The notes under the pieces were generated by a model that had not been told where the DNA came from, searched no databases, and saw nothing but the letters and a program-made list of their open reading frames with translations. A stretch of 64,000 nt of DNA from an uncultured SAR86 cluster bacterium (lineage in GTDB: Bacteria; Pseudomonadota; Gammaproteobacteria; Magnimaribacterales; D2472): contig CABWYS010000002.1 of NCBI GenBank assembly GCA_902509555.1, positions 1,478 to 65,477 of the forward strand. Direction: 5' to 3'. A program made the translations under genes and the position numbers. Of this stretch, positions 1-64,000 are shown piece by piece; the first letter of the stretch is position 1, and each line of letters starts with the position of its first letter.

Positions 1-2148
1 AAATGGGACATTTAATTTAGCTAAAATTTGAGCTTCATCACCCGTTTGTTTATAGGTAGTTTCAGGGGTAACTTCAAGTGTTCCAGAATACTTACCACCA
101 TACCCCCTGCTTACTAATCCAGGTTTAAAGCCACGTTTAGCTAGTTCATTTGCAATAAATTTAACTAAAGGGGTTTTGCCGGTTCCGCCCATTGAAATAT
201 TACCAACAACAATAATAGGTTTAGGGGAGTTCCAAACTTTTTTAGGGTTCCTTATGTAAGAATTCCTTCGTGCCTTTACTAAAGATGAAAATAAAAAAGT
301 AAGAGGAGCCAAAATATACAACCAAAAGCTTTTGTTGTACCAGGCATCAATTAGATACCCTTGCTGAGATGGCTCTTCGGTAAATGTTGGAAGGTACTCC
401 TTGCCAACAGATTTTTTTGATGGCTTTTTTGGATCTCCAGAATCATTGAATTTATTTTGATATAGGCTCTTGTAGATACCATCTTGGTCTAATAACTCAT
501 CATGAGTTCCTGACTCGGCAACTGAACCATTATCTAAAACTAAAATTTTGTCTGCATTTTCAATGGTCGAAAGTCTATGAGCAATAACAATGGTTGTTCT
601 ATTATTTATTAATTGCTCTATTGCCTCTTGCACAATTAATTCAGATTCATTGTCTAACGCTGAAGTGGCTTCATCTAAGATGATAATTGGTGAATCTTTA
701 TAAAAAGCTCTAGCTATTGCTATTCTTTGTCGTTGACCGCCAGATAATAAGACACCATCATCACCTATTTCAGATTTAAAGCCTTCCGGCAGCCTTGAAA
801 TAAACTCATTGCAGCCAGATATTTCAGCTGCCTCTTTTAATTTCGCTTGATCAATGTCGTTATCGCCGTAGGCAATATTTTTTTCAATCGTGTCATTAAA
901 TAAAGTTGGTGATTGATTGACTATTGAGATAGATTTTCGGAGATGGGATAACTGATAATCTAATATACTTACATCATCTATAGAGATTTTTCCCGAATAA
1001 TCAGAATAAAATCTTGATATTAAATTAGCAATTGTCGATTTCCCTGATCCAGATTTTCCAACAATAGCAATTGTTTCATTTTGGATGATTTCAAAATTTA
1101 AATTATCTAAGACAGATTCTTTGGAGTTATATGCAAAAGAAACATCTGAAAACCTAATATTTCCTATAATATCTGAGTCTAACTCGCCTGTGTCCTCTTC
1201 TTCTTTTGCGTCTAATTGGTCAAAAATTTCTACAGCTGCTGCTAACCCTTTTTGAATAACAGCATTAATATTTGAAAGTTGTCTAATCGGTTTTGCCATT
1301 AATCCCGCTGCGGTTATAAAAGCAACAAAATCTTCAGCGCTTAGCTCTATACCTAGTTGTGAGCCCAATGCAAAATAAGCAACTATAGATAATGAAACTG
1401 AAACTAGAAGCTGGATAATAGGTGTTGCCAAATTACTGGTTGCTTCAAGTTTTAAATTTTGATTTTTATTTGAAGCATTGGCAGCGAGGAATCTATCTTT
1501 TTCATATTTTTCAGCATTAAATGACTTAATTTCTAGATTTCCATCAACTGCCTCAGATGCAAGATGAGTTACATCCCCCATGGCTGTTTGGATTGTTTTC
1601 GCCAACTTTCTTAATCTTCGACCAGCAACATATACTATTAATGCTATAAATGGGGTGGTGATTAATAAGAGCAGTGTTAACTTCCAGTTTAAAGTAAGCA
1701 TATAGGCTAGTAAGCCGACAAGAAGAAACCCTTCTCTTACGAAAGTCTTAATAGCATTTGAGGCAGCACCTGAAACTTGCGTAGTGGTAAAAGTAATTCT
1801 ATTAATCAGTTGGCCTGATTGATTTTGATCAAAGAAATTCTTAGGAAGGTTAATCAGTTTTGAGAATAGCTCAGATCTTAGGTCATGAACAATGCCGAAC
1901 CCAACCCTAGACATAAAATAGTTACCAACAAAAAAGCCTGCACCTCTTCCCATTGCAATAAAAATTAATGCTAGGACAAGATATATGCTGAAATCATCTT
2001 GATCAGAATTGATATATTCAATAATTCTTCTAATCCATTCAACAGCAGCAATGTCTGCCGATGCAAAAAGAATAAAGCCAAAGATACTTAAAATAAATGA
2101 AAATTTAAATCTAAAGGTATACGAAAATAGTCTCTTTAAGGGATTCAT
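1..2148 (-). CDS. msbA: MsbA-type lipid A ABC exporter fused in frame to an LpxK (tetraacyldisaccharide 4'-kinase) domain; the 3' end runs off the window
   Basis: Hand translation of the minus strand from ATG at 2148 finds no stop down to position 1. The ORF is absent from the track because it leaves the window. It has a TM domain and an NBD (Walker A GKSGSGKST, signature LSGGQRQRIAIARA, Walker B ILDEATSALD). A linker follows, then an LpxK-like helix FWLYILAPLTFLFSSLV and P-loop VVGNISMGGTGKTP...SRGYGG. Confidence 0.85.
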   Translation of the reverse strand, partial: MNPLKRLFSYTFRFKFSFILSIFGFILFASADIAAVEWIRRIIEYINSDQDDFSIYLVLALIFIAMGRGAGFFVGNYFMSRVGFGIVHDLRSELFSKLINLPKNFFDQNQSGQLINRITFTTTQVSGAASNAIKTFVREGFLLVGLLAYMLTLNWKLTLLLLITTPFIALIVYVAGRRLRKLAKTIQTAMGDVTHLASEAVDGNLEIKSFNAEKYEKDRFLAANASNKNQNLKLEATSNLATPIIQLLVSVSLSIVAYFALGSQLGIELSAEDFVAFITAAGLMAKPIRQLSNINAVIQKGLAAAVEIFDQLDAKEEEDTGELDSDIIGNIRFSDVSFAYNSKESVLDNLNFEIIQNETIAIVGKSGSGKSTIANLISRFYSDYSGKISIDDVSILDYQLSHLRKSISIVNQSPTLFNDTIEKNIAYGDNDIDQAKLKEAAEISGCNEFISRLPEGFKSEIGDDGVLLSGGQRQRIAIARAFYKDSPIIILDEATSALDNESELIVQEAIEQLINNRTTIVIAHRLSTIENADKILVLDNGSVAESGTHDELLDQDGIYKSLYQNKFNDSGDPKKPSKKSVGKEYLPTFTEEPSQQGYLIDAWYNKSFWLYILAPLTFLFSSLVKARRNSYIRNPKKVWNSPKPIIVVGNISMGGTGKTPLVKFIANELAKRGFKPGLVSRGYGGKYSGTLEVTPETTYKQTGDEAQILAKLNVPF

Positions 2149-2150
2149 GA

Positions 2151-2555
2151 CTAATCAGTATAAGTTTTAATCTGTATGTTTTGAAATCCCAACTGTTTCA
2201 GACCATCCATTAAGCTTATGACCCACTCATGATAGGCTTTGCTTTCTATGGAGAGAACAACAACTTCTGATTTAGAAAAGGTTGCAGCAACTCCAGCCAT
2301 TAATTTATCAATCTCTGTCATAGAAAATTCTTGATTATTAATTATGAGCACCCCAGATTCTAATAAAATAATATTTTGAGAGTTGTTTGATAGAGCTGAC
2401 GCAAATGATTTAGATTCAGGAAGGTCTAAAGTTAGATATTGGTTAGTTTCTATTTTTGATGTAACAACAAAAAAAATTACAAGAAGAAAAACAATATCTA
2501 TCAAGGGAGTAATTTCGATTGAAAGAGCTCTTTCTTTATTATTATAAAATTTCAT
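2151..2555 (-). CDS. exbD: ExbD/TolR-family biopolymer transport protein
   Basis: 134 aa with a single N-terminal TM helix (ITPLIDIVFLLVIFF) typical of ExbD/TolR. It overlaps the upstream exbB-like gene by 4 nt and ends 2 nt before the msbA start. Confidence 0.8.
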   Translation of the reverse strand: MKFYNNKERALSIEITPLIDIVFLLVIFFVVTSKIETNQYLTLDLPESKSFASALSNNSQNIILLESGVLIINNQEFSMTEIDKLMAGVAATFSKSEVVVLSIESKAYHEWVISLMDGLKQLGFQNIQIKTYTD

Positions 2556-3154
2556 TTTTTATATAGAAAATCTAAAAAAATTGACGTATTGGCTTGCAAG
2601 ATTGACATCAAAATTACAGTTTTTTGTTCGAAATACCTATAAAAAACAATAGCTGGTACTGCAATAATTAACCCAAAAGCAGTTGTGATTAAAGCTTCTG
2701 AAATTCCGGCTGCAAGCAAATCTGTATTTGCAGAGCCATTTACGTCAATGTTACTAAAAACCGTTATCATCCCAACAACGGTTCCTAAAAGTCCCAGCAA
2801 AGGACTAATGCTTGCTATTGTGCTCAGCATCGATAAATTTCGTTCAAGGAGTAATTTAATTTCTGAAGCTTTCTCTTCGGCTTTTGTCTCAATAAATTCT
2901 CTTGAATGTAAACGGTATTGATAGCAGTGCTGCAGTAAATCTCCTAATTGAGATGTGGCTGAAATTTCTTGCTGATTTTGAGTGTGAAAAGAATCTTTTT
3001 GAATTAAATTTTGCACCTGTCTTAACAATCCTTTTGGTGCAACCAACCTCCTCTGCAAAAACCAAAGTCTCTCAATCACTATTGAAAAAAGCAAGATAGA
3101 GCAAACAAGCAAAGGCCAAATAAACCATCCACCAGATATTAATAAATTATTCAT
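2552..3154 (-). CDS. exbB: ExbB/TolQ/MotA-family proton-channel protein
   Basis: 200 aa with 3 predicted TM helices. The C-terminal motif SPLLGLLGTVVGMI..F..I is characteristic of the MotA/TolQ/ExbB family. Confidence 0.8.
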   Translation of the reverse strand: MNNLLISGGWFIWPLLVCSILLFSIVIERLWFLQRRLVAPKGLLRQVQNLIQKDSFHTQNQQEISATSQLGDLLQHCYQYRLHSREFIETKAEEKASEIKLLLERNLSMLSTIASISPLLGLLGTVVGMITVFSNIDVNGSANTDLLAAGISEALITTAFGLIIAVPAIVFYRYFEQKTVILMSILQANTSIFLDFLYKK

Positions 3155-3155
3155 T

Positions 3156-3833
3156 TTATGCTGACTTTAAATCTCCATTCTCAATACGAAATACTGCATC
3201 CAGTTTATCAGCATAATTTAAATCATGAGTTGCGACCACAATACCTATATTATGATTTTGAGCTAATTTAATAGTTAAGTTTTGAATTACTTCAGCATTC
3301 TCATGATCTAAGTTACCGGTTGGCTCATCCATTAATACAAACTTTGGCTCATGCACCACAGCTCTAGCAATAGCAACACGTTGTCGCTCACCACCTGAAA
3401 GCATATATGGGTACTTTTCTTGCAATGAAGCGATTCCAAGCTCATCAAGAATCTGGATGATTCTTTTAGAATTTTCGTTAACTTTATTATTATTGGCAAT
3501 CTTAAAAACTAGATTACAATTCTCAAATACAGTTAGGTCATCTAGCAAGTAATGAAATTGATATGCATAGCCAAACAAATTACCCCTCATAGAATTAAAA
3601 TTATTTGAATTATTAGAAGAAAGATTGATTTCGTTAAAAAAAATATCGCCTTGGTCAGGAGTCTCCAACCCAGCAAGAATTTGCAAAAGTGTTGTTTTGC
3701 CACTTCCAGAATAGCCAATAATCCCAATTGAATTGCCCTCGGAAATAGAAAATGAGATATTTGATAAGACCTCCGTTTGATGATCTCCCGATTGATAAGT
3801 TTTACTAATATTTGAGGCTGTAAGTTTATTCAT
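3156..3833 (-). CDS. lolD: Lipoprotein-releasing system ATP-binding protein LolD
   Basis: Walker A GYSGSGKTT, signature LSGGERQRVAIARA, Walker B FVLMDEPTGNLD. It overlaps the LolC/E-type permease gene by 8 nt. Confidence 0.85.
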   Translation of the reverse strand: MNKLTASNISKTYQSGDHQTEVLSNISFSISEGNSIGIIGYSGSGKTTLLQILAGLETPDQGDIFFNEINLSSNNSNNFNSMRGNLFGYAYQFHYLLDDLTVFENCNLVFKIANNNKVNENSKRIIQILDELGIASLQEKYPYMLSGGERQRVAIARAVVHEPKFVLMDEPTGNLDHENAEVIQNLTIKLAQNHNIGIVVATHDLNYADKLDAVFRIENGDLKSA

Positions 3834-5064
3834 GGCGTAAAATAGTTACAGGCTTCAACTTAGCTGCTCTAGCTGCTGGAAAATATGAAAATATTAAGCT
3901 CATTGCAAGAACAGAAAGGCATATATATATAAGTTGAGTTAATCTAAATTCATATGGAAAATAATTAATGAAGTAACTGTCCATCAAACTTCTGTTACTA
4001 AAATTTTCTATAATATTAATGAGCTGATCTATATTAGGGGTTACTGCAATCCCTATCAATAAACCAATAAATGTGCCTAAAAATCCAATAATTAAACCTA
4101 AGTTTAAAAAAATAAATGTAAGTTGAATTTTTGAACAGCCCATAGTTTTTAAGATCGCAATCTCTTTTTCCTTGGTTTTAACTGTCATTACGATGGTTGA
4201 GAGGATATTAAAGGCGGCCACTGTGATAATTAAAAAGAGCATAAGACTTATTAATCTTTTTTCTAATTTAATGGCTTGAAATAATGTTCCATGAGTCTGT
4301 TGCCAAGAAGTAAAATAATAATAGTCTTCATTTAGAAATGGTTGAGCCAGCAAATTAAAACCGAGTGAATTAGCGGCAAATAAATCATTGGTTTTAACTC
4401 TGATGCCTTGGGTAGCATTTTTTGGAAGGTTTAAAATGTTAGCTGCTAAATCATGATGAATTAAAACAAGCGATTGATCTAATTCAGCTTTAAGTTCAAA
4501 TATGCCAACAATCTCTAAAGAAATAGTCCTTGGAAAAGTTCCTATAATTGAAGAACGTAAATTGGTTGTTGTGATATTGACCTTATCTCCAAGCTCTACT
4601 CCTAGGTACCTAGCTAACCAAGAACCTACAATCACTCCTTTATTTGGAGAAATATTATCCAATGACCCACCAGTCATATACTGCGGAAGAATAGACATGG
4701 AACCTTCTAATTCAGGCTTAATTCCTGTAACAAAAACGCCTCTTGATCTATTTTTGGCGCTCATTAATCCCTGAGTTTCGATATAAGGACTCGCACTGAT
4801 AACATTTTCTACGGTGCTTATTTTAGAAATCAATTCCTCGTAATTATCAAGATTTTCATTAGATCGAATAATCAATTGAGGAACTACGCCAAGAACTCTG
4901 GTTTGCAATTCTTTTTCAAAACCATTCATGACAGATAAGACGATAACTAATGCAGCGACACCAAGTGAAAGGCCAGCAGTAGCCATCAAAGAAGTGAAGG
5001 ATGCAAATGCACCCTTCTTTGATCGAAAATACTTGTAGCCCAAGTAAATAGGCAATGAGTTCAT
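3826..5064 (-). CDS. lolC: Lipoprotein-releasing system permease, LolC/LolE family (only one copy in this operon, LolF-like arrangement)
   Basis: 412 aa FtsX/MacB-type permease. N-terminus LGYKYFRSKK, a large periplasmic loop, and 3 C-terminal TM helices. It sits immediately upstream of lolD. Confidence 0.85.
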   Translation of the reverse strand: MNSLPIYLGYKYFRSKKGAFASFTSLMATAGLSLGVAALVIVLSVMNGFEKELQTRVLGVVPQLIIRSNENLDNYEELISKISTVENVISASPYIETQGLMSAKNRSRGVFVTGIKPELEGSMSILPQYMTGGSLDNISPNKGVIVGSWLARYLGVELGDKVNITTTNLRSSIIGTFPRTISLEIVGIFELKAELDQSLVLIHHDLAANILNLPKNATQGIRVKTNDLFAANSLGFNLLAQPFLNEDYYYFTSWQQTHGTLFQAIKLEKRLISLMLFLIITVAAFNILSTIVMTVKTKEKEIAILKTMGCSKIQLTFIFLNLGLIIGFLGTFIGLLIGIAVTPNIDQLINIIENFSNRSLMDSYFINYFPYEFRLTQLIYICLSVLAMSLIFSYFPAARAAKLKPVTILRHE

Positions 5065-5069
5065 AGTAC

Positions 5070-6491
5070 TTAGGTTATCTGCTTGAGAACCTTTTCAATA
5101 TCACCCTTATATGGGGGACGGATTGCAGATAATAATTTGTCGAACCTTGAACCAACTTGCTTATAAACAGCTTTTGCATTACTGAAAGTCTTAAAACCTT
5201 CTTCACCATGATAGCTTCCTATTCCAGATGGTCCAACGCCACCAAAAGGAAGATCTTCTTGCTGTATATGACCCAATACATCATTAACAGTAACGCCACC
5301 TGATGAAGTCCTTGTAAGAACATGCTCTTCTTCATTTTTATTCGATCCAAAATAATATAAACCTAAAGGCTTATCATTTTTATTTACATAGGAGATGGTT
5401 TCATCAATCTCACTAAACTCTTTGATTGGTAGTAAGGGGCCAAAGATCTCCTCTTTCATAATATCCATATCATCTGTAGGATTCATAACAAGTGTTGGAG
5501 GAATTTTGAATGCTTCTTGTTGAGAAAAATCTTCATTAGCGGGATTTATCTCATCTATAACAGCTCCCTTTTCTTTTGCATCATTTAGTAAACCCTGCAA
5601 TCTATCAAAATGTTTTTGATTAACAACAGATGTGTAATCATCGTTATGTTTTAAGTCTGGATAAAAATCTGCAACTGCATCTTTCATGCCAGATACAAGC
5701 TCATCTTTCTTTTCTGAATGAACCATTACATAATCTGGGGCAAGACAGATCTGTCCTGCATTCATTGTTTTGCCAAGCATTATTCTTTTAGCTGCAGTGA
5801 CACTATCAGCAGTATTGCTAACTATAACTGGAGATTTGCCGCCAAGCTCAAGAGTAACTGGGACCAAATTTTCTGCGGCAGCTCTCATAATGTGCTTAGC
5901 AACAGCGCCACTTCCAGTATATAAAAGATGATCAAACTTTTGTTGAGTAAAAGTTGATCCTACTTCTGGGCCACCCAATATAGTTGCAAATTCCTCTTCG
6001 TCAAAAGCAGCATCACAAAGATCTTTTAATAAAGATGAAGTTTGCTCAGTATACTCACTTGGCTTATGCATAATCTGATTACCAGCTGCAAAAATTGAAG
6101 CTGCCGGAGAAAAAGTTAGAAATATAGGGAAATTCCATGGAGAAATCATTCCGACTGTACCTAATGGCTCATAATCCACCGAAGCCTTTGCACCCAAGAA
6201 ACCTAATGGGAAGTTTGGTTTTCTTTTTGAACCTGCCATCCATTTCTTTAGATTTTTCTTTGCATACTCAATACTTGGAATAATTGTATAAACATCCGTG
6301 GCCATAGATTGATTTTTCGATCTAACACCAAAATCATCATTCAATGCATCTACTATCTTGTAACGATTCTCCATGATCAATGTTTTCATGCGATCCAATC
6401 GATCAATTCTTAAATCATATGATGGTGGGCCATTTTTAATAAAATAAGCTCTTTGTTTATTTAGAATATCTTTCATTTGTTGATCTACCAT
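5070..6491 (-). CDS. NAD(P)-dependent aldehyde dehydrogenase (ALDH3 / coniferyl-aldehyde dehydrogenase-like)
   Basis: 473 aa. Catalytic Glu motif LELGGKSP, catalytic Cys motif GQICLAPDY, and C-terminal EIFGP. Confidence 0.85.
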   Translation of the reverse strand: MVDQQMKDILNKQRAYFIKNGPPSYDLRIDRLDRMKTLIMENRYKIVDALNDDFGVRSKNQSMATDVYTIIPSIEYAKKNLKKWMAGSKRKPNFPLGFLGAKASVDYEPLGTVGMISPWNFPIFLTFSPAASIFAAGNQIMHKPSEYTEQTSSLLKDLCDAAFDEEEFATILGGPEVGSTFTQQKFDHLLYTGSGAVAKHIMRAAAENLVPVTLELGGKSPVIVSNTADSVTAAKRIMLGKTMNAGQICLAPDYVMVHSEKKDELVSGMKDAVADFYPDLKHNDDYTSVVNQKHFDRLQGLLNDAKEKGAVIDEINPANEDFSQQEAFKIPPTLVMNPTDDMDIMKEEIFGPLLPIKEFSEIDETISYVNKNDKPLGLYYFGSNKNEEEHVLTRTSSGGVTVNDVLGHIQQEDLPFGGVGPSGIGSYHGEEGFKTFSNAKAVYKQVGSRFDKLLSAIRPPYKGDIEKVLKQIT

Positions 6492-6563
6492 TTTTACCCC
6501 TTTTTATAAATTTAATATGTTTAGTCTATCAGTTAAAGAAAACTCTAAGCTAAGTAACAATCA

Positions 6564-7442
6564 TTAGGTTGATCTTTTCTGTTTATCTGAATCATTTGTT
6601 TTTTTAATCATGCTTCTAATTTCAGACCAATCATCTTCTGACATTTTTGAAAGTTGCGAGAATGTTCCTCCGCCCGAAAGGTACTGAGCGCCATCAAGTG
6701 CAATTGTTTGTCCAGTTAAATATTCACATCCATCAGCCATTAAAAAAGTTGCTAAATTTTGCAACTCACTCATTTGGCCAACTCTACCCATTGGAATGGT
6801 GCTCATTGAGTCCGAATCATCGAGATCCCCCTTTGGGCTAAGTCTAGCCCATGCGCCTTCAGTGGGAAATGGTCCTGGGGCAATGGCATTTATTCTTATT
6901 CCATATGGGCCCCATTCAACAGCTAGAGATTTTGTCATTGTATTAAGCGCAGATTTAGACATAGCTGAGGGCACAACAAATGGAGAGCCCGTCCAAACCC
7001 AGGTAGCAAGAATAGAAATAATAGATCCTTTTATTTTTTGCTCAAGCCATTTCTTTCCTACAGCATTAGTTACATAAAATGTTCCATGAAAAACAATATT
7101 TGCTATTGCATCAAAACCTCTTGCGGACAAATCTTTTGTTGGAGAAATAAAGTTACCTGCAGCATTATTAACTAGTCCATGAAGTGGCCCTTCTTGAAAA
7201 ATTGAATCTATAAAATCTTCCACATCTTGAGGAGAACGAATATCCAGAGGTTGATAACGAACATTTGCTCCATATTTATCTTTAAATTCTGCTGCTGTAT
7301 CAGCGAGTACGCTTTCCCTCCTTCCGCATATTACCAAGTCAGCTCCATGCTGGACATAATGCTCTGACATCTCTTTACCTAAGCCAGTGCCTCCCCCAGT
7401 AACTAATATTTTCTTTCCTTTTAGAATATTTTCTTTAAACAT
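6564..7442 (-). CDS. Short-chain dehydrogenase/reductase, 2,4-dienoyl-CoA reductase-like
   Basis: 292 aa. Cofactor motif VTGGGTGLGK, typical of DECR-type SDRs. Rossmann fold architecture. Confidence 0.7.
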   Translation of the reverse strand: MFKENILKGKKILVTGGGTGLGKEMSEHYVQHGADLVICGRRESVLADTAAEFKDKYGANVRYQPLDIRSPQDVEDFIDSIFQEGPLHGLVNNAAGNFISPTKDLSARGFDAIANIVFHGTFYVTNAVGKKWLEQKIKGSIISILATWVWTGSPFVVPSAMSKSALNTMTKSLAVEWGPYGIRINAIAPGPFPTEGAWARLSPKGDLDDSDSMSTIPMGRVGQMSELQNLATFLMADGCEYLTGQTIALDGAQYLSGGGTFSQLSKMSEDDWSEIRSMIKKTNDSDKQKRST

Positions 7443-7452
7443 TTAGATCCTT

Positions 7453-8460
7453 TTATTCATTAGTAATATCTATAATAGCTTGAACCCACGCATCTGAAAA
7501 ATTTAATGATGGTACGTAATCTAAGGTTTGACCCCCAGCCTTGTTAAAAAGTTCTTTATATTCATCGCCAATCTCAATAACAGTTTCGAGACAATCAGCA
7601 GTAAATGCTGGCGAAAAAATAAGCACTTTTTTAATACCCATTTTAGGGTAATTTGATAAAACAATATCAGAAAAGGGTTCTAGCCAATTATTTGTTAATC
7701 GTGACTGAAATGTAACCTCATAATCATCTCTCTTAAGAGATAGTTTTTCAGCTATTAGTTTAGAGGTTTGATAAACTGCTGCTTTATAACAGTACAGATT
7801 CTCTTCATTAATTTCATGCTCACAATTCTTTCCATTGCATTGATGATCCTGATATACCTTATCTACTTGAGAGTTTGGTAGACCGTGATAGCTGAAAACT
7901 ACCTTATCATAAGCATCAAGATTAAAGTTTTTTGCAGTATCTACCCATGCATTTATGAATGATGGATGGTCATAATATTGAGATATAAACTTAAATGAAG
8001 GAATAACCCAGTTTTTTGAGAGCCTTTTAGTTACTTCTTTAAACACACTACCAGAGGTTGCTGAAGCATAATGAGGAAAAAGTGGCAAGACAACTAATTC
8101 AGATGGATTGGTTTCTTCAATACGATCTAATACTTGTTGAATACTTGGGTTTTGATATCGCATTGCATAATAAACATTATATTTTTCTTGTTTTTGATTT
8201 AATTTAATTGTTAATTCTTCTGTATTTTTCAGTAATGGGGAAACTCCTCCTGAAAGATTCCAAAGTTTTTTATAGATCTTGCTTGAACTAAATGATCTAA
8301 ATGGACAAATAATTAAAGTTACAAGCACGAATCTAAGCATGTATGGAATATCAATAACTCTTCCATCCATTAAAAATTCTCTTAAATACTTAAAAACATT
8401 TAAGTACGAGGGGGAATTTGGTGTTCCTAAATTAATTAGTAATAACGCTGGTTTGTTCAT
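7453..8460 (-). CDS. hemH: Ferrochelatase
   Basis: 335 aa. N-terminus ALLLINLGTPNSP, plus LPLFPHYASATSGS and SYHGLP motifs typical of HemH. Confidence 0.9.
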   Translation of the reverse strand: MNKPALLLINLGTPNSPSYLNVFKYLREFLMDGRVIDIPYMLRFVLVTLIICPFRSFSSSKIYKKLWNLSGGVSPLLKNTEELTIKLNQKQEKYNVYYAMRYQNPSIQQVLDRIEETNPSELVVLPLFPHYASATSGSVFKEVTKRLSKNWVIPSFKFISQYYDHPSFINAWVDTAKNFNLDAYDKVVFSYHGLPNSQVDKVYQDHQCNGKNCEHEINEENLYCYKAAVYQTSKLIAEKLSLKRDDYEVTFQSRLTNNWLEPFSDIVLSNYPKMGIKKVLIFSPAFTADCLETVIEIGDEYKELFNKAGGQTLDYVPSLNFSDAWVQAIIDITNE

Positions 8461-9637
8461 AATCTCTCAGTAATGGGTGTCCTATTATAAATAATAAGGA
8501 AATAAAGCACAGAGAAGCACTAAAAAAATATAAATACTGTGGTCCAAATTGATAAATAGGCATTGCTACTATTGGAGTTAAAACGTGACCTATTGGCATT
8601 ACAGAACCTAAATATCCAGCTGCCGTGCCTTGATTATCTGGTGTTTGAGCTAGAGATAAAGAGGAAGCATTAGCAGGTCTAAACATGCCTCCACCAAAAC
8701 CATTAATCATCATAGCCAAATAAAATAAAGCAATTGATGATGATAATGCTGCCATTAAATAGGAAATTGCAACTAAAAAAGTACCGTATATTAGTAACTT
8801 ATTATTAGCTATTGGTATGAGATCAGTAAAGATATATTGACTGACAACAGTGGAAATTGACAGCACAACGAAAGTTAAACTTATCACTAGGGGTAGGTCC
8901 TTCTCTCCAGAAAATACATCTGTTACAAAGAACCCTATGGACTGGAGCAATGATGCCTGACAAAGAGAAGACAATGCAGCAATTAATAAAAATGGCCACA
9001 CAGACTTATCTTTATATGAAATTTTTGAAATAATTTTTTCAACCTTTTCTATGGGAAGACTGTTTTTTGGGAAACTGATTAAAATTCCAATAGCTGCAAC
9101 AAAACCACAAAATGCAAAAACATAAAAAGGTAAGCTTTTAGAATATAAAAATAAAAAACCGCCTAACATTGGCCCCATAATTGTTCCTATAAGAAAACTA
9201 GACTCCAATCTTGCAAATTTTTTCGTTCGCTTGGATCTATCCGAGATATCTGCCATATAAGCAAAAGCTGCAGGCCTTGTCGCAGATCCAATCAACCCAT
9301 TAATCAATCTACCTAAAATTAATAAAGGCAAAAGATATACAAGATCTAATATTTTTTGCTCAACAAGGAATAAAGGTGTAATTAAGGCAATTATTGAAAC
9401 CGAATAGCCCAGCAGACCAATGACTGCAATATTACGTCTTCCATACTTATCAGATGCCCTGCCCCAAGACGCACTAGTAATTGCCCAAGCAACAGCAGAG
9501 ATTGAGAATATTGTCGAAGTCTCGATTACAGATAAGCCCAAATCTCTTGCCAATGGAGGAACCAAAACAAAAGCAAAGGATTGACCCAGGCCCACAGAAA
9601 ATAAACCGAACTTTAACCAAGTTGTAGGTTTATACAA
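8432..9637 (-). CDS. MFS transporter (drug/H+ antiporter-like)
   Basis: 401 aa with about 12 TM helices. MFS loop motif GRASDKYGRR. The 3' end overlaps the hemH start by 29 nt. Confidence 0.8.
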   Translation of the reverse strand: MYKPTTWLKFGLFSVGLGQSFAFVLVPPLARDLGLSVIETSTIFSISAVAWAITSASWGRASDKYGRRNIAVIGLLGYSVSIIALITPLFLVEQKILDLVYLLPLLILGRLINGLIGSATRPAAFAYMADISDRSKRTKKFARLESSFLIGTIMGPMLGGFLFLYSKSLPFYVFAFCGFVAAIGILISFPKNSLPIEKVEKIISKISYKDKSVWPFLLIAALSSLCQASLLQSIGFFVTDVFSGEKDLPLVISLTFVVLSISTVVSQYIFTDLIPIANNKLLIYGTFLVAISYLMAALSSSIALFYLAMMINGFGGGMFRPANASSLSLAQTPDNQGTAAGYLGSVMPIGHVLTPIVAMPIYQFGPQYLYFFSASLCFISLLFIIGHPLLRDYEQTSVITN

Positions 9638-10628
9638 TTTTAGAGATGCCTACAGCCTCACGCAATTTGCCAACAAGCTCTTGTGCTTGAGGGCGAACTT
9701 TTCGAGCACCATCAGAAAATAAGTCATTTAATAAATCTGGTTGTTCTTTTAATTCAGTATATTTTTCTCTTATAGGCAGGATTTCATTATTAATGATTGA
9801 AAATAAATAGTTCTTAACATCGCCCCAACCAATTCCATCTGAATATGATTTCTTCATATCATCAATCTGATCTGGAGTGGCAAAAAAGGAATAAAGCTGA
9901 AAAAGAGTACATGTTTTGTAATCTTTCGGCTGACCAGGTTCTAAGGAGTTCGTAATAATTTTAGAAATAGATTTTTGTAAAACTTTCTCTGAAGATAAAA
10001 ATGGAATAATGTTGTTATAGGTCTTACTCATCTTTCTGCCATCATTTCCTGGCACTGATATTTCGTTTTGTATTAAAGCATCTGGAAGAGTCAGCAAATT
10101 TGAATATGAATGATTAAATTTGCCTGCTATATCTCGCGCCATTTCCATATGTTGAGCCTGATCCGGGCCCACGGGAACGTGGGTAGCATTAAAAAGTAAA
10201 ATATCGGCAGCCATTAAAACTGGGTACGAAAAAAGACCCATATTGATTGCCCTATCCTCATCATCACCAGACTGAGTATTTTCAGCAACTATTGATTTAT
10301 ATGCATGGGCACGATTCAGCAAGCCTTTTGCAGCACTACAATTTAGAATCCAGGTTAATTCATGGACCTCTGGAATATCAGATTGTCTGTAAAAGTGTGA
10401 TTGCTCTGGGTCTAGCCCGGAAGAGAGCCAAGCTAATGCAACATTTTTAACACTTGCTTCAATTTCAATAGGGTCATTTTGCTTAATTAAGGCATGGTAG
10501 TCTGCAAGAAAAAAATAAGAATCATTGTCAGGGCTAACTAATCCTAAAGCAGGTTTAATGGCGCCCAAATAATTTCCAATATGGGGAGTACCAGTTGTTG
10601 TAATTCCTGTTAAAATTCTTTTTCTCAT
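9630..10628 (-). CDS. trpS: Tryptophan--tRNA ligase
   Basis: 332 aa class I aaRS. HIGH-type motif TPHIGNYLG and KMSKS-type motif KMSKT. Confidence 0.92.
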   Translation of the reverse strand: MRKRILTGITTTGTPHIGNYLGAIKPALGLVSPDNDSYFFLADYHALIKQNDPIEIEASVKNVALAWLSSGLDPEQSHFYRQSDIPEVHELTWILNCSAAKGLLNRAHAYKSIVAENTQSGDDEDRAINMGLFSYPVLMAADILLFNATHVPVGPDQAQHMEMARDIAGKFNHSYSNLLTLPDALIQNEISVPGNDGRKMSKTYNNIIPFLSSEKVLQKSISKIITNSLEPGQPKDYKTCTLFQLYSFFATPDQIDDMKKSYSDGIGWGDVKNYLFSIINNEILPIREKYTELKEQPDLLNDLFSDGARKVRPQAQELVGKLREAVGISKIV

Positions 10629-10662
10629 TTAAGGATAATTATAAACATCAAAAGAGACTATT

Positions 10663-12090
10663 GTGGAAACTCATAAAATTTTATTTGAATCATTAGATAA
10701 AGCAGAAAAGCATTTTGAAGCTGGAGAAATTCGTTTGGCTCAAAAACTTGTTAATGAGGTCTCAAGATCCATGAAGGCTGAAGGAAAAGTATCTAATAAG
10801 CTTAGACATAGATTTAACTTTATGTCAGCTCAATCCAGATACTTCAATGATATTTCATCTTTCGCTACAAATCCAAAGAGAAATGAGATCATCAAGCAAA
10901 TTGAAGACTTGATAGCTAACCCTCATGAAAGTCCTAAAAAACAAGCAAATGAAATTCATGGACTGCAAACCAAATGGCAATTATTAGACCAATCATCTAA
11001 ACCTGCTGGACGTGAACAATGGAATGCTTTTAAGACCCTTACTGACAAAGCTTGGGAACCATGCGCTCAATACTATGATGAATTAAAGAAAATAAAAATC
11101 TCTAATGCTAAAGAGAGAGAAAAAATAATTCAATCACTTGTTCAATACAACAATCATTCAGACAACTGGCCTGGATTGATTGATATGAGTAGATTTTTAA
11201 GCAAGTCTTTTCAAAAATGGCAAAGGTATGCGCCAGTTTTAGATGAGGATTTTTCCACGCTAAAGGCAGCATATCAAGAAGCAAGAAAACCTATCAATAA
11301 TGCAATCAAACAACAGGAAACTAAAAACTATAAAATCAAAGAATCATTAATTGAAAAAGTTCAGCAAATTAATGATGAGGATGCTCAAACTTGCATTCAA
11401 AAATTCCAAAAAATTAAACGTGAATATCAAAATGCCGGGCCAGCTGGTAAAAAGAATGAGCCCATATTGTGGAAAAAATTAAATGAGGCTGCTGATAGAT
11501 TTTATGAAGCTGACAAAGCTCTGATAAATAATGAGCTTGTTATAATCAACGATCTTGCTGATCAGTTAAAAAATGATGGCTGCTCAATTAAAGATATGAA
11601 AGGAAAAATTTCCGAGCTAAGCAAAACTCGAAAATCACCTGAGTTTGCAAAACTTCAAAAGGCTATTAAAAGCTATGAAAATAAAAAAATTGATGCAATC
11701 AATGCTTTAAAGATTAGTGCCTATGAAGATCTACTGAGTTTAATAGAAACATCGGATGAAAATCATTCAGTCATCAATAAAGAAATATTCAAAGCGGTAA
11801 AAAAACCACTGTACAATGCTGATGCAGACAAACTTCTTGAATGCACAGTTCAGCTGGAGCTAATAGCAAAAATTGATCCTCCTGTTTCAGATAAAGTTAT
11901 TAAACAAAAACTATCTATAGAGATGCTGCAAAATAAATTCTCTGGCAAAAAAAGTACAAATGATGAGATTAAAGACTTGCTTATTGATTTTATTAATAAT
12001 CTTAAATCAAATAAAATTAGTGCGAGTGAAAAGAAACTATGGAAAAGAATTAGTAATGTTCTAGCTAAATTAGCTGATCAGCTTCCCTAG
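10663..12090 (+). CDS. DUF349 repeat protein
   Basis: 475 aa, Lys/Glu-rich and helical. Repeated W..F/W..L units (QWNAFKTLTDKAWEP, ILWKKLNEAADRFYE) resemble DUF349. GTG start. Confidence 0.6.
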   Translation: METHKILFESLDKAEKHFEAGEIRLAQKLVNEVSRSMKAEGKVSNKLRHRFNFMSAQSRYFNDISSFATNPKRNEIIKQIEDLIANPHESPKKQANEIHGLQTKWQLLDQSSKPAGREQWNAFKTLTDKAWEPCAQYYDELKKIKISNAKEREKIIQSLVQYNNHSDNWPGLIDMSRFLSKSFQKWQRYAPVLDEDFSTLKAAYQEARKPINNAIKQQETKNYKIKESLIEKVQQINDEDAQTCIQKFQKIKREYQNAGPAGKKNEPILWKKLNEAADRFYEADKALINNELVIINDLADQLKNDGCSIKDMKGKISELSKTRKSPEFAKLQKAIKSYENKKIDAINALKISAYEDLLSLIETSDENHSVINKEIFKAVKKPLYNADADKLLECTVQLELIAKIDPPVSDKVIKQKLSIEMLQNKFSGKKSTNDEIKDLLIDFINNLKSNKISASEKKLWKRISNVLAKLADQLP

Positions 12091-13435
12091 ATTTCAAAGA
12101 ATTCATCCATCTGTCAGATCTAAATCTAGTTACGTATAGAAATCCTTTCACAACATAATCCGCAACAAGTGTTGAGAATATAATTTCAATTCTTGCATCA
12201 AGTAAGAAGAAAATTATCGCAAGAAATACTCTAATAAATAACAAACAAGTTAGCGTGATTGCGAGTGGAGTTTTTGTATCTCCAGCACCTCTCAGTGCAC
12301 CACCAAGAGAAAATTCTATTGCCATCAAGGGTTGCATTGATCCAAGCAACCAAATAAAAATAACTGTTAAACGAACTACTTCATCGTTATCAATCATAAA
12401 TCTAGCTAAGGGCTCAGCAAACACAGCAATTATTATTCCAAAAAATGTCATAGAAATAATTGATAAGCGCATTGCGCCCCACCCAGCACGCTTAGCTTGA
12501 TCTTGATTTTTTGCGCCTAAATGTTGGCCAACAAGAGTTGCTCCTGCAATTGAAAAACCAAATCCAATAACAAATGAAAAAGATAATATTTGCACTCCAA
12601 TTCCATAAGCAGCGTAAGCCTCAGTACCATAATAAGCTACTAAAATAAGAAATGCAGTTATACCTACCTGAAAAATTATTTGCTCAAGAGCTGCAGGTAA
12701 CCCAACCTGAAAAATTTCTTTAACTCTTAAAGTATCAAGATCAAATATAGAAAAATAACGAACAGGCAGTTGATTTGAAAGCCAGAACACTATTAATAAT
12801 GAAGCCCCTATAACAAAAGATACGCCATTTCCAAAAGCTGCTCCAACAACACCATAATTTGGAAATCCAAGCCAACCATTTACAAAAACTAGCATAAAAA
12901 ATATAGCAAAAATATTCATTATAAGACCAATGAATAGAGGGGTTTTTACATCACCAACTGCTCTGAGAGCTGTTATAAGACCCATCCCACATCCAAAAGC
13001 TAAATAGAATGGAGCTATGGCTTGGAGATATTGGATGGATAATGTAAGTGCTTGGCCTTTTAGACCAAAAAATCTTACTAGAGATTCTGCAAATTGCCAC
13101 ACACAAATAGCAGATACCATCGATAAAAACAGCACCAATTGAACTGTTCGGGTAAAAAATACTCCTGCTTCTAACTTATCGTTAGATCCCCAATTTCTAG
13201 CAATAAGTGCTGTTGAACCAGCCAATACACCAGTTAATACAGCCTGTAAAATAAAAGTGACCCTCTGACCTGTGACCGCTGCGGCAATTGCATCAGGCCC
13301 AAGATTACCTACAACCTTTATCGCGACAATTGAGCTTGTTGCATAAAATAGATTAGTAATAATGGAAGGCCAAGCAAGAGTCCAAACACCCATTGAACCT
13401 CTTGGGATTTTTGCTCCCTCATCTAAGATTTCCAA
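12065..13435 (-). CDS. MATE-family efflux transporter
   Basis: 456 aa with 12 TM helices. The N-terminal WTLAWPSIITNLF pattern is typical of NorM/MATE proteins. Confidence 0.8.
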   Translation of the reverse strand: MEILDEGAKIPRGSMGVWTLAWPSIITNLFYATSSIVAIKVVGNLGPDAIAAAVTGQRVTFILQAVLTGVLAGSTALIARNWGSNDKLEAGVFFTRTVQLVLFLSMVSAICVWQFAESLVRFFGLKGQALTLSIQYLQAIAPFYLAFGCGMGLITALRAVGDVKTPLFIGLIMNIFAIFFMLVFVNGWLGFPNYGVVGAAFGNGVSFVIGASLLIVFWLSNQLPVRYFSIFDLDTLRVKEIFQVGLPAALEQIIFQVGITAFLILVAYYGTEAYAAYGIGVQILSFSFVIGFGFSIAGATLVGQHLGAKNQDQAKRAGWGAMRLSIISMTFFGIIIAVFAEPLARFMIDNDEVVRLTVIFIWLLGSMQPLMAIEFSLGGALRGAGDTKTPLAITLTCLLFIRVFLAIIFFLLDARIEIIFSTLVADYVVKGFLYVTRFRSDRWMNSLKSREADQLI

Positions 13436-13438
13436 ATA

Positions 13439-13684
13439 TTAAGAGTCCTTAATTGAGCCAAGGTAGATGACTCCAAATATTAGAGTCATTGAAAATGCAA
13501 TAAATGGTGAATCTTGAGATTTAAGTATTTTATTTCTATAGATTACACATTCAATTAAATGAGCAATAAACAACAAGTAAAAAATTCCAGATGCAACATA
13601 AAAAATCCAACCATTGAATGGTTCAAGTAAATTAACAATGCCAAAGGCCCAAAGAATTAACGTAATTATATGTGGAGCCTTCAT
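13439..13684 (-). CDS. Small integral membrane protein (DUF1145-like, uncertain)
   Basis: 81 aa with 3 hydrophobic helices. It lies 3 nt upstream of the MATE gene on the same strand. Confidence 0.5.
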   Translation of the reverse strand: MKAPHIITLILWAFGIVNLLEPFNGWIFYVASGIFYLLFIAHLIECVIYRNKILKSQDSPFIAFSMTLIFGVIYLGSIKDS

Positions 13685-13808
13685 TGTAACCTCTGGAAGT
13701 TTGTAGAATAAATTCTATCAATCATTTTTTCAATAAGGGGTTGAATACGTGAGTACGATTGATTGTCTTTAATTGCATATGGTGTAAGTATAAAACCTTG
13801 CCATTAAA

Positions 13809-15233
13809 TCACCTAACTTCTAACTTAGACAAAATATTTTTATGCTTTTGACGATCGATATTGTAGAAAGAAAATATTCCAAACGGGATAATCATTAAAA
13901 CTGCAACAAACGGACCCTGAACCATTGCTAGACTAAATATTTGATCAGTATTAGGCAATAGTTCAGACCCTCGAGGGAAATCAATAATTTCTAATGCCAG
14001 ACCAGCTACTAAAATTCCTAATCCCGTATTTAGCTTCCCTATTAATGAGCTAGATGCATACATCAGACCTTGTTGGCCAATTTTACTCTCAAGCTCAACT
14101 TCATCACTGATATCTCCTAGCATTGATTCTCTAACGATTGCGCTTGATGATAAACAAGTATTCCCTATATATATAAATGGAAATAAAGCAAAAAATAAAT
14201 TCCAAGAACCAGAGTCTGGAAGAATATCATTTAAATAAAGAATAATTGGTATTGGTGGAATTATCGCAGCAAAAGCTATTGCAAATAACAAAATAGATCT
14301 CTTTTCGAGATATAGAACTAATCTTGGTATCAACAAAAATGCGGTAAATGTGGACATAGCGTAAATACCTAAAAATGAAGCTATCATGATAGATTTAAAC
14401 TCCCAAAAATAAGTATTCATATATATTTGCAGTGAGCTATTTAAACCCCAACTTACAGCAATAAATAAATATCCAAAAAAGAAAATTAAGAATGATTTAT
14501 TTTTTAGGGCAATAAAAATTTGAGAGAAAATTAATTTTAAATCAAAAGAGCTTTGATTGAATGACGAGCTGTTTCGATATTTCAATGTTCCAAAATAAGT
14601 CACAAGCACAGAAATGCACATTAAGATTGCGCCAGTCATGCCATAGTAAATCCATGGTTCAGGGTTTTGAGTGCCAGGAATGTATTCTGGAGTGTCTTTA
14701 AAAAAAACGGTGTAAGCTAAGAAAGCATTAAATAATCCGCCTGCCCAACCAAACATTTCACGCGCAGCAAATATTGAAGTTCTCTCTGTATAAGAACGAG
14801 ACATTTCACTCCCCAATGATCTATGTGGCACATCAAATACAGTCATTCCCAATCTTGTCAAAATAGTAAATGTAAGCATCCAAAAAAATAATTGTTGTTG
14901 TGATAAACCCCAGGATGATTGGATGGAAAAGAGCATAAAGTAAGACAGTCCCATAGGAATTATTCCCAAAAGGAAATAAGGATGCCTTCTGCCTAAACGA
15001 TGATTTGTTCTGTCTGAGATCACCCCCATTATAGGATCGGTCAATGCATCAACCATCAAGGCTATAAAAATTGCAAGACTGGCAAGGCCGGGAGTTAAGC
15101 CTATGACATTAGAATAGAAAAATAAAAGAAAAAAAGTAAAAGCATCGCCCTTTACTCCGTTCGCAACAGCCCCAGATGCATAAAAAAATTTTTCTTTTGG
15201 TTGAATGCTCATAGCTCGATATTGTAAAGACAT
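13809..15233 (-). CDS. Glycoside-pentoside-hexuronide (GPH)/MFS-type cation symporter
   Basis: 474 aa. The GPH signature region DALTDPIMGVISDRTNHRLGRRHPY is present. Confidence 0.75.
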   Translation of the reverse strand: MSLQYRAMSIQPKEKFFYASGAVANGVKGDAFTFFLLFFYSNVIGLTPGLASLAIFIALMVDALTDPIMGVISDRTNHRLGRRHPYFLLGIIPMGLSYFMLFSIQSSWGLSQQQLFFWMLTFTILTRLGMTVFDVPHRSLGSEMSRSYTERTSIFAAREMFGWAGGLFNAFLAYTVFFKDTPEYIPGTQNPEPWIYYGMTGAILMCISVLVTYFGTLKYRNSSSFNQSSFDLKLIFSQIFIALKNKSFLIFFFGYLFIAVSWGLNSSLQIYMNTYFWEFKSIMIASFLGIYAMSTFTAFLLIPRLVLYLEKRSILLFAIAFAAIIPPIPIILYLNDILPDSGSWNLFFALFPFIYIGNTCLSSSAIVRESMLGDISDEVELESKIGQQGLMYASSSLIGKLNTGLGILVAGLALEIIDFPRGSELLPNTDQIFSLAMVQGPFVAVLMIIPFGIFSFYNIDRQKHKNILSKLEVR

Positions 15234-15262
15234 TTAAGAATCATGAAATGTAATTAAAAAAA

Positions 15263-16207
15263 TTATTTTGCTAAAAATGCAATTAATTTATCTTGAAACT
15301 TAGCGTATGACTCTTCATCCAATAAATGACCCATGCCCTCAATGATCTCAAGTTTGCTTGATTGAATTAATTTCTTGGCAGAATAGGCATTTTTAACTTT
15401 AATAAGAGGGTCAATATTGCCATGAATAATTAATGTTGGGGTATTGATTGATTTAAGAAGTTCTTCTCTGTTCTTCGATCCAATAATTGCAGCCATTTGC
15501 CTTAGAAAACCCCCGTCATCGCCGCCCCTTTTAATGTAAGCTTGCATATTTTTTCTGAATTGCGGCGTGTTGTAATTCTTTCCGGGAGTACCGATAAGCT
15601 CAAATAATTTAATCGACTGATCAATTCTACCTTCAATATCATCTTTAGCTGCAGACCTTTTGAGTAACTGTTGAGTAACCTTAAACTTTGGACCATTAAA
15701 TGGATTTGGTGTTGAGGCTGTTGAGGAAATCATAGTAAATGACTTGGCTCTTTGTGGATGCTGTGCAACTAATACCTGAGAGATCATCCCACCCATCGAC
15801 ATGCCCAAAATATGAGCCGAACCTATCTCTAAATGATCAAGAACAGCTATACCATCTGAAGCCATATCTTCAATGGTGTACTCAGAATTAATTGGAATAA
15901 ACATAAAATATTTTAAATAGTTTAATGTTTGAGATGGTTGAGATGAAAATCTAGTGGATAATCCAACGTCGCGGTTATCAAACACTATGGGTCTAAAATT
16001 ATTTTCCTGTAAATCATTGATTAGAAATTCTGGCCATAAGGTCAATTGGGCACCAAGACCCGTCACTAACAAAATTGGAGTAGCATTTATCGGCCCATAA
16101 TCCCTATAGGCAATATTGATTGAATTATTTTTAGCAAAGCCTTCATCAAAAGAAAACACATTGATGCAAAAAGTTAAAAGTAGTAAAAATAAACTTTTAT
16201 AGCGCAT
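15263..16207 (-). CDS. Secreted alpha/beta hydrolase
   Basis: 314 aa with an N-terminal signal peptide. Nucleophile elbow GMSMGG and C-terminal GHLL. Confidence 0.75.
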   Translation of the reverse strand: MRYKSLFLLLLTFCINVFSFDEGFAKNNSINIAYRDYGPINATPILLVTGLGAQLTLWPEFLINDLQENNFRPIVFDNRDVGLSTRFSSQPSQTLNYLKYFMFIPINSEYTIEDMASDGIAVLDHLEIGSAHILGMSMGGMISQVLVAQHPQRAKSFTMISSTASTPNPFNGPKFKVTQQLLKRSAAKDDIEGRIDQSIKLFELIGTPGKNYNTPQFRKNMQAYIKRGGDDGGFLRQMAAIIGSKNREELLKSINTPTLIIHGNIDPLIKVKNAYSAKKLIQSSKLEIIEGMGHLLDEESYAKFQDKLIAFLAK

Positions 16208-17303
16208 AAGCTTTTGCTCTTAAGTTAACGTTATTCCTAATAGCGCCCCAAAAAAGAGACATATCAAAATTATGCAGATCTCCTTCATTAGCAAATCGTT
16301 TAATTTTTTCGATTAATGGGCCCCTAGTTTCAACCATAGAATTGTGAGAGACCCTAGCTTCAAAGCTTAAATCAGGTATAGCCTCAATAGAAAGTTTAGA
16401 ATAAGTATTCTTTGTCGCGTAATAATCGGCAAGCGAGAGCTTATCTGATTTTAATCTAATCGAAATATTATCAGGATCATCTACCCAATCGTGTTGAGCA
16501 TTCCAAGAAAATGGATTTTGGCAGACTAGTGATTGGTCCATTCGTTCTAGCGTCCAACCATTTGGAGTCCAAAGCAAGGATTTTGCCCTGCTTCGGCTAA
16601 ATCCCTCTATACCAGTGCACCACGAAATGATTGATTTTTGATCAATGCTAGATTCAGAAATAGATAGATCTGGATAAAGTTGATCAAAATATTTTGTAGG
16701 CAATATGTACCCAATTAGATATGCTGCTATAAAGTTTTTTTGAGCATTGGTGTTGGATATATACTCATTTATTAATCTTTGACCATGCAAAGCTCCTTGG
16801 CTATGCCCTGCTAAAAAAAATGGCTTGCCATCATTGTGCTCTTGCAAAAATACTTCAAAGGCATTCGATAAATCTGAGTAAGCTAAATCGAGTGCATTAA
16901 ATCCATTTTTAGATTTAGTATCAAAAAAGGAAAAATAGGTTGCTTGTCGATAGTATGGAGCATAGACATTGCAAGTTTCCGAAAATGCTGATGCTTGTGT
17001 TGCTAAATGACTGCCAGTCCTTTCATATGCAGCTGATGTCATATCAATAGGTGAATTCCATTGCTTTTCAAAATATCCTGTTGGATGAATAAAAAAAACG
17101 TCGACCTCTTTACTGTTAAATATTGGCGGATTGTCAGGCGATAAATTTTGAAATCCCTCTTTACCAGGAAATGCTGCCCAACTTGAGGCTTCTAAATAAT
17201 TTGGTTCTTTTGGATGATTACTAGAATTAAAATCAGTTTCAGGCTTAAGACTTAATATAAATTCTAAATTATTGTTCCATGGGCTAGGTTTTTTTTTAGT
17301 CAT
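16197..17303 (-). CDS. Alpha/beta hydrolase, DUF3089/lipase-like
   Basis: 368 aa with nucleophile elbow GHSQGA. It overlaps the downstream hydrolase gene by 11 nt. Confidence 0.6.
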   Translation of the reverse strand: MTKKKPSPWNNNLEFILSLKPETDFNSSNHPKEPNYLEASSWAAFPGKEGFQNLSPDNPPIFNSKEVDVFFIHPTGYFEKQWNSPIDMTSAAYERTGSHLATQASAFSETCNVYAPYYRQATYFSFFDTKSKNGFNALDLAYSDLSNAFEVFLQEHNDGKPFFLAGHSQGALHGQRLINEYISNTNAQKNFIAAYLIGYILPTKYFDQLYPDLSISESSIDQKSIISWCTGIEGFSRSRAKSLLWTPNGWTLERMDQSLVCQNPFSWNAQHDWVDDPDNISIRLKSDKLSLADYYATKNTYSKLSIEAIPDLSFEARVSHNSMVETRGPLIEKIKRFANEGDLHNFDMSLFWGAIRNNVNLRAKAYAL

Positions 17304-17307
17304 AGAA

Positions 17308-17712
17308 TTATAGTTTTAGAAATTTATTAGTTGCAGAAGCTGTTGCAACCAATGTTTCGCCTTGATGCAATTCAGCAGAAGTATAAGAAATACTTTTACC
17401 TGTCTTCTTAATGGTTGCTAATGAAGTAAATTTACCAGGCGTACCTGGGGCTAGAAAATTAACATTAATATTTAAGGTTAATGGGTTATATGCGCCATTA
17501 GTCTTGAAGATTAATAGATGTGCCATAGAGGTATCAAGCATCGCTGTTATGAAACCACCTTGCACAAAAGCTCCATCTGAATGAGTTAGCTCTTCTCCTA
17601 TATTAAAACCCATAGTAATTGTTTCTTTTTTTTCATCAAAATAAACATCATCAGCTCCAAGAATGGAAAGAAATTTTGGTGGTTGGCGTAGGTCTATTTT
17701 TGAGGATGTCAT
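17308..17712 (-). CDS. Hotdog-fold (PaaI-type) acyl-CoA thioesterase
   Basis: The track ORF runs to 17868, but that extension overlaps the divergent gene starting at 17762. The internal ATG at 17712 (MTSSKIDL...) gives 134 aa, with a PaaI-like GGFITAMLD segment. Confidence 0.6.
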   Translation of the reverse strand: MTSSKIDLRQPPKFLSILGADDVYFDEKKETITMGFNIGEELTHSDGAFVQGGFITAMLDTSMAHLLIFKTNGAYNPLTLNINVNFLAPGTPGKFTSLATIKKTGKSISYTSAELHQGETLVATASATNKFLKL

Positions 17713-17761
17713 TGGATGCTTAGTGTAATAGAATAATTGATATAAATTATAGGGGAAATAT

Positions 17762-19084
17762 ATGAGAATCTTTATATCAATATTAGTATTTTTTTTCATT
17801 TCAGCGCAAATAAATGCGAGCTCACTTGAAACAAGTGATAAGAATAAAATAACAAAACATTTCAACACATATATTGATAATGGAAGTCTCCCAAATATTT
17901 CAATTTTAATTAAAAAGGATAATAAAGAAATTTATCGTCACTCTCACGGGTTCGCCGATATAGAGAAAAAGATCAATGTTAACGAAAAAACAATTTACAG
18001 AATTTATTCAATGACAAAGCCAGTCACTGGTGTTGCAATTATGCAATTAGTGGAAAACGGACAACTAAGACTTAATGATAAAGTTTCCAAGTACATTCCA
18101 GCATTTAAAAATACAAAAGTTATCAATCTTGAGTTTCAGGACTATGTTGTAAAACCAAAAAGAGAAATTACCATTAGAGATCTGTTAACTCATACAAGTG
18201 GTTTGACTTATAGCTGGGCTGGCGAAGGTCCTGTTAACCAAATTTATAGAAAATATAATATTCGCCCTTATTATTTTGGAGAACTTGACTCTGAGTTAAA
18301 TAAATTTCCTGGCAATACCTGTCAATTTGCTGCAGCTGCAGCAGCTGCCCCCCTTTTACATAATCCAGGTGAAAAATGGTCATATGGAATAAATATGGAT
18401 ATTTTAGGCTGTGTGGTAGAGGTTATTTCAAAGATAACATTTGCTGATTATTTACAAAAAAATATTTTTGATCCTCTTAATCTTAAAAGCATTGGTTTTT
18501 CAGTAAATCCAAATGATAGTGATTTATTTACAACACTTTATACTTCTGGAGCATTTTCTAGAGACGGTGAGATTGTTGCGCCTTCTGGACTGAATCAATC
18601 TGAACTTATGTTCTCTAAGGAACTTCGATCAATTGATTCATTTGATAAGTCTCCATACTTAACAAATTCATCAAAATTATTTGATGGTGGATCGGGTCTT
18701 GTTTCAAACATTGATGATTATAGTAAATTTGCTGAGATGCTTTTAAATGGCGGTGTTTTGAATGGAGTTAGAATTCTTAGCGAGGCTTCTGTGGATTTAA
18801 TGTCAAAGAATCATCTCTCGGATGAAATTCTTTCTGATGGAGCTGCATTTGGATTAAAGGGCGTTGGTATGGGATTGACAGTTGGAACAATTTTGGATCC
18901 TGGCTTAGCTGGAACTTATTCTGTTAAAGGGGAATTTTTTTGGGGTGGAGCAGCTAGTACAATCTTCTGGGTTGATACAAAGAATAATGTCACAGCTACT
19001 ATGATGACGCAGTACATGCCTTCAGATAAATATCCATTGCGAGAAGAATTAAAGACATTGCTATATTCTAGCTTGAGCAACTAA
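17762..19084 (+). CDS. Secreted serine hydrolase, beta-lactamase/transpeptidase-like (class C family)
   Basis: 440 aa with a signal peptide. S-x-x-K motif in IYSMTKPVTG. LLTHTSGL is typical of the family. Confidence 0.8.
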   Translation: MRIFISILVFFFISAQINASSLETSDKNKITKHFNTYIDNGSLPNISILIKKDNKEIYRHSHGFADIEKKINVNEKTIYRIYSMTKPVTGVAIMQLVENGQLRLNDKVSKYIPAFKNTKVINLEFQDYVVKPKREITIRDLLTHTSGLTYSWAGEGPVNQIYRKYNIRPYYFGELDSELNKFPGNTCQFAAAAAAAPLLHNPGEKWSYGINMDILGCVVEVISKITFADYLQKNIFDPLNLKSIGFSVNPNDSDLFTTLYTSGAFSRDGEIVAPSGLNQSELMFSKELRSIDSFDKSPYLTNSSKLFDGGSGLVSNIDDYSKFAEMLLNGGVLNGVRILSEASVDLMSKNHLSDEILSDGAAFGLKGVGMGLTVGTILDPGLAGTYSVKGEFFWGGAASTIFWVDTKNNVTATMMTQYMPSDKYPLREELKTLLYSSLSN

Positions 19085-19087
19085 AAC

Positions 19088-19177
19088 TGGCGGAGAGACA
19101 GGGATTCGAACCCTGGAAACCCGCGAAGGTTTGCTGGTTTTCAAGACCAGTGCATTCAACCGCTCTGCCATCTCTCC
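19088..19177 (-). tRNA. tRNA-Ser (anticodon UGA)
   Basis: The reverse complement reads GGAGAGATGGCAGAGCGGTTGAATGCACTGGTCTTGAAAACCAGCAAACCTTCGCGGGTTTCCAGGGTTCGAATCCCTGTCTCTCCGCCA. It has a 7-bp acceptor stem, anticodon loop CTTGAAA, a long variable arm, a TTCGAAT T-loop and an encoded CCA. Confidence 0.93.
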
Positions 19178-19302
19178 GTTCCTATAGGTAAGGCATTTTA
19201 TAGGCTTTTATAAATAAGTAAATGTGAGAGGAACTCCATGACGAAGATTTACTCAAATTACTAATTATTGAGAATCAAGATAAACTAAATCAAAATGATT
19301 AA

Positions 19303-19331
19303 TTGACATCAATCTCCCATATTTGTTTAAT
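19303..19331 (+). promoter_or_regulatory. Candidate sigma-70 promoter for the DUF4177 operon
   Basis: TTGACA (19303-19308), a 17-nt spacer, then TTTAAT (19326-19331). Read by eye only, in an AT-rich background. Confidence 0.3.
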
Positions 19332-19419
19332 ATTAATATCGTTCATCCTTATCTTGGGACGGAAGTAGGTAATAATACTGAAGGAACGCATCTTATTGCC
19401 AACCGGCAGGAGATGAAAA

Positions 19420-19635
19420 ATGACTAAATGGGAATATAAAATTGTTGATCATAGCAATTCAACTGCGATGGGTTACTCTAACGATGAAACTGAAGCATTT
19501 AAAATTGAATATAAAGATGCTGTCCATTGGAAATATGAAATGTCTAGGATTGAATTGAATAAACTTGGTCAAGAAGGCTGGGAATTAGTTACTCAAGATG
19601 GAGCAAGTCAAATATATTTAAGACGCCCAATTTAA
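19420..19635 (+). CDS. DUF4177-like small protein
   Basis: 71 aa. The WEYKIV start and LNKLGQEGWELV motif are typical of DUF4177. AGGAG lies 7 nt upstream of the ATG. Confidence 0.6.
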   Translation: MTKWEYKIVDHSNSTAMGYSNDETEAFKIEYKDAVHWKYEMSRIELNKLGQEGWELVTQDGASQIYLRRPI

Positions 19636-19639
19636 AATA

Positions 19640-20236
19640 ATGTCATTAGAAGAATTAAGGGTGATAACAATTGTTTATGTTAGCGCCCTTGTTCCTCTAA
19701 TTATTTATTTTTATAAAAAAGATAAAATCCCAATCTGGGTACCATCGATATATTTAGGGGCATTTCTTGCCTGTGCATTTGGTTGGGAGCTTTGGTTTAC
19801 CTATGGATGGATTGAAGGAGATCCAGTCAATTTAAGAAGATCGGAAATTTTAAATCAATGGATTCCCATTCATACAAACTGGCTCTTAAACTCAATGGCA
19901 GATGCTGGAACAATTTCCCTTGGAGGGTTGTGGCTAATGTGGAGATACAGCGGAAAAAATTATCAGGTTTTTCAGCAATGGAATTGGCCTGCATTTAGTA
20001 TTTTATTAGTATGGTGCATCACGCAGAACCTTCTTGTGGAACTATTTTTGTATTACGATCAATTGTCTGAGGGAAAACTTCTTTCATGGGCCCCTTTAGC
20101 ACCTACTGGACAATTTTTTAACCCGCTATTATTTGAATTCAATGGAAGAAGTGTAATGCTTCAAACACAATTACCTTGGTTGATAATGGCTCCAGTGTTA
20201 TACAAAACTGTAATCATAATGGCTAGAAAATCCTAA
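19640..20236 (+). CDS. Trp-rich integral membrane protein of unknown function
   Basis: 198 aa with 4-5 hydrophobic helices. It starts 4 nt after the DUF4177 gene. I recognise no family. Confidence 0.55.
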   Translation: MSLEELRVITIVYVSALVPLIIYFYKKDKIPIWVPSIYLGAFLACAFGWELWFTYGWIEGDPVNLRRSEILNQWIPIHTNWLLNSMADAGTISLGGLWLMWRYSGKNYQVFQQWNWPAFSILLVWCITQNLLVELFLYYDQLSEGKLLSWAPLAPTGQFFNPLLFEFNGRSVMLQTQLPWLIMAPVLYKTVIIMARKS

Positions 20237-20328
20237 ATAAGCCAGTCTAAAATTTTTTACTCCCGCCGGACTTTAAATACAAAATTATATGCTTAAAAAA
20301 CCTTACGTATTAGGTGTATTATCACTAA

Positions 20329-21615
20329 ATGAGTTCTGAACAACATAGAGTTATAGGTTTTTGGCGAGGCTGGTCTATAGCCGTTGGTTGTGCCATAGGT
20401 TCTGGTATTTTCATGATGCCTACAATGTTGGCTCCCTACGGGATGCTTGGATTTGGTGGATGGATAATAGCTGGTGGAGGCTCAATTTTAGTTGCCTTAA
20501 CAATGGCTAGGCTAGTAAAAAGGATTCCAAAAACTGGCGGTCCTTATGTTTATGTAAATGAGGGGCTTGGTAATTTTTCAGGTTTTATCATTGCTTGGAC
20601 CTATTGGGTAGCATGCATTTCTGCAATTGCAGGAATATCAATTGCATTTGTTGGTTACTTGAGTTTTTTTATTCCTACAATTTCAAGTGCTCCAATTTAT
20701 TCTTTGTTTGCATCATTGATACTGGTATGGACCATTGTTATTCTAAATATCAAGAGTTTAGAAAATAGCTCTAAATTTCAACTAATCTCAACCATATTAA
20801 AAATACTTCCTCTCATATTTATTATTTTTCTTGGTGCGGCTAACTTTAATAACAGCAATTTACCTGATCTAAATCCTGGTAATCTTCATCCAATTTCATT
20901 GCTTGCTACTGTAACAACTCTAGTAATGTGGTCATTTATTGGTATTGAGACTGCTACGGTCCCAGCAGATAATGTTATCAATCCTCAAGAAACTATCCCA
21001 AAGGTTTTAATTGCTTCTGTTTTAACAATCTTAATTCTGTATATCTTAGTAAGTATTGCAATAGCCGCAATTGTTCCAGCAAATGAATTAATTAACTCTT
21101 CTGCGCCATTTGCATTGGCAGCGACAAAGATTTTAGGAGTCACGGGAGGCATAATAATAAGCATAGGAGCCCTTATTTCTACACTTGGCTCATTAAATGC
21201 AAACACACTAACTGCAGGCAATATTAGCCTTGCAGCAGCAAGGGATGGGTTACTGCCTAGCAAATTTATAATGTTAACTAAAGCTGGAACACCTGTTTTT
21301 ACGTATCTGTTAACAGGAAGTTTTGTAAGCGTTCTTTTAATATTGAATTATACAAAAGGTATCGTAAATGCGTTTGTTTTTATGGCTATGCTCTCAACAC
21401 TATCAACATTAATTGCTTACGCTTTCTGTGCGATTGCTGAGTTTAAGTTTGTGCAAACTGATGAGAAAAATCAGGAACGAAATAATGCTCTTTTGTTATC
21501 ATGTGGAACTTTTTTGTATGCATTTTTTGCTATATGGGGTGCTGGCATTGAAATGATAATCTATTCGCTTATTCTAATTTTAATCGGAACACCTATTTAC
21601 CTGCTGAAGAAATAG
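20329..21615 (+). CDS. APC-superfamily amino acid/polyamine permease
   Basis: 428 aa with about 12 TM helices. N-terminal GCAIGSGIFMMP motif typical of APC transporters. Confidence 0.85.
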   Translation: MSSEQHRVIGFWRGWSIAVGCAIGSGIFMMPTMLAPYGMLGFGGWIIAGGGSILVALTMARLVKRIPKTGGPYVYVNEGLGNFSGFIIAWTYWVACISAIAGISIAFVGYLSFFIPTISSAPIYSLFASLILVWTIVILNIKSLENSSKFQLISTILKILPLIFIIFLGAANFNNSNLPDLNPGNLHPISLLATVTTLVMWSFIGIETATVPADNVINPQETIPKVLIASVLTILILYILVSIAIAAIVPANELINSSAPFALAATKILGVTGGIIISIGALISTLGSLNANTLTAGNISLAAARDGLLPSKFIMLTKAGTPVFTYLLTGSFVSVLLILNYTKGIVNAFVFMAMLSTLSTLIAYAFCAIAEFKFVQTDEKNQERNNALLLSCGTFLYAFFAIWGAGIEMIIYSLILILIGTPIYLLKK

Positions 21616-21619
21616 AATC

Positions 21620-22486
21620 GTGAATATATTAAATGAGTACTCTCAAATAAATGAAGTCGCTATAAGATCCCCGCTTTCAAGCTTTATTGATGATGAGAAA
21701 CTTTTAAGTGAATGGGAGGCCCTAAGATATCATTCAAAACCTGATTTTAAAAAAGCAATTAATGAATATAAGTATTTTAGAAGTTTGCTTACAGATGATG
21801 GAATGGAAGTAATTGATTTACCCCCTTCCAACGAATTAACCCTCGATAGCATTTATACAAGAGATAGTATTTTATTGTGTGAGAAAGGCTTAATTCTATG
21901 CAACATGGGCAGAGCAAGCAGAACGCCTGAAGCCATAGAGAATTTCAAAACACTCTCATCAAGAGGTTATAAAATTGGGGGGCAAATAAAAGCTCCAGGA
22001 ACATTAGAGGGTGGTGATTTTATATGGATTGATAATAAACATGCCGCTGTTGGGCTGGGACCAAGAACAAACGCCGAAGGTATAAGGCAACTAAAAGAAA
22101 TATTAGGTCCAAATGTTGATCTTCATATTGTAAATTTACCTGATCCAGATCATCCAGACGATGTGCTGCATTTGATGTCAATAATTTCACCGCTCGATAA
22201 GGACTTGGCTCTAATATATAAACCATTCATACCAAAGCCCTTCATTAAGTGGCTGAGTGATCTAGGTATACAATTTGTTGAAGTGTCTAATTCAGAGTAT
22301 CCCTTGATGGGATGTAATGTTTTGGCAACTTCACCAAGATCAATTATCATGCTTGAACAACTACCGCAGGTTCAGTTTGAACTTGAGAATGCTGGATGTA
22401 AAATAAGATCTTATAAGGGAATTGAAATTAGTCGAAAAGGTGAAGGTGGGCCAACCTGCCTAACCAGGCCCTTAAAAAGAATTTAA
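21620..22486 (+). CDS. Guanidino-group-modifying enzyme, DDAH / amidinotransferase-superfamily hydrolase
   Basis: 288 aa. The C-terminal GEGGPTCLTRPL carries the superfamily's catalytic Cys context. Internal LEGGDF and HL(M)S motifs. GTG start 4 nt after the permease stop. Confidence 0.7.
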   Translation: MNILNEYSQINEVAIRSPLSSFIDDEKLLSEWEALRYHSKPDFKKAINEYKYFRSLLTDDGMEVIDLPPSNELTLDSIYTRDSILLCEKGLILCNMGRASRTPEAIENFKTLSSRGYKIGGQIKAPGTLEGGDFIWIDNKHAAVGLGPRTNAEGIRQLKEILGPNVDLHIVNLPDPDHPDDVLHLMSIISPLDKDLALIYKPFIPKPFIKWLSDLGIQFVEVSNSEYPLMGCNVLATSPRSIIMLEQLPQVQFELENAGCKIRSYKGIEISRKGEGGPTCLTRPLKRI

Positions 22487-22489
22487 AAT

Positions 22490-23650
22490 ATGAAACAACA
22501 GTTTAAAAGCTTGCCTGCATGGACATATACAAGCGAGGCATTTTTCGAGCTCGAAAAAAAAGAATTAATTCTTAAAAATTGGCAGTTAGTTTGCCATCTT
22601 TCAAACATACCTGATCCAGGGAATTTTTTTACATTTGATATTTTTAATGAACGAATTTTTGTTATAAGAAGCGAAGATGGATCTGTTGCAGCATTTCATA
22701 ATTTTTGTTCTCACAGAGGTACCAAACTAATTGATGAGGTTTCTGGAACTTGCAATAATAAAATAACCTGTCCATATCATGCTTGGGGATATGATTTTAA
22801 GGGCAATCTAATCAAGGTTCCTTATGAGGACCAGTTCAAAGATTTCAATAAAAAAGATAATGGACTGCAAAGTGTTGAATTGGAGATTTTTCAAGGTTTT
22901 ATTTTTGTTAAATTATTAGAATCAGAGATGCCAAGCGTTCAAGAACAATTTGCACCATATATCCAAGAAATTGAGCAATATAGACTTGAAGAAATGCAGC
23001 CATTGGGTCGCGTAACAATGAGACCCAGGAATGTAAATTGGAAGCAAGTCGCTGATAACTATATCGATACTTTGCACATACCTATAGCGCATCCTGGATT
23101 ATCAAATCTTGTTGGTAAGAGCTATGGAGCTGAAGTCTCAAGCAATAATGGATATATACATAAAATGTGGGGAGACGGAGCTAATATTCGTAAAGATAAC
23201 TTATCTAACAGACTCTATGATAAATACTTGCCTCATATGGATCATCTTCCAGATGAGAAACAAAGATATTGGCTTTATTACAGATTATGGCCAAATCTTG
23301 CCTTTGATATTTACCCAGAACAAATGGATTTCATGCAATTCATTCCTATCGATGCAAACACAACAATGATACGAGAAATAGCCTATGCCCTTCCAGACGA
23401 ACGTCGGGAAACTAAGGCTGCTCAATATTTAAACTGGAGAATTAACAGACAAGTAAACAATGAAGACACTTATTTAATAAACTTGGTTCAAGAAGGAATG
23501 AATACGAATAATTTTAAATCGGGTCCTCTTGCCTCTTCTGAGGTCTGTTTAATAGATAGCGCTAATAAGATAAGAGAAGCTATACCTATTTCAAGACAAG
23601 AGTTAAAACCCCATGAATCCGAAATACTTAAAATGAATTCAGAGATTTGA
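22490..23650 (+). CDS. Rieske [2Fe-2S] non-heme-iron oxygenase, alpha subunit-like
   Basis: 386 aa. Rieske motif CSHRG...CPYHAW and mononuclear iron motif DNYIDTLHIPIAHPG. Confidence 0.85.
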   Translation: MKQQFKSLPAWTYTSEAFFELEKKELILKNWQLVCHLSNIPDPGNFFTFDIFNERIFVIRSEDGSVAAFHNFCSHRGTKLIDEVSGTCNNKITCPYHAWGYDFKGNLIKVPYEDQFKDFNKKDNGLQSVELEIFQGFIFVKLLESEMPSVQEQFAPYIQEIEQYRLEEMQPLGRVTMRPRNVNWKQVADNYIDTLHIPIAHPGLSNLVGKSYGAEVSSNNGYIHKMWGDGANIRKDNLSNRLYDKYLPHMDHLPDEKQRYWLYYRLWPNLAFDIYPEQMDFMQFIPIDANTTMIREIAYALPDERRETKAAQYLNWRINRQVNNEDTYLINLVQEGMNTNNFKSGPLASSEVCLIDSANKIREAIPISRQELKPHESEILKMNSEI

Positions 23651-23673
23651 ATAATCTATAAATTAAACTTCTA

Positions 23674-23970
23674 TTATTTTGGAGTCCGGCCTGTTACCGG
23701 ATGAACAATTTCAGTTGGTGGGCTTGTTGAGGAATCGGCTGTAATTGAGTTAGAGGCAGAAGAACCTGAGATGAATTTTTGAAAATCTAAAATTTCTTTT
23801 GCAATTAATTTACAATCTAGATCTCTTCTCAATGCCTCATCAAGCATTAACCTAAAATAGTCATCTGAAACAGATTGCTTTTTATATATCATGCTGTAGC
23901 AAAGACTTGGATTAGATTTTGATTCAATTGTTGTTTTTAGTTGAACACTCGAACAGCCAATAAGGTGCAA
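23674..23970 (-). CDS. Putative lipoprotein; the true start is probably upstream at a non-canonical codon
   Basis: The track ORF starts at TTG 23970 with MHLIGCSS, a lipobox L-I-G-C at residues 3-6. The in-frame upstream codons (to 24009) read FKILIKYFNLVII, which looks like the missing signal peptide. Confidence 0.55.
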   Translation of the reverse strand: MHLIGCSSVQLKTTIESKSNPSLCYSMIYKKQSVSDDYFRLMLDEALRRDLDCKLIAKEILDFQKFISGSSASNSITADSSTSPPTEIVHPVTGRTPK

Positions 23971-24009
23971 GATTATAACTAAATTAAAATATTTAATAAG
24001 AATTTTGAA

Positions 24010-24552
24010 TCAGATAATGGTATGAGGGGCTGCAAAAAACTTATTAATTAAGGGCTCAAACGATTCCAAGGTATCAGTTTTATACTCAGGATCAAATGCA
24101 GCTTGATCCCATTCATCCGTGAATTCAGTTGCTTTTGCATACCATGATTCATTCTCAAACTTTTTTCGTAGATCTTGGGGCTTGCCCATGTAGTGATAGT
24201 AATGTTCTCCCTGAAAATCCTGATGAGTACGAATAATATGGTAAGCATCTTCGCTAACGTAAGGTTTAATCATTTCTGCTGCAATTTGACCATGGTTAGG
24301 CACGTTAATAACTTTTCCAATATCATGTAACAAGCTTATAAGCACCATCTCGTCATCTGCACCTGCCCTCCTAGCCATTGTAGCGGTTTGCAAAGCATGA
24401 TGGAGTTGATCAGTTCCAAAACCAAGGGTTAATGACTCGGTTTGCTTGAGCATGGAGATAATTCTTTTTGGCATATCAAAGATATGTGGCATATGCTCAT
24501 CACTTATATGCTGCCATTCCTCTTCAGTGCCATGGTCCATTCTTGTAAACAT
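24010..24552 (-). CDS. HD-domain metalloprotein (COG4341-type, PhnZ/MIOX-like family candidate)
   Basis: 180 aa. HHALQTATMARRAGADDEMVLISLLHDIGK (H...HD), further His residues, and C-terminal DEWDQAAFDP. Confidence 0.6.
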   Translation of the reverse strand: MFTRMDHGTEEEWQHISDEHMPHIFDMPKRIISMLKQTESLTLGFGTDQLHHALQTATMARRAGADDEMVLISLLHDIGKVINVPNHGQIAAEMIKPYVSEDAYHIIRTHQDFQGEHYYHYMGKPQDLRKKFENESWYAKATEFTDEWDQAAFDPEYKTDTLESFEPLINKFFAAPHTII

Positions 24553-24632
24553 AAAATTACCTAAATCTTATTTATTAGATAATAAATTAACTTATTCAGG
24601 CCAAAAAAGGAAATTTATACTATTATTTAGTT

Positions 24633-25028
24633 ATGAAATATATTACTAACCGAATTAAAATTCTCTTTTATTTTAGTTTATTATTTTTATCTCCTTTGTA
24701 TCTATATGCTCAATCAGAACAAGCTATAGAAGTGAAAGAGGCCTATAAATATGTGGGTGAAACCAAAATTGTGTGCGGTAGAATAGTTTCAACAAAATAT
24801 TTAAAAAGAGCGTCTGGGGGGCCTATATTTCTAAATTTTGGAAGAGACTACCCGAATCAGCAAATGACTGGTTTGATATGGTTTGGTAGATTTTCAGAAT
24901 ATTTTTCATACAAGCCAGAAAAATTTCTTAAAAGAAAAAGCGTTTGTGTTAAAGGTTATATTTCTGAGCATGAGGGAAAAACACAAATGGAAATAAGAAC
25001 TGAGAAACAGATTAAAATAAGAGAATAA
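24633..25028 (+). CDS. Secreted hypothetical protein
   Basis: 131 aa with an N-terminal signal peptide (LFYFSLLFLSPLYLYAQ). No family recognised. Confidence 0.5.
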   Translation: MKYITNRIKILFYFSLLFLSPLYLYAQSEQAIEVKEAYKYVGETKIVCGRIVSTKYLKRASGGPIFLNFGRDYPNQQMTGLIWFGRFSEYFSYKPEKFLKRKSVCVKGYISEHEGKTQMEIRTEKQIKIRE

Positions 25029-25029
25029 T

Positions 25030-25467
25030 TTAAGAAACTGTAAATTTTAAAACGGTATGGAGTTTTGCAGCATTCATTAAATCATCTGTATATGGCAAAC
25101 CGTCTTTATCTAGTTTAATCTTTGCAAAATAAGCATCAACTTTATTGTTAGTGACAAGATCTCTTAAAGTACTTTCAACAACCTGGTCATTATTAAATTC
25201 TATTTTAATTTGCGCATCTCTTAGCTTGCCCTTAAGCCAAATTTGAGTATGAGTTATTTCTTTGAGATTTCTCCACCAAATGTTCGACCTCAGTGTGACG
25301 CATGTGTATGAGGATGCGTGTTGATGATAGCTAACTGGAACTAAGTAATTTTTTCTAGATTTTTTGCCCTCAAATTTAATAACAAGTATCTGATGACTGA
25401 TAATAAAATGAAGCGGTGATCTTGCCAGCAATGCAACAAAGGGATTTATTAGAAACCATAAATTCAT
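25030..25467 (-). CDS. Hypothetical protein, DUF385 / split-barrel nitroreductase-like (weak)
   Basis: 145 aa. The pattern GKKSRKNYLVPVSY...WWRNL resembles deazaflavin-dependent nitroreductase-family proteins. Confidence 0.4.
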   Translation of the reverse strand: MNLWFLINPFVALLARSPLHFIISHQILVIKFEGKKSRKNYLVPVSYHQHASSYTCVTLRSNIWWRNLKEITHTQIWLKGKLRDAQIKIEFNNDQVVESTLRDLVTNNKVDAYFAKIKLDKDGLPYTDDLMNAAKLHTVLKFTVS

Positions 25468-26159
25468 TAATCTAATTCCTTTACTCGGTATGCGCTCTCA
25501 TGAATTTTATTTAATTCAAGAGTAACTCTATAAGAATTTTTATTTTTTTTAAATCTAATGGTTGAATTAGGTTTCTCATCTATAAAATGAAGAGCAGCTC
25601 CTCCTTCTATACCATACATAAAATCAATAGATTGATCCTCAAGAAATTTTTTAGTTGCTGGACGTCTTTCTGGCTCTTCATCATAGTGGGGGGCACAATT
25701 TCCAGGGATAAAATTCATACAATCCATCATCTTAAGTTCACTATCCCAGGAATCAGTTAATCCACTTTCAAACCAGCAAATAGCCCCTGCACTAACACCA
25801 CTCATTACAACACCTTGATCATATGCATGTTTTAAAATTGAATCTAGGCCCCAGTCTCTCCAAACAGCCAACATACTTTTAGTATTACCTCCTCCAACAA
25901 AAATAGCATCTTGTTTTAAGATGTGATCTTCTAGATCGATAGTCCTTTTAAAAAAGCTTATATGGGTAGGTTCACAATTAAGTCTAGAAAAGACAGAGTA
26001 GTAATTAACAATATACGGATCTAAATCTCCTGTTGCTGTTGGAATAAAAGAAATTTTTGGATTTTTCTTAGATGTTTGATCTAGGATAAATTGTTCAATT
26101 AAATTTGATTCTTGAGTCCTACCGAAACCACCTCCACCAATTGCAATTACTTGACGCAT
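25467..26159 (-). CDS. Peptidase S51 family (dipeptidase E / cyanophycinase-like)
   Basis: 230 aa. IAIGGGGF, FVGGGNT and the nucleophile motif GVSAGA. Confidence 0.75.
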   Translation of the reverse strand: MRQVIAIGGGGFGRTQESNLIEQFILDQTSKKNPKISFIPTATGDLDPYIVNYYSVFSRLNCEPTHISFFKRTIDLEDHILKQDAIFVGGGNTKSMLAVWRDWGLDSILKHAYDQGVVMSGVSAGAICWFESGLTDSWDSELKMMDCMNFIPGNCAPHYDEEPERRPATKKFLEDQSIDFMYGIEGGAALHFIDEKPNSTIRFKKNKNSYRVTLELNKIHESAYRVKELD

Positions 26160-26185
26160 TTTACTCCCTGATAGATATTAGATTT

Positions 26186-27787
26186 ATGAAATTTAGTCAC
26201 AAATATATCATTATTGGCGCAGGAAGTGCAGGCTGCGTTTTGGCAAATAAACTCTCAGAAAATCTTGAAAATTCTGTTCTATTAATTGAAGCGGGTCCAA
26301 TGGATAAACATTCGTCAATTAAAATGCCGTTAGCTGCTAGCTCTTTATTTAAAAATAAAAAATATGGTTGGGGGTATGAAACTGAACCAGAAAAAAAATT
26401 AAACAATAGAACAATTAACTGGCCACGAGGAAAAACTCTCGGAGGAAGTAGCTCAATCAATGGGATGCTTTATATCAGAGGGCAAGCTGAAGACTATCAA
26501 GGTTGGAAAAATGAAGGAAATGAAGGATGGGGTTATAGAGATCTAATGAAATACTTCGTTGCACTTGAAAATAACCAGAATCATGAAGATCAATTTCATG
26601 GAAATTTTGGTTCACTGTGGGTAGAAACTTATCAACCAATACTTGAGGCTTCTAGATCTTTTTTAAATGCTTGCAAGGAATATGGGTTAACTAAAAATAA
26701 TGATTTTAATGGCGAAGATCAAGAGGGATATGGTCAATATCAGGTTAATATTAAAAACGGACAAAGGTTTAGTGCATCTGATGCTTTTTTGAAACCTATA
26801 CTCGATAGACCCAATCTCCAGTTATTAACAAACACTTTAGTTGAAAAAGTTATCACGTCAAACAAAAGAGCAATAGGTGTAAAAATAAAAAATAAAAGTG
26901 GCATTCAAATTATTGGATGCACATCTGAGATAATACTCTGCGGTGGAAGTATAAACTCACCTCAGTTATTAATGCTGTCTGGAATAGGTCCAAAGAAACA
27001 TCTCAAAGATCTCAAAATACCCTTAGTACATGATTTACCTGGTGTAGGAAAAAACTTACAAGATCATCTAACGGTAAATATAAGCTACAAAATTAATAAA
27101 TTAAAAACTTTTAGTGAGCTAATGAACCCTTTGGGTATGATTAAAAATTTTTTTGAATACTTCACCCAGCAAAAAGGATTAATGACATATCCAGCTTCAG
27201 ACATAGGAATATTTTTAAAAACTAATCTATTTGAAAAAACTCCAAATGCTCAAGTTCACTTTGCACCAGGTGCTGGAAAATACAATAAAAATGGTGCCAT
27301 GAAGCCTTCATCTGGAATAACAGCATCTGTCTGTAATTTAAGGCCTCAAAGTCGAGGTCATCTTGAGCTGGTTTCTTCCGATCCAAAAGATGCACCAAAA
27401 ATCTATGCAAATTATCTTGATGAAACAAAAGATATAGAATCGATGATTGAAGGAGTTCAAAAGATTAGGGAAATATTTAAAACCTCTCCCATGCAAGAAT
27501 TGGGAGCAACGGAATTAAAGCCCGGGAGTCAATGTATTAAAAAAACTGATATTGAGGAATTCATCAGAAATGAGTCTTTATCAGTTTATCATCCAATAGG
27601 AACATGCAAGATGGGTAAAGGTGAGGAATGCGTAGTAGACGACGAATTGAAAATAAAAGGTATCAAGGGGCTCAGGGTGGCTGATGCATCAATATTTCCA
27701 AGCATCATTTCAGGTAATACAAATGCAACTTGCAATGTAATTGGAGCCAAGTGTGCAGATTTAATTCTAGAAATAAATAAAGTTTAG
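26186..27787 (+). CDS. GMC-family FAD oxidoreductase (choline/alcohol dehydrogenase-like)
   Basis: The track ORF starts at 26105 and overlaps the divergent peptidase gene. The ATG at 26186 gives MKFSHKYIIIGAGSAGCVLANKLSE (FAD GxGxxG). The GMC signature region GGSSSINGMLYIRG is present. Confidence 0.85.
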   Translation: MKFSHKYIIIGAGSAGCVLANKLSENLENSVLLIEAGPMDKHSSIKMPLAASSLFKNKKYGWGYETEPEKKLNNRTINWPRGKTLGGSSSINGMLYIRGQAEDYQGWKNEGNEGWGYRDLMKYFVALENNQNHEDQFHGNFGSLWVETYQPILEASRSFLNACKEYGLTKNNDFNGEDQEGYGQYQVNIKNGQRFSASDAFLKPILDRPNLQLLTNTLVEKVITSNKRAIGVKIKNKSGIQIIGCTSEIILCGGSINSPQLLMLSGIGPKKHLKDLKIPLVHDLPGVGKNLQDHLTVNISYKINKLKTFSELMNPLGMIKNFFEYFTQQKGLMTYPASDIGIFLKTNLFEKTPNAQVHFAPGAGKYNKNGAMKPSSGITASVCNLRPQSRGHLELVSSDPKDAPKIYANYLDETKDIESMIEGVQKIREIFKTSPMQELGATELKPGSQCIKKTDIEEFIRNESLSVYHPIGTCKMGKGEECVVDDELKIKGIKGLRVADASIFPSIISGNTNATCNVIGAKCADLILEINKV

Positions 27788-29451
27788 TCTTGATATACCA
27801 CCCTGCCACCAACAACCGTGAGAATATTTTTTGATTCTAGTATTGCAAGCTCAGGAATACTCATTAAATCTTGATCAAAAATAGAAAAATCAGCTAGCTT
27901 ACCAACTTCTATTGTTCCCTTAATATTTTCCTCAAAAGAAGCAATTGCAGGCCAAATTGTAAACATTTTTAATGCCTCTAGCCTTGAGAGTCTCTGATGC
28001 AGATTCCAACCTTCTCCGTGATATCCATCCACATCCTTTCTTGTAACAGCTGCATAAAATTCAATCCTTGGATCACCGATTTCAACAGGTGCATCAGTTC
28101 CGCCCGCAATAATTAACCCCTGGTCAATAAGATTTCTCCATGCATACGCATTATCAATTCTTTCTAGTCCTAACCTATCTACAGCAAAGTGCAAATCACC
28201 AATAGCATGAGATGGTTGCATTGAGGGAATGACACTCAATTCAACAAAGCGACGTTGGTCTTCAGGTTTAATATTTTGTGAATGCTCTATTCTCCATCGA
28301 GGCGATATAAACAATTCATTATTTTTTTTAGCTTGTGTAAATGCTTCTTCATACCAATCTAAGACAACTCTATTACCATGATCTCCAATAGCATGAGTCC
28401 CAATCTGAATACCTTTAATTAATGCTTTGGATAATCTAGGCTTTGTTTCATCTTCAAGAAAAATAAAAACTCCTTTGCCATCATAATCACTATATTTTTC
28501 TAATAAAGCTGCTCCCCGTGAACCTAGTGCTCCATCAGCATACATTTTAATTGCCCGTACAGTTAAAAAATGTTCAGGGTCAATAATTGGTCCATTCTCA
28601 AGTAAACGATCTGCAGGCTCTCCATCGCTAACCATAAAATAAACCCTTTGCAGTAAGTTATTCTCAGATTTAATTTCATTTAAAATTGAAATATCATCAA
28701 ACGTGCCTCCTGGAACATGTATTTGGGTCCATCCAAGACTAACATTCCTATTTATTCCTTCTAAGAAAGCTTCCTTATCGTTATCTCTTGACAATTTAGG
28801 AATCAGATCAGCTATTAAGTTCATTGCCATATCAACCAATAAACCGGTTGGCTCTCCTGTTTGATCCTTTTCTATAAAACCGCCTTGCGGGTCTTGAGTA
28901 CTCTTATCAATGCCTGCTAATTCTAAAACTACACTATTCACAACTACAGCATGGCCATCTGCTCTTTCTAAAATTACTGGATTATCAGGAGAAAAAGAAT
29001 CAAGATCCCATCTTGATGGAAATCTTTTTTCAGGCCAAACTTTATCAATCCAACCTCGACCAATGACCCACTCACCTTCCTCCTTAGTTGATATATAACT
29101 CCTTACAACTTGAAGGGTTTCATTAAGTGAAGAAATTCCTTGTAGATTTAAGGTGAGCTCTCTATAACCAATCCCTTTAAGATGTCCGTGAGCGTCTATA
29201 AATCCAGGAAATACATATTTACCATTTAAATTTATAACTTCTGCATCAGAACACGCAATCTCTGCATCTGATAAAACTTTGCCAACATATGTAATTTTTG
29301 CTCCTTTTGAAGCTATTGAGCCAATAAAGGATTGATCGGTTTGCCCAGTATAGATATTGCCCCTATGAAGAATTAAATCTGCATCTATACATTGAGTGGC
29401 TTGTATTATCGCAGGAGTATATATGCTAGCAACAATAAAAAATAATCTCAT
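27784..29451 (-). CDS. Secreted metal-dependent amidohydrolase (Amidohydro_3 / YtcJ-like)
   Basis: 555 aa with a signal peptide. Motifs PGFIDAHGHL, HAIGD and GTDAP. Confidence 0.8.
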   Translation of the reverse strand: MRLFFIVASIYTPAIIQATQCIDADLILHRGNIYTGQTDQSFIGSIASKGAKITYVGKVLSDAEIACSDAEVINLNGKYVFPGFIDAHGHLKGIGYRELTLNLQGISSLNETLQVVRSYISTKEEGEWVIGRGWIDKVWPEKRFPSRWDLDSFSPDNPVILERADGHAVVVNSVVLELAGIDKSTQDPQGGFIEKDQTGEPTGLLVDMAMNLIADLIPKLSRDNDKEAFLEGINRNVSLGWTQIHVPGGTFDDISILNEIKSENNLLQRVYFMVSDGEPADRLLENGPIIDPEHFLTVRAIKMYADGALGSRGAALLEKYSDYDGKGVFIFLEDETKPRLSKALIKGIQIGTHAIGDHGNRVVLDWYEEAFTQAKKNNELFISPRWRIEHSQNIKPEDQRRFVELSVIPSMQPSHAIGDLHFAVDRLGLERIDNAYAWRNLIDQGLIIAGGTDAPVEIGDPRIEFYAAVTRKDVDGYHGEGWNLHQRLSRLEALKMFTIWPAIASFEENIKGTIEVGKLADFSIFDQDLMSIPELAILESKNILTVVGGRVVYQD

Positions 29452-29463
29452 TATTAAAATTTA

Positions 29464-30201
29464 CTAAGCTTCTTGAGCGGTTGGTCTAATAACAATCTCA
29501 TTAACAGAAACTCCTGGATCAAGCTGTAAAGCATATATTATCGATTCAGCAACTCTTTCTGCTGGCTGTGCAATATTACCAATACCTCTACTCATTAAAG
29601 CCTCAAGCATTGATTCATCTTTAATAGAAAAAGCTAATTCAGTTTTAAAAGCGCCGGGATAAATACAGGTAACTTGAATCTTTCCAGAAGATTCTAACCT
29701 TAAACCCTCAGAGATCGCTCTAACAGCATATTTTGTTCCAGAATAAACCGCGCTACCCGGCATTACTCTTTTTCCTGCAACAGAGGAAATATTAATTATT
29801 TGACCTGATTCTCTTTCAAGCATATGCGAGTAAACTGAATCAATACCATACAAAACACCTTTAATATTTACATCAATCATGTGATCCCATTCATCAGTCC
29901 TACCTTTTTCAAGCAATGATAAGGGCATCACTCCCGCATTATTAACCAGCGAATCAATTCTTCCAAAAGCATCAATGCCATGTTGAGCCAATGCATGCAT
30001 CTGCTCTTTAGATGTTACATCTGTTGCTTTGTAAATTGCAGAATCAGAACCAAGCTCATCACACAGCTGTTTTAATTTATCTTCTCTTCGTGCACCCAAT
30101 ACGACTTTTGCCCCCAAGGCAACGCACATTTTTGCTGCCTCTTTACCAAAACCAGAGCTAGCACCTGTGATCATTACAATTCTATCTTTTAAATCATTCA
30201 T
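29464..30201 (-). CDS. Short-chain dehydrogenase/reductase
   Basis: 245 aa. TGASSGFG cofactor motif, NNAG, and catalytic YSGTKYA. Confidence 0.85.
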   Translation of the reverse strand: MNDLKDRIVMITGASSGFGKEAAKMCVALGAKVVLGARREDKLKQLCDELGSDSAIYKATDVTSKEQMHALAQHGIDAFGRIDSLVNNAGVMPLSLLEKGRTDEWDHMIDVNIKGVLYGIDSVYSHMLERESGQIINISSVAGKRVMPGSAVYSGTKYAVRAISEGLRLESSGKIQVTCIYPGAFKTELAFSIKDESMLEALMSRGIGNIAQPAERVAESIIYALQLDPGVSVNEIVIRPTAQEA

Positions 30202-30891
30202 TTATTCTCTCCCTAAAATTTCATGTATTTTATAGTAACCTATAATCCTCTGTTTCCATTTATCTGTATAGCTTTCAAATTCTTTATTCTTAATTAGAAA
30301 CTCTTTGAATAACAGATCTCGATCTACCATTAATATTGCAATCGATTCTATGTTAGTTTGATGCATAACATTATGTGCATTTGCATAAGCTGCCCCTTGA
30401 AGAAAGTAATCCTCAATCCAATCTTTTCTTTTAATTTTTTTTGCTGTTTTAAAATCTATGATTGTAGGCTTGCCCTTAAAAATACCTATGCAATCTGCTG
30501 TTCCAGCATACAACCCATCTACAACCAGCCCAGATTCAAGGCCCCAAACTTCTTCTATATCACCCAAACAATCATCAACAAATCTCTTGGCTATCTGATG
30601 CGCCATTAAGCCCAATCTATCATCAGTAAATTGCTCCCAATCAAGTCCATGAAGATAGTTTTCAATAGCTAAGTGAACAGCGGTTCCTATTGTGGTTGCT
30701 TCATTAACAATTTCTTTTGCGGTTTTGGTGCCTACTCTTCTCTTCCAAGCATCGATACCAGAATGATCTCCAGTTGCTGATAGAATCGTTGTAACAGATG
30801 GTACAAGATTTTCTTTAGAATCTCGATAATAACGAACGTCATTTTTTTCAACACGCTCAAGTTCCGGATATTCGAATAATTTTTTTATCAT
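30202..30891 (-). CDS. PD-(D/E)XK nuclease-superfamily protein (RecB/Cas4-like fold, phage-type exonuclease-like)
   Basis: 229 aa. GTAVHLAIENYL, then ADC...IIDFKTAKK (D...D-x-K core) and LQGAAY (QxxxY). Confidence 0.6.
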   Translation of the reverse strand: MIKKLFEYPELERVEKNDVRYYRDSKENLVPSVTTILSATGDHSGIDAWKRRVGTKTAKEIVNEATTIGTAVHLAIENYLHGLDWEQFTDDRLGLMAHQIAKRFVDDCLGDIEEVWGLESGLVVDGLYAGTADCIGIFKGKPTIIDFKTAKKIKRKDWIEDYFLQGAAYANAHNVMHQTNIESIAILMVDRDLLFKEFLIKNKEFESYTDKWKQRIIGYYKIHEILGRE

Positions 30892-30897
30892 TCTATT

Positions 30898-31659
30898 TTA
30901 ATTAATAGAGGAGCCGCCATCTACAGAAATAACCTGCCCAGTAATAAATGAGGATCTATCTGAAAGCAGGAATGAAACTAGCTCACCAATTTCTTCAGGC
31001 TCACCAATTCTTCTTAGTAAAGATGATTTTTCTAGCATTTCTTTTGCTTTTGGCTCAGCCTCAAAATACTGCCTGACTCCTGGAGTATTGATAGTACCGG
31101 GCGAAACTGCATTTACTCTAATATCATTTCTAGCAACTTCCTTAGCAACAGATTGAGTTAAATTATTTACTGCGGCCTTGCTAGCCGCATAAATAGAATT
31201 ATAAGCGTAACCCCTAATAGCTGAATTTGAAGAAATATTTACAATAGAAGCAGGAATTGATTGCTCTTTTAAAGACTTAATTTCAACTTGCAAGCATTTC
31301 CACAATGAGGTGAAAGTTAAATCAAGCGTAGCTTGGACATCTTCAAGTGAATAATTTTCAACTGGGCCCAAACCTTTTGATGCAGCTGCGTTATTACAGA
31401 TGCAATCTAGTTTTGTAAACGTTGATAAAGTAGTATCAATCATTGAGTGAATTGCCTTAGAATCAGTTAGATCTGCCTCAAAGAAAGCTGCAGAGTTCGG
31501 ATAAAGTGAGTTTATTTCCTTCGCCACTTTCTCAGCCGATTTACTATTTAAATCCACAATCATTACCTTGGATCCATGCGAGGCTAAAACTTTAGCAATA
31601 CCCTCTCCTATACCTTGGCCACCTCCAGTAACAAGAGATACCTTATTTTCTAAATCCAA
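30898..31659 (-). CDS. Short-chain dehydrogenase/reductase (FabG-like)
   Basis: 253 aa. TGGGQGIG, NNAA, and catalytic YAASKAA. Confidence 0.85.
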   Translation of the reverse strand: MDLENKVSLVTGGGQGIGEGIAKVLASHGSKVMIVDLNSKSAEKVAKEINSLYPNSAAFFEADLTDSKAIHSMIDTTLSTFTKLDCICNNAAASKGLGPVENYSLEDVQATLDLTFTSLWKCLQVEIKSLKEQSIPASIVNISSNSAIRGYAYNSIYAASKAAVNNLTQSVAKEVARNDIRVNAVSPGTINTPGVRQYFEAEPKAKEMLEKSSLLRRIGEPEEIGELVSFLLSDRSSFITGQVISVDGGSSIN

Positions 31660-31660
31660 T

Positions 31661-32581
31661 TCAAGCTCCTTTTAAATTATTCATCAAAAATGTTAAAACA
31701 TAATTATAGGTTGTCATCCTATTGGTTTCATTAAGAGTTTCATGTCTAGCTTCATCAACAAGGTAAAGCTCTGATATACAGTCATTCTCAATTAAACATT
31801 CATGTAATTTTGTTGTTCCTTTTCCCATAGCCCCAACAGGATCATTGGTACCAGAGAAAACTAGAATGGGGATATTCTTATTTATCAATGCTAAATTTTG
31901 TGGATCAAAAACTGACTTAATTCCCTCTATAACATCAGCCCAGAGTTGATTAGAAACAATAAAACCACATAAAGGATCCTTTGTATAATTATCCACTCTA
32001 TCTGAGTCATTTGATAACCAATCATTTGGAGTTTGGGTGTTTTTAAATTTATTATTAAAACCTCCAAAAATTGTTTTATGTAGTGGATGACTATATCCCT
32101 TTTTTCCAAGCCTAAACATTTCTATTTTAAGGAATAATTTTTGCAAAAAAGTCTCAGAGGAATTTGGATAGCTTGAACCAGAAAGCAGAACAGCATCAAA
32201 ACTATTGTTTTGCTGAAGTGCTGACAAACCAATCCAAGAACCCATGCTATGACCTAATAGAATTTTAGATAAGCCAGGGAAAAGCTTATTAGTCTCCGAG
32301 TGGATAGCAAGCAAATCTTCTACCACTAAATTCCATCCATCATCATTATCAAAAAATCCAATTTGATTATCTAGTATATTTTCGCCATGACCTCTATGAT
32401 CATGAATTGCGACATGAAAACCATTCATATTTAAAAAATTTGTAAACTCTTGATATCTCCCTTTATGCTCTGCCATACCATGAGAAATTTGAACCAAGCC
32501 ATGAGTTGATTCAACCTTTGATTGGTAAAGATCAAAGTTCAAATTAGAGTCAGGGGGAGTATCTAATGATATTTTTTCCAT
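31661..32581 (-). CDS. Alpha/beta hydrolase (lysophospholipase / monoacylglycerol lipase-like)
   Basis: The track ORF extends to 32674 across the divergent KAS III start. The ATG at 32581 (MEKISLD...) is more plausible. HG-type oxyanion region ISHGMAEH and nucleophile elbow GHSMGS. Confidence 0.75.
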   Translation of the reverse strand: MEKISLDTPPDSNLNFDLYQSKVESTHGLVQISHGMAEHKGRYQEFTNFLNMNGFHVAIHDHRGHGENILDNQIGFFDNDDGWNLVVEDLLAIHSETNKLFPGLSKILLGHSMGSWIGLSALQQNNSFDAVLLSGSSYPNSSETFLQKLFLKIEMFRLGKKGYSHPLHKTIFGGFNNKFKNTQTPNDWLSNDSDRVDNYTKDPLCGFIVSNQLWADVIEGIKSVFDPQNLALINKNIPILVFSGTNDPVGAMGKGTTKLHECLIENDCISELYLVDEARHETLNETNRMTTYNYVLTFLMNNLKGA

Positions 32582-32615
32582 ATGACTATAAAATAACATG
32601 TAATAGAGTAAACGC

Positions 32616-33728
32616 ATGCAAGATATATATATTTCTGGAACAGGGGTTTGGACTCCTCCACATAAAATATCCAATGAAGAACTTGTTGAATCATTTAACA
32701 GCTATGTTGAGCTTTATAATGTTGAGCATGCCAATGAAATAGAATCTGGCACTCTAATAGCCTTAGAGCCCTCTTCTGAAGAATTTATAGTTAAAGCCTC
32801 GGGAATAAAGAATAGATATGTGATAGAAAAAGAATCCTTGCTTGATCCAAAATTCATGAAACCGCAGATAAAAGCAAGAGACGATGACTCACTATCACTT
32901 TGCGCAGAAATAAGTGTCATTGCAGCAAAGCAAGCACTTGATAATGCTGAATTAAGCCCTGCTGATATTGACGCAGTGATTGTTTCAACTGCAAACCTTC
33001 AAAGGGCTTATCCAGCAATAGCCATTGAGGTTCAAAACGAATTAGGTATTGAAGGTTATGCATATGACATGATGGTAGGTTGCTCATCAACTACATTTGG
33101 AATAAGCAATGCCTATTCAGATATAGCATCGGGGAAAGCCTCAAAAGTATTGGTCATAAATCCAGAAATTACCACTGCACACAATAACCTTAAAAACAGA
33201 GATAGTCATTTTATTTTCGGTGATGTTTGCACGGCAGCTGTCATCGAAAAAGATTCCAAATCGCCAAATAAATTTAAAATACTTAATGCTAAATTAAAAA
33301 CTCATTTTTCAAATAATATAAGAAATAATTTTGGTTTTATGAATGCCATAGAAGATAAAGATTACACAGAAGAAGAGCTGTTGTTTGTACAAAATGGTAG
33401 AAGTGTCTTCAAAGAAGTAATGCCTATGGTTGCATCACTAATTACTGATCATCTCGAAGAAAATAGCTTATTGCCAGATGAGGTTGAGCAGTACTGGCTG
33501 CATCAAGCCAATATAAATATGAATACATATGTTGTAAAAAAATTATTAGGAGATGACTTTCCGCCAGAGCGGGCTCCAAATGTCCTAGATGAATATGCCA
33601 ACACCGGTTCAGCAGGGTCCCTAATTTCATTTCATAAATATAATCATCTAACCAAAGGTCAAAAGGGAATAATCTGCTCTTTTGGAGCTGGGTATTCAAT
33701 CTGCTCTATCTTAGTAGAAAAAGCATAA
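32616..33728 (+). CDS. Long-form beta-ketoacyl-ACP synthase III-like condensing enzyme
   Basis: 370 aa. N-terminus ISGTGVWTPPHKISNEELV, putative active-site Cys in MVGCSSTT, C-terminal HQAN and GAGYS. Confidence 0.75.
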   Translation: MQDIYISGTGVWTPPHKISNEELVESFNSYVELYNVEHANEIESGTLIALEPSSEEFIVKASGIKNRYVIEKESLLDPKFMKPQIKARDDDSLSLCAEISVIAAKQALDNAELSPADIDAVIVSTANLQRAYPAIAIEVQNELGIEGYAYDMMVGCSSTTFGISNAYSDIASGKASKVLVINPEITTAHNNLKNRDSHFIFGDVCTAAVIEKDSKSPNKFKILNAKLKTHFSNNIRNNFGFMNAIEDKDYTEEELLFVQNGRSVFKEVMPMVASLITDHLEENSLLPDEVEQYWLHQANINMNTYVVKKLLGDDFPPERAPNVLDEYANTGSAGSLISFHKYNHLTKGQKGIICSFGAGYSICSILVEKA

Positions 33729-33729
33729 A

Positions 33730-34164
33730 TTGATGAAGTACATTTTGCCTATATTGGTAATTTTAACTTCTATAATTGGCTCTCTTGCAAATATCTACAT
33801 CAATTCTGATGGTTGGTATGCAGAGTTGGTTAAGAGTCCGTTAAATCCACCAAGTTATGTTTTTGGGATTGTTTGGCCCATCCTGTATGCAATCATGGCG
33901 TTTGTGTCATTCAGGATGGCTGAAAAAATTTCAGGGCTCTTTATGATGCAATTAGCTGCTAATGCAGCATGGTCATGGATGTTTTTTTATTTTCACGCTC
34001 CTCTAATAGCTCTTATAGATATAAGCATACTAATATTTCTTAATCAGAAAATTATTAAAATATTAAGAGGTGAATCAAGAATATTATTTTATCTATATCT
34101 GCCATATATTTTATGGCTATCATTTGCAGCATTTTTAAATGCTTCAATTGTTTTCTTGAACTAA
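33730..34164 (+). CDS. tspO: TspO/MBR tryptophan-rich sensory protein
   Basis: 144 aa with 5 TM helices. W...LNKPS-like segment (WYAELVKSPLNPPSYVFGIVWPILY) and a Trp-rich AANAAWSWMFF motif. The likely start is ATG 33733. Confidence 0.85.
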   Translation: MMKYILPILVILTSIIGSLANIYINSDGWYAELVKSPLNPPSYVFGIVWPILYAIMAFVSFRMAEKISGLFMMQLAANAAWSWMFFYFHAPLIALIDISILIFLNQKIIKILRGESRILFYLYLPYILWLSFAAFLNASIVFLN

Positions 34165-35423
34165 AAAATACCTATAACTAATCCTGTCATACAAGAGGCA
34201 AGTGTTGCTCCAACCAATGCTTTTATAGAAACCTTAATTAGATCATTTTTTCTTTCTGGAGCCATTGCACTTATACCTGAAACAAGAATTCCAACTGAGG
34301 AGAAATTGGCAAAACCACACAAAGCATACAAGGTAATCAATTTTGATCTATCTGATAGAATTCCAGGTTCTAAATTTGCAAGGGCGCCATAAGCCACAAA
34401 TTCATTTAGCGCAGTTTTCAAACCTAATAACTCAGCTGAGGCTAAAGTCTCAGATAAGGGAACTCCCATAAGCCATACAATTGGAAAGAAAATATAACCA
34501 AGAATTAATTGCAAGGAAAGGTCTGATATTCCAACCCAACCACCGAAAATACCGAGCAAAGAATTAAATAATGAAACCAGTGCTATAAATGCAATCAAAA
34601 TTGCACCAACATTTAAACAGATATCTAATCCATCTCTTGTGCCTCTTGTAATTGCATCCATGGAACTGTCATATACTTTAGGCACAGAATTACCATCAAA
34701 ATTGGTAACTTCTGATGATGGAATCATAATATTTGCATACATGATGGCAGCAGGAATAGACAAAATAGAGGCTGATACAAGGTGTTGAATCAAATTGATA
34801 TCTGGGAATTGTGGTGTGAGCATTGAGACTAACGCAATCATAATAGAACCAGAAACAGTCGACATTCCAGCAGTCATAAGAATTAATAACTCTTTTTCAC
34901 TCATCTTTGATAGGTATGGCCTTACTAATAAAGGAGCTTCAACCTGACCCATAATGATATTAGCAGTTGCGCCCAATCCAATGGGGCCACCAATATTAAA
35001 GAGCTTTTCAAATATTTTAGATATGGCTCTAATAATTAATGGCAAGATATTCCAAAACCACAGTAATGCAGACAGACTTGAGATTACTATGATTAAAGGC
35101 AGTATTTGAAAAGCAAAAATCATTGAGTTACCAGTACCAGAGTTTTGAAATGGTGATGTTGAGCTGTTACTTAGATAACCAAAAACAAACTCAGCTCCCT
35201 CTTGAGTTGCTGCTTGCAAGGCAGTTACACCTTCGGAGAGATAGGCAAAAATTTGCACTATGAAGGGTATTTTTAATAGAGCAAAAGCTAAAATAATCTG
35301 CAGTATTATGGCTGCGATAATATGTCGGTAATTTATAGTAGATCTATTTTGAGAAAATGGAATAGCAATACAAACCAAGCCAATAAAGCCAATAATAATT
35401 TGAAATAACGAGGTGATTGTCAT
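34161..35423 (-). CDS. nupC: Concentrative nucleoside transporter (NupC/CNT family)
   Basis: 420 aa. GAEFVFGYL and the C-terminal LCGFANFSSVG motif are typical of NupC. Confidence 0.85.
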   Translation of the reverse strand: MTITSLFQIIIGFIGLVCIAIPFSQNRSTINYRHIIAAIILQIILAFALLKIPFIVQIFAYLSEGVTALQAATQEGAEFVFGYLSNSSTSPFQNSGTGNSMIFAFQILPLIIVISSLSALLWFWNILPLIIRAISKIFEKLFNIGGPIGLGATANIIMGQVEAPLLVRPYLSKMSEKELLILMTAGMSTVSGSIMIALVSMLTPQFPDINLIQHLVSASILSIPAAIMYANIMIPSSEVTNFDGNSVPKVYDSSMDAITRGTRDGLDICLNVGAILIAFIALVSLFNSLLGIFGGWVGISDLSLQLILGYIFFPIVWLMGVPLSETLASAELLGLKTALNEFVAYGALANLEPGILSDRSKLITLYALCGFANFSSVGILVSGISAMAPERKNDLIKVSIKALVGATLASCMTGLVIGIF

Positions 35424-35426
35424 GGC

Positions 35427-36347
35427 TTAGTATAACTTAATTGCTCTAAGTCTTTCCTCTAAAAAATCATGTGCGCTAATAGATTCAGTTGAATCATCAA
35501 CTATAGAACAAAGCTCAACTTCTGGGGAAGGATGAAGAAAAAAAGGCATGCTATATCGAGATGCAGATGAGCCGGCGTTCATATCTACGACCCTGTGACT
35601 GGTGCTTTTAAGTTGAGAGCGTGTAACTAATTGCATCATATCTCCAATATTACAAACAATAGATTTGTTTTTTGCTGCAATTGGAATCCAATCACCCTCA
35701 GGATTTTGTACTTCCAATCCAGATTCTTCTGCGCCAACTAATAGAGTAATTAAATTTATATCTTCATGAGCTCGTGCACGTAAGATATTTGAAGAATCAT
35801 TAACAGGAGGGTAATGAATTAAACGTAAGATAGAATTTCCTTTAAATACCCAGTCATCAAAAAAAGAAGATTCTTTGCCTAAAATTACAGCTATTGCACT
35901 TAGAACTTTCATACCAAGTAAGTTCAGTTGATTGAATAAAATATCAAACTGATCATTAAAATCTGGAATCTCTGAAACTGAAATATTTTCAGATATTCTG
36001 GAATCATACGAATCATCAATTGTGGGGCCATGATGCCAAAATTCTTTTAAATCAGGAGTTGTTTCACCAACAGCAGTTTCTTTGCCATATGGGGTATAAC
36101 CTCTTGCTCCAGCTTTTTCAGGATGAGCGTAATTATTTTTTATTGACTCAGGAAGTAAAAAAAAATCTTTACTAACCTTGTAACTTTCTTGCAAGACCTC
36201 ATCAGATATCCCGTGATCAGTAATAGTAAAGAAGCCATGCGTAGTTAATGCTAATTTTAGCTCGGCAATTGTGTCAGCATCCCTTTTCTGGATATCAGAC
36301 AAAGAAAATGCAGGGATAGTATTAAATGACATAATTAATTTTAACAA
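35427..36347 (-). CDS. 2-oxoglutarate/Fe(II)-dependent oxygenase (isopenicillin-N-synthase-like family)
   Basis: 306 aa. The H-x-D...H triad context (AHEDINLITLL ... STSHRV) and NIGDMMQ are typical of the family. Confidence 0.8.
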   Translation of the reverse strand: MLKLIMSFNTIPAFSLSDIQKRDADTIAELKLALTTHGFFTITDHGISDEVLQESYKVSKDFFLLPESIKNNYAHPEKAGARGYTPYGKETAVGETTPDLKEFWHHGPTIDDSYDSRISENISVSEIPDFNDQFDILFNQLNLLGMKVLSAIAVILGKESSFFDDWVFKGNSILRLIHYPPVNDSSNILRARAHEDINLITLLVGAEESGLEVQNPEGDWIPIAAKNKSIVCNIGDMMQLVTRSQLKSTSHRVVDMNAGSSASRYSMPFFLHPSPEVELCSIVDDSTESISAHDFLEERLRAIKLY

Positions 36348-36350
36348 AAA

Positions 36351-36374
36351 AAGGGCGGTAAAAACCGCCCTTTT
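36351..36374 (-). terminator. Rho-independent terminator hairpin downstream of the TonB-dependent receptor gene
   Basis: AAAGGGCGG-TAAAAA-CCGCCCTTT is a perfect 9-bp stem. On the minus strand it is followed by a T7 run. It lies 17 nt after the receptor stop codon and 4 nt before the next start codon. Confidence 0.8.
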
Positions 36375-36390
36375 AAAATATTAGACTTTC

Positions 36391-39300
36391 TTAGAAAGAA
36401 AACTTATATGTGAACCCAAGTTGTGCTCTCCATATGCTGTTTACAGCTGATTTTCTAATACCCTTAGGATTACTTTGATTGAAGCCATAAGCCCAATCTG
36501 GGTAACCTCTTCCTTTGTAGTTAGGATAAATGTATTTAGAAAAATCATCGTTCATATACATGTCAAGAACGGCCATTTTTCCGTTATATGGACCGTATTC
36601 GATAACACCTTTATCGGAATCAATTAAATTCAGCAGATTCTCTATTCCTAGACTAATAACAAACTCATCTTCAGCTCTAAAGCCTGGAAGGATCTGAGTT
36701 ATCTTAAGATCTAAGGTTGTTTGCCATGGGTATTCATAAACACCATTGGGAACAATCTGACCTGCATAAGATGCTAAGCCTAACTGGTTATGGAGCATAT
36801 CAAGCACTTGGTTAGCAATTGCTAAATCAGGCGCTCCAGAACATGAACCCCAACACACATTTGGATCTGTAAGGCCAGTCGGAACATATATTAAATGTGA
36901 GCTATCATCATTAAGATTTTTCTCATATCCAAAAGCCTCTCTTTGATAAGCTGTTCCACCATAATTTCTTGAAGTATAAGTATCCCAAGAATAGGTACCT
37001 GGTAAACCAGATTTTCTTTCAAAGAATAAATTGAAAGTTGTAGGTTTATCAGCGCCAAAGAAATAATGTGTTGATGATAAAGTTGCAAACAATCTATGCT
37101 CTGTTTCATATATTGAGCGTTGTGCAGTTCTGTTGTTGTAATCAGAGGCTGCGTATTTACCATAGCTAGAGTTTGCAGTTGTGGATGCCATACCGCTTAA
37201 CTCATTAATATTTTGGTTAGTGTAACCAACGGTAAAGGAACCATCGCCATCATTAAAGAATCTTGAGAAGGCAACTGATAAGACCTCTCTTTCACCACCA
37301 CTTTCATTATAAAGACCTCCCTTGTAAGTATTTCTTCCTAGCTGGTTATATATAGGTCTGCCATCAGGAGCTTTCAATGTAGGTGTTAAAGGTTGGTCAC
37401 CGCTTAAAGGTGAGCCATCAATGATTTTATACAAAGCTTCTTCTTGATCAGAGTGCAAGTAAGTAGCCGTCATCATCCAATCTCCAATCTGTCTGTCATA
37501 GGTCAAATTAAGAGTTTTGGTTTCAGGCCATTCAAAACTTGGTGCTATGAAGTTAATCACTGCATCAGTTAAAGGCGCATTCTGAATTGCTGTTCCAACA
37601 CAAGCTGGAAGAGATCCTGTAACACCAGTTGTTGGATCACACCCAGGAGCATTTGCTCCATTGTATGCAGCAATCCTCACCCCATCATTTGTATAAGCAT
37701 TTGAAATCCACACGGTAGGCAATTTAGATGAGAAAGTTCCATATAGACCTTTCAATGAGCTGACATCATCAATCTCATACTCAAAACTAAATCTATAATT
37801 AAATAAATCAGTACCAGCAATACCGCCATTAGCAAAACCATAGGCATCTTTGAAACCTTGATTTAATGAAGGAGCATCATCTGAATCAAATTCGTCATAT
37901 CTCAAACCAACCAGAACATTTAATTTGTCAGAAATTTCAATCTCATCCTGTAAATACAATGAGGTTAAGTCATATTTAAATATAGCTGCGCCACCTGCTT
38001 CAGTTAAATCTCTTGAGTTGTTATGGAAAAAACCGGTGGCTGTCTGGCTTTCGTAGCCTGAAATTCCATCAAAATCATATGAACCATTTTGTGCAACGAT
38101 AAATACGTTATAAATATCCCACTCTTTAGTTTCATAACCAGCGGTCCATTTATGATTATCATCATAGTATGTAAGTTTGGCTTTAAAGAATGAATTTTCA
38201 GTCTCTAGAGCATTCGCGCTTCTATAAATGTCTGGGCCTAATTCACAGACAATTTCATTTGCTCCGCAGTTTTCAATAACAAATGAAGGAAGGTCTTGGC
38301 CTACTGGAGACATTTGAGATGTTTTTTGCTCTTTTGTTGAATAGCTAATCTCAGTAATCAAATCATCAGACCAGTTAGAAACAAGGAGGAACCCATCCGT
38401 TTCAGTGTTTTCACCTTTTTGGTACTCAGCTGATGAAAAATTAAAAGTGCCATAGGAGCTATTTGCTCCATTTAACTTAGAACTCTCCACTTCCTTATGG
38501 TTAATTGTTAAACGATGATTGTCAGTAATATTTATATCAAATCTTGCTGTCATATACTCCTGCTGAGATAGATTGCTTGCTGTATAGCCAAGAGGATCAA
38601 AGCCATATTTGCTTTTAGTTATATTTCTAATTTGATCAACTTCAGCAACTGTAATACCTTGAACGTTAGGTAATCCAGACCCTTCAGGACCATGGGTAAT
38701 GGGCTTATTTACTTCAGCTTCTTCATAAGTAACATAAAAGAATGCTTTATCTTTAATTAAGGGTCCACCAAATGCAAAGCCTTCAGAAGTATCCTCTAGA
38801 TCAAATGAATATTCATCACCATTAGATTCGTCACCCATCAATGAGTCACCTCGATCATATGAGAAAAATTCACCCGTAAATTCATTGGTTCCAGACTTGG
38901 TAATTACTTCAATAACGCCTCCTCTAAAACCTGAGTACTCTACAGAAGCAGGTGCAACTTTAACTGAAAGCTGCTCAATTGCATTGAGTGAAATTGGGCT
39001 TCTTTGAGCAGGATAACCATTAGCATTCAGACCAAAGTCATCATTAAATGACACTCCATCTACTCTAAGATCATTAGTTCTTGGATGAGCACCAGCAATA
39101 GAAATTGCTTCATAGTTATCTTCAGCGTCATCAAGAGAAACCATAGGATTCAATCTGATAAAATCTTTCAGGTCCCTATTTACAGAAGCATTTTTTTCAA
39201 TGTCATCTGCAGTAAGCGCTGTACCGAAACCATAACCTGTATCTAAAGTGGTTCCTGCACTTGCAACAACAACAACTTCATCAATTGACTCTAAAATAAA

Positions 39301-39612
39301 ATTCAATCTTTTAGTATCACCAACAATCAAGGTGATCCCTGCTGTAGTTTCTGAGCTGTAAGCACTAGATTGAACGCTGACTTCGTATGGACCACCAGGT
39401 TTTAAACCACCAGCATTGTAACGGCCGTTTGAACTCGTTGTTCTGGTGACGGTAGTATCTGTTGGAGTATAAGTAACGCTGACGGTAGCTCCGCTAACTG
39501 GCGTTCCCGCTCCATTTGTTACAGTACCTGTAATATCCGAAGTAAGTTCCTGACCAAATGCTGGAATAGCGATTAAAGCAGCAACCATGAATAAGTTACG
39601 TAATGATTTCAT
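36391..39612 (-). CDS. TonB-dependent outer-membrane receptor with an N-terminal carboxypeptidase-regulatory-like domain
   Basis: 1073 aa with a signal peptide. An Ig-like TGTVTNGAGTPVSGATVSV domain is followed by plug and barrel. The C-terminal sequence YKFSF ends in a terminal Phe. Confidence 0.88.
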   Translation of the reverse strand: MKSLRNLFMVAALIAIPAFGQELTSDITGTVTNGAGTPVSGATVSVTYTPTDTTVTRTTSSNGRYNAGGLKPGGPYEVSVQSSAYSSETTAGITLIVGDTKRLNFILESIDEVVVVASAGTTLDTGYGFGTALTADDIEKNASVNRDLKDFIRLNPMVSLDDAEDNYEAISIAGAHPRTNDLRVDGVSFNDDFGLNANGYPAQRSPISLNAIEQLSVKVAPASVEYSGFRGGVIEVITKSGTNEFTGEFFSYDRGDSLMGDESNGDEYSFDLEDTSEGFAFGGPLIKDKAFFYVTYEEAEVNKPITHGPEGSGLPNVQGITVAEVDQIRNITKSKYGFDPLGYTASNLSQQEYMTARFDINITDNHRLTINHKEVESSKLNGANSSYGTFNFSSAEYQKGENTETDGFLLVSNWSDDLITEISYSTKEQKTSQMSPVGQDLPSFVIENCGANEIVCELGPDIYRSANALETENSFFKAKLTYYDDNHKWTAGYETKEWDIYNVFIVAQNGSYDFDGISGYESQTATGFFHNNSRDLTEAGGAAIFKYDLTSLYLQDEIEISDKLNVLVGLRYDEFDSDDAPSLNQGFKDAYGFANGGIAGTDLFNYRFSFEYEIDDVSSLKGLYGTFSSKLPTVWISNAYTNDGVRIAAYNGANAPGCDPTTGVTGSLPACVGTAIQNAPLTDAVINFIAPSFEWPETKTLNLTYDRQIGDWMMTATYLHSDQEEALYKIIDGSPLSGDQPLTPTLKAPDGRPIYNQLGRNTYKGGLYNESGGEREVLSVAFSRFFNDGDGSFTVGYTNQNINELSGMASTTANSSYGKYAASDYNNRTAQRSIYETEHRLFATLSSTHYFFGADKPTTFNLFFERKSGLPGTYSWDTYTSRNYGGTAYQREAFGYEKNLNDDSSHLIYVPTGLTDPNVCWGSCSGAPDLAIANQVLDMLHNQLGLASYAGQIVPNGVYEYPWQTTLDLKITQILPGFRAEDEFVISLGIENLLNLIDSDKGVIEYGPYNGKMAVLDMYMNDDFSKYIYPNYKGRGYPDWAYGFNQSNPKGIRKSAVNSIWRAQLGFTYKFSF

Positions 39613-39711
39613 AATTTCCCTCTAAAAATTAAAATTAAGACGATGGATTAATTCTATACCTGTTTGCAGCTTATGAAAAGGAACAATTAAGCAAGATTTT
39701 AAAAAATTTTA

Positions 39712-40956
39712 TTAGACTTCGATGGTTGTAAATTTTGTATATTCATGAAGAACTTCTGGGATAGTGATTGTGCCCTTTTGATCAAAATTATTTTCAATAA
39801 CTGCAATCAATGCTCTGCCTGCTGCAAGCGCTGATCCATTAAGAGTGTGAACTAGTTTTGATGTCCCTTCTTCCTTAAATCTAATCTTGGCTCTCCTAGC
39901 TTGAAAGTCAGTACAGTTTGAGCAAGATGATATTTCTCTATAGGTTTCTTGGCTTGGAATCCAAACCTCTAGGTCATACGTTTTAGCTGCTGAAAAGCCT
40001 AAGTCTCCTGTGCACAATTCTACTACCTGATAAGGAAGGTTTAGCTCCTTAAGAATTGTTTCTGCATGAGAGGTAAGATTTTCTAGAGCTTCAAATGACT
40101 TTTCAGGATGACAGAGCTGCACTAACTCTACTTTTTCAAACTGATGTTGTCGAATTAATCCCTTGGTATCCTTACCATAACTTCCAGCCTCAGACCTAAA
40201 ACAACTGGTATGAGCTGTAAGCTTCAGTGGAAAAGTATTTAAATCAAGAATCTGATTTCTGTATAAGTTAGTTAAAGGTACTTCCGCAGTAGGAATTAAA
40301 TAGTAATCATCAGTTAACTGAAATAGATCATCAGAAAATTTTGGCAATTGTCCAGTTGATGTTAAAGATTCTGTATTGGCCACCATTGGTAAATAATGCT
40401 CTGTGTAGCCATGCTCTGATGCTTTATCTAACATAAAAGCTATTAAAGCTCGCTGTAATTTTGCAATTTCACCGCTTAAAACTGCAAAACGGGAACCGGC
40501 TAAAAGGTTAGCTGAATGAGTATCAATCATTGATGTAATCTCTAAATGATGTTTTCCCTTTAAGATAATTGGCTCACCGCAATCGCGAATCTTGACATTA
40601 CTTTCTTCATCCTTCCCTTTTGGAACAGATTCATCAGGGAGATTGGGAATATCAAGCAGTAATTCTTTTAAAGTTATTTGAATGTTATTTAATTGGGAAG
40701 AGCATTCCTCCAGATCAGTCTTGATTAAATCAATCTTCTTGTTGAGCGCTGAATCATCCTTACCCTCTTTTTTGAGTATTCCATATTCTTTAGAAAGAGC
40801 ATTCCTCCTGGCTTGAAGGTCTTCTGTTTCAGTTTGATATTTTTTTCGCTCAGCTTCAGAGGTCTCAAATAATTCAATATTAAAATTGTAATTTCTAAGC
40901 GCTAATTTTTTAGAGACAGACTTGGGATTATCTTTTATTAAATGTGTATCAATCAT
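39712..40956 (-). CDS. serS: Serine--tRNA ligase
   Basis: 414 aa. N-terminal coiled-coil arm and class II motifs (FRSEAGSYGKDTKGLIRQHQF, GSALA). Confidence 0.92.
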   Translation of the reverse strand: MIDTHLIKDNPKSVSKKLALRNYNFNIELFETSEAERKKYQTETEDLQARRNALSKEYGILKKEGKDDSALNKKIDLIKTDLEECSSQLNNIQITLKELLLDIPNLPDESVPKGKDEESNVKIRDCGEPIILKGKHHLEITSMIDTHSANLLAGSRFAVLSGEIAKLQRALIAFMLDKASEHGYTEHYLPMVANTESLTSTGQLPKFSDDLFQLTDDYYLIPTAEVPLTNLYRNQILDLNTFPLKLTAHTSCFRSEAGSYGKDTKGLIRQHQFEKVELVQLCHPEKSFEALENLTSHAETILKELNLPYQVVELCTGDLGFSAAKTYDLEVWIPSQETYREISSCSNCTDFQARRAKIRFKEEGTSKLVHTLNGSALAAGRALIAVIENNFDQKGTITIPEVLHEYTKFTTIEV

Positions 40957-40958
40957 TT

Positions 40959-41324
40959 TTAAGTAGTTTTAAATAAAGAGTAAGCTAAAAAAGTTCCTAT
41001 TAAACATGAGGCAATTGATGCAATAACATATATCAAAGCATTTAATTCCTTGCCATTGTATAACAATTCAATTGTCTGCTGTGAGAAGGCTGACATAGTC
41101 GTAAAGGATCCAAGAAACCCTATGACTAGAAAAAAATAAACATTAGACTTCAAGTCTGAAATATGAGCCATGACAATACCTATACAAAAACATCCAATAA
41201 AATTAACTAACATGATTCCACTAGGCAGTACAAAAAAAGAAAAATTTTTCATCAAGTCGTTTACAAGATATCTCAATGGAGCGCCCAAAGCTCCTCCAAA
41301 TGCTATGAGAATAAGTTTACTCAT
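40959..41324 (-). CDS. crcB: Fluoride channel CrcB/FEX
   Basis: 121 aa with 4 TM helices. GGALGAPLRY and GFLGSFTTMSAF motifs. Confidence 0.88.
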   Translation of the reverse strand: MSKLILIAFGGALGAPLRYLVNDLMKNFSFFVLPSGIMLVNFIGCFCIGIVMAHISDLKSNVYFFLVIGFLGSFTTMSAFSQQTIELLYNGKELNALIYVIASIASCLIGTFLAYSLFKTT

Positions 41325-41830
41325 AATGGTGTAAGTTCTATTCCATGCTCAACCCCAAGAGAATCTTTATAACGAATAAGGTTAAGCCGATTTTCAAAAA
41401 ACGAAAAAGTGACAACGTTAGAACGAGTATTATCAATGATTTGAATGAGCGAATCGTTGATGATATTAATTGAATAGGTATCTGCATCCTCATCAATACC
41501 ATCGATTAAAAGATTTAGAAAAAAATTATCAAGCTCATCAATATTGATAACTTGTGTTTGATCTAAAAAAATATCATGGATCTCTATAGCATCTCCATTA
41601 ATTATGTAATTTTCTTTAAATGGTGATAACACATGAATTGAAATCTCCTCGTTGGTAAAAAAAATTTTTCCACTGGAGGTATCAATCCTCATATCAGATT
41701 CACTGAGGGATCTTTCAAGAAATGAATAATTTTTTTTTAACTCACTCTTTAAAAGAGAAGTTGAAATTGATGATGCATCAATAAATACAGAGAATATAAA
41801 AATAAATGATATAAAAAATTTAACAATCAT
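41321..41830 (-). CDS. lolA: LolA-like periplasmic lipoprotein carrier (short, divergent)
   Basis: 169 aa with a signal peptide. It sits between ftsK and serS as in E. coli, and the beta-rich pattern resembles LolA. It overlaps both neighbours by 4 nt. Confidence 0.6.
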
Positions 41831-44157
41831 TGCTGCTTAGGGACTAATACTTCCCTGCTTCCATTAGTGCCCATTTCAGAAACTAGACCAGCCATCTCCA
41901 TAGCTTCAATTATTCTGGCTGCCCTGTTGTAGCCAATCCTTAGCTTTCTCTGTACAGCCGAAATAGAAGCCCTTCTTGATTCGATTACAAAACTTACCGC
42001 CTCATCATAAAGCTCATCATCCTCATCCGATGATTGAGATCCGTCTCCATCAGTCCACCCAGGTATAGGGCCTGTTTCTTGCAGCTCTGATGTGATTTCA
42101 TCTAAATAATTTGGTTCAGATCTTTCTTTCCAGCTATTAACAACTCTATGAACTTCATCATCGCCAACAAAAGCACCATGAACTCTTTCAGGAACGCCCT
42201 GACCAGCAGGCATGTATAACATATCACCCGCACCAAGAAGCTGTTCTGCTCCACCCTGATCCAGAATAGTTCGTGAATCAATTTTTGAAGATACTTGAAA
42301 AGCTATTCTTGATGGCACATTAGCTTTGATCAACCCAGTAATAACATCTACTGAAGGTCGTTGAGTTGCTAAAATTAAATGAATCCCAGCAGCCCTTGCT
42401 TTTTGAGCAATTCTTGCAATCAAGTGCTCAACCTTCTTACCAACAATCATAATCATATCTGCAAACTCATCTACCACAACAACAATGGATGGCAATTCTT
42501 CTAATGGCACCTCCTCATCTTCCTGAAATGGATCAAGTAAAGGAGTTCCTGCGGCATTAGCTTCAGCTATTTTCTTATTGAAAGCTGCTAAACCTCTGAC
42601 ACCCATCTCGGACATTAATTTATATCTCCTATCCATCTCAGCTACACACCATCTCAATCCATTTGATGCATCTGTCATATCGGTGATCACAGGTGTAAGA
42701 AGGTGGGGTATACCCTCATAAACAGATAGCTCAAGAATTTTGGGGTCAATCATAATAAGGCGGACTGCCTCTGGATCTGATTTAAATAGCAAACTAAGCA
42801 ACATTGCATTGAGTCCAACTGATTTACCAGAACCGGTTGTTCCAGCAACCAGCAAATGAGGCATCTTGGCAAGATCTACAACAACTGGTTTTCCTGCAAT
42901 ATCATGACCTAAGGCCATTGATAGTGGTGAGCTAGAATTATGGAAAGTATCTGATGACAAAATTTCAGTTAGCTGAACCATCTTCCTATTAGTGTTAGGT
43001 ATTTCAATGCCGACAACAGATTTTCCAGGTATCACTTCAACCACTCTTACGCTTGTCACTGCTAGAGATCTGGCAATATCTTGTGCAATATTTGTAATTT
43101 TGCTTGCCTTAGTGCCTGGTGCAGGCTGAATCTCAAACCTGGTAACAACTGGTCCAGGGATAACAGAGACAACCTTAGCCTCTATTCCAAATTCTTGAAG
43201 CTTAATTTCAAGCCTATCAGCAACTTCATCAAGCTCCTCTTTGGTTAAAGATGAGCCATCATCGAGCACTCTGTCCAAAAGATCTGTTGAGGGGAGCTCT
43301 GAGTTTACGTTTTTATCTTTAGACTTATAAACAGTAGATGTTGCAGCTGGTTCATTTTTTGGAATATCAGCTTTTGGGGCTGATGCAATTTTTTCTTGTG
43401 ATCCAGTTTCTGGCTTAACAAGTGTAGGTTTTGATTTAGGAAGATTTAATTCTCTTGGTTTTACTTCAACAACCGAACGCTCAATTATGGGTTGATTTTT
43501 GGATTTAAACTTTGATAAATCAATTGATCTTATACTATTAATCAAATATTTAAAGGAATTGTAAAATTTCGCAACGAGTTCTAATGCCAAATATTTAGAT
43601 CCTCGGCCTAAAGAATCTATTACAAATAACCATGAAAATGAAAAAGTTAATGAGATCGATGCAAGAAAGAAAATTACTATAAAAATTAATGCCCCTAACA
43701 CTCCAAAAATATTAGAAAGATTGGTAAAGATCAAGGCACCAATTAAACCGCCAGAGGAGGACTGAGGAAAAAGCTCACCTGAATAATAAAACTCACTAAG
43801 TGATGAGAACGAGCCTAGCAAAAAAATTACTGAGGTAATTTTAATAATCTTATGAGTTCTATCGGATGGTCTAAAAAAAAATAATAACTTCACTGCAAGA
43901 AAGGAAATAATTAATAAAAATAAATATGCTCCTATACCAACAATTGAAAATAAAGCATCAGAAAGGTAGGCTCCAAAGGGTCCGCCTAGATTTTCAATAG
44001 ACTTAGAAAGTGAGCTTACTGAAGAAAGGCTGGGGTCAAGTGGAGAATATGAAACAAGCGAAATAAAGATATATAAAACTGAGCCTAAACAAAAAAATGC
44101 AAAAACATTTTTCAGAGTGCCGGCTGATAAATTTGATTGCTCGTGTTTCTTAGCGAT
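41827..44157 (-). CDS. ftsK: DNA translocase FtsK; the start is placed at a non-canonical ATC codon
   Basis: The track ORF starts at GTG 43893. The same frame is open up to 44169 and encodes the conserved FtsK N-terminal membrane domain ([11 protein letters not shown]...[12 protein letters not shown]). AGGAG sits at 44168-44164, followed by ATC ATC. The C-terminal motor has Walker A GTTGSGKS and a gamma domain. Confidence 0.85.
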
Positions 44158-44228
44158 GATTAACTCCTGTTATTGATATTATATTGAGATATAGCTTATT
44201 TAGTTAGAAAAGATAACAATTTCTTTAA

Positions 44229-45185
<957 letters not shown>

Positions 45186-45317
45186 TTACTGACCAGAAAC
45201 CCAAAAAACCATACCTACAACAAAAACTGCGATAAGTATTAGCGCTACTATAGAATCAGATTTGCTGTCTTCATTAGCCTCTTGTGATTCAAAGTATTCA
45301 TCATATTTATCTGACAT
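45186..45317 (-). CDS. Candidate 43-aa single-pass membrane protein (below the track's size cut-off)
   Basis: Hand translation gives MSDKYDEYFESQEANEDSKSDSIVALILIAVFVVGMVFWVSGQ*. The ATG is 2 nt after the upstream gene's stop. GGAG lies 8 nt upstream. The ORF exactly fills the gap to trxB. Confidence 0.45.
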   Translation of the reverse strand: MSDKYDEYFESQEANEDSKSDSIVALILIAVFVVGMVFWVSGQ

Positions 45318-45319
45318 AT

Positions 45320-46303
45320 TTATTCTCCATGTTGAAGGACTACTCTGCCCTGTTGACCACCCTCTAGGATAAGATCAATTTCTTGCTGTAAATTTTCTTT
45401 AGAAACAACTCTTATCATGGATGAAAGATCTAATTTCCATTCATCAGCAAATTTATTCCAGATACTGGTTTTAAATTCTATTGATGATTCTGCTGAATCA
45501 ATACCAGCTAAAGTAATACCTCGCAAGATAAATGGAAAAACAGTTGTGTTTACTTCTATACCTGCAACATTCCCACAACATGCAACCACACCATGAGGTG
45601 ATATTTGAGGAAGCATTTTGCTTAATACATTTCCTCCAACAGTATCAATGGCTGATGAAAATAATGGCCTTTCCATGGCTTTAGCTGGAGCCTCTAAATA
45701 TTCATCACGCATAATTATATTGTTAGCTCCAATTGATTTCAGGAAGTCAGTTGATGAGGATTTACCTGTTAATGCTGAAACCTCTTTACCTAATTTAGAC
45801 ATCAGCATTACGCCAATAGACCCAACACCACCTGTTGCACCTGAAACTAAAACAGGCAGGTCTGAAGCTTTTGAAGATTCATGTATTTTTAACACGCTAG
45901 CTGCTGCCGTTATGCCTGCGGTGCCAATAGACATAGCCTCAAGACTTGATAAATTCTCTGGCTTTTTTACTACCCATTTAGCCGGCACATTGATGTACTC
46001 TCCAAAACCACCCGGAGTATTCATCCCCATGTCATAACCAGTCACAATAACTTCATCACCATCAGTGAATTGTGAAGAGTTAGCATCAGCAATCGTTCCT
46101 GCAGCATCAATTCCTGGAACAAATGGGTAATTTCTGGTCACTCCTTTATTGCCTGATGCTGACAATGCATCTTTATAGTTAAGAGATGAATGAAATACTT
46201 TTATCTGAACAAAATCATCTTCCGGTTTTTGAAGCTCCAATTCGGAGATTGAAGCTGAAAATGCTCCATCGTTCTCCTCAACATAATATGCTGAGTATTT
46301 CAT
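45320..46303 (-). CDS. yhdH: YhdH/AcuI-family NADPH-dependent oxidoreductase (acrylyl-CoA reductase-like, MDR superfamily)
   Basis: 327 aa. SSLNYKDALSASGNKGVTRNYPFVPGIDAAGT and MSIGTAGITAA are typical of the YhdH/YhfP subfamily. Confidence 0.8.
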   Translation of the reverse strand: MKYSAYYVEENDGAFSASISELELQKPEDDFVQIKVFHSSLNYKDALSASGNKGVTRNYPFVPGIDAAGTIADANSSQFTDGDEVIVTGYDMGMNTPGGFGEYINVPAKWVVKKPENLSSLEAMSIGTAGITAAASVLKIHESSKASDLPVLVSGATGGVGSIGVMLMSKLGKEVSALTGKSSSTDFLKSIGANNIIMRDEYLEAPAKAMERPLFSSAIDTVGGNVLSKMLPQISPHGVVACCGNVAGIEVNTTVFPFILRGITLAGIDSAESSIEFKTSIWNKFADEWKLDLSSMIRVVSKENLQQEIDLILEGGQQGRVVLQHGE

Positions 46304-47073
46304 TATCTTGGCTTCATTCTCATGGCTGAATCCAATCTTATTGTTTCGCCATTAAGATAAACATTCTCAACTATATGTGCAGCTAAACTACCAAACTCAG
46401 CAGGTATTCCAAATCTATGTGGAAACTGAGTCGATTCTAATAATGGATCTCTAACCTTGTCTGGTGCCATTTTCATTAAAGGCGTATTAAAGATGCCTGG
46501 CGCAATAGTATTAACCCTAATTCCGTGCCTTGCGAGGTCTCGAGCAGCAGTAAGAGTTAAGCCAATAACACCGGCTTTTGAAGCACTATAGGCTGATTGA
46601 CCAATTTGGCCTTCGTAACCAGCAATCGAAGCAGTATTTATAATCACGCCCTTCTCACCATCCTCATCCGCTTCATTTTTATCCATAAGTTCAGCAGCTA
46701 AACGCATAACGTTAAAGGTCCCAACTAAATTCAAATCAATAATAAATTTAAAATGATCTAATGGATGAGGTGCATCTTTACCAATAATTCTTGCGCCATA
46801 TCCAGTACCTGCACAATTAATTGCAACGTGCAATTTACCAAATGCCTCCTCAATTTTTGACATCGCATCCTTAACTGGCTGCTCTTCCATGATATTGGTA
46901 TTAACATATTTAACATTTTCATGGCCTAGCTCATCGCATATAGCTTTTGCATTATCATCATTAATATCAAGAATCATGACTTTTGCACCCTTAGATACAA
47001 AGTGTCTTGTTGATGCTTCACCTAAGCCGGATGCACCCCCTGTAATTGCTATAAATTTATCTTGTAATTCCAT
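46303..47073 (-). CDS. Type-2 3-hydroxyacyl-CoA dehydrogenase (HSD17B10-like SDR)
   Basis: 256 aa. TGGASGLG and GVIINTASIAGYEGQIGQSAYSASKAGV closely resemble HSD10-type enzymes. Confidence 0.8.
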   Translation of the reverse strand: MELQDKFIAITGGASGLGEASTRHFVSKGAKVMILDINDDNAKAICDELGHENVKYVNTNIMEEQPVKDAMSKIEEAFGKLHVAINCAGTGYGARIIGKDAPHPLDHFKFIIDLNLVGTFNVMRLAAELMDKNEADEDGEKGVIINTASIAGYEGQIGQSAYSASKAGVIGLTLTAARDLARHGIRVNTIAPGIFNTPLMKMAPDKVRDPLLESTQFPHRFGIPAEFGSLAAHIVENVYLNGETIRLDSAMRMKPR

Positions 47074-47151
47074 TGCATATCTCCAAAATGAAAAAGAATT
47101 ATACCTAGCTATTGATAAAAATGATCACATTTGAAAGTATAAAAACTAAAT

Positions 47152-47167
47152 TGGCATGATAATTGCA
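47152..47167 (+). promoter_or_regulatory. Sigma-54 (-24/-12) promoter upstream of the porin-like gene
   Basis: TGGCATGATAATTGCA matches TGGCACG-N4-TTGCW with correct GG/GC spacing. It lies about 40 nt upstream of ATG 47208. Confidence 0.75.
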
Positions 47168-47207
47168 TTTAAGGATTTGTAACTTCACAAAAAATATAGG
47201 AGAAATT

Positions 47208-47798
47208 ATGAAAAGATTGATTTTGCTTGTTAGCATGCTTGCCATACCTTCATTTGCTGCAGTAAGTGCGAATGTTACTTTCGCTTCAGATTATGTTTGG
47301 AGAGGAATGACGCAAAGTGATGGTCCTGCAATTCAAGGCGGTTTTGATTTTGAGGCTGAATCTGGTTTCTATGCCGGTATCTGGGGATCAAACGTTAATT
47401 TTAATGATGGAGCGGGAAGTGAATTAGATTATTACGCAGGTTATGGTTTTTCATTGGGTGAGGTTGGAGTTGATGTAGGATACATCGCTTTTGATTATCC
47501 TGAAAACCAGGCTGGTCTTGATTTTGAAGAAATTTACTTAGGCCTTAGTCTTGGAGACTTTGGACTAACTCTAGCTTCTGGCCAAGATAGTGCACCTGAT
47601 TACACAGAATTCTCATATGCATTTGGTCCTGTGTCAGTTGCTTATGGCGAATATGATGATTACGGAGATAACACAACAGTAAGTTATGGTTTCTCTTGTG
47701 GATCATTTGATTGTGGTATTACTGCATATGACTTTAGTGATGGAGGATACGGCGCTGATGAAGACGGTATCTTGTTTTCAGTTTCGGCAAGTCTTTAA
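47208..47798 (+). CDS. Small outer-membrane beta-barrel/porin-like protein (TIGR02001-like family, from memory)
   Basis: The track ORF starts at 47163, but ATG 47208 has an AGGAG SD and gives the signal peptide MKRLILLVSMLAIPSFA. The NVTFASDYVWRGMTQSDGPAIQGGFDF...GFYAGIWGSNV pattern is present. Confidence 0.7.
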   Translation: MKRLILLVSMLAIPSFAAVSANVTFASDYVWRGMTQSDGPAIQGGFDFEAESGFYAGIWGSNVNFNDGAGSELDYYAGYGFSLGEVGVDVGYIAFDYPENQAGLDFEEIYLGLSLGDFGLTLASGQDSAPDYTEFSYAFGPVSVAYGEYDDYGDNTTVSYGFSCGSFDCGITAYDFSDGGYGADEDGILFSVSASL

Positions 47799-47802
47799 TT
47801 AT

Positions 47803-47818
47803 TGGCATGAGAATTGCA
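47803..47818 (+). promoter_or_regulatory. Sigma-54 (-24/-12) promoter upstream of glnK-amtB
   Basis: TGGCATGAGAATTGCA differs from the 47152 element at one spacer base only. It lies about 55 nt upstream of the glnK ATG. Confidence 0.78.
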
Positions 47819-47822
47819 TACA

Positions 47823-47854
47823 TATATAAATATATAAATATATAAATATATAAA
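47823..47854 (+). repeat. Perfect 4x tandem octamer (TATATAAA)4 in the glnK leader
   Basis: Direct reading: TATATAAA repeated four times between the sigma-54 promoter and the glnK Shine-Dalgarno (AAGGAGG). Confidence 0.9.
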
Positions 47855-47863
47855 TTTTTATAA

Positions 47864-48211
<348 letters not shown>

Positions 48212-48223
48212 CAGGAGAAAAAT

Positions 48224-49510
48224 ATGAAATTATATAATTACTGTCTTATTGCATTTGCCACTCTACTCTCACCAGCAGTGCTATCATCTGAAATAAATTC
48301 AGGTGATACTGCTTGGATTCTTACTGCTACTGCCTTAGTTTTATTTATGACACTTCCTGGTTTAGCACTTTTTTATGGGGGTTTAGTTAGAACCCAGAAT
48401 GTTTTATCTGTGCTCATGCAATGCTTTGCGATTTGTTGCATCGTTTCTGTTGTTTGGGTCATTTATGGTTATAGTTTCGCTTTTACAGGTAACGGACCTA
48501 TCATTGGTGGAACTGACGGACTTTTCTTATCTTCTTTAGCAAGGGATGCTTCTTCTGGTACTTTGCCAGAGAGCTTATTTATCGTATTTCAAATGACATT
48601 TGCAATTATAACGCCGGCATTAGTAGTTGGTGCATTCGCTGAAAGAATGAAGTTTAGTGCTATGTGCATATTTACTATTCTCTGGGTAACTTTAGTTTAT
48701 TTACCTGCATGTCATATGGTTTGGGGGGGTGGATATCTCAGCAGCATAGGTGTTATTGACTTTGCTGGAGGGTTGGTTGTTCATGCTACATGTGGAGTTG
48801 GTGCTTTGGTGGCTGCCATGATGCTCGGACCAAGGAAAGGTTTTCCAAGCGGATCATTAGTGCCTCATAACAGACCCATGGTTGTTATGGGGGCTGCGAT
48901 GCTTTGGGTTGGGTGGTTTGGCTTTAACGGTGGAAGTGCTGTTGCTGCTGATTCAAGCGCCGCAATGGCTATCCTTGTAACTCATATCAGTGCAGCAGTT
49001 GGAGCTTTGACCTGGATGATAGTTGAGTGGATTAAAACAGGTAAACCAACAGTTGTGGGTATCGCAACTGGAATGGTGGCAGGTCTAGCGACCATTACTC
49101 CTGCATCTGGGACAGTTGGTCCTCAAGGGGCTTTATTGATTGGTTTATTGGCCGGTCTTATCTGCTTCTATGCAACACAAATGATTAAAGGCTTTTTCAA
49201 AATTGATGATTCGCTAGATGTTTTTCCTGTTCACGGAGTTGGAGGGATTTTAGGTATTTTGATGCTAGCGTTCGTTGGAAAACCTAATGGATTTCTTGGG
49301 GCTGGAGCAGCTGGATTTAATCCATCTGTTTTTGAACAATTTATGATTCAACTTCAGGGGGTTGTAGTTATATGCCTTTGGACTTTACTATTTTCTTGGA
49401 TTGCCCTCAAGATTACTTCGCTTGTTACCAATCTCAGAGTTAGCGAGGAAAGTGAATACGAAGGTTTGGATATAACTGAGCATAACGAGAGTGGATATTC
49501 AGCAAGCTAA
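48224..49510 (+). CDS. amtB: Ammonium transporter
   Basis: 428 aa with a signal peptide. DFAGGLVVHATCG and VHGVGGILG are Amt signature motifs. Confidence 0.93.
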   Translation: MKLYNYCLIAFATLLSPAVLSSEINSGDTAWILTATALVLFMTLPGLALFYGGLVRTQNVLSVLMQCFAICCIVSVVWVIYGYSFAFTGNGPIIGGTDGLFLSSLARDASSGTLPESLFIVFQMTFAIITPALVVGAFAERMKFSAMCIFTILWVTLVYLPACHMVWGGGYLSSIGVIDFAGGLVVHATCGVGALVAAMMLGPRKGFPSGSLVPHNRPMVVMGAAMLWVGWFGFNGGSAVAADSSAAMAILVTHISAAVGALTWMIVEWIKTGKPTVVGIATGMVAGLATITPASGTVGPQGALLIGLLAGLICFYATQMIKGFFKIDDSLDVFPVHGVGGILGILMLAFVGKPNGFLGAGAAGFNPSVFEQFMIQLQGVVVICLWTLLFSWIALKITSLVTNLRVSEESEYEGLDITEHNESGYSAS

Positions 49511-50640
49511 GTTTTTTCTAATTTTCTGATAACAGGATTGGCGTATTGTTCAAGTAGTTTTGAGCATACGCCTTTCTCTAAACCATTGAGTCTTTCTTCT
49601 AGCTTCTTTTGTGCCTGTTTAATTTCTTCTAAAGTATATTTACTTTGTTCAGGTATATTTATGCCCATTAAATTACAAGCAGCAAAGTTTGTTGCATGAA
49701 GCTCATACATTGAAACTATAGAGTGCGTTATTTTATTTGAAACTTTTTGGTAATCGTCTTCATCTTCAAACCTCATAGGTTTGGAAAGGTTAATATTTAC
49801 ATTGCCTTTAAATCCAGTAATTCCATTGGCAATGCTTTTGAGATCTTCATCCCTCTCTTTTATATATTCGCTATTTAAATTAGATAAATGCAGTTCCATG
49901 GCTTTTAATAAGTCGTTAGGATCAAATTCATACGAAATTGATACTGGTACTACTTTTAGAGAATTAAAATAATTAGAAATAGATTGAGATTTCCTTTCAG
50001 TTAAATGAATCATTTTTAATAAAGCGGGGTCTGTTTCATCAATACCATCTTTTGCTCTGCCCTGCTTTTGAGCAATCCAAACCGAATCATTGTCATTAAA
50101 AATACTTTTATGAATAAATTGTGAGGCAAGTAATAAACCAGAATAAATTTCTTTTTTTGTTCCTCCTGACCTTTGAATAATAAAGCTTTTATTTAAGCGA
50201 AATAGATCTGAAGCCCAACTTTCTTCCATCAAGTTATTACCCACAGCTATATTGAATGTTTTAAAACCAGATTGATAAAGATTTAAGGCAAGCAACGCAG
50301 CATCAAGAGAAATATCTCGATGATTTGAAATAAATAGATGGCTATCTTTCTGATTCAATTTTTCAAGTCCGTTAACACTAAATGTTGTAATAGATTCTTG
50401 AACAACATTCTCCATCAAGCTTTTAAATATTTTTTGATAATCATCAATTGTGTGAATATTTTTGATTTTAGAAATAAGTTTTTGTTTAACGAAAAATTTT
50501 ATAAAAGGAATTTTTGAAATCATTCCAGGAAACTGTAATCCCATTAAAGCTTTTATAACTGATTTGTTTGAGGTAAGAGACTGCAGAACCTTATCTACTT
50601 CAGAGTCAGTATAAGGTCTAATATCTTTAAATGGATCCAT
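49507..50640 (-). CDS. Lysophospholipid/glycerol-phosphate acyltransferase-family protein (PlsC-like)
   Basis: 377 aa. The NHRDISLD acyltransferase motif region is present. The family assignment is from memory. Confidence 0.55.
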   Translation of the reverse strand: MDPFKDIRPYTDSEVDKVLQSLTSNKSVIKALMGLQFPGMISKIPFIKFFVKQKLISKIKNIHTIDDYQKIFKSLMENVVQESITTFSVNGLEKLNQKDSHLFISNHRDISLDAALLALNLYQSGFKTFNIAVGNNLMEESWASDLFRLNKSFIIQRSGGTKKEIYSGLLLASQFIHKSIFNDNDSVWIAQKQGRAKDGIDETDPALLKMIHLTERKSQSISNYFNSLKVVPVSISYEFDPNDLLKAMELHLSNLNSEYIKERDEDLKSIANGITGFKGNVNINLSKPMRFEDEDDYQKVSNKITHSIVSMYELHATNFAACNLMGINIPEQSKYTLEEIKQAQKKLEERLNGLEKGVCSKLLEQYANPVIRKLEKT

Positions 50641-50644
50641 TGCA

Positions 50645-51934
50645 TTAAGCTAGAAGCTGAATCATAACTCCAGCAGCAACAGCAGAACCAATTACCCCAG
50701 CTACATTAGGCCCCATGGCGTGCATAAGCAAAAAATTCTGGGAATCGCTCTCTAAACCTACTTTATTGGCTACTCTTGCAGCCATTGGCACAGCTGAAAC
50801 GCCTGCCGCTCCTATGAGAGGATTAATTTTATTGGCACTTAAAAGGTTCATTATTTTTGCCATTAAAATTCCTGAGGCTGTCCCAATTGAAAATGCAATT
50901 ATTCCAAGCGAAAGAATTCCAAGAGTTTCAGGTGTTAGAAATTGATCGGCTGCGAGCTTGGACCCAACTGCTAAACCTAAAAAAATTGTAACTATGTTGA
51001 TTAAAGAATTTTGAACAACATCACTTAATCTTTCGACAACCAAAGATTCTCTCATTAAATTACCAAAACAGAACATGCCGATTAATGGAGCTGCACTTGG
51101 TAACATCATGCCAACCAGAAAGACCAAGATAATTGGAAAAATTATTTTTTCTTTTTGTGAAACTTCCCTTAATTGAACCATTCGAATAGTTCTTTCAGAG
51201 TGTGAAGTAAGGAGTCGCATGATTGGGGGCTGGATTAATGGTACCAATGCCATATAGGAATATGCAGCTACTGCAATAGCACCTAGAAGCTCTGGAGCTA
51301 AAATTGATGAAACATAAATTGCCGTGGGACCATCTGCTCCGCCAATAATACCGGTTGCTGCTGCTTGCTTTAAAGTAAATGAAACTACCCCAAGCTTATT
51401 TAAAAGCAAAGCACCAATAACCGTTGCGAAAATACCAAATTGAGCTGCAGCGCCCAATATTAATGTCTTAGGATTAGCGAGCATTGGGCCAAAATCAGTC
51501 ATTGCGCCTACGCCCATAAAAATAACCAGAGGTGCAACTCCTGAACCAATTGCCACAGAGTAAAATGTATTCAAAATCCCTGCTTTATATCCAAGCTCTG
51601 CTGCGTATTCGTTTAAGAGCCATAACTGAGAATGGGAGGCAGTTTTAAGGAATGTAGAGAGGGATTCAGCTTCCCCAATAGATATTAAGGATAAGGCTCC
51701 AGCTAATTCATCAGGATTTGAAAAATAAATTAATTTTTCAATTGGACTAAGGGCTAGGCCAATTTCTGGAATATTAGTGAGTATTGCTCCAAAACCAATA
51801 GGTAAAAGCAAGAGTGGTTCGAATTTTTTATTTATAGCTAAATATAGTATTAACAAACCGACCACGAGCATAATTGCTTGACCAGAAGTCAGGCTAAAGA
51901 AGCCTAAACTAGAGAAAATTACTTCAAGATTCAT
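50645..51934 (-). CDS. oadB: Oxaloacetate decarboxylase (Na+-pumping) beta subunit
   Basis: 429 aa polytopic membrane protein. It follows oadA with a 1-nt overlap. Conserved [17 protein letters not shown]-terminus. Confidence 0.85.
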
Positions 51935-53688
51935 TAGCTTTTAATTTCAAATAAAGGATTGCCTGGTTTAACGGTATCTCCTGGCTTGACGAATATTTTT
52001 CCAATAACTCCAGCGCTAGGTGCTTTTATTTCTGTTTCCATTTTCATGGCTTCTAAAATTAGAACTGTCGTATCTGCATCTACAGCCTCTCCTTCTGAAA
52101 CAATTGTTCTAAAGATATTGCCACCCAAGGGCGCTTCAATCACTGTCCCAGGTCCTACTGCAATAGAGGGAGAAGATGCAACTTCATTAATACTTGAACC
52201 ATCATTAATTATCACTGAATTGTCAGCCTTTAAAGTAACTGAGTATTCTTGATCATCTACCGTTACTAGATACGAAGAATCTGTTAGCTCATTAATTTCT
52301 ATAGGTTCAGATTCAAAAAACTCAGGGTTATCAGAATTTTCAATATAGCTCATACCAATTTCAGGGAACATTGCATATATCAGAACATTTTCAATTGAGG
52401 GATCAATAGTAATATTTTTTTCAGCGATCACATTTTTAAATTCTTCTTCTACGGAGTGAAAATCATCAGTTAGCAAGTCAGCTGGTCTGCATGTAATAAC
52501 TGCACTATCTCCAATCCCCTCTTGCTGCAAATCTTTATTAACTGGTGCAGGGGTTGCACCGTACTCGCCTTTTAACAGGGATTTAACTTCGTTGGTCACA
52601 GTAGAATATCTAGACCCCGACAGTATATTGATCACAGATTGAGTGCCTACAATCTGAGAGGTCGGAGTAACCAATGGAATAAATCCTAAATCTTCTCTTA
52701 CTTTTGGAATTTCATGAATCACCTCATCAAATCTCTCAATGGAATCTTGAGCTTTAAGTTGATTTTCAAGGTTTGTTAACATCCCGCCTGGCACCTGAGA
52801 AGCCAATATTCGTGCGTCTACTCCTCGCAGTGACCCTTCAAAATTCTTATACTTTTTTCTAACTCTTTGAAAATGCTCTGCTATAGGGGTTAATTTTTCT
52901 ATATTTAAGCCAGTCTCTCTATTAGTTCCATCCAATATACTTATCAATGTTTCAGTAGGTGTATGACCATAAGTCATGCTCATTGAGGAGATTGAAGTAT
53001 CAATATTATCTAAGCCAGCTTCAATAGCCTTAACGCCAGTTGCAACAGACATGCCCGTGGTTGCATGGCAGTGCATATGAATGGGGATTTCAAGTTCATC
53101 TTTTAACCTCGAAACCAGCTCAAATGCTACATATGGCTTTAATAACCCTGCCATATCTTTAATAGCTAAAGAATGGGCTCCCATGTCTTGAATATTTTTT
53201 GCAAGATCAAGCCATAAATCAATAGTGTGAACAGGGCTAGTAGTGTAAGAAATGGTGCCTTGAGCATGACCCTCAACTGCAATGACAGCTTGCAGGGCTT
53301 GATGCATATTTCTTGGATCATTCAGGGCATCAAACACCCTAAATACATCAACACCATTTTTTTTAGAGCATTCAACAAATTTATTAACAACATCGTCAGA
53401 GTAATGTTTGTAACCCAATAAATTTTGACCCCTTAAAAGCATTTGCTGAGGGGTATTTGGCATCATTGACTTAATCTTTCTGATTCGTTCCCAAGGATCC
53501 TCGCCTAGATATCTGATGCAAGAATCAAATATTGCACCGCCCCATGATTCAACAGACCAAAAACCAACGCTATCAAGATCTTTCAATGCAGCCTCCATGT
53601 CATGGTACCTAAATCGAGTAGCAAGCAATGATTGATGAGCGTCTCTTAAAACTACCTCTGTAACTCCAATTTTCTTAGACTCTGTCAT
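51934..53688 (-). CDS. oadA: Oxaloacetate decarboxylase alpha subunit (carboxyltransferase + biotin carrier)
   Basis: 584 aa. N-terminus [17 protein letters not shown] and C-terminal biotinylation motif EAMKME. Confidence 0.9.
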
Positions 53689-53915
53689 GATCTAATGCCC
53701 CCAAGAACTTCTTTAATAATTTTATGATGAATTTCATTTTTAACAGTAGCAGGCGATAAATCATTAGAATCTAAAGCATGCTCTTTAGTTGGTGAAAAGA
53801 AAATTCTTAACACATTCACGGAGATAATTAGCAACACTAGGAAAGTGAAGACAACAGTCATTCCACTGTAAAGGAGATTCATCCCCTCTTGAATTAAGAT
53901 ATCCTGGTCTGTCAT
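53685..53915 (-). CDS. oadG: Oxaloacetate decarboxylase gamma subunit
   Basis: 76 aa with a single TM helix (GMTVVFTFLVLLI). It overlaps oadA by 4 nt. Confidence 0.75.
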   Translation of the reverse strand: MTDQDILIQEGMNLLYSGMTVVFTFLVLLIISVNVLRIFFSPTKEHALDSNDLSPATVKNEIHHKIIKEVLGGIRS

Positions 53916-53986
53916 ATTTATTATATAAGTCTAAAATCTTTGAATAGACTTTAGTGATTTTACACCATTGTAAGTACAATATTGAA

Positions 53987-54727
53987 ATGTCATCTCACCC
54001 ATATTTGAATATTTCTGGCATAGCCATCTCTGCTCATAGAGGCGGTAGCATTGAAGCTCCAGAAAATACTCTCGAATCCTTTGAATATGCTCTAGACCTT
54101 GGATGCTCATATATTGAAACAGATGTTCAGCTTTCAGCAGATGGGATTCCCTATATTTTTCATGATGATGACTTAAAAAGATTGCTGGGTAGAGATGTCA
54201 TGTTCAACTCAATGAGCAGCAGTGAAATCGAAAACTTAAGATTATTTGAATCATACTCAATACCAACTCTGAAAATGGCACTTACAAAGTTTCCAGATGC
54301 CCTATTTCAAATAGACTTAAAAACAGACGAAGTTGCGATTCCTGCATTGCAGGTTATCGAAGAGCTTGATGCTTTTGACAGAGTTTGCATTGCAAGCTTT
54401 AGCAGTAATAGACTGAAAGTAGTTCGGGAGAAGTTCCCAAAAACCTGCTTCTCTATGGGTCCAAAAGAAATCTTGCAGCTATTGCTAGCTAGCTTTGGTC
54501 TATACAAACAAAAAGTTCCCGGAGACTGTTTGCAAATTCCGATATATCACTATGGCATAAAATTAGTTACCAAAAGGTTTGTAAAGTATGTTCAAAGCAT
54601 AGGTTTAAAAATTCATGTATGGACAATCAACGATGTTGAAACAATGCAAAAGCTAATAAATTTAGGGGTGGATGGAATTATTACTGATAAGCCAAAAGTT
54701 TTAAGAGATCTTCTTTCGAAGAATTAA
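53987..54727 (+). CDS. Glycerophosphodiester phosphodiesterase (GDPD family)
   Basis: The ATG at 53987 is preferred over the track's GTG at 53954. ISAHRGGS...APENTLESF, the ETDVQLSADG motif and C-terminal VDGIITDKP are present. Confidence 0.85.
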   Translation: MSSHPYLNISGIAISAHRGGSIEAPENTLESFEYALDLGCSYIETDVQLSADGIPYIFHDDDLKRLLGRDVMFNSMSSSEIENLRLFESYSIPTLKMALTKFPDALFQIDLKTDEVAIPALQVIEELDAFDRVCIASFSSNRLKVVREKFPKTCFSMGPKEILQLLLASFGLYKQKVPGDCLQIPIYHYGIKLVTKRFVKYVQSIGLKIHVWTINDVETMQKLINLGVDGIITDKPKVLRDLLSKN

Positions 54728-54912
54728 TTCTTTAAAAATTTTGAAAAAATTTTTCTTGCAAAGATATACATTGGGATGATTGCACACGATGTAATAAGCA
54801 CCTCTAACCAAGCATCTAATTGTAAAAAATTTCTTATAAAGCCTGCTAAAAATAAGCTAATCAAACCCAACAAACTATATAGAATAATAGAGTTACGACT
54901 GAAGAGATTCAT
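54724..54912 (-). CDS. Small two-TM membrane protein, unknown function
   Basis: 62 aa. It overlaps the upstream MFS gene's 3' end by 20 nt on the same strand. Confidence 0.4.
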   Translation of the reverse strand: MNLFSRNSIILYSLLGLISLFLAGFIRNFLQLDAWLEVLITSCAIIPMYIFARKIFSKFLKN

Positions 54913-56149
54913 GGGTGCTTTTAACCTTTAAAAGTATTATGGCGCCCATGATAAACAGTGCTGCAATGGGTATCAAGCCATATCTTGTATCTTGAAAAAA
55001 AGTTACAAAAATTGCTACTAAGGCTGGCCCCATAAATGCTCCAGCACGCCCAAACATATTATAAAATCCAAAATATTCACCAGATTCATTTTGAGGTATT
55101 AGAGTTGCATAATAACTTCTAGAAATTGATTGAATGCCGCCTTGAATAGCTCCAACCATTGAAGCAAGAACATAGAACTCAATCGCGTTTGAAAGAAATG
55201 CCGAATATGCAATCACTATAAGATAAAGAAAGATTGTGAAAAGCAAAGTATTTTTATCGCCGAATTTATAGGCAAACTTAGACCATAATAAAGTTGTAGG
55301 GAATGCAACAAATTGCACCAAAATAAGCGCAATAATCACATCGCTACTTGGCAAGCCTAAATTTAGAGCAAAGTCAGCCGCCATTGCCATAATTGTATGC
55401 ACGCCATCAATGTATAAAAAGAAAGCTAATAGAAAGATAAATACATTTTTTTTTGATGAGACTGTTCGCAAAGTATTAAATACTTTTGAGTAAGCAAGCT
55501 TAAAATGAGATCCGGGTAAATTTATACCTCTGTCTTGGATTTTTAATAAAATAGGAATTAAAAATAAAGTCCACCAAACAGAAACACTTAAAAAAGACCA
55601 TCTAACAGCATCTGCAACACTAGATAATCCAAAGAATTCTGGTTTGATTGTCATGGCTGCATTAATAAGAAATAACAAGCCTCCGCCTAGATATCCAAAT
55701 GCAAACCCATAACTGGATATTTTGGCAACATTGCTCTCATCTGAAACTTGCACCAGCATCTTGTCATACAAAGTATTACCTGCTGCAAAGCAATAATTGG
55801 CAATACCAAAAAATATCAAAGCCTGAAGCCATGAACCTGCAGGGATAAAATACAATACGGCAACAGAGATGATAGAAATCGCTCCAAATCCAGTAAATAA
55901 AATTTTTGTTGTTCTGGAAACATCTGTAAGAGAGCCGATGAAAGGCGAGGTAAATAAAAGCACCAAATTAGAAATCGTTAGTCCCCAACCAAGATAGGCA
56001 GTTTTGACCTCAGCTTCTAGCCCAGAGGCCCAGAAGTCATTAAAAAATATTGGGAAAAAAGCAGCAATGACCGTTGTCGCAAATGCAGAATTTCCTCCGT
56101 CATAAAGAATCCATGCTTTGGCTTCTGATGAAAGTTTAACTTTGCTCAT
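54893..56149 (-). CDS. MFS transporter, UMF1 (Atg22-like) family
   Basis: 418 aa. N-terminal WILYDGGNSAFATTVIAAFFPIFF is typical of UMF1. Confidence 0.75.
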   Translation of the reverse strand: MSKVKLSSEAKAWILYDGGNSAFATTVIAAFFPIFFNDFWASGLEAEVKTAYLGWGLTISNLVLLFTSPFIGSLTDVSRTTKILFTGFGAISIISVAVLYFIPAGSWLQALIFFGIANYCFAAGNTLYDKMLVQVSDESNVAKISSYGFAFGYLGGGLLFLINAAMTIKPEFFGLSSVADAVRWSFLSVSVWWTLFLIPILLKIQDRGINLPGSHFKLAYSKVFNTLRTVSSKKNVFIFLLAFFLYIDGVHTIMAMAADFALNLGLPSSDVIIALILVQFVAFPTTLLWSKFAYKFGDKNTLLFTIFLYLIVIAYSAFLSNAIEFYVLASMVGAIQGGIQSISRSYYATLIPQNESGEYFGFYNMFGRAGAFMGPALVAIFVTFFQDTRYGLIPIAALFIMGAIILLKVKSTHESLQS

Positions 56150-57161
56150 ACCAACATTGATTATTATCGAAAGATTTTCTAATCAAACCTCTATAGAGCA
56201 AGCAATTTAAATGTCCCAAGGATTCACCTGTTGCCATAATTAAATTGGAATCATCTATCTCTCGTTTAAATAAAACGTCAAAAACATCAACTGCTCTTTT
56301 TGGGGTGCTTAGAACAGCATGAAGTTTTTCCAATGATTGCTCATGATGATTAATAAGCGCATTAAGTCTTTTATGAGCTCCAATAAAAGGTCTGCCATGG
56401 GCTGGTAGGACCAATACATCTTCAGGTAATTTTTCAATCAGCTTGTGGCATGAGGAAATCCAATCTTCCACTGGATTTGCAGCAGGCTCTGTAGGAAATA
56501 TTCCAACATGAGAACTGATAGTAGGAAGCAATTGATCGCCACTTATAAATATATTTAATTCCTTGGAAAAAAAACAAAGATGCTCCATTGTATGACCGCG
56601 ACCCTCTATAGCAATCCAATCGATACCGTTTATGTGAATGACATCGTCCTCTTTTAATCGATTATATGATTGAGGTAAGGGATGGATGATTGAACCAAAG
56701 AAGCCAAATCTCTCAGTAAAAGATTTAATTTGCTCTTGGGTCATTCCAGCTTGAGTGTAAAAATCTAGGGCTTCATGGGGAACATTATCACCAGTGTCTG
56801 CAGATAACATTCGACATTGCAGATAATCAGTTCTACTCATGCTAAATGTAGTTTTATAGTTTTTAACAAACCATCCTGCCATACCAACATGATCAGGATG
56901 CATGTGCGTTACAATCACATCTTTTATTACAAGCTTTTCACTATCAATTAAGCTAATCCAAGCATTTTTTGTGTCATCAAGATGCATGCCCGTATCAACT
57001 ATAGTTAAGTTATCTTGAGCACCTAAGCCCCAAAGGTTTATATGATTAAGAGACATGGGCAGAGGCATGCGTATCCATCGAACATGATCGTTAATTGCAT
57101 ACAAGGTCCCAGACTTTGGAACTACATCAAGGGGAAAAGTTAATCTAACCTCTGAATTCAT
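56136..57161 (-). CDS. Metallo-beta-lactamase-fold hydrolase
   Basis: HxHxDH motif THMHPDHVG. The start is placed at ATG 57161 (MNSEVRL...) rather than the track's 57215. Confidence 0.8.
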   Translation of the reverse strand: MNSEVRLTFPLDVVPKSGTLYAINDHVRWIRMPLPMSLNHINLWGLGAQDNLTIVDTGMHLDDTKNAWISLIDSEKLVIKDVIVTHMHPDHVGMAGWFVKNYKTTFSMSRTDYLQCRMLSADTGDNVPHEALDFYTQAGMTQEQIKSFTERFGFFGSIIHPLPQSYNRLKEDDVIHINGIDWIAIEGRGHTMEHLCFFSKELNIFISGDQLLPTISSHVGIFPTEPAANPVEDWISSCHKLIEKLPEDVLVLPAHGRPFIGAHKRLNALINHHEQSLEKLHAVLSTPKRAVDVFDVLFKREIDDSNLIMATGESLGHLNCLLYRGLIRKSFDNNQCWYEQS

Positions 57162-57290
57162 TGTTGATAATAAAAATAATTGATGGTTATACTGAATGCA
57201 TGAATGATGATGCACAAACGATAAAAAGCTTAGGACTATTTGTTTTAGGCATAGGTGGGTTAGTTTTTTTACTTGGCATTGTAGCTTATT

Positions 57291-57905
57291 TTATTTAACC
57301 CTTAACTTTCCAGGCTTTGAGTCACGACGCAAAGCCTTCAGAAATGAATTAGCCTCAACGGGTTTTACCACGTCATTGTCACGAATATATTCGCTGCTCC
57401 AGAATTCTTTCCAAGAAGGAAATAAATCATGAAAATATCCTTCATAATTTTCCTGACCTGGCCAACGCATTTTTTGATCACCAAGTGGAGGATTATTTAA
57501 ATCGGTTGCATACCAATACATCGGTAGTCTTTTTTTAAACAGCCATCTTCCATCAACTCTGTTATAGGTATCCCAATACAACATTTGCATAATCACCCAT
57601 TCTGTCTCAGTTTCATGTTCGTTCTTTGAATAGACCAATCCAATGGCGGAATCAGAGGAATCAAAATCTATGATGTGGTTTCCAATATGATGCGAAGTCC
57701 CCGTGAATTGATCTCTAAATGTTGCATCAGCCCATTCTTTTAATGCTTGTCTACCAGTCTTTTCTTTCCCAACTCTTACATCGGGGACGAATAAATTAAC
57801 ATGCATATCTAGATCACGCATGTCTAAAGTCACGGAGTATTTAGCAGCGAGTTGCCTAATCTCATCCAGCGACTCGAGCCTATCTAATCTTTCTTCAATG
57901 CTCAT
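57291..57905 (-). CDS. SnoaL-like / NTF2-fold protein
   Basis: 204 aa. The N-terminal helix followed by a cone-like beta region (HHIGNHIIDF...GRWLF) is typical of SnoaL_4 proteins. Confidence 0.6.
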   Translation of the reverse strand: MSIEERLDRLESLDEIRQLAAKYSVTLDMRDLDMHVNLFVPDVRVGKEKTGRQALKEWADATFRDQFTGTSHHIGNHIIDFDSSDSAIGLVYSKNEHETETEWVIMQMLYWDTYNRVDGRWLFKKRLPMYWYATDLNNPPLGDQKMRWPGQENYEGYFHDLFPSWKEFWSSEYIRDNDVVKPVEANSFLKALRRDSKPGKLRVK

Positions 57906-57908
57906 TAT

Positions 57909-58248
57909 TTATCCTGGGGGCCACTGCAAAGGCCTTCCACTTAAAAGATGAAGATGAAGATGGAAAACACTTTGTCCAGCTTTGGCTCCATTATTTGTAA
58001 CGAGTCTAAATGTTTCATCCAATCCCAGATCTCGAGCCACCTCTCCTGCTACCCACATTAAATGACCAAGCAGTTCTTTATCTTCTTGAGTTGCATCTGA
58101 AAGTTTTGGTATTGGTTTTTTTAGGAATGATTAATAAGTGTGTTGGGGCCTGCGGATTTATATCTTTAAAAACAAGTGATAGCTCGTCCTCAAATATAAT
58201 ATCTGCAGGAATTTCTTTGTTAATAATTTTAGTAAAAAGTGTGTCCAT
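57909..58248 (-). pseudogene. hinT: HIT-family (HinT-like) gene interrupted by a 1-nt frameshift in an A7 run
   Basis: Hand translation gives [44 protein letters not shown], then a frame change at 58116-58122. The other frame continues [19 protein letters not shown]...GQSVFHLHLHLLSGRPLQWPPG*. The histidine triad is intact. No minus-strand ORF appears in the track here. Confidence 0.85.
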
Positions 58249-58252
58249 AGAT

Positions 58253-58441
58253 CTAAATAAGAAATCGAATCAATCTGAACCCTACATAAAATACACCAGT
58301 GGAAATTCCCAATGCCAAAACAATCAGCAATAAGTCTCTTAGAGATTTAAGAAATTTTCCTTCAGGGGAATTTTTTAAAAGTTGTTGCACTAAAAATAAA
58401 AGCGCAATAATGGATAAGAATAATATTATTAATGTAATCAT
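58253..58441 (-). CDS. Small two-TM membrane protein, unknown function
   Basis: 62 aa. It starts 2 nt after the DedA stop and ends 4 nt before the HIT start. Confidence 0.45.
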
Positions 58442-58443
58442 AA

Positions 58444-58950
58444 TTATTTAAATATAGAGCCTACTGATACCACAAGCAAGGCTAAAGCAAGAGCCCACAA
58501 AGAACACGCAATAATATCAGCAACATAAAATCTTTTTAATCTTAAATCGGTAATTCCAAGTAAAAATGGTACAAGAGGTCTAATTGCAGGAATAAATCTT
58601 CCAAATAAGACGGTGTAGGGACCAAAACGATCTAAAAAATCTTGAGTTTTGGTAATTGCTTTTTGGCGTTTTTGAATAAACTTTGAATTGAGCAGGCTTG
58701 GGCCTATAGACTTTCCAAGCAAAAAACCACAAACATCGCCAACGTGCGAACCAAGAAGAGCAATACCACAAATCCATGGAAGGGTTAATAATTCAATGTT
58801 GTAAAGGTAGATACACAAGGAAAAAAGAATAGCGCTCGGCATAAAACTTCCTGTGATAATCATTGATTCCATAAAGCCAAAAAGAAAAACAAGCATCCAT
58901 CCATACTCAGGATTGGTTTCTAAAAAGAGTTGAATTCTTTCAAAAGACAT
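58444..58950 (-). CDS. DedA/SNARE-associated family membrane protein
   Basis: 168 aa. GRFIPAIRPLVPFLLG is a DedA signature. Confidence 0.75.
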   Translation of the reverse strand: MSFERIQLFLETNPEYGWMLVFLFGFMESMIITGSFMPSAILFSLCIYLYNIELLTLPWICGIALLGSHVGDVCGFLLGKSIGPSLLNSKFIQKRQKAITKTQDFLDRFGPYTVLFGRFIPAIRPLVPFLLGITDLRLKRFYVADIIACSLWALALALLVVSVGSIFK

Positions 58951-58956
58951 AATTTA

Positions 58957-59697
58957 TTATTTCTTTTTATTAAAAAATTTTTCTACTGCTTTGAGGTTAT
59001 CTTCAGAACCAAATAGCTTTTTCATAGCTTTGGTTTCCATGGATCTAGCTTGAGCAATATCTGTATGCATAAAAGATTTTAATATAGCTTTTGTTTCGAT
59101 AATTGAGCTAAGTGACTGCTCTTTTAAGGTATGAGCATATTTATTCGCCTCGCTTAAAAAATCCTCACCAACATATTTAGCTAAACCTAACTCGTGGTAT
59201 CTATTTCCATCCAAAGGATTTGATTCAAAGAGAAGTTGAGCAGCTTTTTGATATCCCAATGATTGAAATAATAAATAAGAACTACCAACTTCAGGAGCTA
59301 AACCAAGATCAGAAAAGGGATACTTTATCTTTGCGCTTGGAGATATAAAAATAGCATCAAAGTGAAGCAGGATCGTAGCACCACCTCCAACTGCTGCACC
59401 TTCAACAGCACCAATTAATGGTTTTTTAAAATTGATCAATGCATCGATACAAGTTTCAAAAGGTTCCTCATATTCAGAACCTCCTTCTCCTGTCATGCTG
59501 CTTAAATCTACACCTGATGAAAATGTATTTGATGATCCAGTTACTATCACTGAAGAAATATTTGAATCATCGCTTGCAGTATTTAATGCATCTCTAAAGA
59601 GACCCCATAACTCTGCATCAAATGCATTTTTAGTTTCAGGGCGATTAAAAACAAGAGTACGAACACCCTCATTGGTTTCAACTAAAAGCTTGCTCAC
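58957..59697 (-). CDS. Enoyl-CoA hydratase/isomerase (crotonase fold)
   Basis: 246 aa. Oxyanion-hole region FSSGVDL and GAAVGGGATILL. Confidence 0.8.
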   Translation of the reverse strand: MSKLLVETNEGVRTLVFNRPETKNAFDAELWGLFRDALNTASDDSNISSVIVTGSSNTFSSGVDLSSMTGEGGSEYEEPFETCIDALINFKKPLIGAVEGAAVGGGATILLHFDAIFISPSAKIKYPFSDLGLAPEVGSSYLLFQSLGYQKAAQLLFESNPLDGNRYHELGLAKYVGEDFLSEANKYAHTLKEQSLSSIIETKAILKSFMHTDIAQARSMETKAMKKLFGSEDNLKAVEKFFNKKK

Positions 59698-60491
59698 TTT
59701 CCTTTAAATTTTGGTTTTCTTTTCTCAGCAAATGCAGTCAATCCTTCCATCATGTCCTCAGTAGAAAAAATCGGTTGGCCTATTTCAAGTTCTTTTTCTA
59801 AAGCCTCAGTCTCTGTATAGCTTTCATCAATCTCACGCAGTGATTTAACAATAGCTTGTATAGACAAAGGAGCATTTTCACTTACAGTTTCAGCAATCTC
59901 CATAGCTTTTTCTAATGCATCTCCGTCTTCTACTACATGACCAATCAAGCCAAATCTTAAGGCTTCATCAGAAGAAATTCGTCTACCTGTTAACAAGGCC
60001 TCTGCTGCAAGGGTATAGGGGATTTGACGCCTAAGTCGCACAGTAGAGCCGCCTAATGGAAATAGACCTCTAAGAGGTTCTGATAGACCAAAAACTGCAC
60101 TTTTACCAGCAACTCTAATATCAGTTCCTTGTAAAATTTCTGTCCCTCCAGCAAGAGCAAAGCCCTCAACAGCAGCAATGATTGGTTTGGTTGGTCTGTT
60201 ATGGCGAAGCAAAGATTGCCAATGCAGATCAGGAATCTCCTTGAGCTTCTCCATCATGTCGGAATCTTCATTACCATCTTTCATAGCACTTAAATCAGCG
60301 CCAGAGCAAAAAGTTCCTCCAGCTCCAGTTAGTACAGCGCAACGTAAGTTTGGATCTTCATCGAGCTTTCTCCAAGCTTCGTAAATAGTTACAAGCATGC
60401 CAGGACTCAAGGCATTTCGTTTTTCGGGACGATTGAGTGTAATCACCATAATATGGCCTTGTTCTTCTACTATCGCATGATCTGTATTCAT
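59694..60491 (-). CDS. Enoyl-CoA hydratase (crotonase fold)
   Basis: 265 aa. FCSGADL, GFALAGGTEI, and C-terminal FAEKRKPKF. Confidence 0.85.
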   Translation of the reverse strand: MNTDHAIVEEQGHIMVITLNRPEKRNALSPGMLVTIYEAWRKLDEDPNLRCAVLTGAGGTFCSGADLSAMKDGNEDSDMMEKLKEIPDLHWQSLLRHNRPTKPIIAAVEGFALAGGTEILQGTDIRVAGKSAVFGLSEPLRGLFPLGGSTVRLRRQIPYTLAAEALLTGRRISSDEALRFGLIGHVVEDGDALEKAMEIAETVSENAPLSIQAIVKSLREIDESYTETEALEKELEIGQPIFSTEDMMEGLTAFAEKRKPKFKGK

Positions 60492-60504
60492 AAAACTCTC
60501 CTAA

Positions 60505-61653
60505 CTAGTCCAGTGATGATGAGACTATCCACATAGCAAAAAATTGCGCAGCACCACCATATGCATGACCCATTGCAACTTTTGCATCATCAACCTGATG
60601 ATCTTCTGCTAATCCCATAACTTGAAGCGCAGCCTCACCAAACCTTATCATCCCAGATGCGCCAATTGGATTGGAAGATAAAACACCTCCTGACATATTA
60701 AAGGGCAACCCCCCATCAATTGCTGTTGCATCTTTATCGGTTAGTTTCCAACCCTCCCCCAAATCACAAAATCCAAGATTCTCTAACCACATAGGCTCAT
60801 ACCAAGAAAATGGGACGTAGATCTCAGCACAATCAATCTCATTATAAGGATTGTGTATACCTGCCTGATTGTAAATATCTTTTGCACAATCAATTCCAGC
60901 TTGTGGGTTTACTTCATCCCTACCAGCAGACAAAGTCCCTTCTGATCTGACGGCCATGCCTTTGATCCATGCCACATTTCTTGAGCCAACTTGATCTTGC
61001 GCGGTAATAACCATCGCACATGCGCCATCGGAGGATGGACAGCTTTCAAGATAGCGTAAAGGCTCCCAGAGCATAGGGGTGTCACTTACCATTTTTTCAT
61101 CGATGCCAGGAATGTGGAGGTGAGCTAATGGGTTTTTTAGTGCATTTTGGCGATCCTTGGCTGCGACTTTCCAACCAATATGTTCAGGTGCTTCATATCT
61201 ACGGATGTATTCCCTAATGAAGGGAGCGAAGTAGCCTCCGGCTCCAGCATTGATATGCGGAGAGTATGGGTAACGAGGAGATAAAGCCCATGTCGCATTG
61301 GATTCAGATTGTTTTTCAAAAGTTACTGTCAGCACCGTCTTAAACTGACCAGAACAAACATGCGAGGCAGCAATCACCGCGGTGCTTCCCCCAACACTGC
61401 CAGCAGTATGCACTCGCAATACAGGCTTGCCCACAGCTCCAATTGCATCAGCTAAATATAATTCGGGCATTATTACGCCTTCAAACATGTCTGGCGCCTT
61501 ACCTAAGATCACCGCATCAATAGCATCCCATTCGAGATTGGCTGCTAGCATTGCATTGTCAATGGCTTCTCTAACCAATCCAGCCATGGAAACATCACGT
61601 CTCTTAGCATCGTATTTTGTCTGCCCAACGCCTATTACTCCTGCTTGAATCAT
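60505..61653 (-). CDS. Thiolase-fold protein, SCP-x/Ltp2-like, lacking the nucleophilic Cys (candidate retro-aldolase subunit)
   Basis: 382 aa. N-terminus VIGVGQTKY. The nucleophile region reads HTAGSVGGSTAV with no Cys. NMSGGVLSSNPIGASG has no GHP His. The C-terminal HAYGGAA has Tyr where thiolases have Cys. Confidence 0.7.
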   Translation of the reverse strand: MIQAGVIGVGQTKYDAKRRDVSMAGLVREAIDNAMLAANLEWDAIDAVILGKAPDMFEGVIMPELYLADAIGAVGKPVLRVHTAGSVGGSTAVIAASHVCSGQFKTVLTVTFEKQSESNATWALSPRYPYSPHINAGAGGYFAPFIREYIRRYEAPEHIGWKVAAKDRQNALKNPLAHLHIPGIDEKMVSDTPMLWEPLRYLESCPSSDGACAMVITAQDQVGSRNVAWIKGMAVRSEGTLSAGRDEVNPQAGIDCAKDIYNQAGIHNPYNEIDCAEIYVPFSWYEPMWLENLGFCDLGEGWKLTDKDATAIDGGLPFNMSGGVLSSNPIGASGMIRFGEAALQVMGLAEDHQVDDAKVAMGHAYGGAAQFFAMWIVSSSLD

Positions 61654-62705
61654 TTCTGTGCCTCTAGGTGGACTAACATGTTGTGTTGAAGACAGGGGCC
61701 AGAAGTTGCGTGAGCCAAACCATGAGTGAATTGATTTTCTTTAAGTGACTCATAAGTCTTGCCGATCGCATCAAGTCCTGCGCACATCATTACATTCCCG
61801 ACCAATGGGCCGCCTGAAAGATTGGTTGGAACATCTTGAAGATTTAATAAAGATTTTAAAAAAGGTAGTTCATGACTAAACTGGGTATGTAATTCAGCAA
61901 CATCAAACTTTATATTTTTTAAATTTAATTGGTTCATTGAAACTTGCAAAGTGTTAGAAGTTGCAAGATTTCTAGAGCCGAGGTTTGATGATTCAATTCT
62001 ATGATCAATACCCTCTATCCAAATAGGATGATCTGTAAATTTATAAGCTTTTTCTTCTGATGCAATAATCATCGCAGAGGAACCATCTGAGATTGGTGGG
62101 CAATCTAACTTATTTAATGGAGAAGATACCATTGCATTGTTTAAATAATCTGACTCATCAATTAAGTCAGTGATTAAGGCGTTCTTATTATTTTTTGAGT
62201 TAGCTCTTGCTTCAATGACTGTTGCGAGCATTTGCTCTGGGGTAATGATATTTTGATCAAGTAGAACTCTAGCTTGAAGAGCCGCTAAACTAACTCGGTC
62301 AGGCCATAGAGGAGAAATATAATATGGATCCATTTGCAAAGAAATAATTGCATCCAAATCTCCCGGAGATGATTTACCAAACCCATATATTAGGGCTGTC
62401 TCAGCATCACCCATTTGAATTTTTAACATTGATTCATACATGGCCCATGCTGCATCCATTTCTACGTGAGATTCTTTGATTGGTGGATTGGTTTGAATAG
62501 CAGACAAACCCTCCACAAAGGCAAAAGCCGCACCTTGAAGATAATCACAACTGCCAGAACAGGTAAAATCAATGTCCTTTTGACTGATTCCCAAATCATT
62601 AAATAACTGATGCACCACCGGCATGATGAGCTCAACCTCATTCAATGCTCCCGCATTTTTTAATATTGGATGTTGAGCATACCCAACGATAGCAACTCTT
62701 TTCAT
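61650..62705 (-). CDS. Thiolase-fold protein, second subunit, also lacking catalytic Cys/His
   Basis: 351 aa. The nucleophile region reads HVEMDAAWAMYES with no Cys. NLSGGPLVGNVMMCAG has no GHP. It overlaps both neighbours by 4 nt. Confidence 0.65.
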   Translation of the reverse strand: MKRVAIVGYAQHPILKNAGALNEVELIMPVVHQLFNDLGISQKDIDFTCSGSCDYLQGAAFAFVEGLSAIQTNPPIKESHVEMDAAWAMYESMLKIQMGDAETALIYGFGKSSPGDLDAIISLQMDPYYISPLWPDRVSLAALQARVLLDQNIITPEQMLATVIEARANSKNNKNALITDLIDESDYLNNAMVSSPLNKLDCPPISDGSSAMIIASEEKAYKFTDHPIWIEGIDHRIESSNLGSRNLATSNTLQVSMNQLNLKNIKFDVAELHTQFSHELPFLKSLLNLQDVPTNLSGGPLVGNVMMCAGLDAIGKTYESLKENQFTHGLAHATSGPCLQHNMLVHLEAQK

Positions 62706-63202
62706 GATTCTTGGAACCTCAGAGTTGCAACATCTACATCTGGTTCATCGATAGGAGCAAACCATTTAATATTCTCTAAAGAATGAGTCCACTCTTCTTT
62801 AGGCTTCCAAACAGCCTGAATGCGCATGCCTATTCTTATGTTCTCAATATCAACATCTTGAATAAGATGTAAAAATGATATGTTTGCTCCGTCCAATCTA
62901 ATCATCGCGCAAACATAGGGGGGCACGATAGGATTTCCTGGAATAGGAATGTGCACCACAGTAAATGACTCTATGCATCCTTTATCAATCAGTGGAACCT
63001 CTATATCGGTTGCAACTCCACATCTGGGACAGCTCCCTCTAGGGGGGACATAAACTGCTTTACATTTTGGGCAACCCTGCCCAACGATATTTCCTTCTTT
63101 AACCTGATTTAAAAACCTGGTCGTGGCTGATCCGGCCGTATAGAAATATTCTAAATTAATAGGTGATTCTGAATAATCTTTTGGTGTATCTTCTGCACTC
63201 AT
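62702..63202 (-). CDS. DUF35 OB-fold protein with a 4-Cys zinc ribbon
   Basis: 166 aa. CPKCKAVYVPPRGSCPRCG is followed by an OB-fold region. Confidence 0.75.
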   Translation of the reverse strand: MSAEDTPKDYSESPINLEYFYTAGSATTRFLNQVKEGNIVGQGCPKCKAVYVPPRGSCPRCGVATDIEVPLIDKGCIESFTVVHIPIPGNPIVPPYVCAMIRLDGANISFLHLIQDVDIENIRIGMRIQAVWKPKEEWTHSLENIKWFAPIDEPDVDVATLRFQES

Positions 63203-63654
63203 TTTTCTAAAGTAAAAAATTTTATATCTGTAATTCTTTTTTCTGAAGTATCAGACCAAGCAGCTGTAACTCTTGTACCGATGCTTAAATCTACCTCATT
63301 GCAATCTGCAATCATGTGAAGCATAGAAGAGTCAGCTCCATCGAGTTTTATTAAAGCAAAGGCAAATGGCTTTTTAATTAAATGATGGCTTTGTGGGGCT
63401 TCAATCCAACTAAACGATTCAATTGATCCACCAGGACCAACTTCAACCATATCTTTTAAAGACTCATGAGTTTCAGGATCAAATTCAGCAGCAGGAGAAA
63501 AAACTTTACCAGCACTAGTTTTGGTCCCTAAAATTGTTTGCTCTCCCAAGGCATCAAAAAACTTGGACATTACAGGCCCATTTGAGCGCTTGTAATTATA
63601 TGCAAGCTCAAAGGGAGCTCTTAGCAAATCTTTTGAATCACTCATCCTCTTCAA
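63199..63654 (-). CDS. DUF35-like OB-fold protein without zinc-ribbon cysteines
   Basis: 151 aa with the same architecture as the neighbour. The ribbon region reads GTKTSAGKVFSPAAEFDPETHE with no Cys. Confidence 0.65.
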   Translation of the reverse strand: MKRMSDSKDLLRAPFELAYNYKRSNGPVMSKFFDALGEQTILGTKTSAGKVFSPAAEFDPETHESLKDMVEVGPGGSIESFSWIEAPQSHHLIKKPFAFALIKLDGADSSMLHMIADCNEVDLSIGTRVTAAWSDTSEKRITDIKFFTLEK

Positions 63655-64000
63655 CCATTGTATTTTTAGATGTATCTATTAAAACATGTTTCATTAATTT
63701 TCCGGAAGCATTTCTAGGCAAAGGTGTATTAATCATTTTCCATTTAGAAGGAACTTTAAAATCCGCTAGGTCTTTACCAACCCATGCTGATAATTCAGAA
63801 TCGATCAACTGAGAATTTTTAGTTGATACTATCGCCATCACTTCTTGGCCCAAATCATCATGAGGTATGCCTATCACAGCTGATTCCTCAACATCTTTAT
63901 AAGAATCTAAAATTAATTCAATCTCTTGAGGGTAAACATTCTCAGCACCTCTTAAAATCAGATCTGTCCGTCTTGATGAGATAAAGTAAAGCGAGCCTTT
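63638..64000 (-). CDS. AMP-dependent acyl-CoA synthetase/ligase, C-terminal part (the 5' end is off the window)
   Basis: The frame is open from the window edge. It encodes GSLYFISSRRTDLILRGAENVYPQEIE...FKVPSKW...LPRNASGKLMKHVL, the typical AMP-binding C-terminal domain. Confidence 0.85.
   Translation of the reverse strand, partial: KGSLYFISSRRTDLILRGAENVYPQEIELILDSYKDVEESAVIGIPHDDLGQEVMAIVSTKNSQLIDSELSAWVGKDLADFKVPSKWKMINTPLPRNASGKLMKHVLIDTSKNTMVEEDE

Follow-up and report, generated by a model that had tools for sequence, protein, structure and literature searches.

Does the SAR86 cluster make MsbA and LpxK as one polypeptide? The question is raised by the left end of the window, as we call the whole 64,000-nt stretch of DNA analysed here, for which a preliminary description had claimed an in-frame MsbA::LpxK fusion without a stop codon. 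We found the fusion to be real and full-length, with both halves intact.

The fusion frame and its two halves

Translation of the minus strand from ATG 2148 gave 716 codons (1..2148) open to the window edge with zero stops, comprising a complete MsbA, a linker of ~30 aa and ~105 N-terminal residues of LpxK. Pfam domains of both halves lie in this frame (ABC_membrane at aa 18-284, ABC_tran at aa 347-496, LpxK at aa 611-711), which bears out the claim. No start precedes this ATG after the in-frame stop upstream, and the stop of an exbD-like gene (2151-2555) is 2 nt before it. All the sequence strings previously reported were recovered, namely the MsbA end THDELLDQDGIYKSLYQNKF, the linker NDSGDPKKPSKKSVGKEYLPTFTEEPSQQG, the helix FWLYILAPLTFLFSSLV, the P-loop GNISMGGTGKT and SRGYGG; the linker is indeed charged and Pro-rich and the LpxK N-terminus typical, and the ORF list holds no closed ORF at 1-2148 because, as had been supposed, the frame leaves the window. 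Full-length homologs identify these codons as the 5′ part of a 918-codon msbA::lpxK gene whose final 202 codons lie past the left edge. The window matches positions 2309-4456 of locus L019 at 96.9% nucleotide identity, and the L019 ORF (2309-5065) encodes 918 aa. Whether LpxK is complete past the edge was a point raised earlier; it is complete in full-length 918-aa copies, covering profile positions 3-327/328 in homolog P0001 (918 aa, 99% identical; Pfam LpxK, 316.9 bits).

In the first half a single chain carries the transmembrane domain of a type I ABC exporter and, after it, one nucleotide-binding domain (Pfam). The transmembrane domain (aa 18-284; 1297..2097, minus strand) matches ABC_membrane with 163.7 bits, and AF2 predicts long helices across aa 2-312 of the fusion. 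The nucleotide-binding domain (aa ~331-570; 439..1158, minus strand) scores 111.8 bits for ABC_tran and has all its ATPase motifs intact: Walker A GKSGSGKS at 364, Q-loop VNQ at 410, signature LSGGQ at 468, Walker B IIILDEATS at 488 and H-loop AHR at 523. The MsbA half ends with ...THDELLDQDGIYKSLYQNKF at aa 572 (nt 433). It scored 631.1 bits over aa 5-568 with the TIGR02203 MsbA_lipidA equivalog, above the curated cutoff of 602, and 532 with the Enterobacteria-tuned MsbA model NF008381, below its cutoff of 867, a shortfall to be expected at this evolutionary distance. A PDB search returned solved MsbA chains similar in sequence (9bd6, 7met, 3b5x and others). By family membership this half is probably the lipid A-core flippase, an ABCB-type half transporter.

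The second half opens with the LpxK N-terminal membrane-association helix YLIDAWYNKSFWLYILAPLTFLFSSLVKARR... (aa 603-633, with the basic patch; 250..342, minus strand), recognized from AF2, invariant residues and alignment to 4EHW; FWLYILAPLTFLFSSLV is present in this N-terminus. AF2 places helices at 598-604 and 608-633, the latter followed by the basic patch KARRNSYIRNPKK, and W603 and P615 are invariant among fused proteins. The amphipathic helix and basic patch of LpxK are needed for activity (PMC6286764). The first part of the kinase core (aa 634-716; 1..249, minus strand) matches Pfam LpxK with 110.8 bits over profile positions 3-104/328, cut by the window edge. Inside the window are the P-loop (aa 649-659, nt 172-204), SRGYGG (R681) and GDEA (D704/E705); the DDGLQH, GPLRE, DHH and TEKD motifs lie outside it and are present in P0001, which scores 253.1 bits for TIGR00682 (cutoff 91.95). 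In Aquifex aeolicus LpxK the catalytic residues are K51/T52, D99/E100, D138/D139 and H261, and the lipid-binding ones R72, R119 and H143 (PMC6286764). Among 49 fused proteins K658, R681, E705, R722, D741, D742, H746 and H860 are invariant and D704 is kept in at least 90%; the positions matching A. aeolicus K51/T52, R72, D99/E100, D138/D139, H143 and H261 vary little or not at all, and of the catalytic and lipid-binding equivalents only K658-E705 fall inside the window. Family models and catalytic residues together point to a tetraacyldisaccharide-1-P 4′-kinase.

Distribution, gene neighborhood and junction history

Proteins of exactly 918 aa with PF00664+PF00005+PF02606 recur, at 93-99% identity, in at least 120 clusters that were assembled independently (JGI, ENA, NCBI, Tara, Logan). 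The genes are fused in 32/32 SAR86-type species loci and unfused in 47/48 other gammaproteobacterial loci. An uninterrupted ORF passes through the junction in all the SAR86-type species loci and in L034; junction sequences are divergent among these species, yet all are in frame. The fusion is fixed across the SAR86 clade, whose fused members are mutually just ~50-60% identical.

Outside SAR86 we found ~16-18 additional 50%-identity clusters with the MsbA::LpxK architecture, and in a Pseudomonadales/Azotimanducaceae-type family at least 120 90%-identity clusters carry it; it is a lineage-wide trait of SAR86 that other Gammaproteobacteria show as well, not a one-off. Taxon labels on the fused clusters read 'SAR86 cluster', 'Pseudomonadales', 'Candidatus Azotimanducaceae' and 'Gammaproteobacteria'; Cyclobacteriaceae and Flavobacterium sp. 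labels were distrusted, since they look like mis-binned MAG contigs. Fusion-bearing chromosomes reach 4.1-6.5 Mb in non-SAR86 lineages, and because these carry the same architecture, an origin by streamlining only, with the fusion a side effect of the very small SAR86 genomes, was rejected. The preliminary description had asked whether the architecture was already widespread and annotated. It is widespread, and both Pfam domains are machine-annotated, yet in all sources the protein is called just 'MsbA'. Full-text literature searches and the SAR86 isolate paper gave no description of a natural MsbA-LpxK fusion, 'fusion' in the hits denoting lacZ/GFP constructs or the operon name, and the PDB holds no solved chain with both halves.

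Directly upstream of the fusion gene, on the same minus strand, lie an exbD/tolR-like gene (2151-2555) and an exbB/tolQ-like gene (2552-3154), both tightly packed with it and each with an NCBIfam match below curated cutoff. Further upstream, as context only, are lolD (3156-3833, minus strand; TIGR02211 LolD, 235 bits, below the cutoff of 308) and lolC/E (3826-5064, minus strand; TIGR02212 lolCE, 389 bits, cutoff 362), genes of the lipoprotein-release ABC transporter. The order exbB-exbD-msbA::lpxK-(trm112)-kdsB...murB is common to L019, L034, L081 and L082.

In unfused relatives and E. coli, msbA and lpxK overlap by ATGA/GTGA or abut. The ancestor was presumably a translationally coupled msbA-lpxK operon with a 4-nt stop/start overlap, where stop loss plus a frame change would join the two genes. 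The fused proteins were monophyletic in 0/100 bootstraps of either domain tree (NJ; deep, long branches), so that a single ancient origin of all fusions is unsupported, and in both trees unfused lineages sit between SAR86 and the other fused lineages. Since the fused proteins never form one clade, the fusion was gained or lost at least 4-5 times, a number of independent origins that is approximate given the crude NJ trees. The junction appears to have switched state several times in Gammaproteobacteria, with extra tether length in all the fused lineages observed.

The tether and the consequences of fusion

The inter-domain tether NDSGDPKKPSKKSVGKEYLPTFTEEPSQQG (aa 573-602; 343..432, minus strand) was delimited from AF2, alignment of fused lineages and dN/dS. 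In the AF2 monomer model (pTM 0.43) both halves are folded, residues 567-596 form a disordered tether and the helix runs over 608-633; pLDDT is <50 at aa 567-596, without secondary structure, and the tether is accordingly predicted to be disordered. Structure prediction of the fusion, as proposed earlier, thus gave the two halves and their flexible connection; at this pTM it gave no usable inter-domain geometry, and the model, a monomer only, has no confident inter-domain contact. Within SAR86 the motif [YF][LM]P-x-[FY]-x-[ED]E is semi-conserved in the tether. Its dN/dS is 0.17, against 0.03-0.07 for the domains and 0.04 for the kinase core (dS near saturation), which makes it the least constrained segment of the fusion; it is under purifying selection, though predicted disordered. 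Linker sequences of SAR86 and other fused lineages are unrelated. The spacing from H-loop to P-loop is 113-146 aa in 293 fused proteins, and the MsbA tail (49 aa) and LpxK N-terminus (~53 aa) typical of unfused proteins add up to only ~102 aa, so every fused lineage carries ~10-45 residues over plain concatenation; by this measure none of the 293 is a minimal-length fusion.

We put a probability of about 85% on the gene product being a single 918-aa, 104-kDa bifunctional inner-membrane protein made up of an MsbA half-transporter with six-helix transmembrane domain and nucleotide-binding domain, disordered tether, LpxK amphipathic helix and kinase core. As MsbA is a homodimer, the fusion would form a dimer bearing two kinase domains. 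Each tether would let the LpxK helix fold back from the cytoplasmic C-terminus of the nucleotide-binding domain to the inner leaflet, where the kinase would phosphorylate tetraacyldisaccharide-1-P beside the flippase. The outcome would be obligatory 1:1 stoichiometry, co-insertion and co-localization of the kinase step and export, without a second translation start. As for the earlier suggestion that the kinase step is coupled to the flippase, the fusion itself stands; functional coupling is only what we infer from it, as is any kinetic hand-off of lipid IVA or a later product to MsbA, and channeling appears in no result. Of the Raetz steps, the one catalyzed by LpxK is the last that is strictly indispensable, and transport of lipid IVA is possible (PMC6286764). 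WaaA, LpxL, LpxM and core glycosyltransferases come after LpxK and before MsbA in E. coli (PMC4412817); the two proteins are thus non-consecutive in that pathway, and channeling is not an obvious benefit.

The intervening E. coli steps (PMC4412817) also favor the idea that the fusion is a frozen accident, a stop lost between coupled genes and tolerated with no advantage, the halves working independently. We give this a real, if minority, chance of being right. The 4-nt overlaps of unfused relatives would already provide near-1:1 co-expression, AF2 predicts no docking, and the linker is the least constrained segment. Neutrality sits poorly, however, with retention across a clade of members only ~50-60% identical, with at least 4-5 changes of junction state, with a linker dN/dS of 0.17 rather than ~1, and with a spacing bounded at 113-146 aa and lacking minimal-length fusions. 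These points argue for constraint, without proving advantage.

At the opposite pole, a Rosetta-stone reading would make MsbA and LpxK a functional unit in Gram-negatives generally, with lipid IVA-derived product handed to or gated by the flippase; we consider this unlikely. LpxK, and possibly later lipid A enzymes, would then stand at the cytoplasmic-leaflet entry of MsbA, coordination of kinase and flippase would be non-covalent in E. coli and pathogens and covalent in fused lineages, and the bounded tether length would report the geometry of an MsbA-LpxK complex.

One ORF might instead yield two proteins, LpxK being freed by internal initiation or linker proteolysis, with no covalent coupling in the cell. 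The predicted disorder would make the linker protease-accessible. AT-rich marine genomes often have weak or no Shine-Dalgarno (SD) sequences, so the absence of such motifs is not decisive. Still, near the junction of 31 fused loci (30 SAR86-type loci and L034) and of the window, no in-frame ATG, GTG or TTG is preceded by an SD-like motif; candidate starts number zero in ten SAR86 loci and are unconserved in position elsewhere, and no promoter-like site was found at the junction, with no excess over shuffles. A separate LpxK made from an internal start or promoter was rejected on these grounds, and a linker merely to be cut would need no bounded length across independent lineages. Separate products are, all told, quite improbable.

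It is harder still to believe that LpxK survives in the fusion only as a pseudo-enzyme, a remnant or anchor whose activity a separate lpxK supplies: the TIGR00682 score is 253 bits against a cutoff of 92, the catalytic residues are all invariant or nearly so, kinase-core dN/dS is 0.04, and SAR86 genomes are small and streamlined (PMC11582366), making a redundant lpxK unlikely. A sequencing or assembly artefact, in which a missed stop or indel at nt ~350-450 joins two genes, was rejected as having a negligible chance, without recourse to reads, since five data sources yield the same 918-aa ORF in at least 120 independent clusters, 32/32 SAR86-type genomes are in frame despite divergent junctions, and the linker shows codon-level purifying selection.

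The fusion bears on two essential, much-studied antibiotic targets in LPS biogenesis. It is fixed in SAR86, among the most abundant surface-ocean bacterial groups, and has been repeatedly gained or lost elsewhere. On the Rosetta-stone reading it would predict that the last indispensable step of lipid A synthesis is spatially coupled to export, and, as a natural construct in which the two are already tethered, it could serve structural studies of an MsbA-LpxK assembly, should one exist. Annotations also fall short: 'MsbA' is the sole label on hundreds of records, and pathway reconstructions of these genomes may wrongly score lpxK as missing.

Comparison with known systems

The E. coli msbA-lpxK (orfE) operon resembles the fusion in both proteins and in gene order, with kdsB/ycaR downstream, and its two genes are co-transcribed (PMC4412817). 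The preliminary description was right to call them adjacent but separate: E. coli makes two polypeptides from msbA (966621-968369) and lpxK (968366-969352), which overlap by 4 nt, whereas the SAR86 fusion has no intervening stop and ~23 extra tether residues. Best PDB sequence matches were one other MsbA, then E. coli MsbA structures.

The LpxK half aligns to chain residues 8-304 of A. aeolicus LpxK (4EHW/4EHX/4ITL/4LKV; E 2e-26), and the two share the N-terminal amphipathic helix, the P-loop and the DE, DD...H and DHH catalytic residues. In the A. aeolicus protein the N-terminus is free, whereas in the fusion that of LpxK is linked covalently to the nucleotide-binding domain and so kept cytoplasmic. 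This rules out a helix that crosses the membrane N-out and requires one that lies in, or dips into, the inner leaflet, in agreement with the crystallographic model; the fusion thus lends independent genetic support to an anchor-helix topology that is interfacial, not membrane-spanning.

Other uncultured gammaproteobacterial fusions (P0122-P0145, P0191 and P0124 family; L034, L081, L082) have the same domain order. They also share with SAR86 a comparable tether (spacing 113-146 aa) and the exbB-exbD-fusion-kdsB-murB synteny; they are just 32-49% identical to the SAR86 protein, and some come from 4-6.5 Mb genomes. The nearest analogue observed is P0166, a Wzy_C/O-antigen-ligase::MsbA-like fusion. 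Further fusions in the lipid A pathway, bifunctional LpxC/FabZ among them, likewise put neighboring or functionally linked genes into one polypeptide; fusions of the LpxC/FabZ type join two soluble enzymes, whereas MsbA::LpxK joins an enzyme to a transporter. Adjacent genes of an operon have here become domains of one protein, which is common in its lineages and no new kind of system.

The MsbA-LpxK reading frame and its neighbors

Translation of the minus-strand frame from ATG 2148 to nt 1 met no stop, as the preliminary description had claimed, and gave 716 codons; no closed ORF is listed at 1-2148, since the frame continues past the window edge. Pfam places ABC_membrane at aa 18-284, ABC_tran at aa 347-496 and LpxK at aa 611-711 (profile positions 3-104 of 328, cut by the window edge), all on the minus strand, and the product scores 631 bits against the NCBIfam MsbA equivalog TIGR02203 (cutoff 602). 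The sequence strings quoted in that description were all found, at about the coordinates it gave, and the kinase domain that it saw truncated is complete in P0001, a full-length 918-aa homolog (99% identical; Pfam 3-327/328, 317 bits), whose C-terminal half scores 253 bits against the NCBI LpxK equivalog TIGR00682 (cutoff 92). The MsbA half bears the Walker A, Q-loop, signature, Walker B and H-loop motifs. The LpxK half bears the P-loop GNISMGGTGKT, SRGYG, GDEA, DDGLQH, GPLRE, DHH and TEKD, which align to A. aeolicus LpxK 4EHW (E 2e-26); equivalents of its K51, R72, E100, R119, D138/D139, H143 and H261 are invariant in 49 fused proteins and that of D99 is kept in at least 90% of them (for roles of these residues see PMC6286764).

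An exbD-like gene (2151-2555) stops 2 nt before the fusion-gene ATG. The exbB/tolQ-like and exbD/tolR-like pair (2151-3154, minus strand) falls below the curated TolQR/ExbBD cutoffs; it directly precedes msbA::lpxK in all fused lineages looked at (the window and loci L034, L081 and L082 from outside SAR86), with stop and start codons overlapping or abutting. A 61-aa Trm112p/YcaR gene separates lpxK from kdsB in large-genome relatives (L081 8891-9076, L082 8892-9077) and E. coli; just past the window's left edge, the SAR86 locus L019 has a 147-nt gap (5066-5211) with no ORF of at least 70 aa, and the gene seems to have been lost or shortened in SAR86. Elsewhere in the window, a glutamine riboswitch (glnA RNA motif, RF01739; 19338-19392, plus strand; scored by Rfam at 59 bits, gathering score 35, E 1.8e-10), a nitrogen-sensing element in a SAR86 genome, adjoins tRNA-Ser(tga) (19088-19177, minus strand).

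Distribution and origins of the fusion

A search of 5.8 billion proteins found at least 120 clusters, drawn from JGI, ENA, NCBI, Tara and Logan assemblies, of exactly 918 aa with 93-99% identity, 100% query coverage and all of PF00664, PF00005 and PF02606. The linker and LpxK region then served as query for a survey of GTDB species, each represented by a single genome, and each of the 80 loci returned was called fused or unfused by extending the LpxK frame upstream and by separate BLAST with the two halves. All 32 SAR86-type species loci are fused (MsbA 66-99% identical, LpxK 59-100%), leaving no sign of the junction stop or frameshift that the preliminary description held could undo the fusion, and among the 48 other gammaproteobacterial loci 47 are unfused, the exception being L034 ('MT_MAG1'). 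The survey places the source of the window in the SAR86 cluster of Gammaproteobacteria: L019, from single-cell genome AG-319-K08, matches the linker and LpxK query at 100% protein identity and the window coding sequence at 96.9% DNA identity. An artefact is ruled out by the recurrence of the same 918-aa protein in these clusters, the in-frame SAR86-type loci, and a linker that is always open and constrained.

Exhaustive phmmer search of 1.84 billion 50%-identity representatives yielded some 16-18 further clusters with one alignment across both halves (912-1146 aa, 32-49% identical to the query). Among them are P0122, from a deeper 'SAR86 cluster bacterium', and P0123, from a gammaproteobacterium abundant in Tara-ocean data. 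A profile from 14 distant fusions added at least 120 90%-identity clusters with the same three Pfam domains, those named being labeled Gammaproteobacteria, Pseudomonadales or Candidatus Azotimanducaceae. Some are on 4.1-6.5 Mb contigs, and two chromosome-sized records, CP121333.1 among them, have exbB-exbD-msbA::lpxK-trm112-kdsB...murB in synteny as in SAR86, so we reject the fusion as a by-product of SAR86 genome streamlining.

Three other features of the search results were seen. P0191 (1146 aa) has a ~180-aa Ala/Glu/Lys-rich low-complexity tail beyond the kinase domain. NCBI assigns P0366 and P0372, two fused proteins belonging to the gammaproteobacterial family, to MAGs of Cyclobacteriaceae and Flavobacterium sp.; the most probable reason is mis-binning of contigs, not fusion in Bacteroidota. 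P0166 (976 aa, found among the representatives and lying outside the window) has a Wzy_C/O-antigen-ligase domain at its N-terminus (aa 175-328, 59.5 bits) followed by an ABC exporter resembling MsbA (aa 408-973, 43% identity with the query MsbA half), so that here another type of LPS enzyme is covalently attached to an MsbA-type transporter.

In neighbor-joining trees (Kimura distances, 100 bootstrap replicates; 76 LpxK and 64 MsbA domain sequences) the fused proteins formed one clade in 0/100 replicates of either, while the SAR86 core was monophyletic in 99-100%. The MsbA tree groups SAR86 with P0122 and P0123 (98%) and supports the P0124/L034 family of fusions at 100%. By Fitch parsimony, no replicate needed fewer than 4 fused-to-unfused changes for LpxK (median 8) or fewer than 5 for MsbA (median 7). 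On these domain phylogenies the fusion is therefore placed as ancestral to a broad SAR86-containing clade, with several gains or losses elsewhere, their count approximate because the trees are crude and the divergences deep.

Constraint, tether and alternative products

Nei-Gojobori dN/dS among 13 indel-free SAR86 genes was 0.03 for the TMD, 0.07 for the NBD, 0.17 for the linker, 0.09 for the LpxK helix and 0.04 for the kinase core, values that are rough since dS (~1.1) is near saturation. The linker varies in sequence yet is always open, with a semi-conserved [YF][LM]P-x-[FY]-x-[ED]E within SAR86; by its substitution pattern it is relaxed yet clearly translated and constrained. From H-loop His to LpxK P-loop Gly, 293 fused proteins from all independent lineages span 113-146 aa (median 125), against ~102 when the usual N-terminus of LpxK (~53 aa) is added to the usual tail of unfused MsbA (median 49 aa); every fused lineage therefore has ~10-45 extra residues, and no minimal end-to-end fusion occurs among the 293. 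Structure prediction, which had been proposed as a check, gave by AlphaFold2 (49-sequence alignment) a fold for each half (pLDDT mostly 70-90), a tether without structure at aa 567-596 (pLDDT about 28), helices spanning 598-604 and 608-633, and no fixed inter-domain arrangement (pTM 0.43).

As to why the genes are joined, a neutral fusion without functional benefit is a serious alternative, one that leaves the identity of the gene product unchanged. LpxK might still be freed by proteolytic cleavage. Separate LpxK made by internal initiation is not supported: neither the window nor 31 fused loci (30 SAR86-type and L034) has an in-frame junction start with an SD-like motif, 10 SAR86 loci lack any candidate start, and a promoter-like site is absent at the junction. 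An inactive LpxK remnant is contradicted by the conserved motifs and the kinase-core dN/dS. A single intact ORF under selection, with both predicted catalytic machineries present, is what the comparisons have shown.

Proposed coupling of flippase and kinase

Because MsbA is a homodimeric half-transporter, the product would dimerise and so carry a pair of tethered kinase domains. With the C-terminus of the NBD in the cytoplasm and ATP required by LpxK, the N-terminal helix of LpxK should not cross the membrane but would come back to the cytoplasmic leaflet and anchor at its interface, and the extra tether length would fit a helix reaching back to the bilayer from the distal NBD. This agrees with the crystal-structure model of LpxK, with its amphipathic helix, required for activity, and basic patch (PMC6286764). 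Of the physical coupling put forward in the preliminary description, fixed 1:1 synthesis and co-localisation are sure consequences of an intact fusion; direct substrate hand-off from LpxK to MsbA is uncertain. The E. coli pathway places WaaA, LpxL, LpxM and core transferases between the two (PMC4412817), although no Raetz step after LpxK is absolutely required and lipid IVA is exportable (PMC6286764); kdsB directly downstream suggests that SAR86 continues to add Kdo.

Databases contain many proteins of this architecture, with machine annotation of the Pfam domains, but the prospect that it was already both widespread and annotated is borne out only in that sense: every source labels these proteins 'MsbA' only, which the present result corrects, and we found no description of a natural MsbA-LpxK fusion in full-text literature searches or in the SAR86 isolate paper, and no PDB chain with both halves. 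The fusion is a Rosetta-stone hint of MsbA-LpxK coupling, puts a topological constraint on LpxK, and offers a natural tethered construct for structural work. In unfused neighbors with adjacent msbA, lpxK starts in an ATGA/GTGA overlap with the msbA stop or directly after it, as in E. coli K-12 (msbA 966621-968369, lpxK 968366-969352). MsbA and LpxK are each textbook proteins; what varies here is that they are covalently joined.

Follow-up and report, generated by a model that had tools for sequence, protein, structure and literature searches.

We report that the start of the window (the whole stretch of 64,000 nucleotides from an uncultured SAR86 cluster bacterium that was analysed here) carries lolC/E-like, lolD, exbB-like, exbD-like and msbA::lpxK genes, all on the minus strand (Table 1). 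Taken in this order, neighbouring genes overlap by 8 nt (3826-3833), are 1 nt apart (3155), overlap by 4 nt with the exbD-like start over the exbB-like stop (2552-2555) and are 2 nt apart (2149-2150), identical to the junctions in the original prediction. The latter also took the tight junctions to mean that the five genes very likely form one operon; the junctions stand, while such spacing argues only weakly for an operon given a median spacing of 3 nt genome-wide. Specifically, of the 678 pairs of same-strand neighbours in this genome 455 lie at most 10 nt apart (counted with a crude ORF call, in which choosing the longest ORF inflates overlaps), and an unrelated aldehyde dehydrogenase gene lies only 5 nt upstream of lolC. 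Tight joints are the norm in this genome and nothing special to the lol, exb and msbA genes, and because of this the coupling between the exb pair and its neighbours says little. Within positions 1-7600 there was no excess of promoter-like sites (23 vs 29.3 ± 6.3 in shuffled sequences) or terminator-like sites (4 vs 3.9 ± 2.0).

Table 1. Genes at the start of the window, with family assignments
Feature	Position	Strand	Length	Profile match and remarks
lolC/E-like permease	3826-5064	minus	412 aa	TIGR02212 lolCE, 389.1 bits (cut-off 362.45)
lolD, ABC ATPase of lipoprotein-release transporter	3156-3833	minus	225 aa	best NCBIfam match TIGR02211, 235 bits (cut-off 307.75)
exbB-like (PocA-like), ExbB-type proton-channel subunit	2552-3154	minus	200 aa	PF01618 MotA_ExbB, 111.8 bits
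exbD-like (PocB-like), ExbD-type subunit	2151-2555	minus	134 aa	PF02472 ExbD, 74.8 bits
msbA::lpxK	1-2148 (runs off window start)	minus	first 716 codons	TIGR02203 MsbA, 631.1 bits (cut-off 602)
aldehyde dehydrogenase	5070-6491	minus		PF00171, 285.5 bits; context only

The LolC/E permease scores above its NCBIfam cut-off and LolD below; the name lolD is used because this is the best NCBIfam match and because of the position after lolC/E. A search of the assembly (70% complete) gave no second gene of LolC/E type. In five of five other genomes of the order an ORF of 464-483 aa, its family unscanned, lies upstream of lolC. The fusion is real: on the contig that holds the window the whole msbA::lpxK frame (G000:C2:869-3625) encodes 918 aa and contains ABC_membrane, ABC_tran and an LpxK domain of full length (PF02606, 317.4 bits, profile positions 3-327 of 328). 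LpxK lies inside a single open frame of 913-951 aa in five of five other genomes of the order, and in a single open frame in 9 of 80 fetched loci.

Comparison of 80 loci, drawn from named Gammaproteobacteria with a few Betaproteobacteria added, shows how widely this neighbourhood is kept. An ExbD-like gene adjoins the ExbB-like gene in 68/76 loci, LpxK follows on the same strand within 3.5 kb in 58/62 (including five Pseudomonas-group loci) and KdsB lies within 5 kb in 52/57; MsbA directly after ExbD (43/62) and LolD upstream on the same strand (46/58) are also frequent. The order exbB-exbD-(msbA)-lpxK-kdsB is kept across Gammaproteobacteria, including Pseudomonas and Xanthomonadales/Lysobacterales, as the original prediction had anticipated. 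In a Stutzerimonas locus (L092) it reads lolCDE-comEC-exbB-exbD-lpxK-kdsB, and ComEC occupies the gap between lol and exbB in all five sampled loci of other Gammaproteobacteria. For P. aeruginosa the order, as assembled from passages in the literature, is PA2984 (ComEC-like), PA2983 (ExbB), PA2982 (pocB), PA2981 (LpxK) and PA2979 (KdsB). The exb pair of the window thus matches PA2983/PA2982 in position, with lol/comEC on its upstream side and (msbA-)lpxK-kdsB directly downstream.

Judged by profile scores, the pair is neither TolQR nor classical ExbBD. TolQ and TolR are the top-scoring NCBIfam models for the exbB-like and exbD-like proteins, with scores well under their cut-offs (TIGR02796, 90.3 vs 221; TIGR02801, 50.6 vs 127.3). 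The exbB-like protein is also below the cut-offs for ExbB (69.1 vs 206.2) and MotA (26.6 vs 340), the exbD-like protein is below that for ExbD (36.9 vs 123.45), and a further ExbB/ExbD-type equivalog score is 68.3 vs 135.35 (models TIGR02797/02805 and TIGR02803/02804). Against the lpxK-linked proteins of five named genomes the exbB-like protein has 37-44% identity over its full length (136-165 bits), with other paralogs at 81 bits or less. In the reverse direction the lpxK-linked protein finds either the window protein or that of the relative G012 first in 5/5 of these genomes (131-166 bits vs at most 81 bits for the next class), and all six TolQ sequences, one of them an uncertain ORF call, find the G012 TolQ best. 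In the family tree, computed after dropping a mis-called ORF (L042) and a long branch (G033_other122), the 23 lpxK-linked sequences lie on one side of a branch with 14.7% SH-aLRT support; the TolQ (96), MotA (100) and small ExbB (99) clades are supported and none of them contains an lpxK-linked sequence. Residues expected of a proton path are present: T125 and T158 of the exbB-like protein do not vary among 36 family members and match the GTV and TA(T)xG motifs when aligned to the solved ExbB 5sv0. The transmembrane D20 of the exbD-like protein is the same residue in all 27 lpxK-linked homologs compared, and in the alignment with the solved TolR 9ddm it coincides with the Asp.

A candidate partner is encoded away from the pair. 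The order gshB-TonB-like-ruvX was found in all 15 relatives examined, and a TonB_C gene comes after gshB in five of five named genomes. We take this site to be that of TonB3, tonB3 (PA0406) presumably adjoining gshB (PA0407) in P. aeruginosa. The 18 sequences aligned have a C-terminal TonB domain in common, and within their N-terminal hydrophobic stretch one His is invariant. No TonB3-like gene was found in the assembly that holds the window. Its dnaG is truncated where contig C11 starts, and in the relative G011 dnaG neighbours ruvX; from this contig break we infer that a TonB3-like gene is probably present, at a site expected just past the end of C11. Among the 13 genomes of the order that are at least 90% complete, the pair and the TonB3-like gene are both present in three and both missing from ten, counts that come from related genomes and do not represent independent events. 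Taken together, it is likely that the exb pair is orthologous to the Pseudomonas lpxK-linked pair PocA/PocB (PA2983/PA2982; PocA is presumably PA2983), that is, a third proton-driven stator of the Ton/Tol kind, separate from both TolQR and the ExbBD of contig C34 (below), with its TonB3-like partner encoded elsewhere and most likely an envelope role; the comparison behind this orthology covers Pseudomonas loci other than those of P. aeruginosa, together with Stutzerimonas and Ectopseudomonas loci.

The pair had originally been described as an orphan with no TonB/TolA-type partner, which holds for the window, where no TonB_C or TonB_2 gene was found, and fails for the system as a whole given the TonB-family gene at the gshB site of relatives. 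A stator that acts without such a partner would directly energise or regulate LolCD and/or MsbA::LpxK in the inner membrane, and both the ancient and widespread gene order with lpxK, msbA, kdsB and lol and, in this order of bacteria, the position directly between lolD and msbA::lpxK would fit. However, in five near-complete sister genomes without the pair lolD is joined directly to msbA::lpxK (5/5), so these machines work without it. The pair is thus dispensable for Lol, MsbA and LpxK, and the proposal that the stator is devoted to the biogenesis of outer-membrane lipids or lipoproteins is weakened. In addition, the pair co-occurs with the gshB-linked gene, comEC separates lol from the pair in most Gammaproteobacteria, and the close spacing is what the genome does everywhere. 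We therefore regard a partnerless motor as improbable.

Other Ton/Tol sets in this genome and its relatives bear on two further readings, and their inventory bears out the suggestion that the pair is an extra paralog. Contig C34 of the same genome holds a cluster of a possible DUF3450 gene followed by genes for a TtpC-like protein (460 aa), ExbB (174 aa), ExbD (136 aa), TonB and a TPR protein; the sole TonB_C match of the assembly is on this contig. This we take to be a TonB2-type set, after the presumed gene order of the Vibrio-type TonB2 system with TtpC. The exb pair could then be a spare ExbB/ExbD that feeds nutrient import through the TonB2-type system or another TonB-dependent receptor pathway, and relatives do have an open frame of 128-133 aa that matches TonB_C strongly, no stator gene having been noted next to it. 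This is very unlikely: the TonB2 cluster owns its ExbB, ExbD and TtpC-like genes, and the pair tracks the gshB-linked TonB-like gene, while TonB2 and the short TonB_C protein are also present in genomes that lack the pair. Separately, a weak fourth MotA_ExbB match (36-40 bits) was seen in three genomes of family f2.

That the pair is instead the genome's own TolQ/TolR, split from tolA-tolB-pal, is highly improbable, even though TolQ and TolR are its best NCBIfam models and profile models for TolB, Pal and TolA find nothing in the assembly, which is just 70% complete. The scores are far under the cut-offs, TolQ proteins reciprocally match TolQ and not the exbB-like protein, and among 18 same-genus relatives 16 have a separate TolQ frame of about 232 aa and 17 have TolB. 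In G012 a true TolQ (264 bits, cut-off 221) is clustered with TolR-like, TolA-like and TolB genes (G012:C1:452032-454781) and the exb pair is present in addition; for the genus, the reading as TolQR is refuted. A role in DNA uptake together with ComEC, as at the comA-exbB locus of P. stutzeri (Graupner and Wackernagel 2001, as described in a citing passage), can hardly apply here: the pair directly follows ComEC in the five sampled loci of other Gammaproteobacteria, inactivation of the P. stutzeri ortholog, the competence-associated exbB, is stated to lower transformation (PMC10234333) and PA2983 is listed among competence-gene homologs (PMC7660920), yet ComEC (PF03772) was found in 0/31 genomes of the order, of which 13 are at least 90% complete, and three genera keep the pair all the same.

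Orthology with PocA/PocB also bears on function. The statement that such a pair has no assigned function does not hold, since the Pseudomonas orthologs are published as PocA/PocB, which act with TonB3/TonBm, and that of P. stutzeri as the competence-associated exbB. According to passages citing the primary papers on the Poc system (Cowles 2013; Ainsaar 2019), the complex PocAB-TonB3, or TonBm-PocAB, is a homolog of ExbBD-TonB that the cell requires for polar flagella, type IV pili (T4P) and the placement of FlhF. For P. putida the other reported phenotype concerns envelope integrity or organisation, and membrane integrity is named in the title of Ainsaar 2019 as cited. In the order studied here, FlhA (flagellar export) was found in 0/31 genomes and no PilB/PilT-like match was seen in the genomes searched; the only strong T2SSE-type match is to one ATPase of about 500 aa per genome, which in the genome of the window lies within a T2SS cluster. 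Because FlhA, ComEC and PilB/PilT-like genes were not found in these genomes, the Pseudomonas phenotypes of flagellum and pilus placement and of transformation would have no substrate here. By exclusion from gene content, what this lineage has most likely retained is a function in the integrity or organisation of the envelope, which the ancient linkage suggests may be coordinated with the export of LPS and lipoproteins. This would be a motor of a known kind in cells that lack both flagella and pili.

By homology to the solved ExbB5-ExbD2 and TolQ5-TolR2 motors, the exbB-like protein would form the channel and the exbD-like protein the plug or rotor subunit of a proton-driven stator, with protons passing Asp20 of the ExbD-like subunit inside an ExbB-like pentamer. 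The movement would be handed to a membrane-anchored TonB3-like protein, the invariant His being in its N-terminal helix, and the C-terminal TonB domain may act on a target in the periplasm or the outer membrane. Joint loss of the pair and the TonB-like gene in sister lineages left lolCD-msbA::lpxK in place.

The closest known system is PocA-PocB-TonB3 of P. aeruginosa (PA2983, PA2982 and PA0406), equivalent to TonBm-PocAB of P. putida. The two share an ExbB-type plus ExbD-type pair directly upstream of lpxK, with reciprocal best matches to the Pseudomonas-group pair, the Asp and Thr residues of the proton path, and a TonB-family partner away from the pair and adjoining gshB (as seen in the relatives). 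They differ in that comEC is absent here and lolD abuts the pair, and in that msbA is present and fused to lpxK. Moreover, the TonB-like protein is much shorter (205 aa vs 244-312 aa) and has almost no Pro-rich linker, and the Poc phenotypes concern flagella and pili, for which no flagellar export gene or PilB/PilT-like match was found here. The locus of P. stutzeri, comA-exbB, is orthologous, and differs in the ComEC that was not found in the 31 genomes of the order.

The TolQ-TolR-TolA system belongs to the same superfamily, has subunits of similar size and provides the best NCBIfam models; among solved structures, those of TolQ/TolR (8odt, 9ddm) and of ExbB/ExbD are about equally close to the pair. 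It differs in the sub-cut-off scores of the pair, in the missing linkage to tolA-tolB-pal and in that relatives hold a separate true TolQ with TolR, TolA and TolB. ExbB-ExbD-TonB is likewise of the same superfamily, and a presumed 5:2 stator would in both cases hand energy to a TonB-family protein; here the pair is under the ExbB and ExbD cut-offs and has no adjoining tonB, and the TonB2-type set with its own subunits is at another locus (C34). Finally, the msbA-lpxK operon of Escherichia coli has msbA and then lpxK on one strand, as here, and presumably no ExbB/ExbD-like pair at that site, whereas in the present genome the two form one 918-aa frame preceded by the stator pair.

Judged by synteny and best hits, the exbB-like and exbD-like genes of the SAR86 assembly GCA_902509555.1 (hereafter G000; Table) are orthologous to the Poc locus of Pseudomonas, and a tree of the family is not in contradiction with this. 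Specifically, the window ExbB-type protein and the ExbB-type proteins encoded near lpxK (lpxK-linked) are reciprocal best hits in five named genomes, with 131-166 bits against ≤81 bits for the next class; in the same comparison TolQ, TtpC-like and small ExbB proteins each pair with their own kind. A quick maximum-likelihood tree has supported TolQ, MotA/PomA and small-ExbB clades, none of which holds an lpxK-linked row. The lpxK-linked rows themselves come together with no more than 14.7% support (two rows were removed first: L042, a 325-aa ORF call that was wrong and sat on a very long branch, and one further long branch), and for this reason the orthology is drawn from synteny and best hits. 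At five Pseudomonas-group loci (L041, L067, L092, L094 and L097) the gene order is identical to the tag order PA2984-PA2979, in which we take PA2983 to be PocA.

Features of the locus and of related sites. Plain positions are those of the window (G000:C2:1478-65477); others are given as genome:contig:positions or as positions in individual stretches (L-numbers). G011, G012, G022, G025 and G028 are other genomes of the same order.
Feature	Position	Strand	Remark
Aldehyde dehydrogenase gene	5070-6491	minus	first in transcription order
LolC/E-type permease gene	3826-5064	minus	Pfam and NCBIfam
lolD	3156-3833	minus	Pfam and NCBIfam
ExbB-type gene, 200 aa	2552-3154	minus	Pfam and NCBIfam
ExbD-type gene, 134 aa	2151-2555	minus	Pfam and NCBIfam
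msbA::lpxK frame	1-2148, continuing to G000:C2:869 (L006:869-3625)	minus	continues past window start
kdsB fragment with overlapping murB fragment	G000:C2:1-722 (L006:1-722)		just outside window
Type II secretion cluster	G000:C2:75100-84100 (L098:3121-12092)		outside window
TonB of contig C34	L007:2408-3125		
Short TonB_C frames, examples	G012:C1:715072-715305; G011:C4:79529-79765		
Fourth MotA_ExbB match	G022:C1:338859-339122; G025:C1:364983-365273; G028:C1:926895-927212		family f2 of the order

Published reports describe PA2984 as a ComEC-like channel and PA2983 as an ExbB homolog (PMC7660920), PA2981 as LpxK and PA2979 as KdsB (PMC3327687), and pocB as PA14_25500 (PMC6321873), and they state that deletion of PA2982 makes flagella and FlhF non-polar (PMC13680508). 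Poc, the "polar organelle coordinator" PocA-PocB-TonB3, is described as homologous to ExbB-ExbD-TonB and as required for polar flagella, type IV pili and FlhF; the complex is reported not to be polar itself, and its mechanism is termed unclear (PMC5285504; bioRxiv 10.1101/2023.12.15.571843; PMC12713375). The P. putida counterpart is given as TonBm-PocAB, with membrane integrity named in the title of the cited study, and in P. stutzeri inactivation of the exbB beside comA is reported to lower transformation (PMC10234333). The statement in the original prediction that such a pair has no assigned function therefore does not hold, since its Pseudomonas counterparts are PocA/PocB and the competence-linked exbB of P. 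stutzeri.

The representative search returned a large family of ≈200-215 aa proteins, 35-45% identical to the window ExbB-type protein; in the homolog search the best 120 of 7901 matches were all at least 70% identical and are near-identical marine metagenome proteins. A query alignment of 36 family members confirmed 594 of the 598 candidate stretches from species-representative genomes, and we retained the 80 best loci. These include Pseudomonas, Stutzerimonas, Halopseudomonas, Marinobacter, Halomonas and Marinomonas, as well as Lysobacterales/Xanthomonadales, Steroidobacteraceae, Woeseiaceae, Methylobacter, Salinisphaera and Kangiellaceae, a Burkholderiales MAG and Vogesella. Neighbours were counted with the window proteins as tblastn queries (E ≤1e-5, ≥40% query coverage) in those loci that have enough flank. 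An ExbD-like gene is adjacent in 68 of 76 loci and is followed immediately by MsbA in 43 of 62 or, in the Pseudomonas form, by LpxK (16 of 62); LolD lies upstream on the same strand in 46 of 58. Moreover, LpxK is found within 3.5 kb downstream on the same strand in 58 of 62 loci and KdsB within 5 kb in 52 of 57, and the predicted conservation of the neighbourhood beyond the lineage is thereby borne out. Where the upstream flank measured 7 kb or more and LolD was present (46 loci), lol and the pair are usually 2.3-3.5 kb apart (minimum 648 nt), and ComEC occupied this interval in 5/5 loci sampled. The linkage of the pair to lpxK, msbA, kdsB and lol thus spans Gammaproteobacteria.

In G000 the joints claimed from lolC/E to msbA::lpxK (8-nt overlap, 1-nt gap, 4-nt overlap and 2-nt gap) are exact, and the spacing between the aldehyde dehydrogenase gene and lolC is 5 nt. 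Co-transcription of the five genes is plausible, and spacing alone does not set them apart: the genes of this assembly (1.05 Mb assembled, 70% complete, ≈34% G+C) are densely packed, with 455 of 678 same-strand neighbour pairs ≤10 nt apart and a median spacing of 3 nt in a crude ORF call that inflates overlaps. Promoter-like and terminator-like sites around the locus were at shuffle level, with no excess. The RNA libraries (five runs) contained ≤0.07 of the sampled words, and their contigs reveal neither transcript, strand nor operon; those of four runs are scattered short pieces of positions 1-6500 (X5 covers 17/30 bins), and one contig of 151 nt, which as such cannot show transcript or strand, spans the exbB-like/exbD-like junction. 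Directly upstream of lolC, in the position of the aldehyde dehydrogenase gene, 5/5 other genomes of the order (L156-L160) have an ORF of 464-483 aa (family not scanned). If this is the same gene, the adjacency is conserved without an evident functional link, which would call for caution in inferring function from gene order in this lineage.

The msbA::lpxK fusion is real, because the 918-aa frame on the contig holds ABC_membrane, ABC_tran and a complete LpxK domain, and it is order-wide, with the LpxK match lying within a 913-951-aa open frame in 5/5 other genomes of the order; in G012, of the same genus, the frame is 917 aa. A single frame covers msbA and lpxK in 9 of the 80 loci retrieved. 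What a targeted literature search brought up concerns the E. coli msbA-lpxK operon, with no mention of an msbA::lpxK fusion. The kdsB fragment that comes after the fusion in G000 ends after 128 codons and overlaps an opposite-strand murB fragment; in G012 kdsB (245 aa) and murB are on one strand, and the overlap at the contig end is probably an assembly artefact. The G000 assembly has a single LolC/E-type permease gene, as is also seen at the locus in relatives, which suggests a single-permease Lol transporter and not LolC plus LolE.

With respect to what the pair is, DNA uptake was rejected as its role, as ComEC was found in 0/31 genomes of the order. That the two genes are spare subunits of an uptake ExbB-ExbD system was also rejected: both proteins score far under the curated NCBIfam cut-offs for TolQ, TolR, ExbB, ExbD and MotA, and the one other set in the G000 assembly, of TonB2 type on contig C34 (TtpC-like 460 aa, ExbB 174 aa, ExbD 136 aa, TonB and a TPR protein) has subunits of its own. 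The C34 TonB is spread over a 133-aa ORF and an overlapping 113-aa ORF and is one 241-aa open frame in relatives, so that a frameshift or sequencing error may have split it. As to TolQ-TolR, neither TolB, Pal nor TolA was found in the G000 assembly (70% complete). Among 18 same-genus relatives, TolB is present in 17, a ≈232-aa TolQ frame in 16 and the ≈200-aa lpxK-linked paralog with its ExbD-like neighbour in 15; in G012, TolQ scores 264 bits, above the equivalog cut-off, and clusters with TolR-like and TolA-like genes and TolB. Since most of these relatives have TolB, TolQ and the pair, the Tol-Pal cluster of G000 most likely lies in the unassembled 30%, and the pair represents an additional paralog, as had been proposed; together with the low scores, the separate TolQ cluster led us to reject a TolQ-TolR identity. 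For annotation, neither TolQ/TolR nor iron-uptake ExbB/ExbD fits as a name. Family f2 genomes have, away from the lolD-msbA::lpxK junction, a fourth MotA_ExbB match that is weak (36-40 bits; 192-221-aa open frames).

By homology, the pair would form a proton-driven 5:2 stator that energises a TonB-like protein. For the channel subunit the closest solved structures are ExbB 5sv0 (54.7 bits) and TolQ 8odt (51.4 bits); for the small subunit they are TolR 9ddm (28.5 bits) and ExbD 7ajq (24.2 bits). T125 and T158 of the ExbB-type protein are invariant in the family alignment, as is the transmembrane Asp D20 of the ExbD-type protein among aligned homologs.

The TonB_C matches of relatives fall into four classes: TolA-like, beside TolB; TonB2, beside a TtpC-like gene; a 128-133-aa open frame with a strong TonB_C match; and a 213-236-aa open frame, which in G011 (same genus) is a 205-aa protein between gshB and ruvX. 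The order gshB-TonB-like-ruvX was seen in 15/15 relatives examined (13 of the genus, and G020 and G026 of another family). In five named genomes with an lpxK-linked pair (P. flexibilis, a Halomonas, a Marinobacter, a Marinomonas and a Salinisphaera), a TonB_C protein of 244-312 aa comes right after gshB in 5/5, and in Salinisphaera an AlgH/YqgE-like gene is next; the P. aeruginosa order is presumably gshB (PA0407), tonB3 (PA0406), yqgE, ruvX. In an alignment of 18 such TonB3-like proteins, one His within the N-terminal hydrophobic stretch is invariant and the C-terminal domain is common to all, and the marine-lineage proteins have lost most of the linker. In G000, contig C11 begins within dnaG (the ruvX neighbour in G011), which is truncated at residue 126, so the expected TonB3-like site is unassembled. 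Judging by the relatives, the pair is probably no orphan as a system, contrary to the original prediction. A complex prediction for two copies of the G011 ExbD-like protein and the G011 TonB3-like protein (alignments supplied) gave 0.00 (mark 0.32), which counts neither for nor against binding. A short open frame of ≈126-133 aa (strong TonB_C match, up to 76 bits) recurs across most of the order's genomes, those lacking the pair among them.

Thirteen genomes of the order have a completeness of at least 90%. The pair and the TonB3-like gene are both present in three of them (G011, G020 and G026) and both absent from the other ten; as these genomes are kin, the figures serve as a count and not as statistics. 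In G020 and G026 the order is lolC-lolD-exbB-exbD-msbA-lpxK-kdsB and comEC is missing, as it is from the window, and where the pair is absent (5/5 genomes, of families f2, f3 and f4) lolD directly meets msbA::lpxK (11-nt overlap to 69-nt gap). From the joint presence and absence and these direct junctions, the pair and the TonB-like gene behave as one module, and Lol, MsbA and LpxK do without the pair.

The published Pseudomonas phenotypes need flagellar, pilus or ComEC machines, and none was found in the order: FlhA, like ComEC, was found in 0/31 genomes and no PilB/PilT-like match was seen in the order genomes searched. The sole T2SSE-type ATPase is a ≈499-aa enzyme of some order genomes, which in G000 lies within the gspD-gspM cluster; G011 (92% complete) lacks it and keeps the pair and the TonB-like gene. 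The cluster itself comprises the GspD secretin and GspE, F, G, I, J, K and M, and its ATPase is patchy in the genus, being absent from several genomes including G011 and broken in G012. By exclusion, and from the P. putida membrane-integrity report and the ancient linkage to genes for lipid A and lipoproteins, we infer that the retained function most likely concerns the envelope.

We also put forward, tentatively and with more doubt than confidence, that PocAB-TonB3 could at root be a motor of envelope biogenesis or homeostasis tied to lipid A/LPS and lipoprotein export, in which case the Pseudomonas flagellum, pilus and transformation defects would be secondary to a disturbed envelope. It is favoured because the pair is kept beside lolCD and msbA::lpxK in streamlined marine genomes (≈1.0-1.5 Mb) in which those machines were not found, and because the pair and its TonB-like partner are gained or lost together. 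If true, the search for the outer target of the TonB3-like protein would have its simplest natural setting in these genomes. Together with the Gammaproteobacteria-wide linkage, such persistence points the search for the primary function of Poc to the envelope, with the small genomes for comparison. Finally, the pair belongs to an already known Poc-type system, of which the SAR86 copy is newly recognised; the comparative twist is that Poc orthologs and a co-inherited TonB-like partner persist here without flagella, pili or ComEC being found, that the two are lost together, and that msbA and lpxK are fused across the order.
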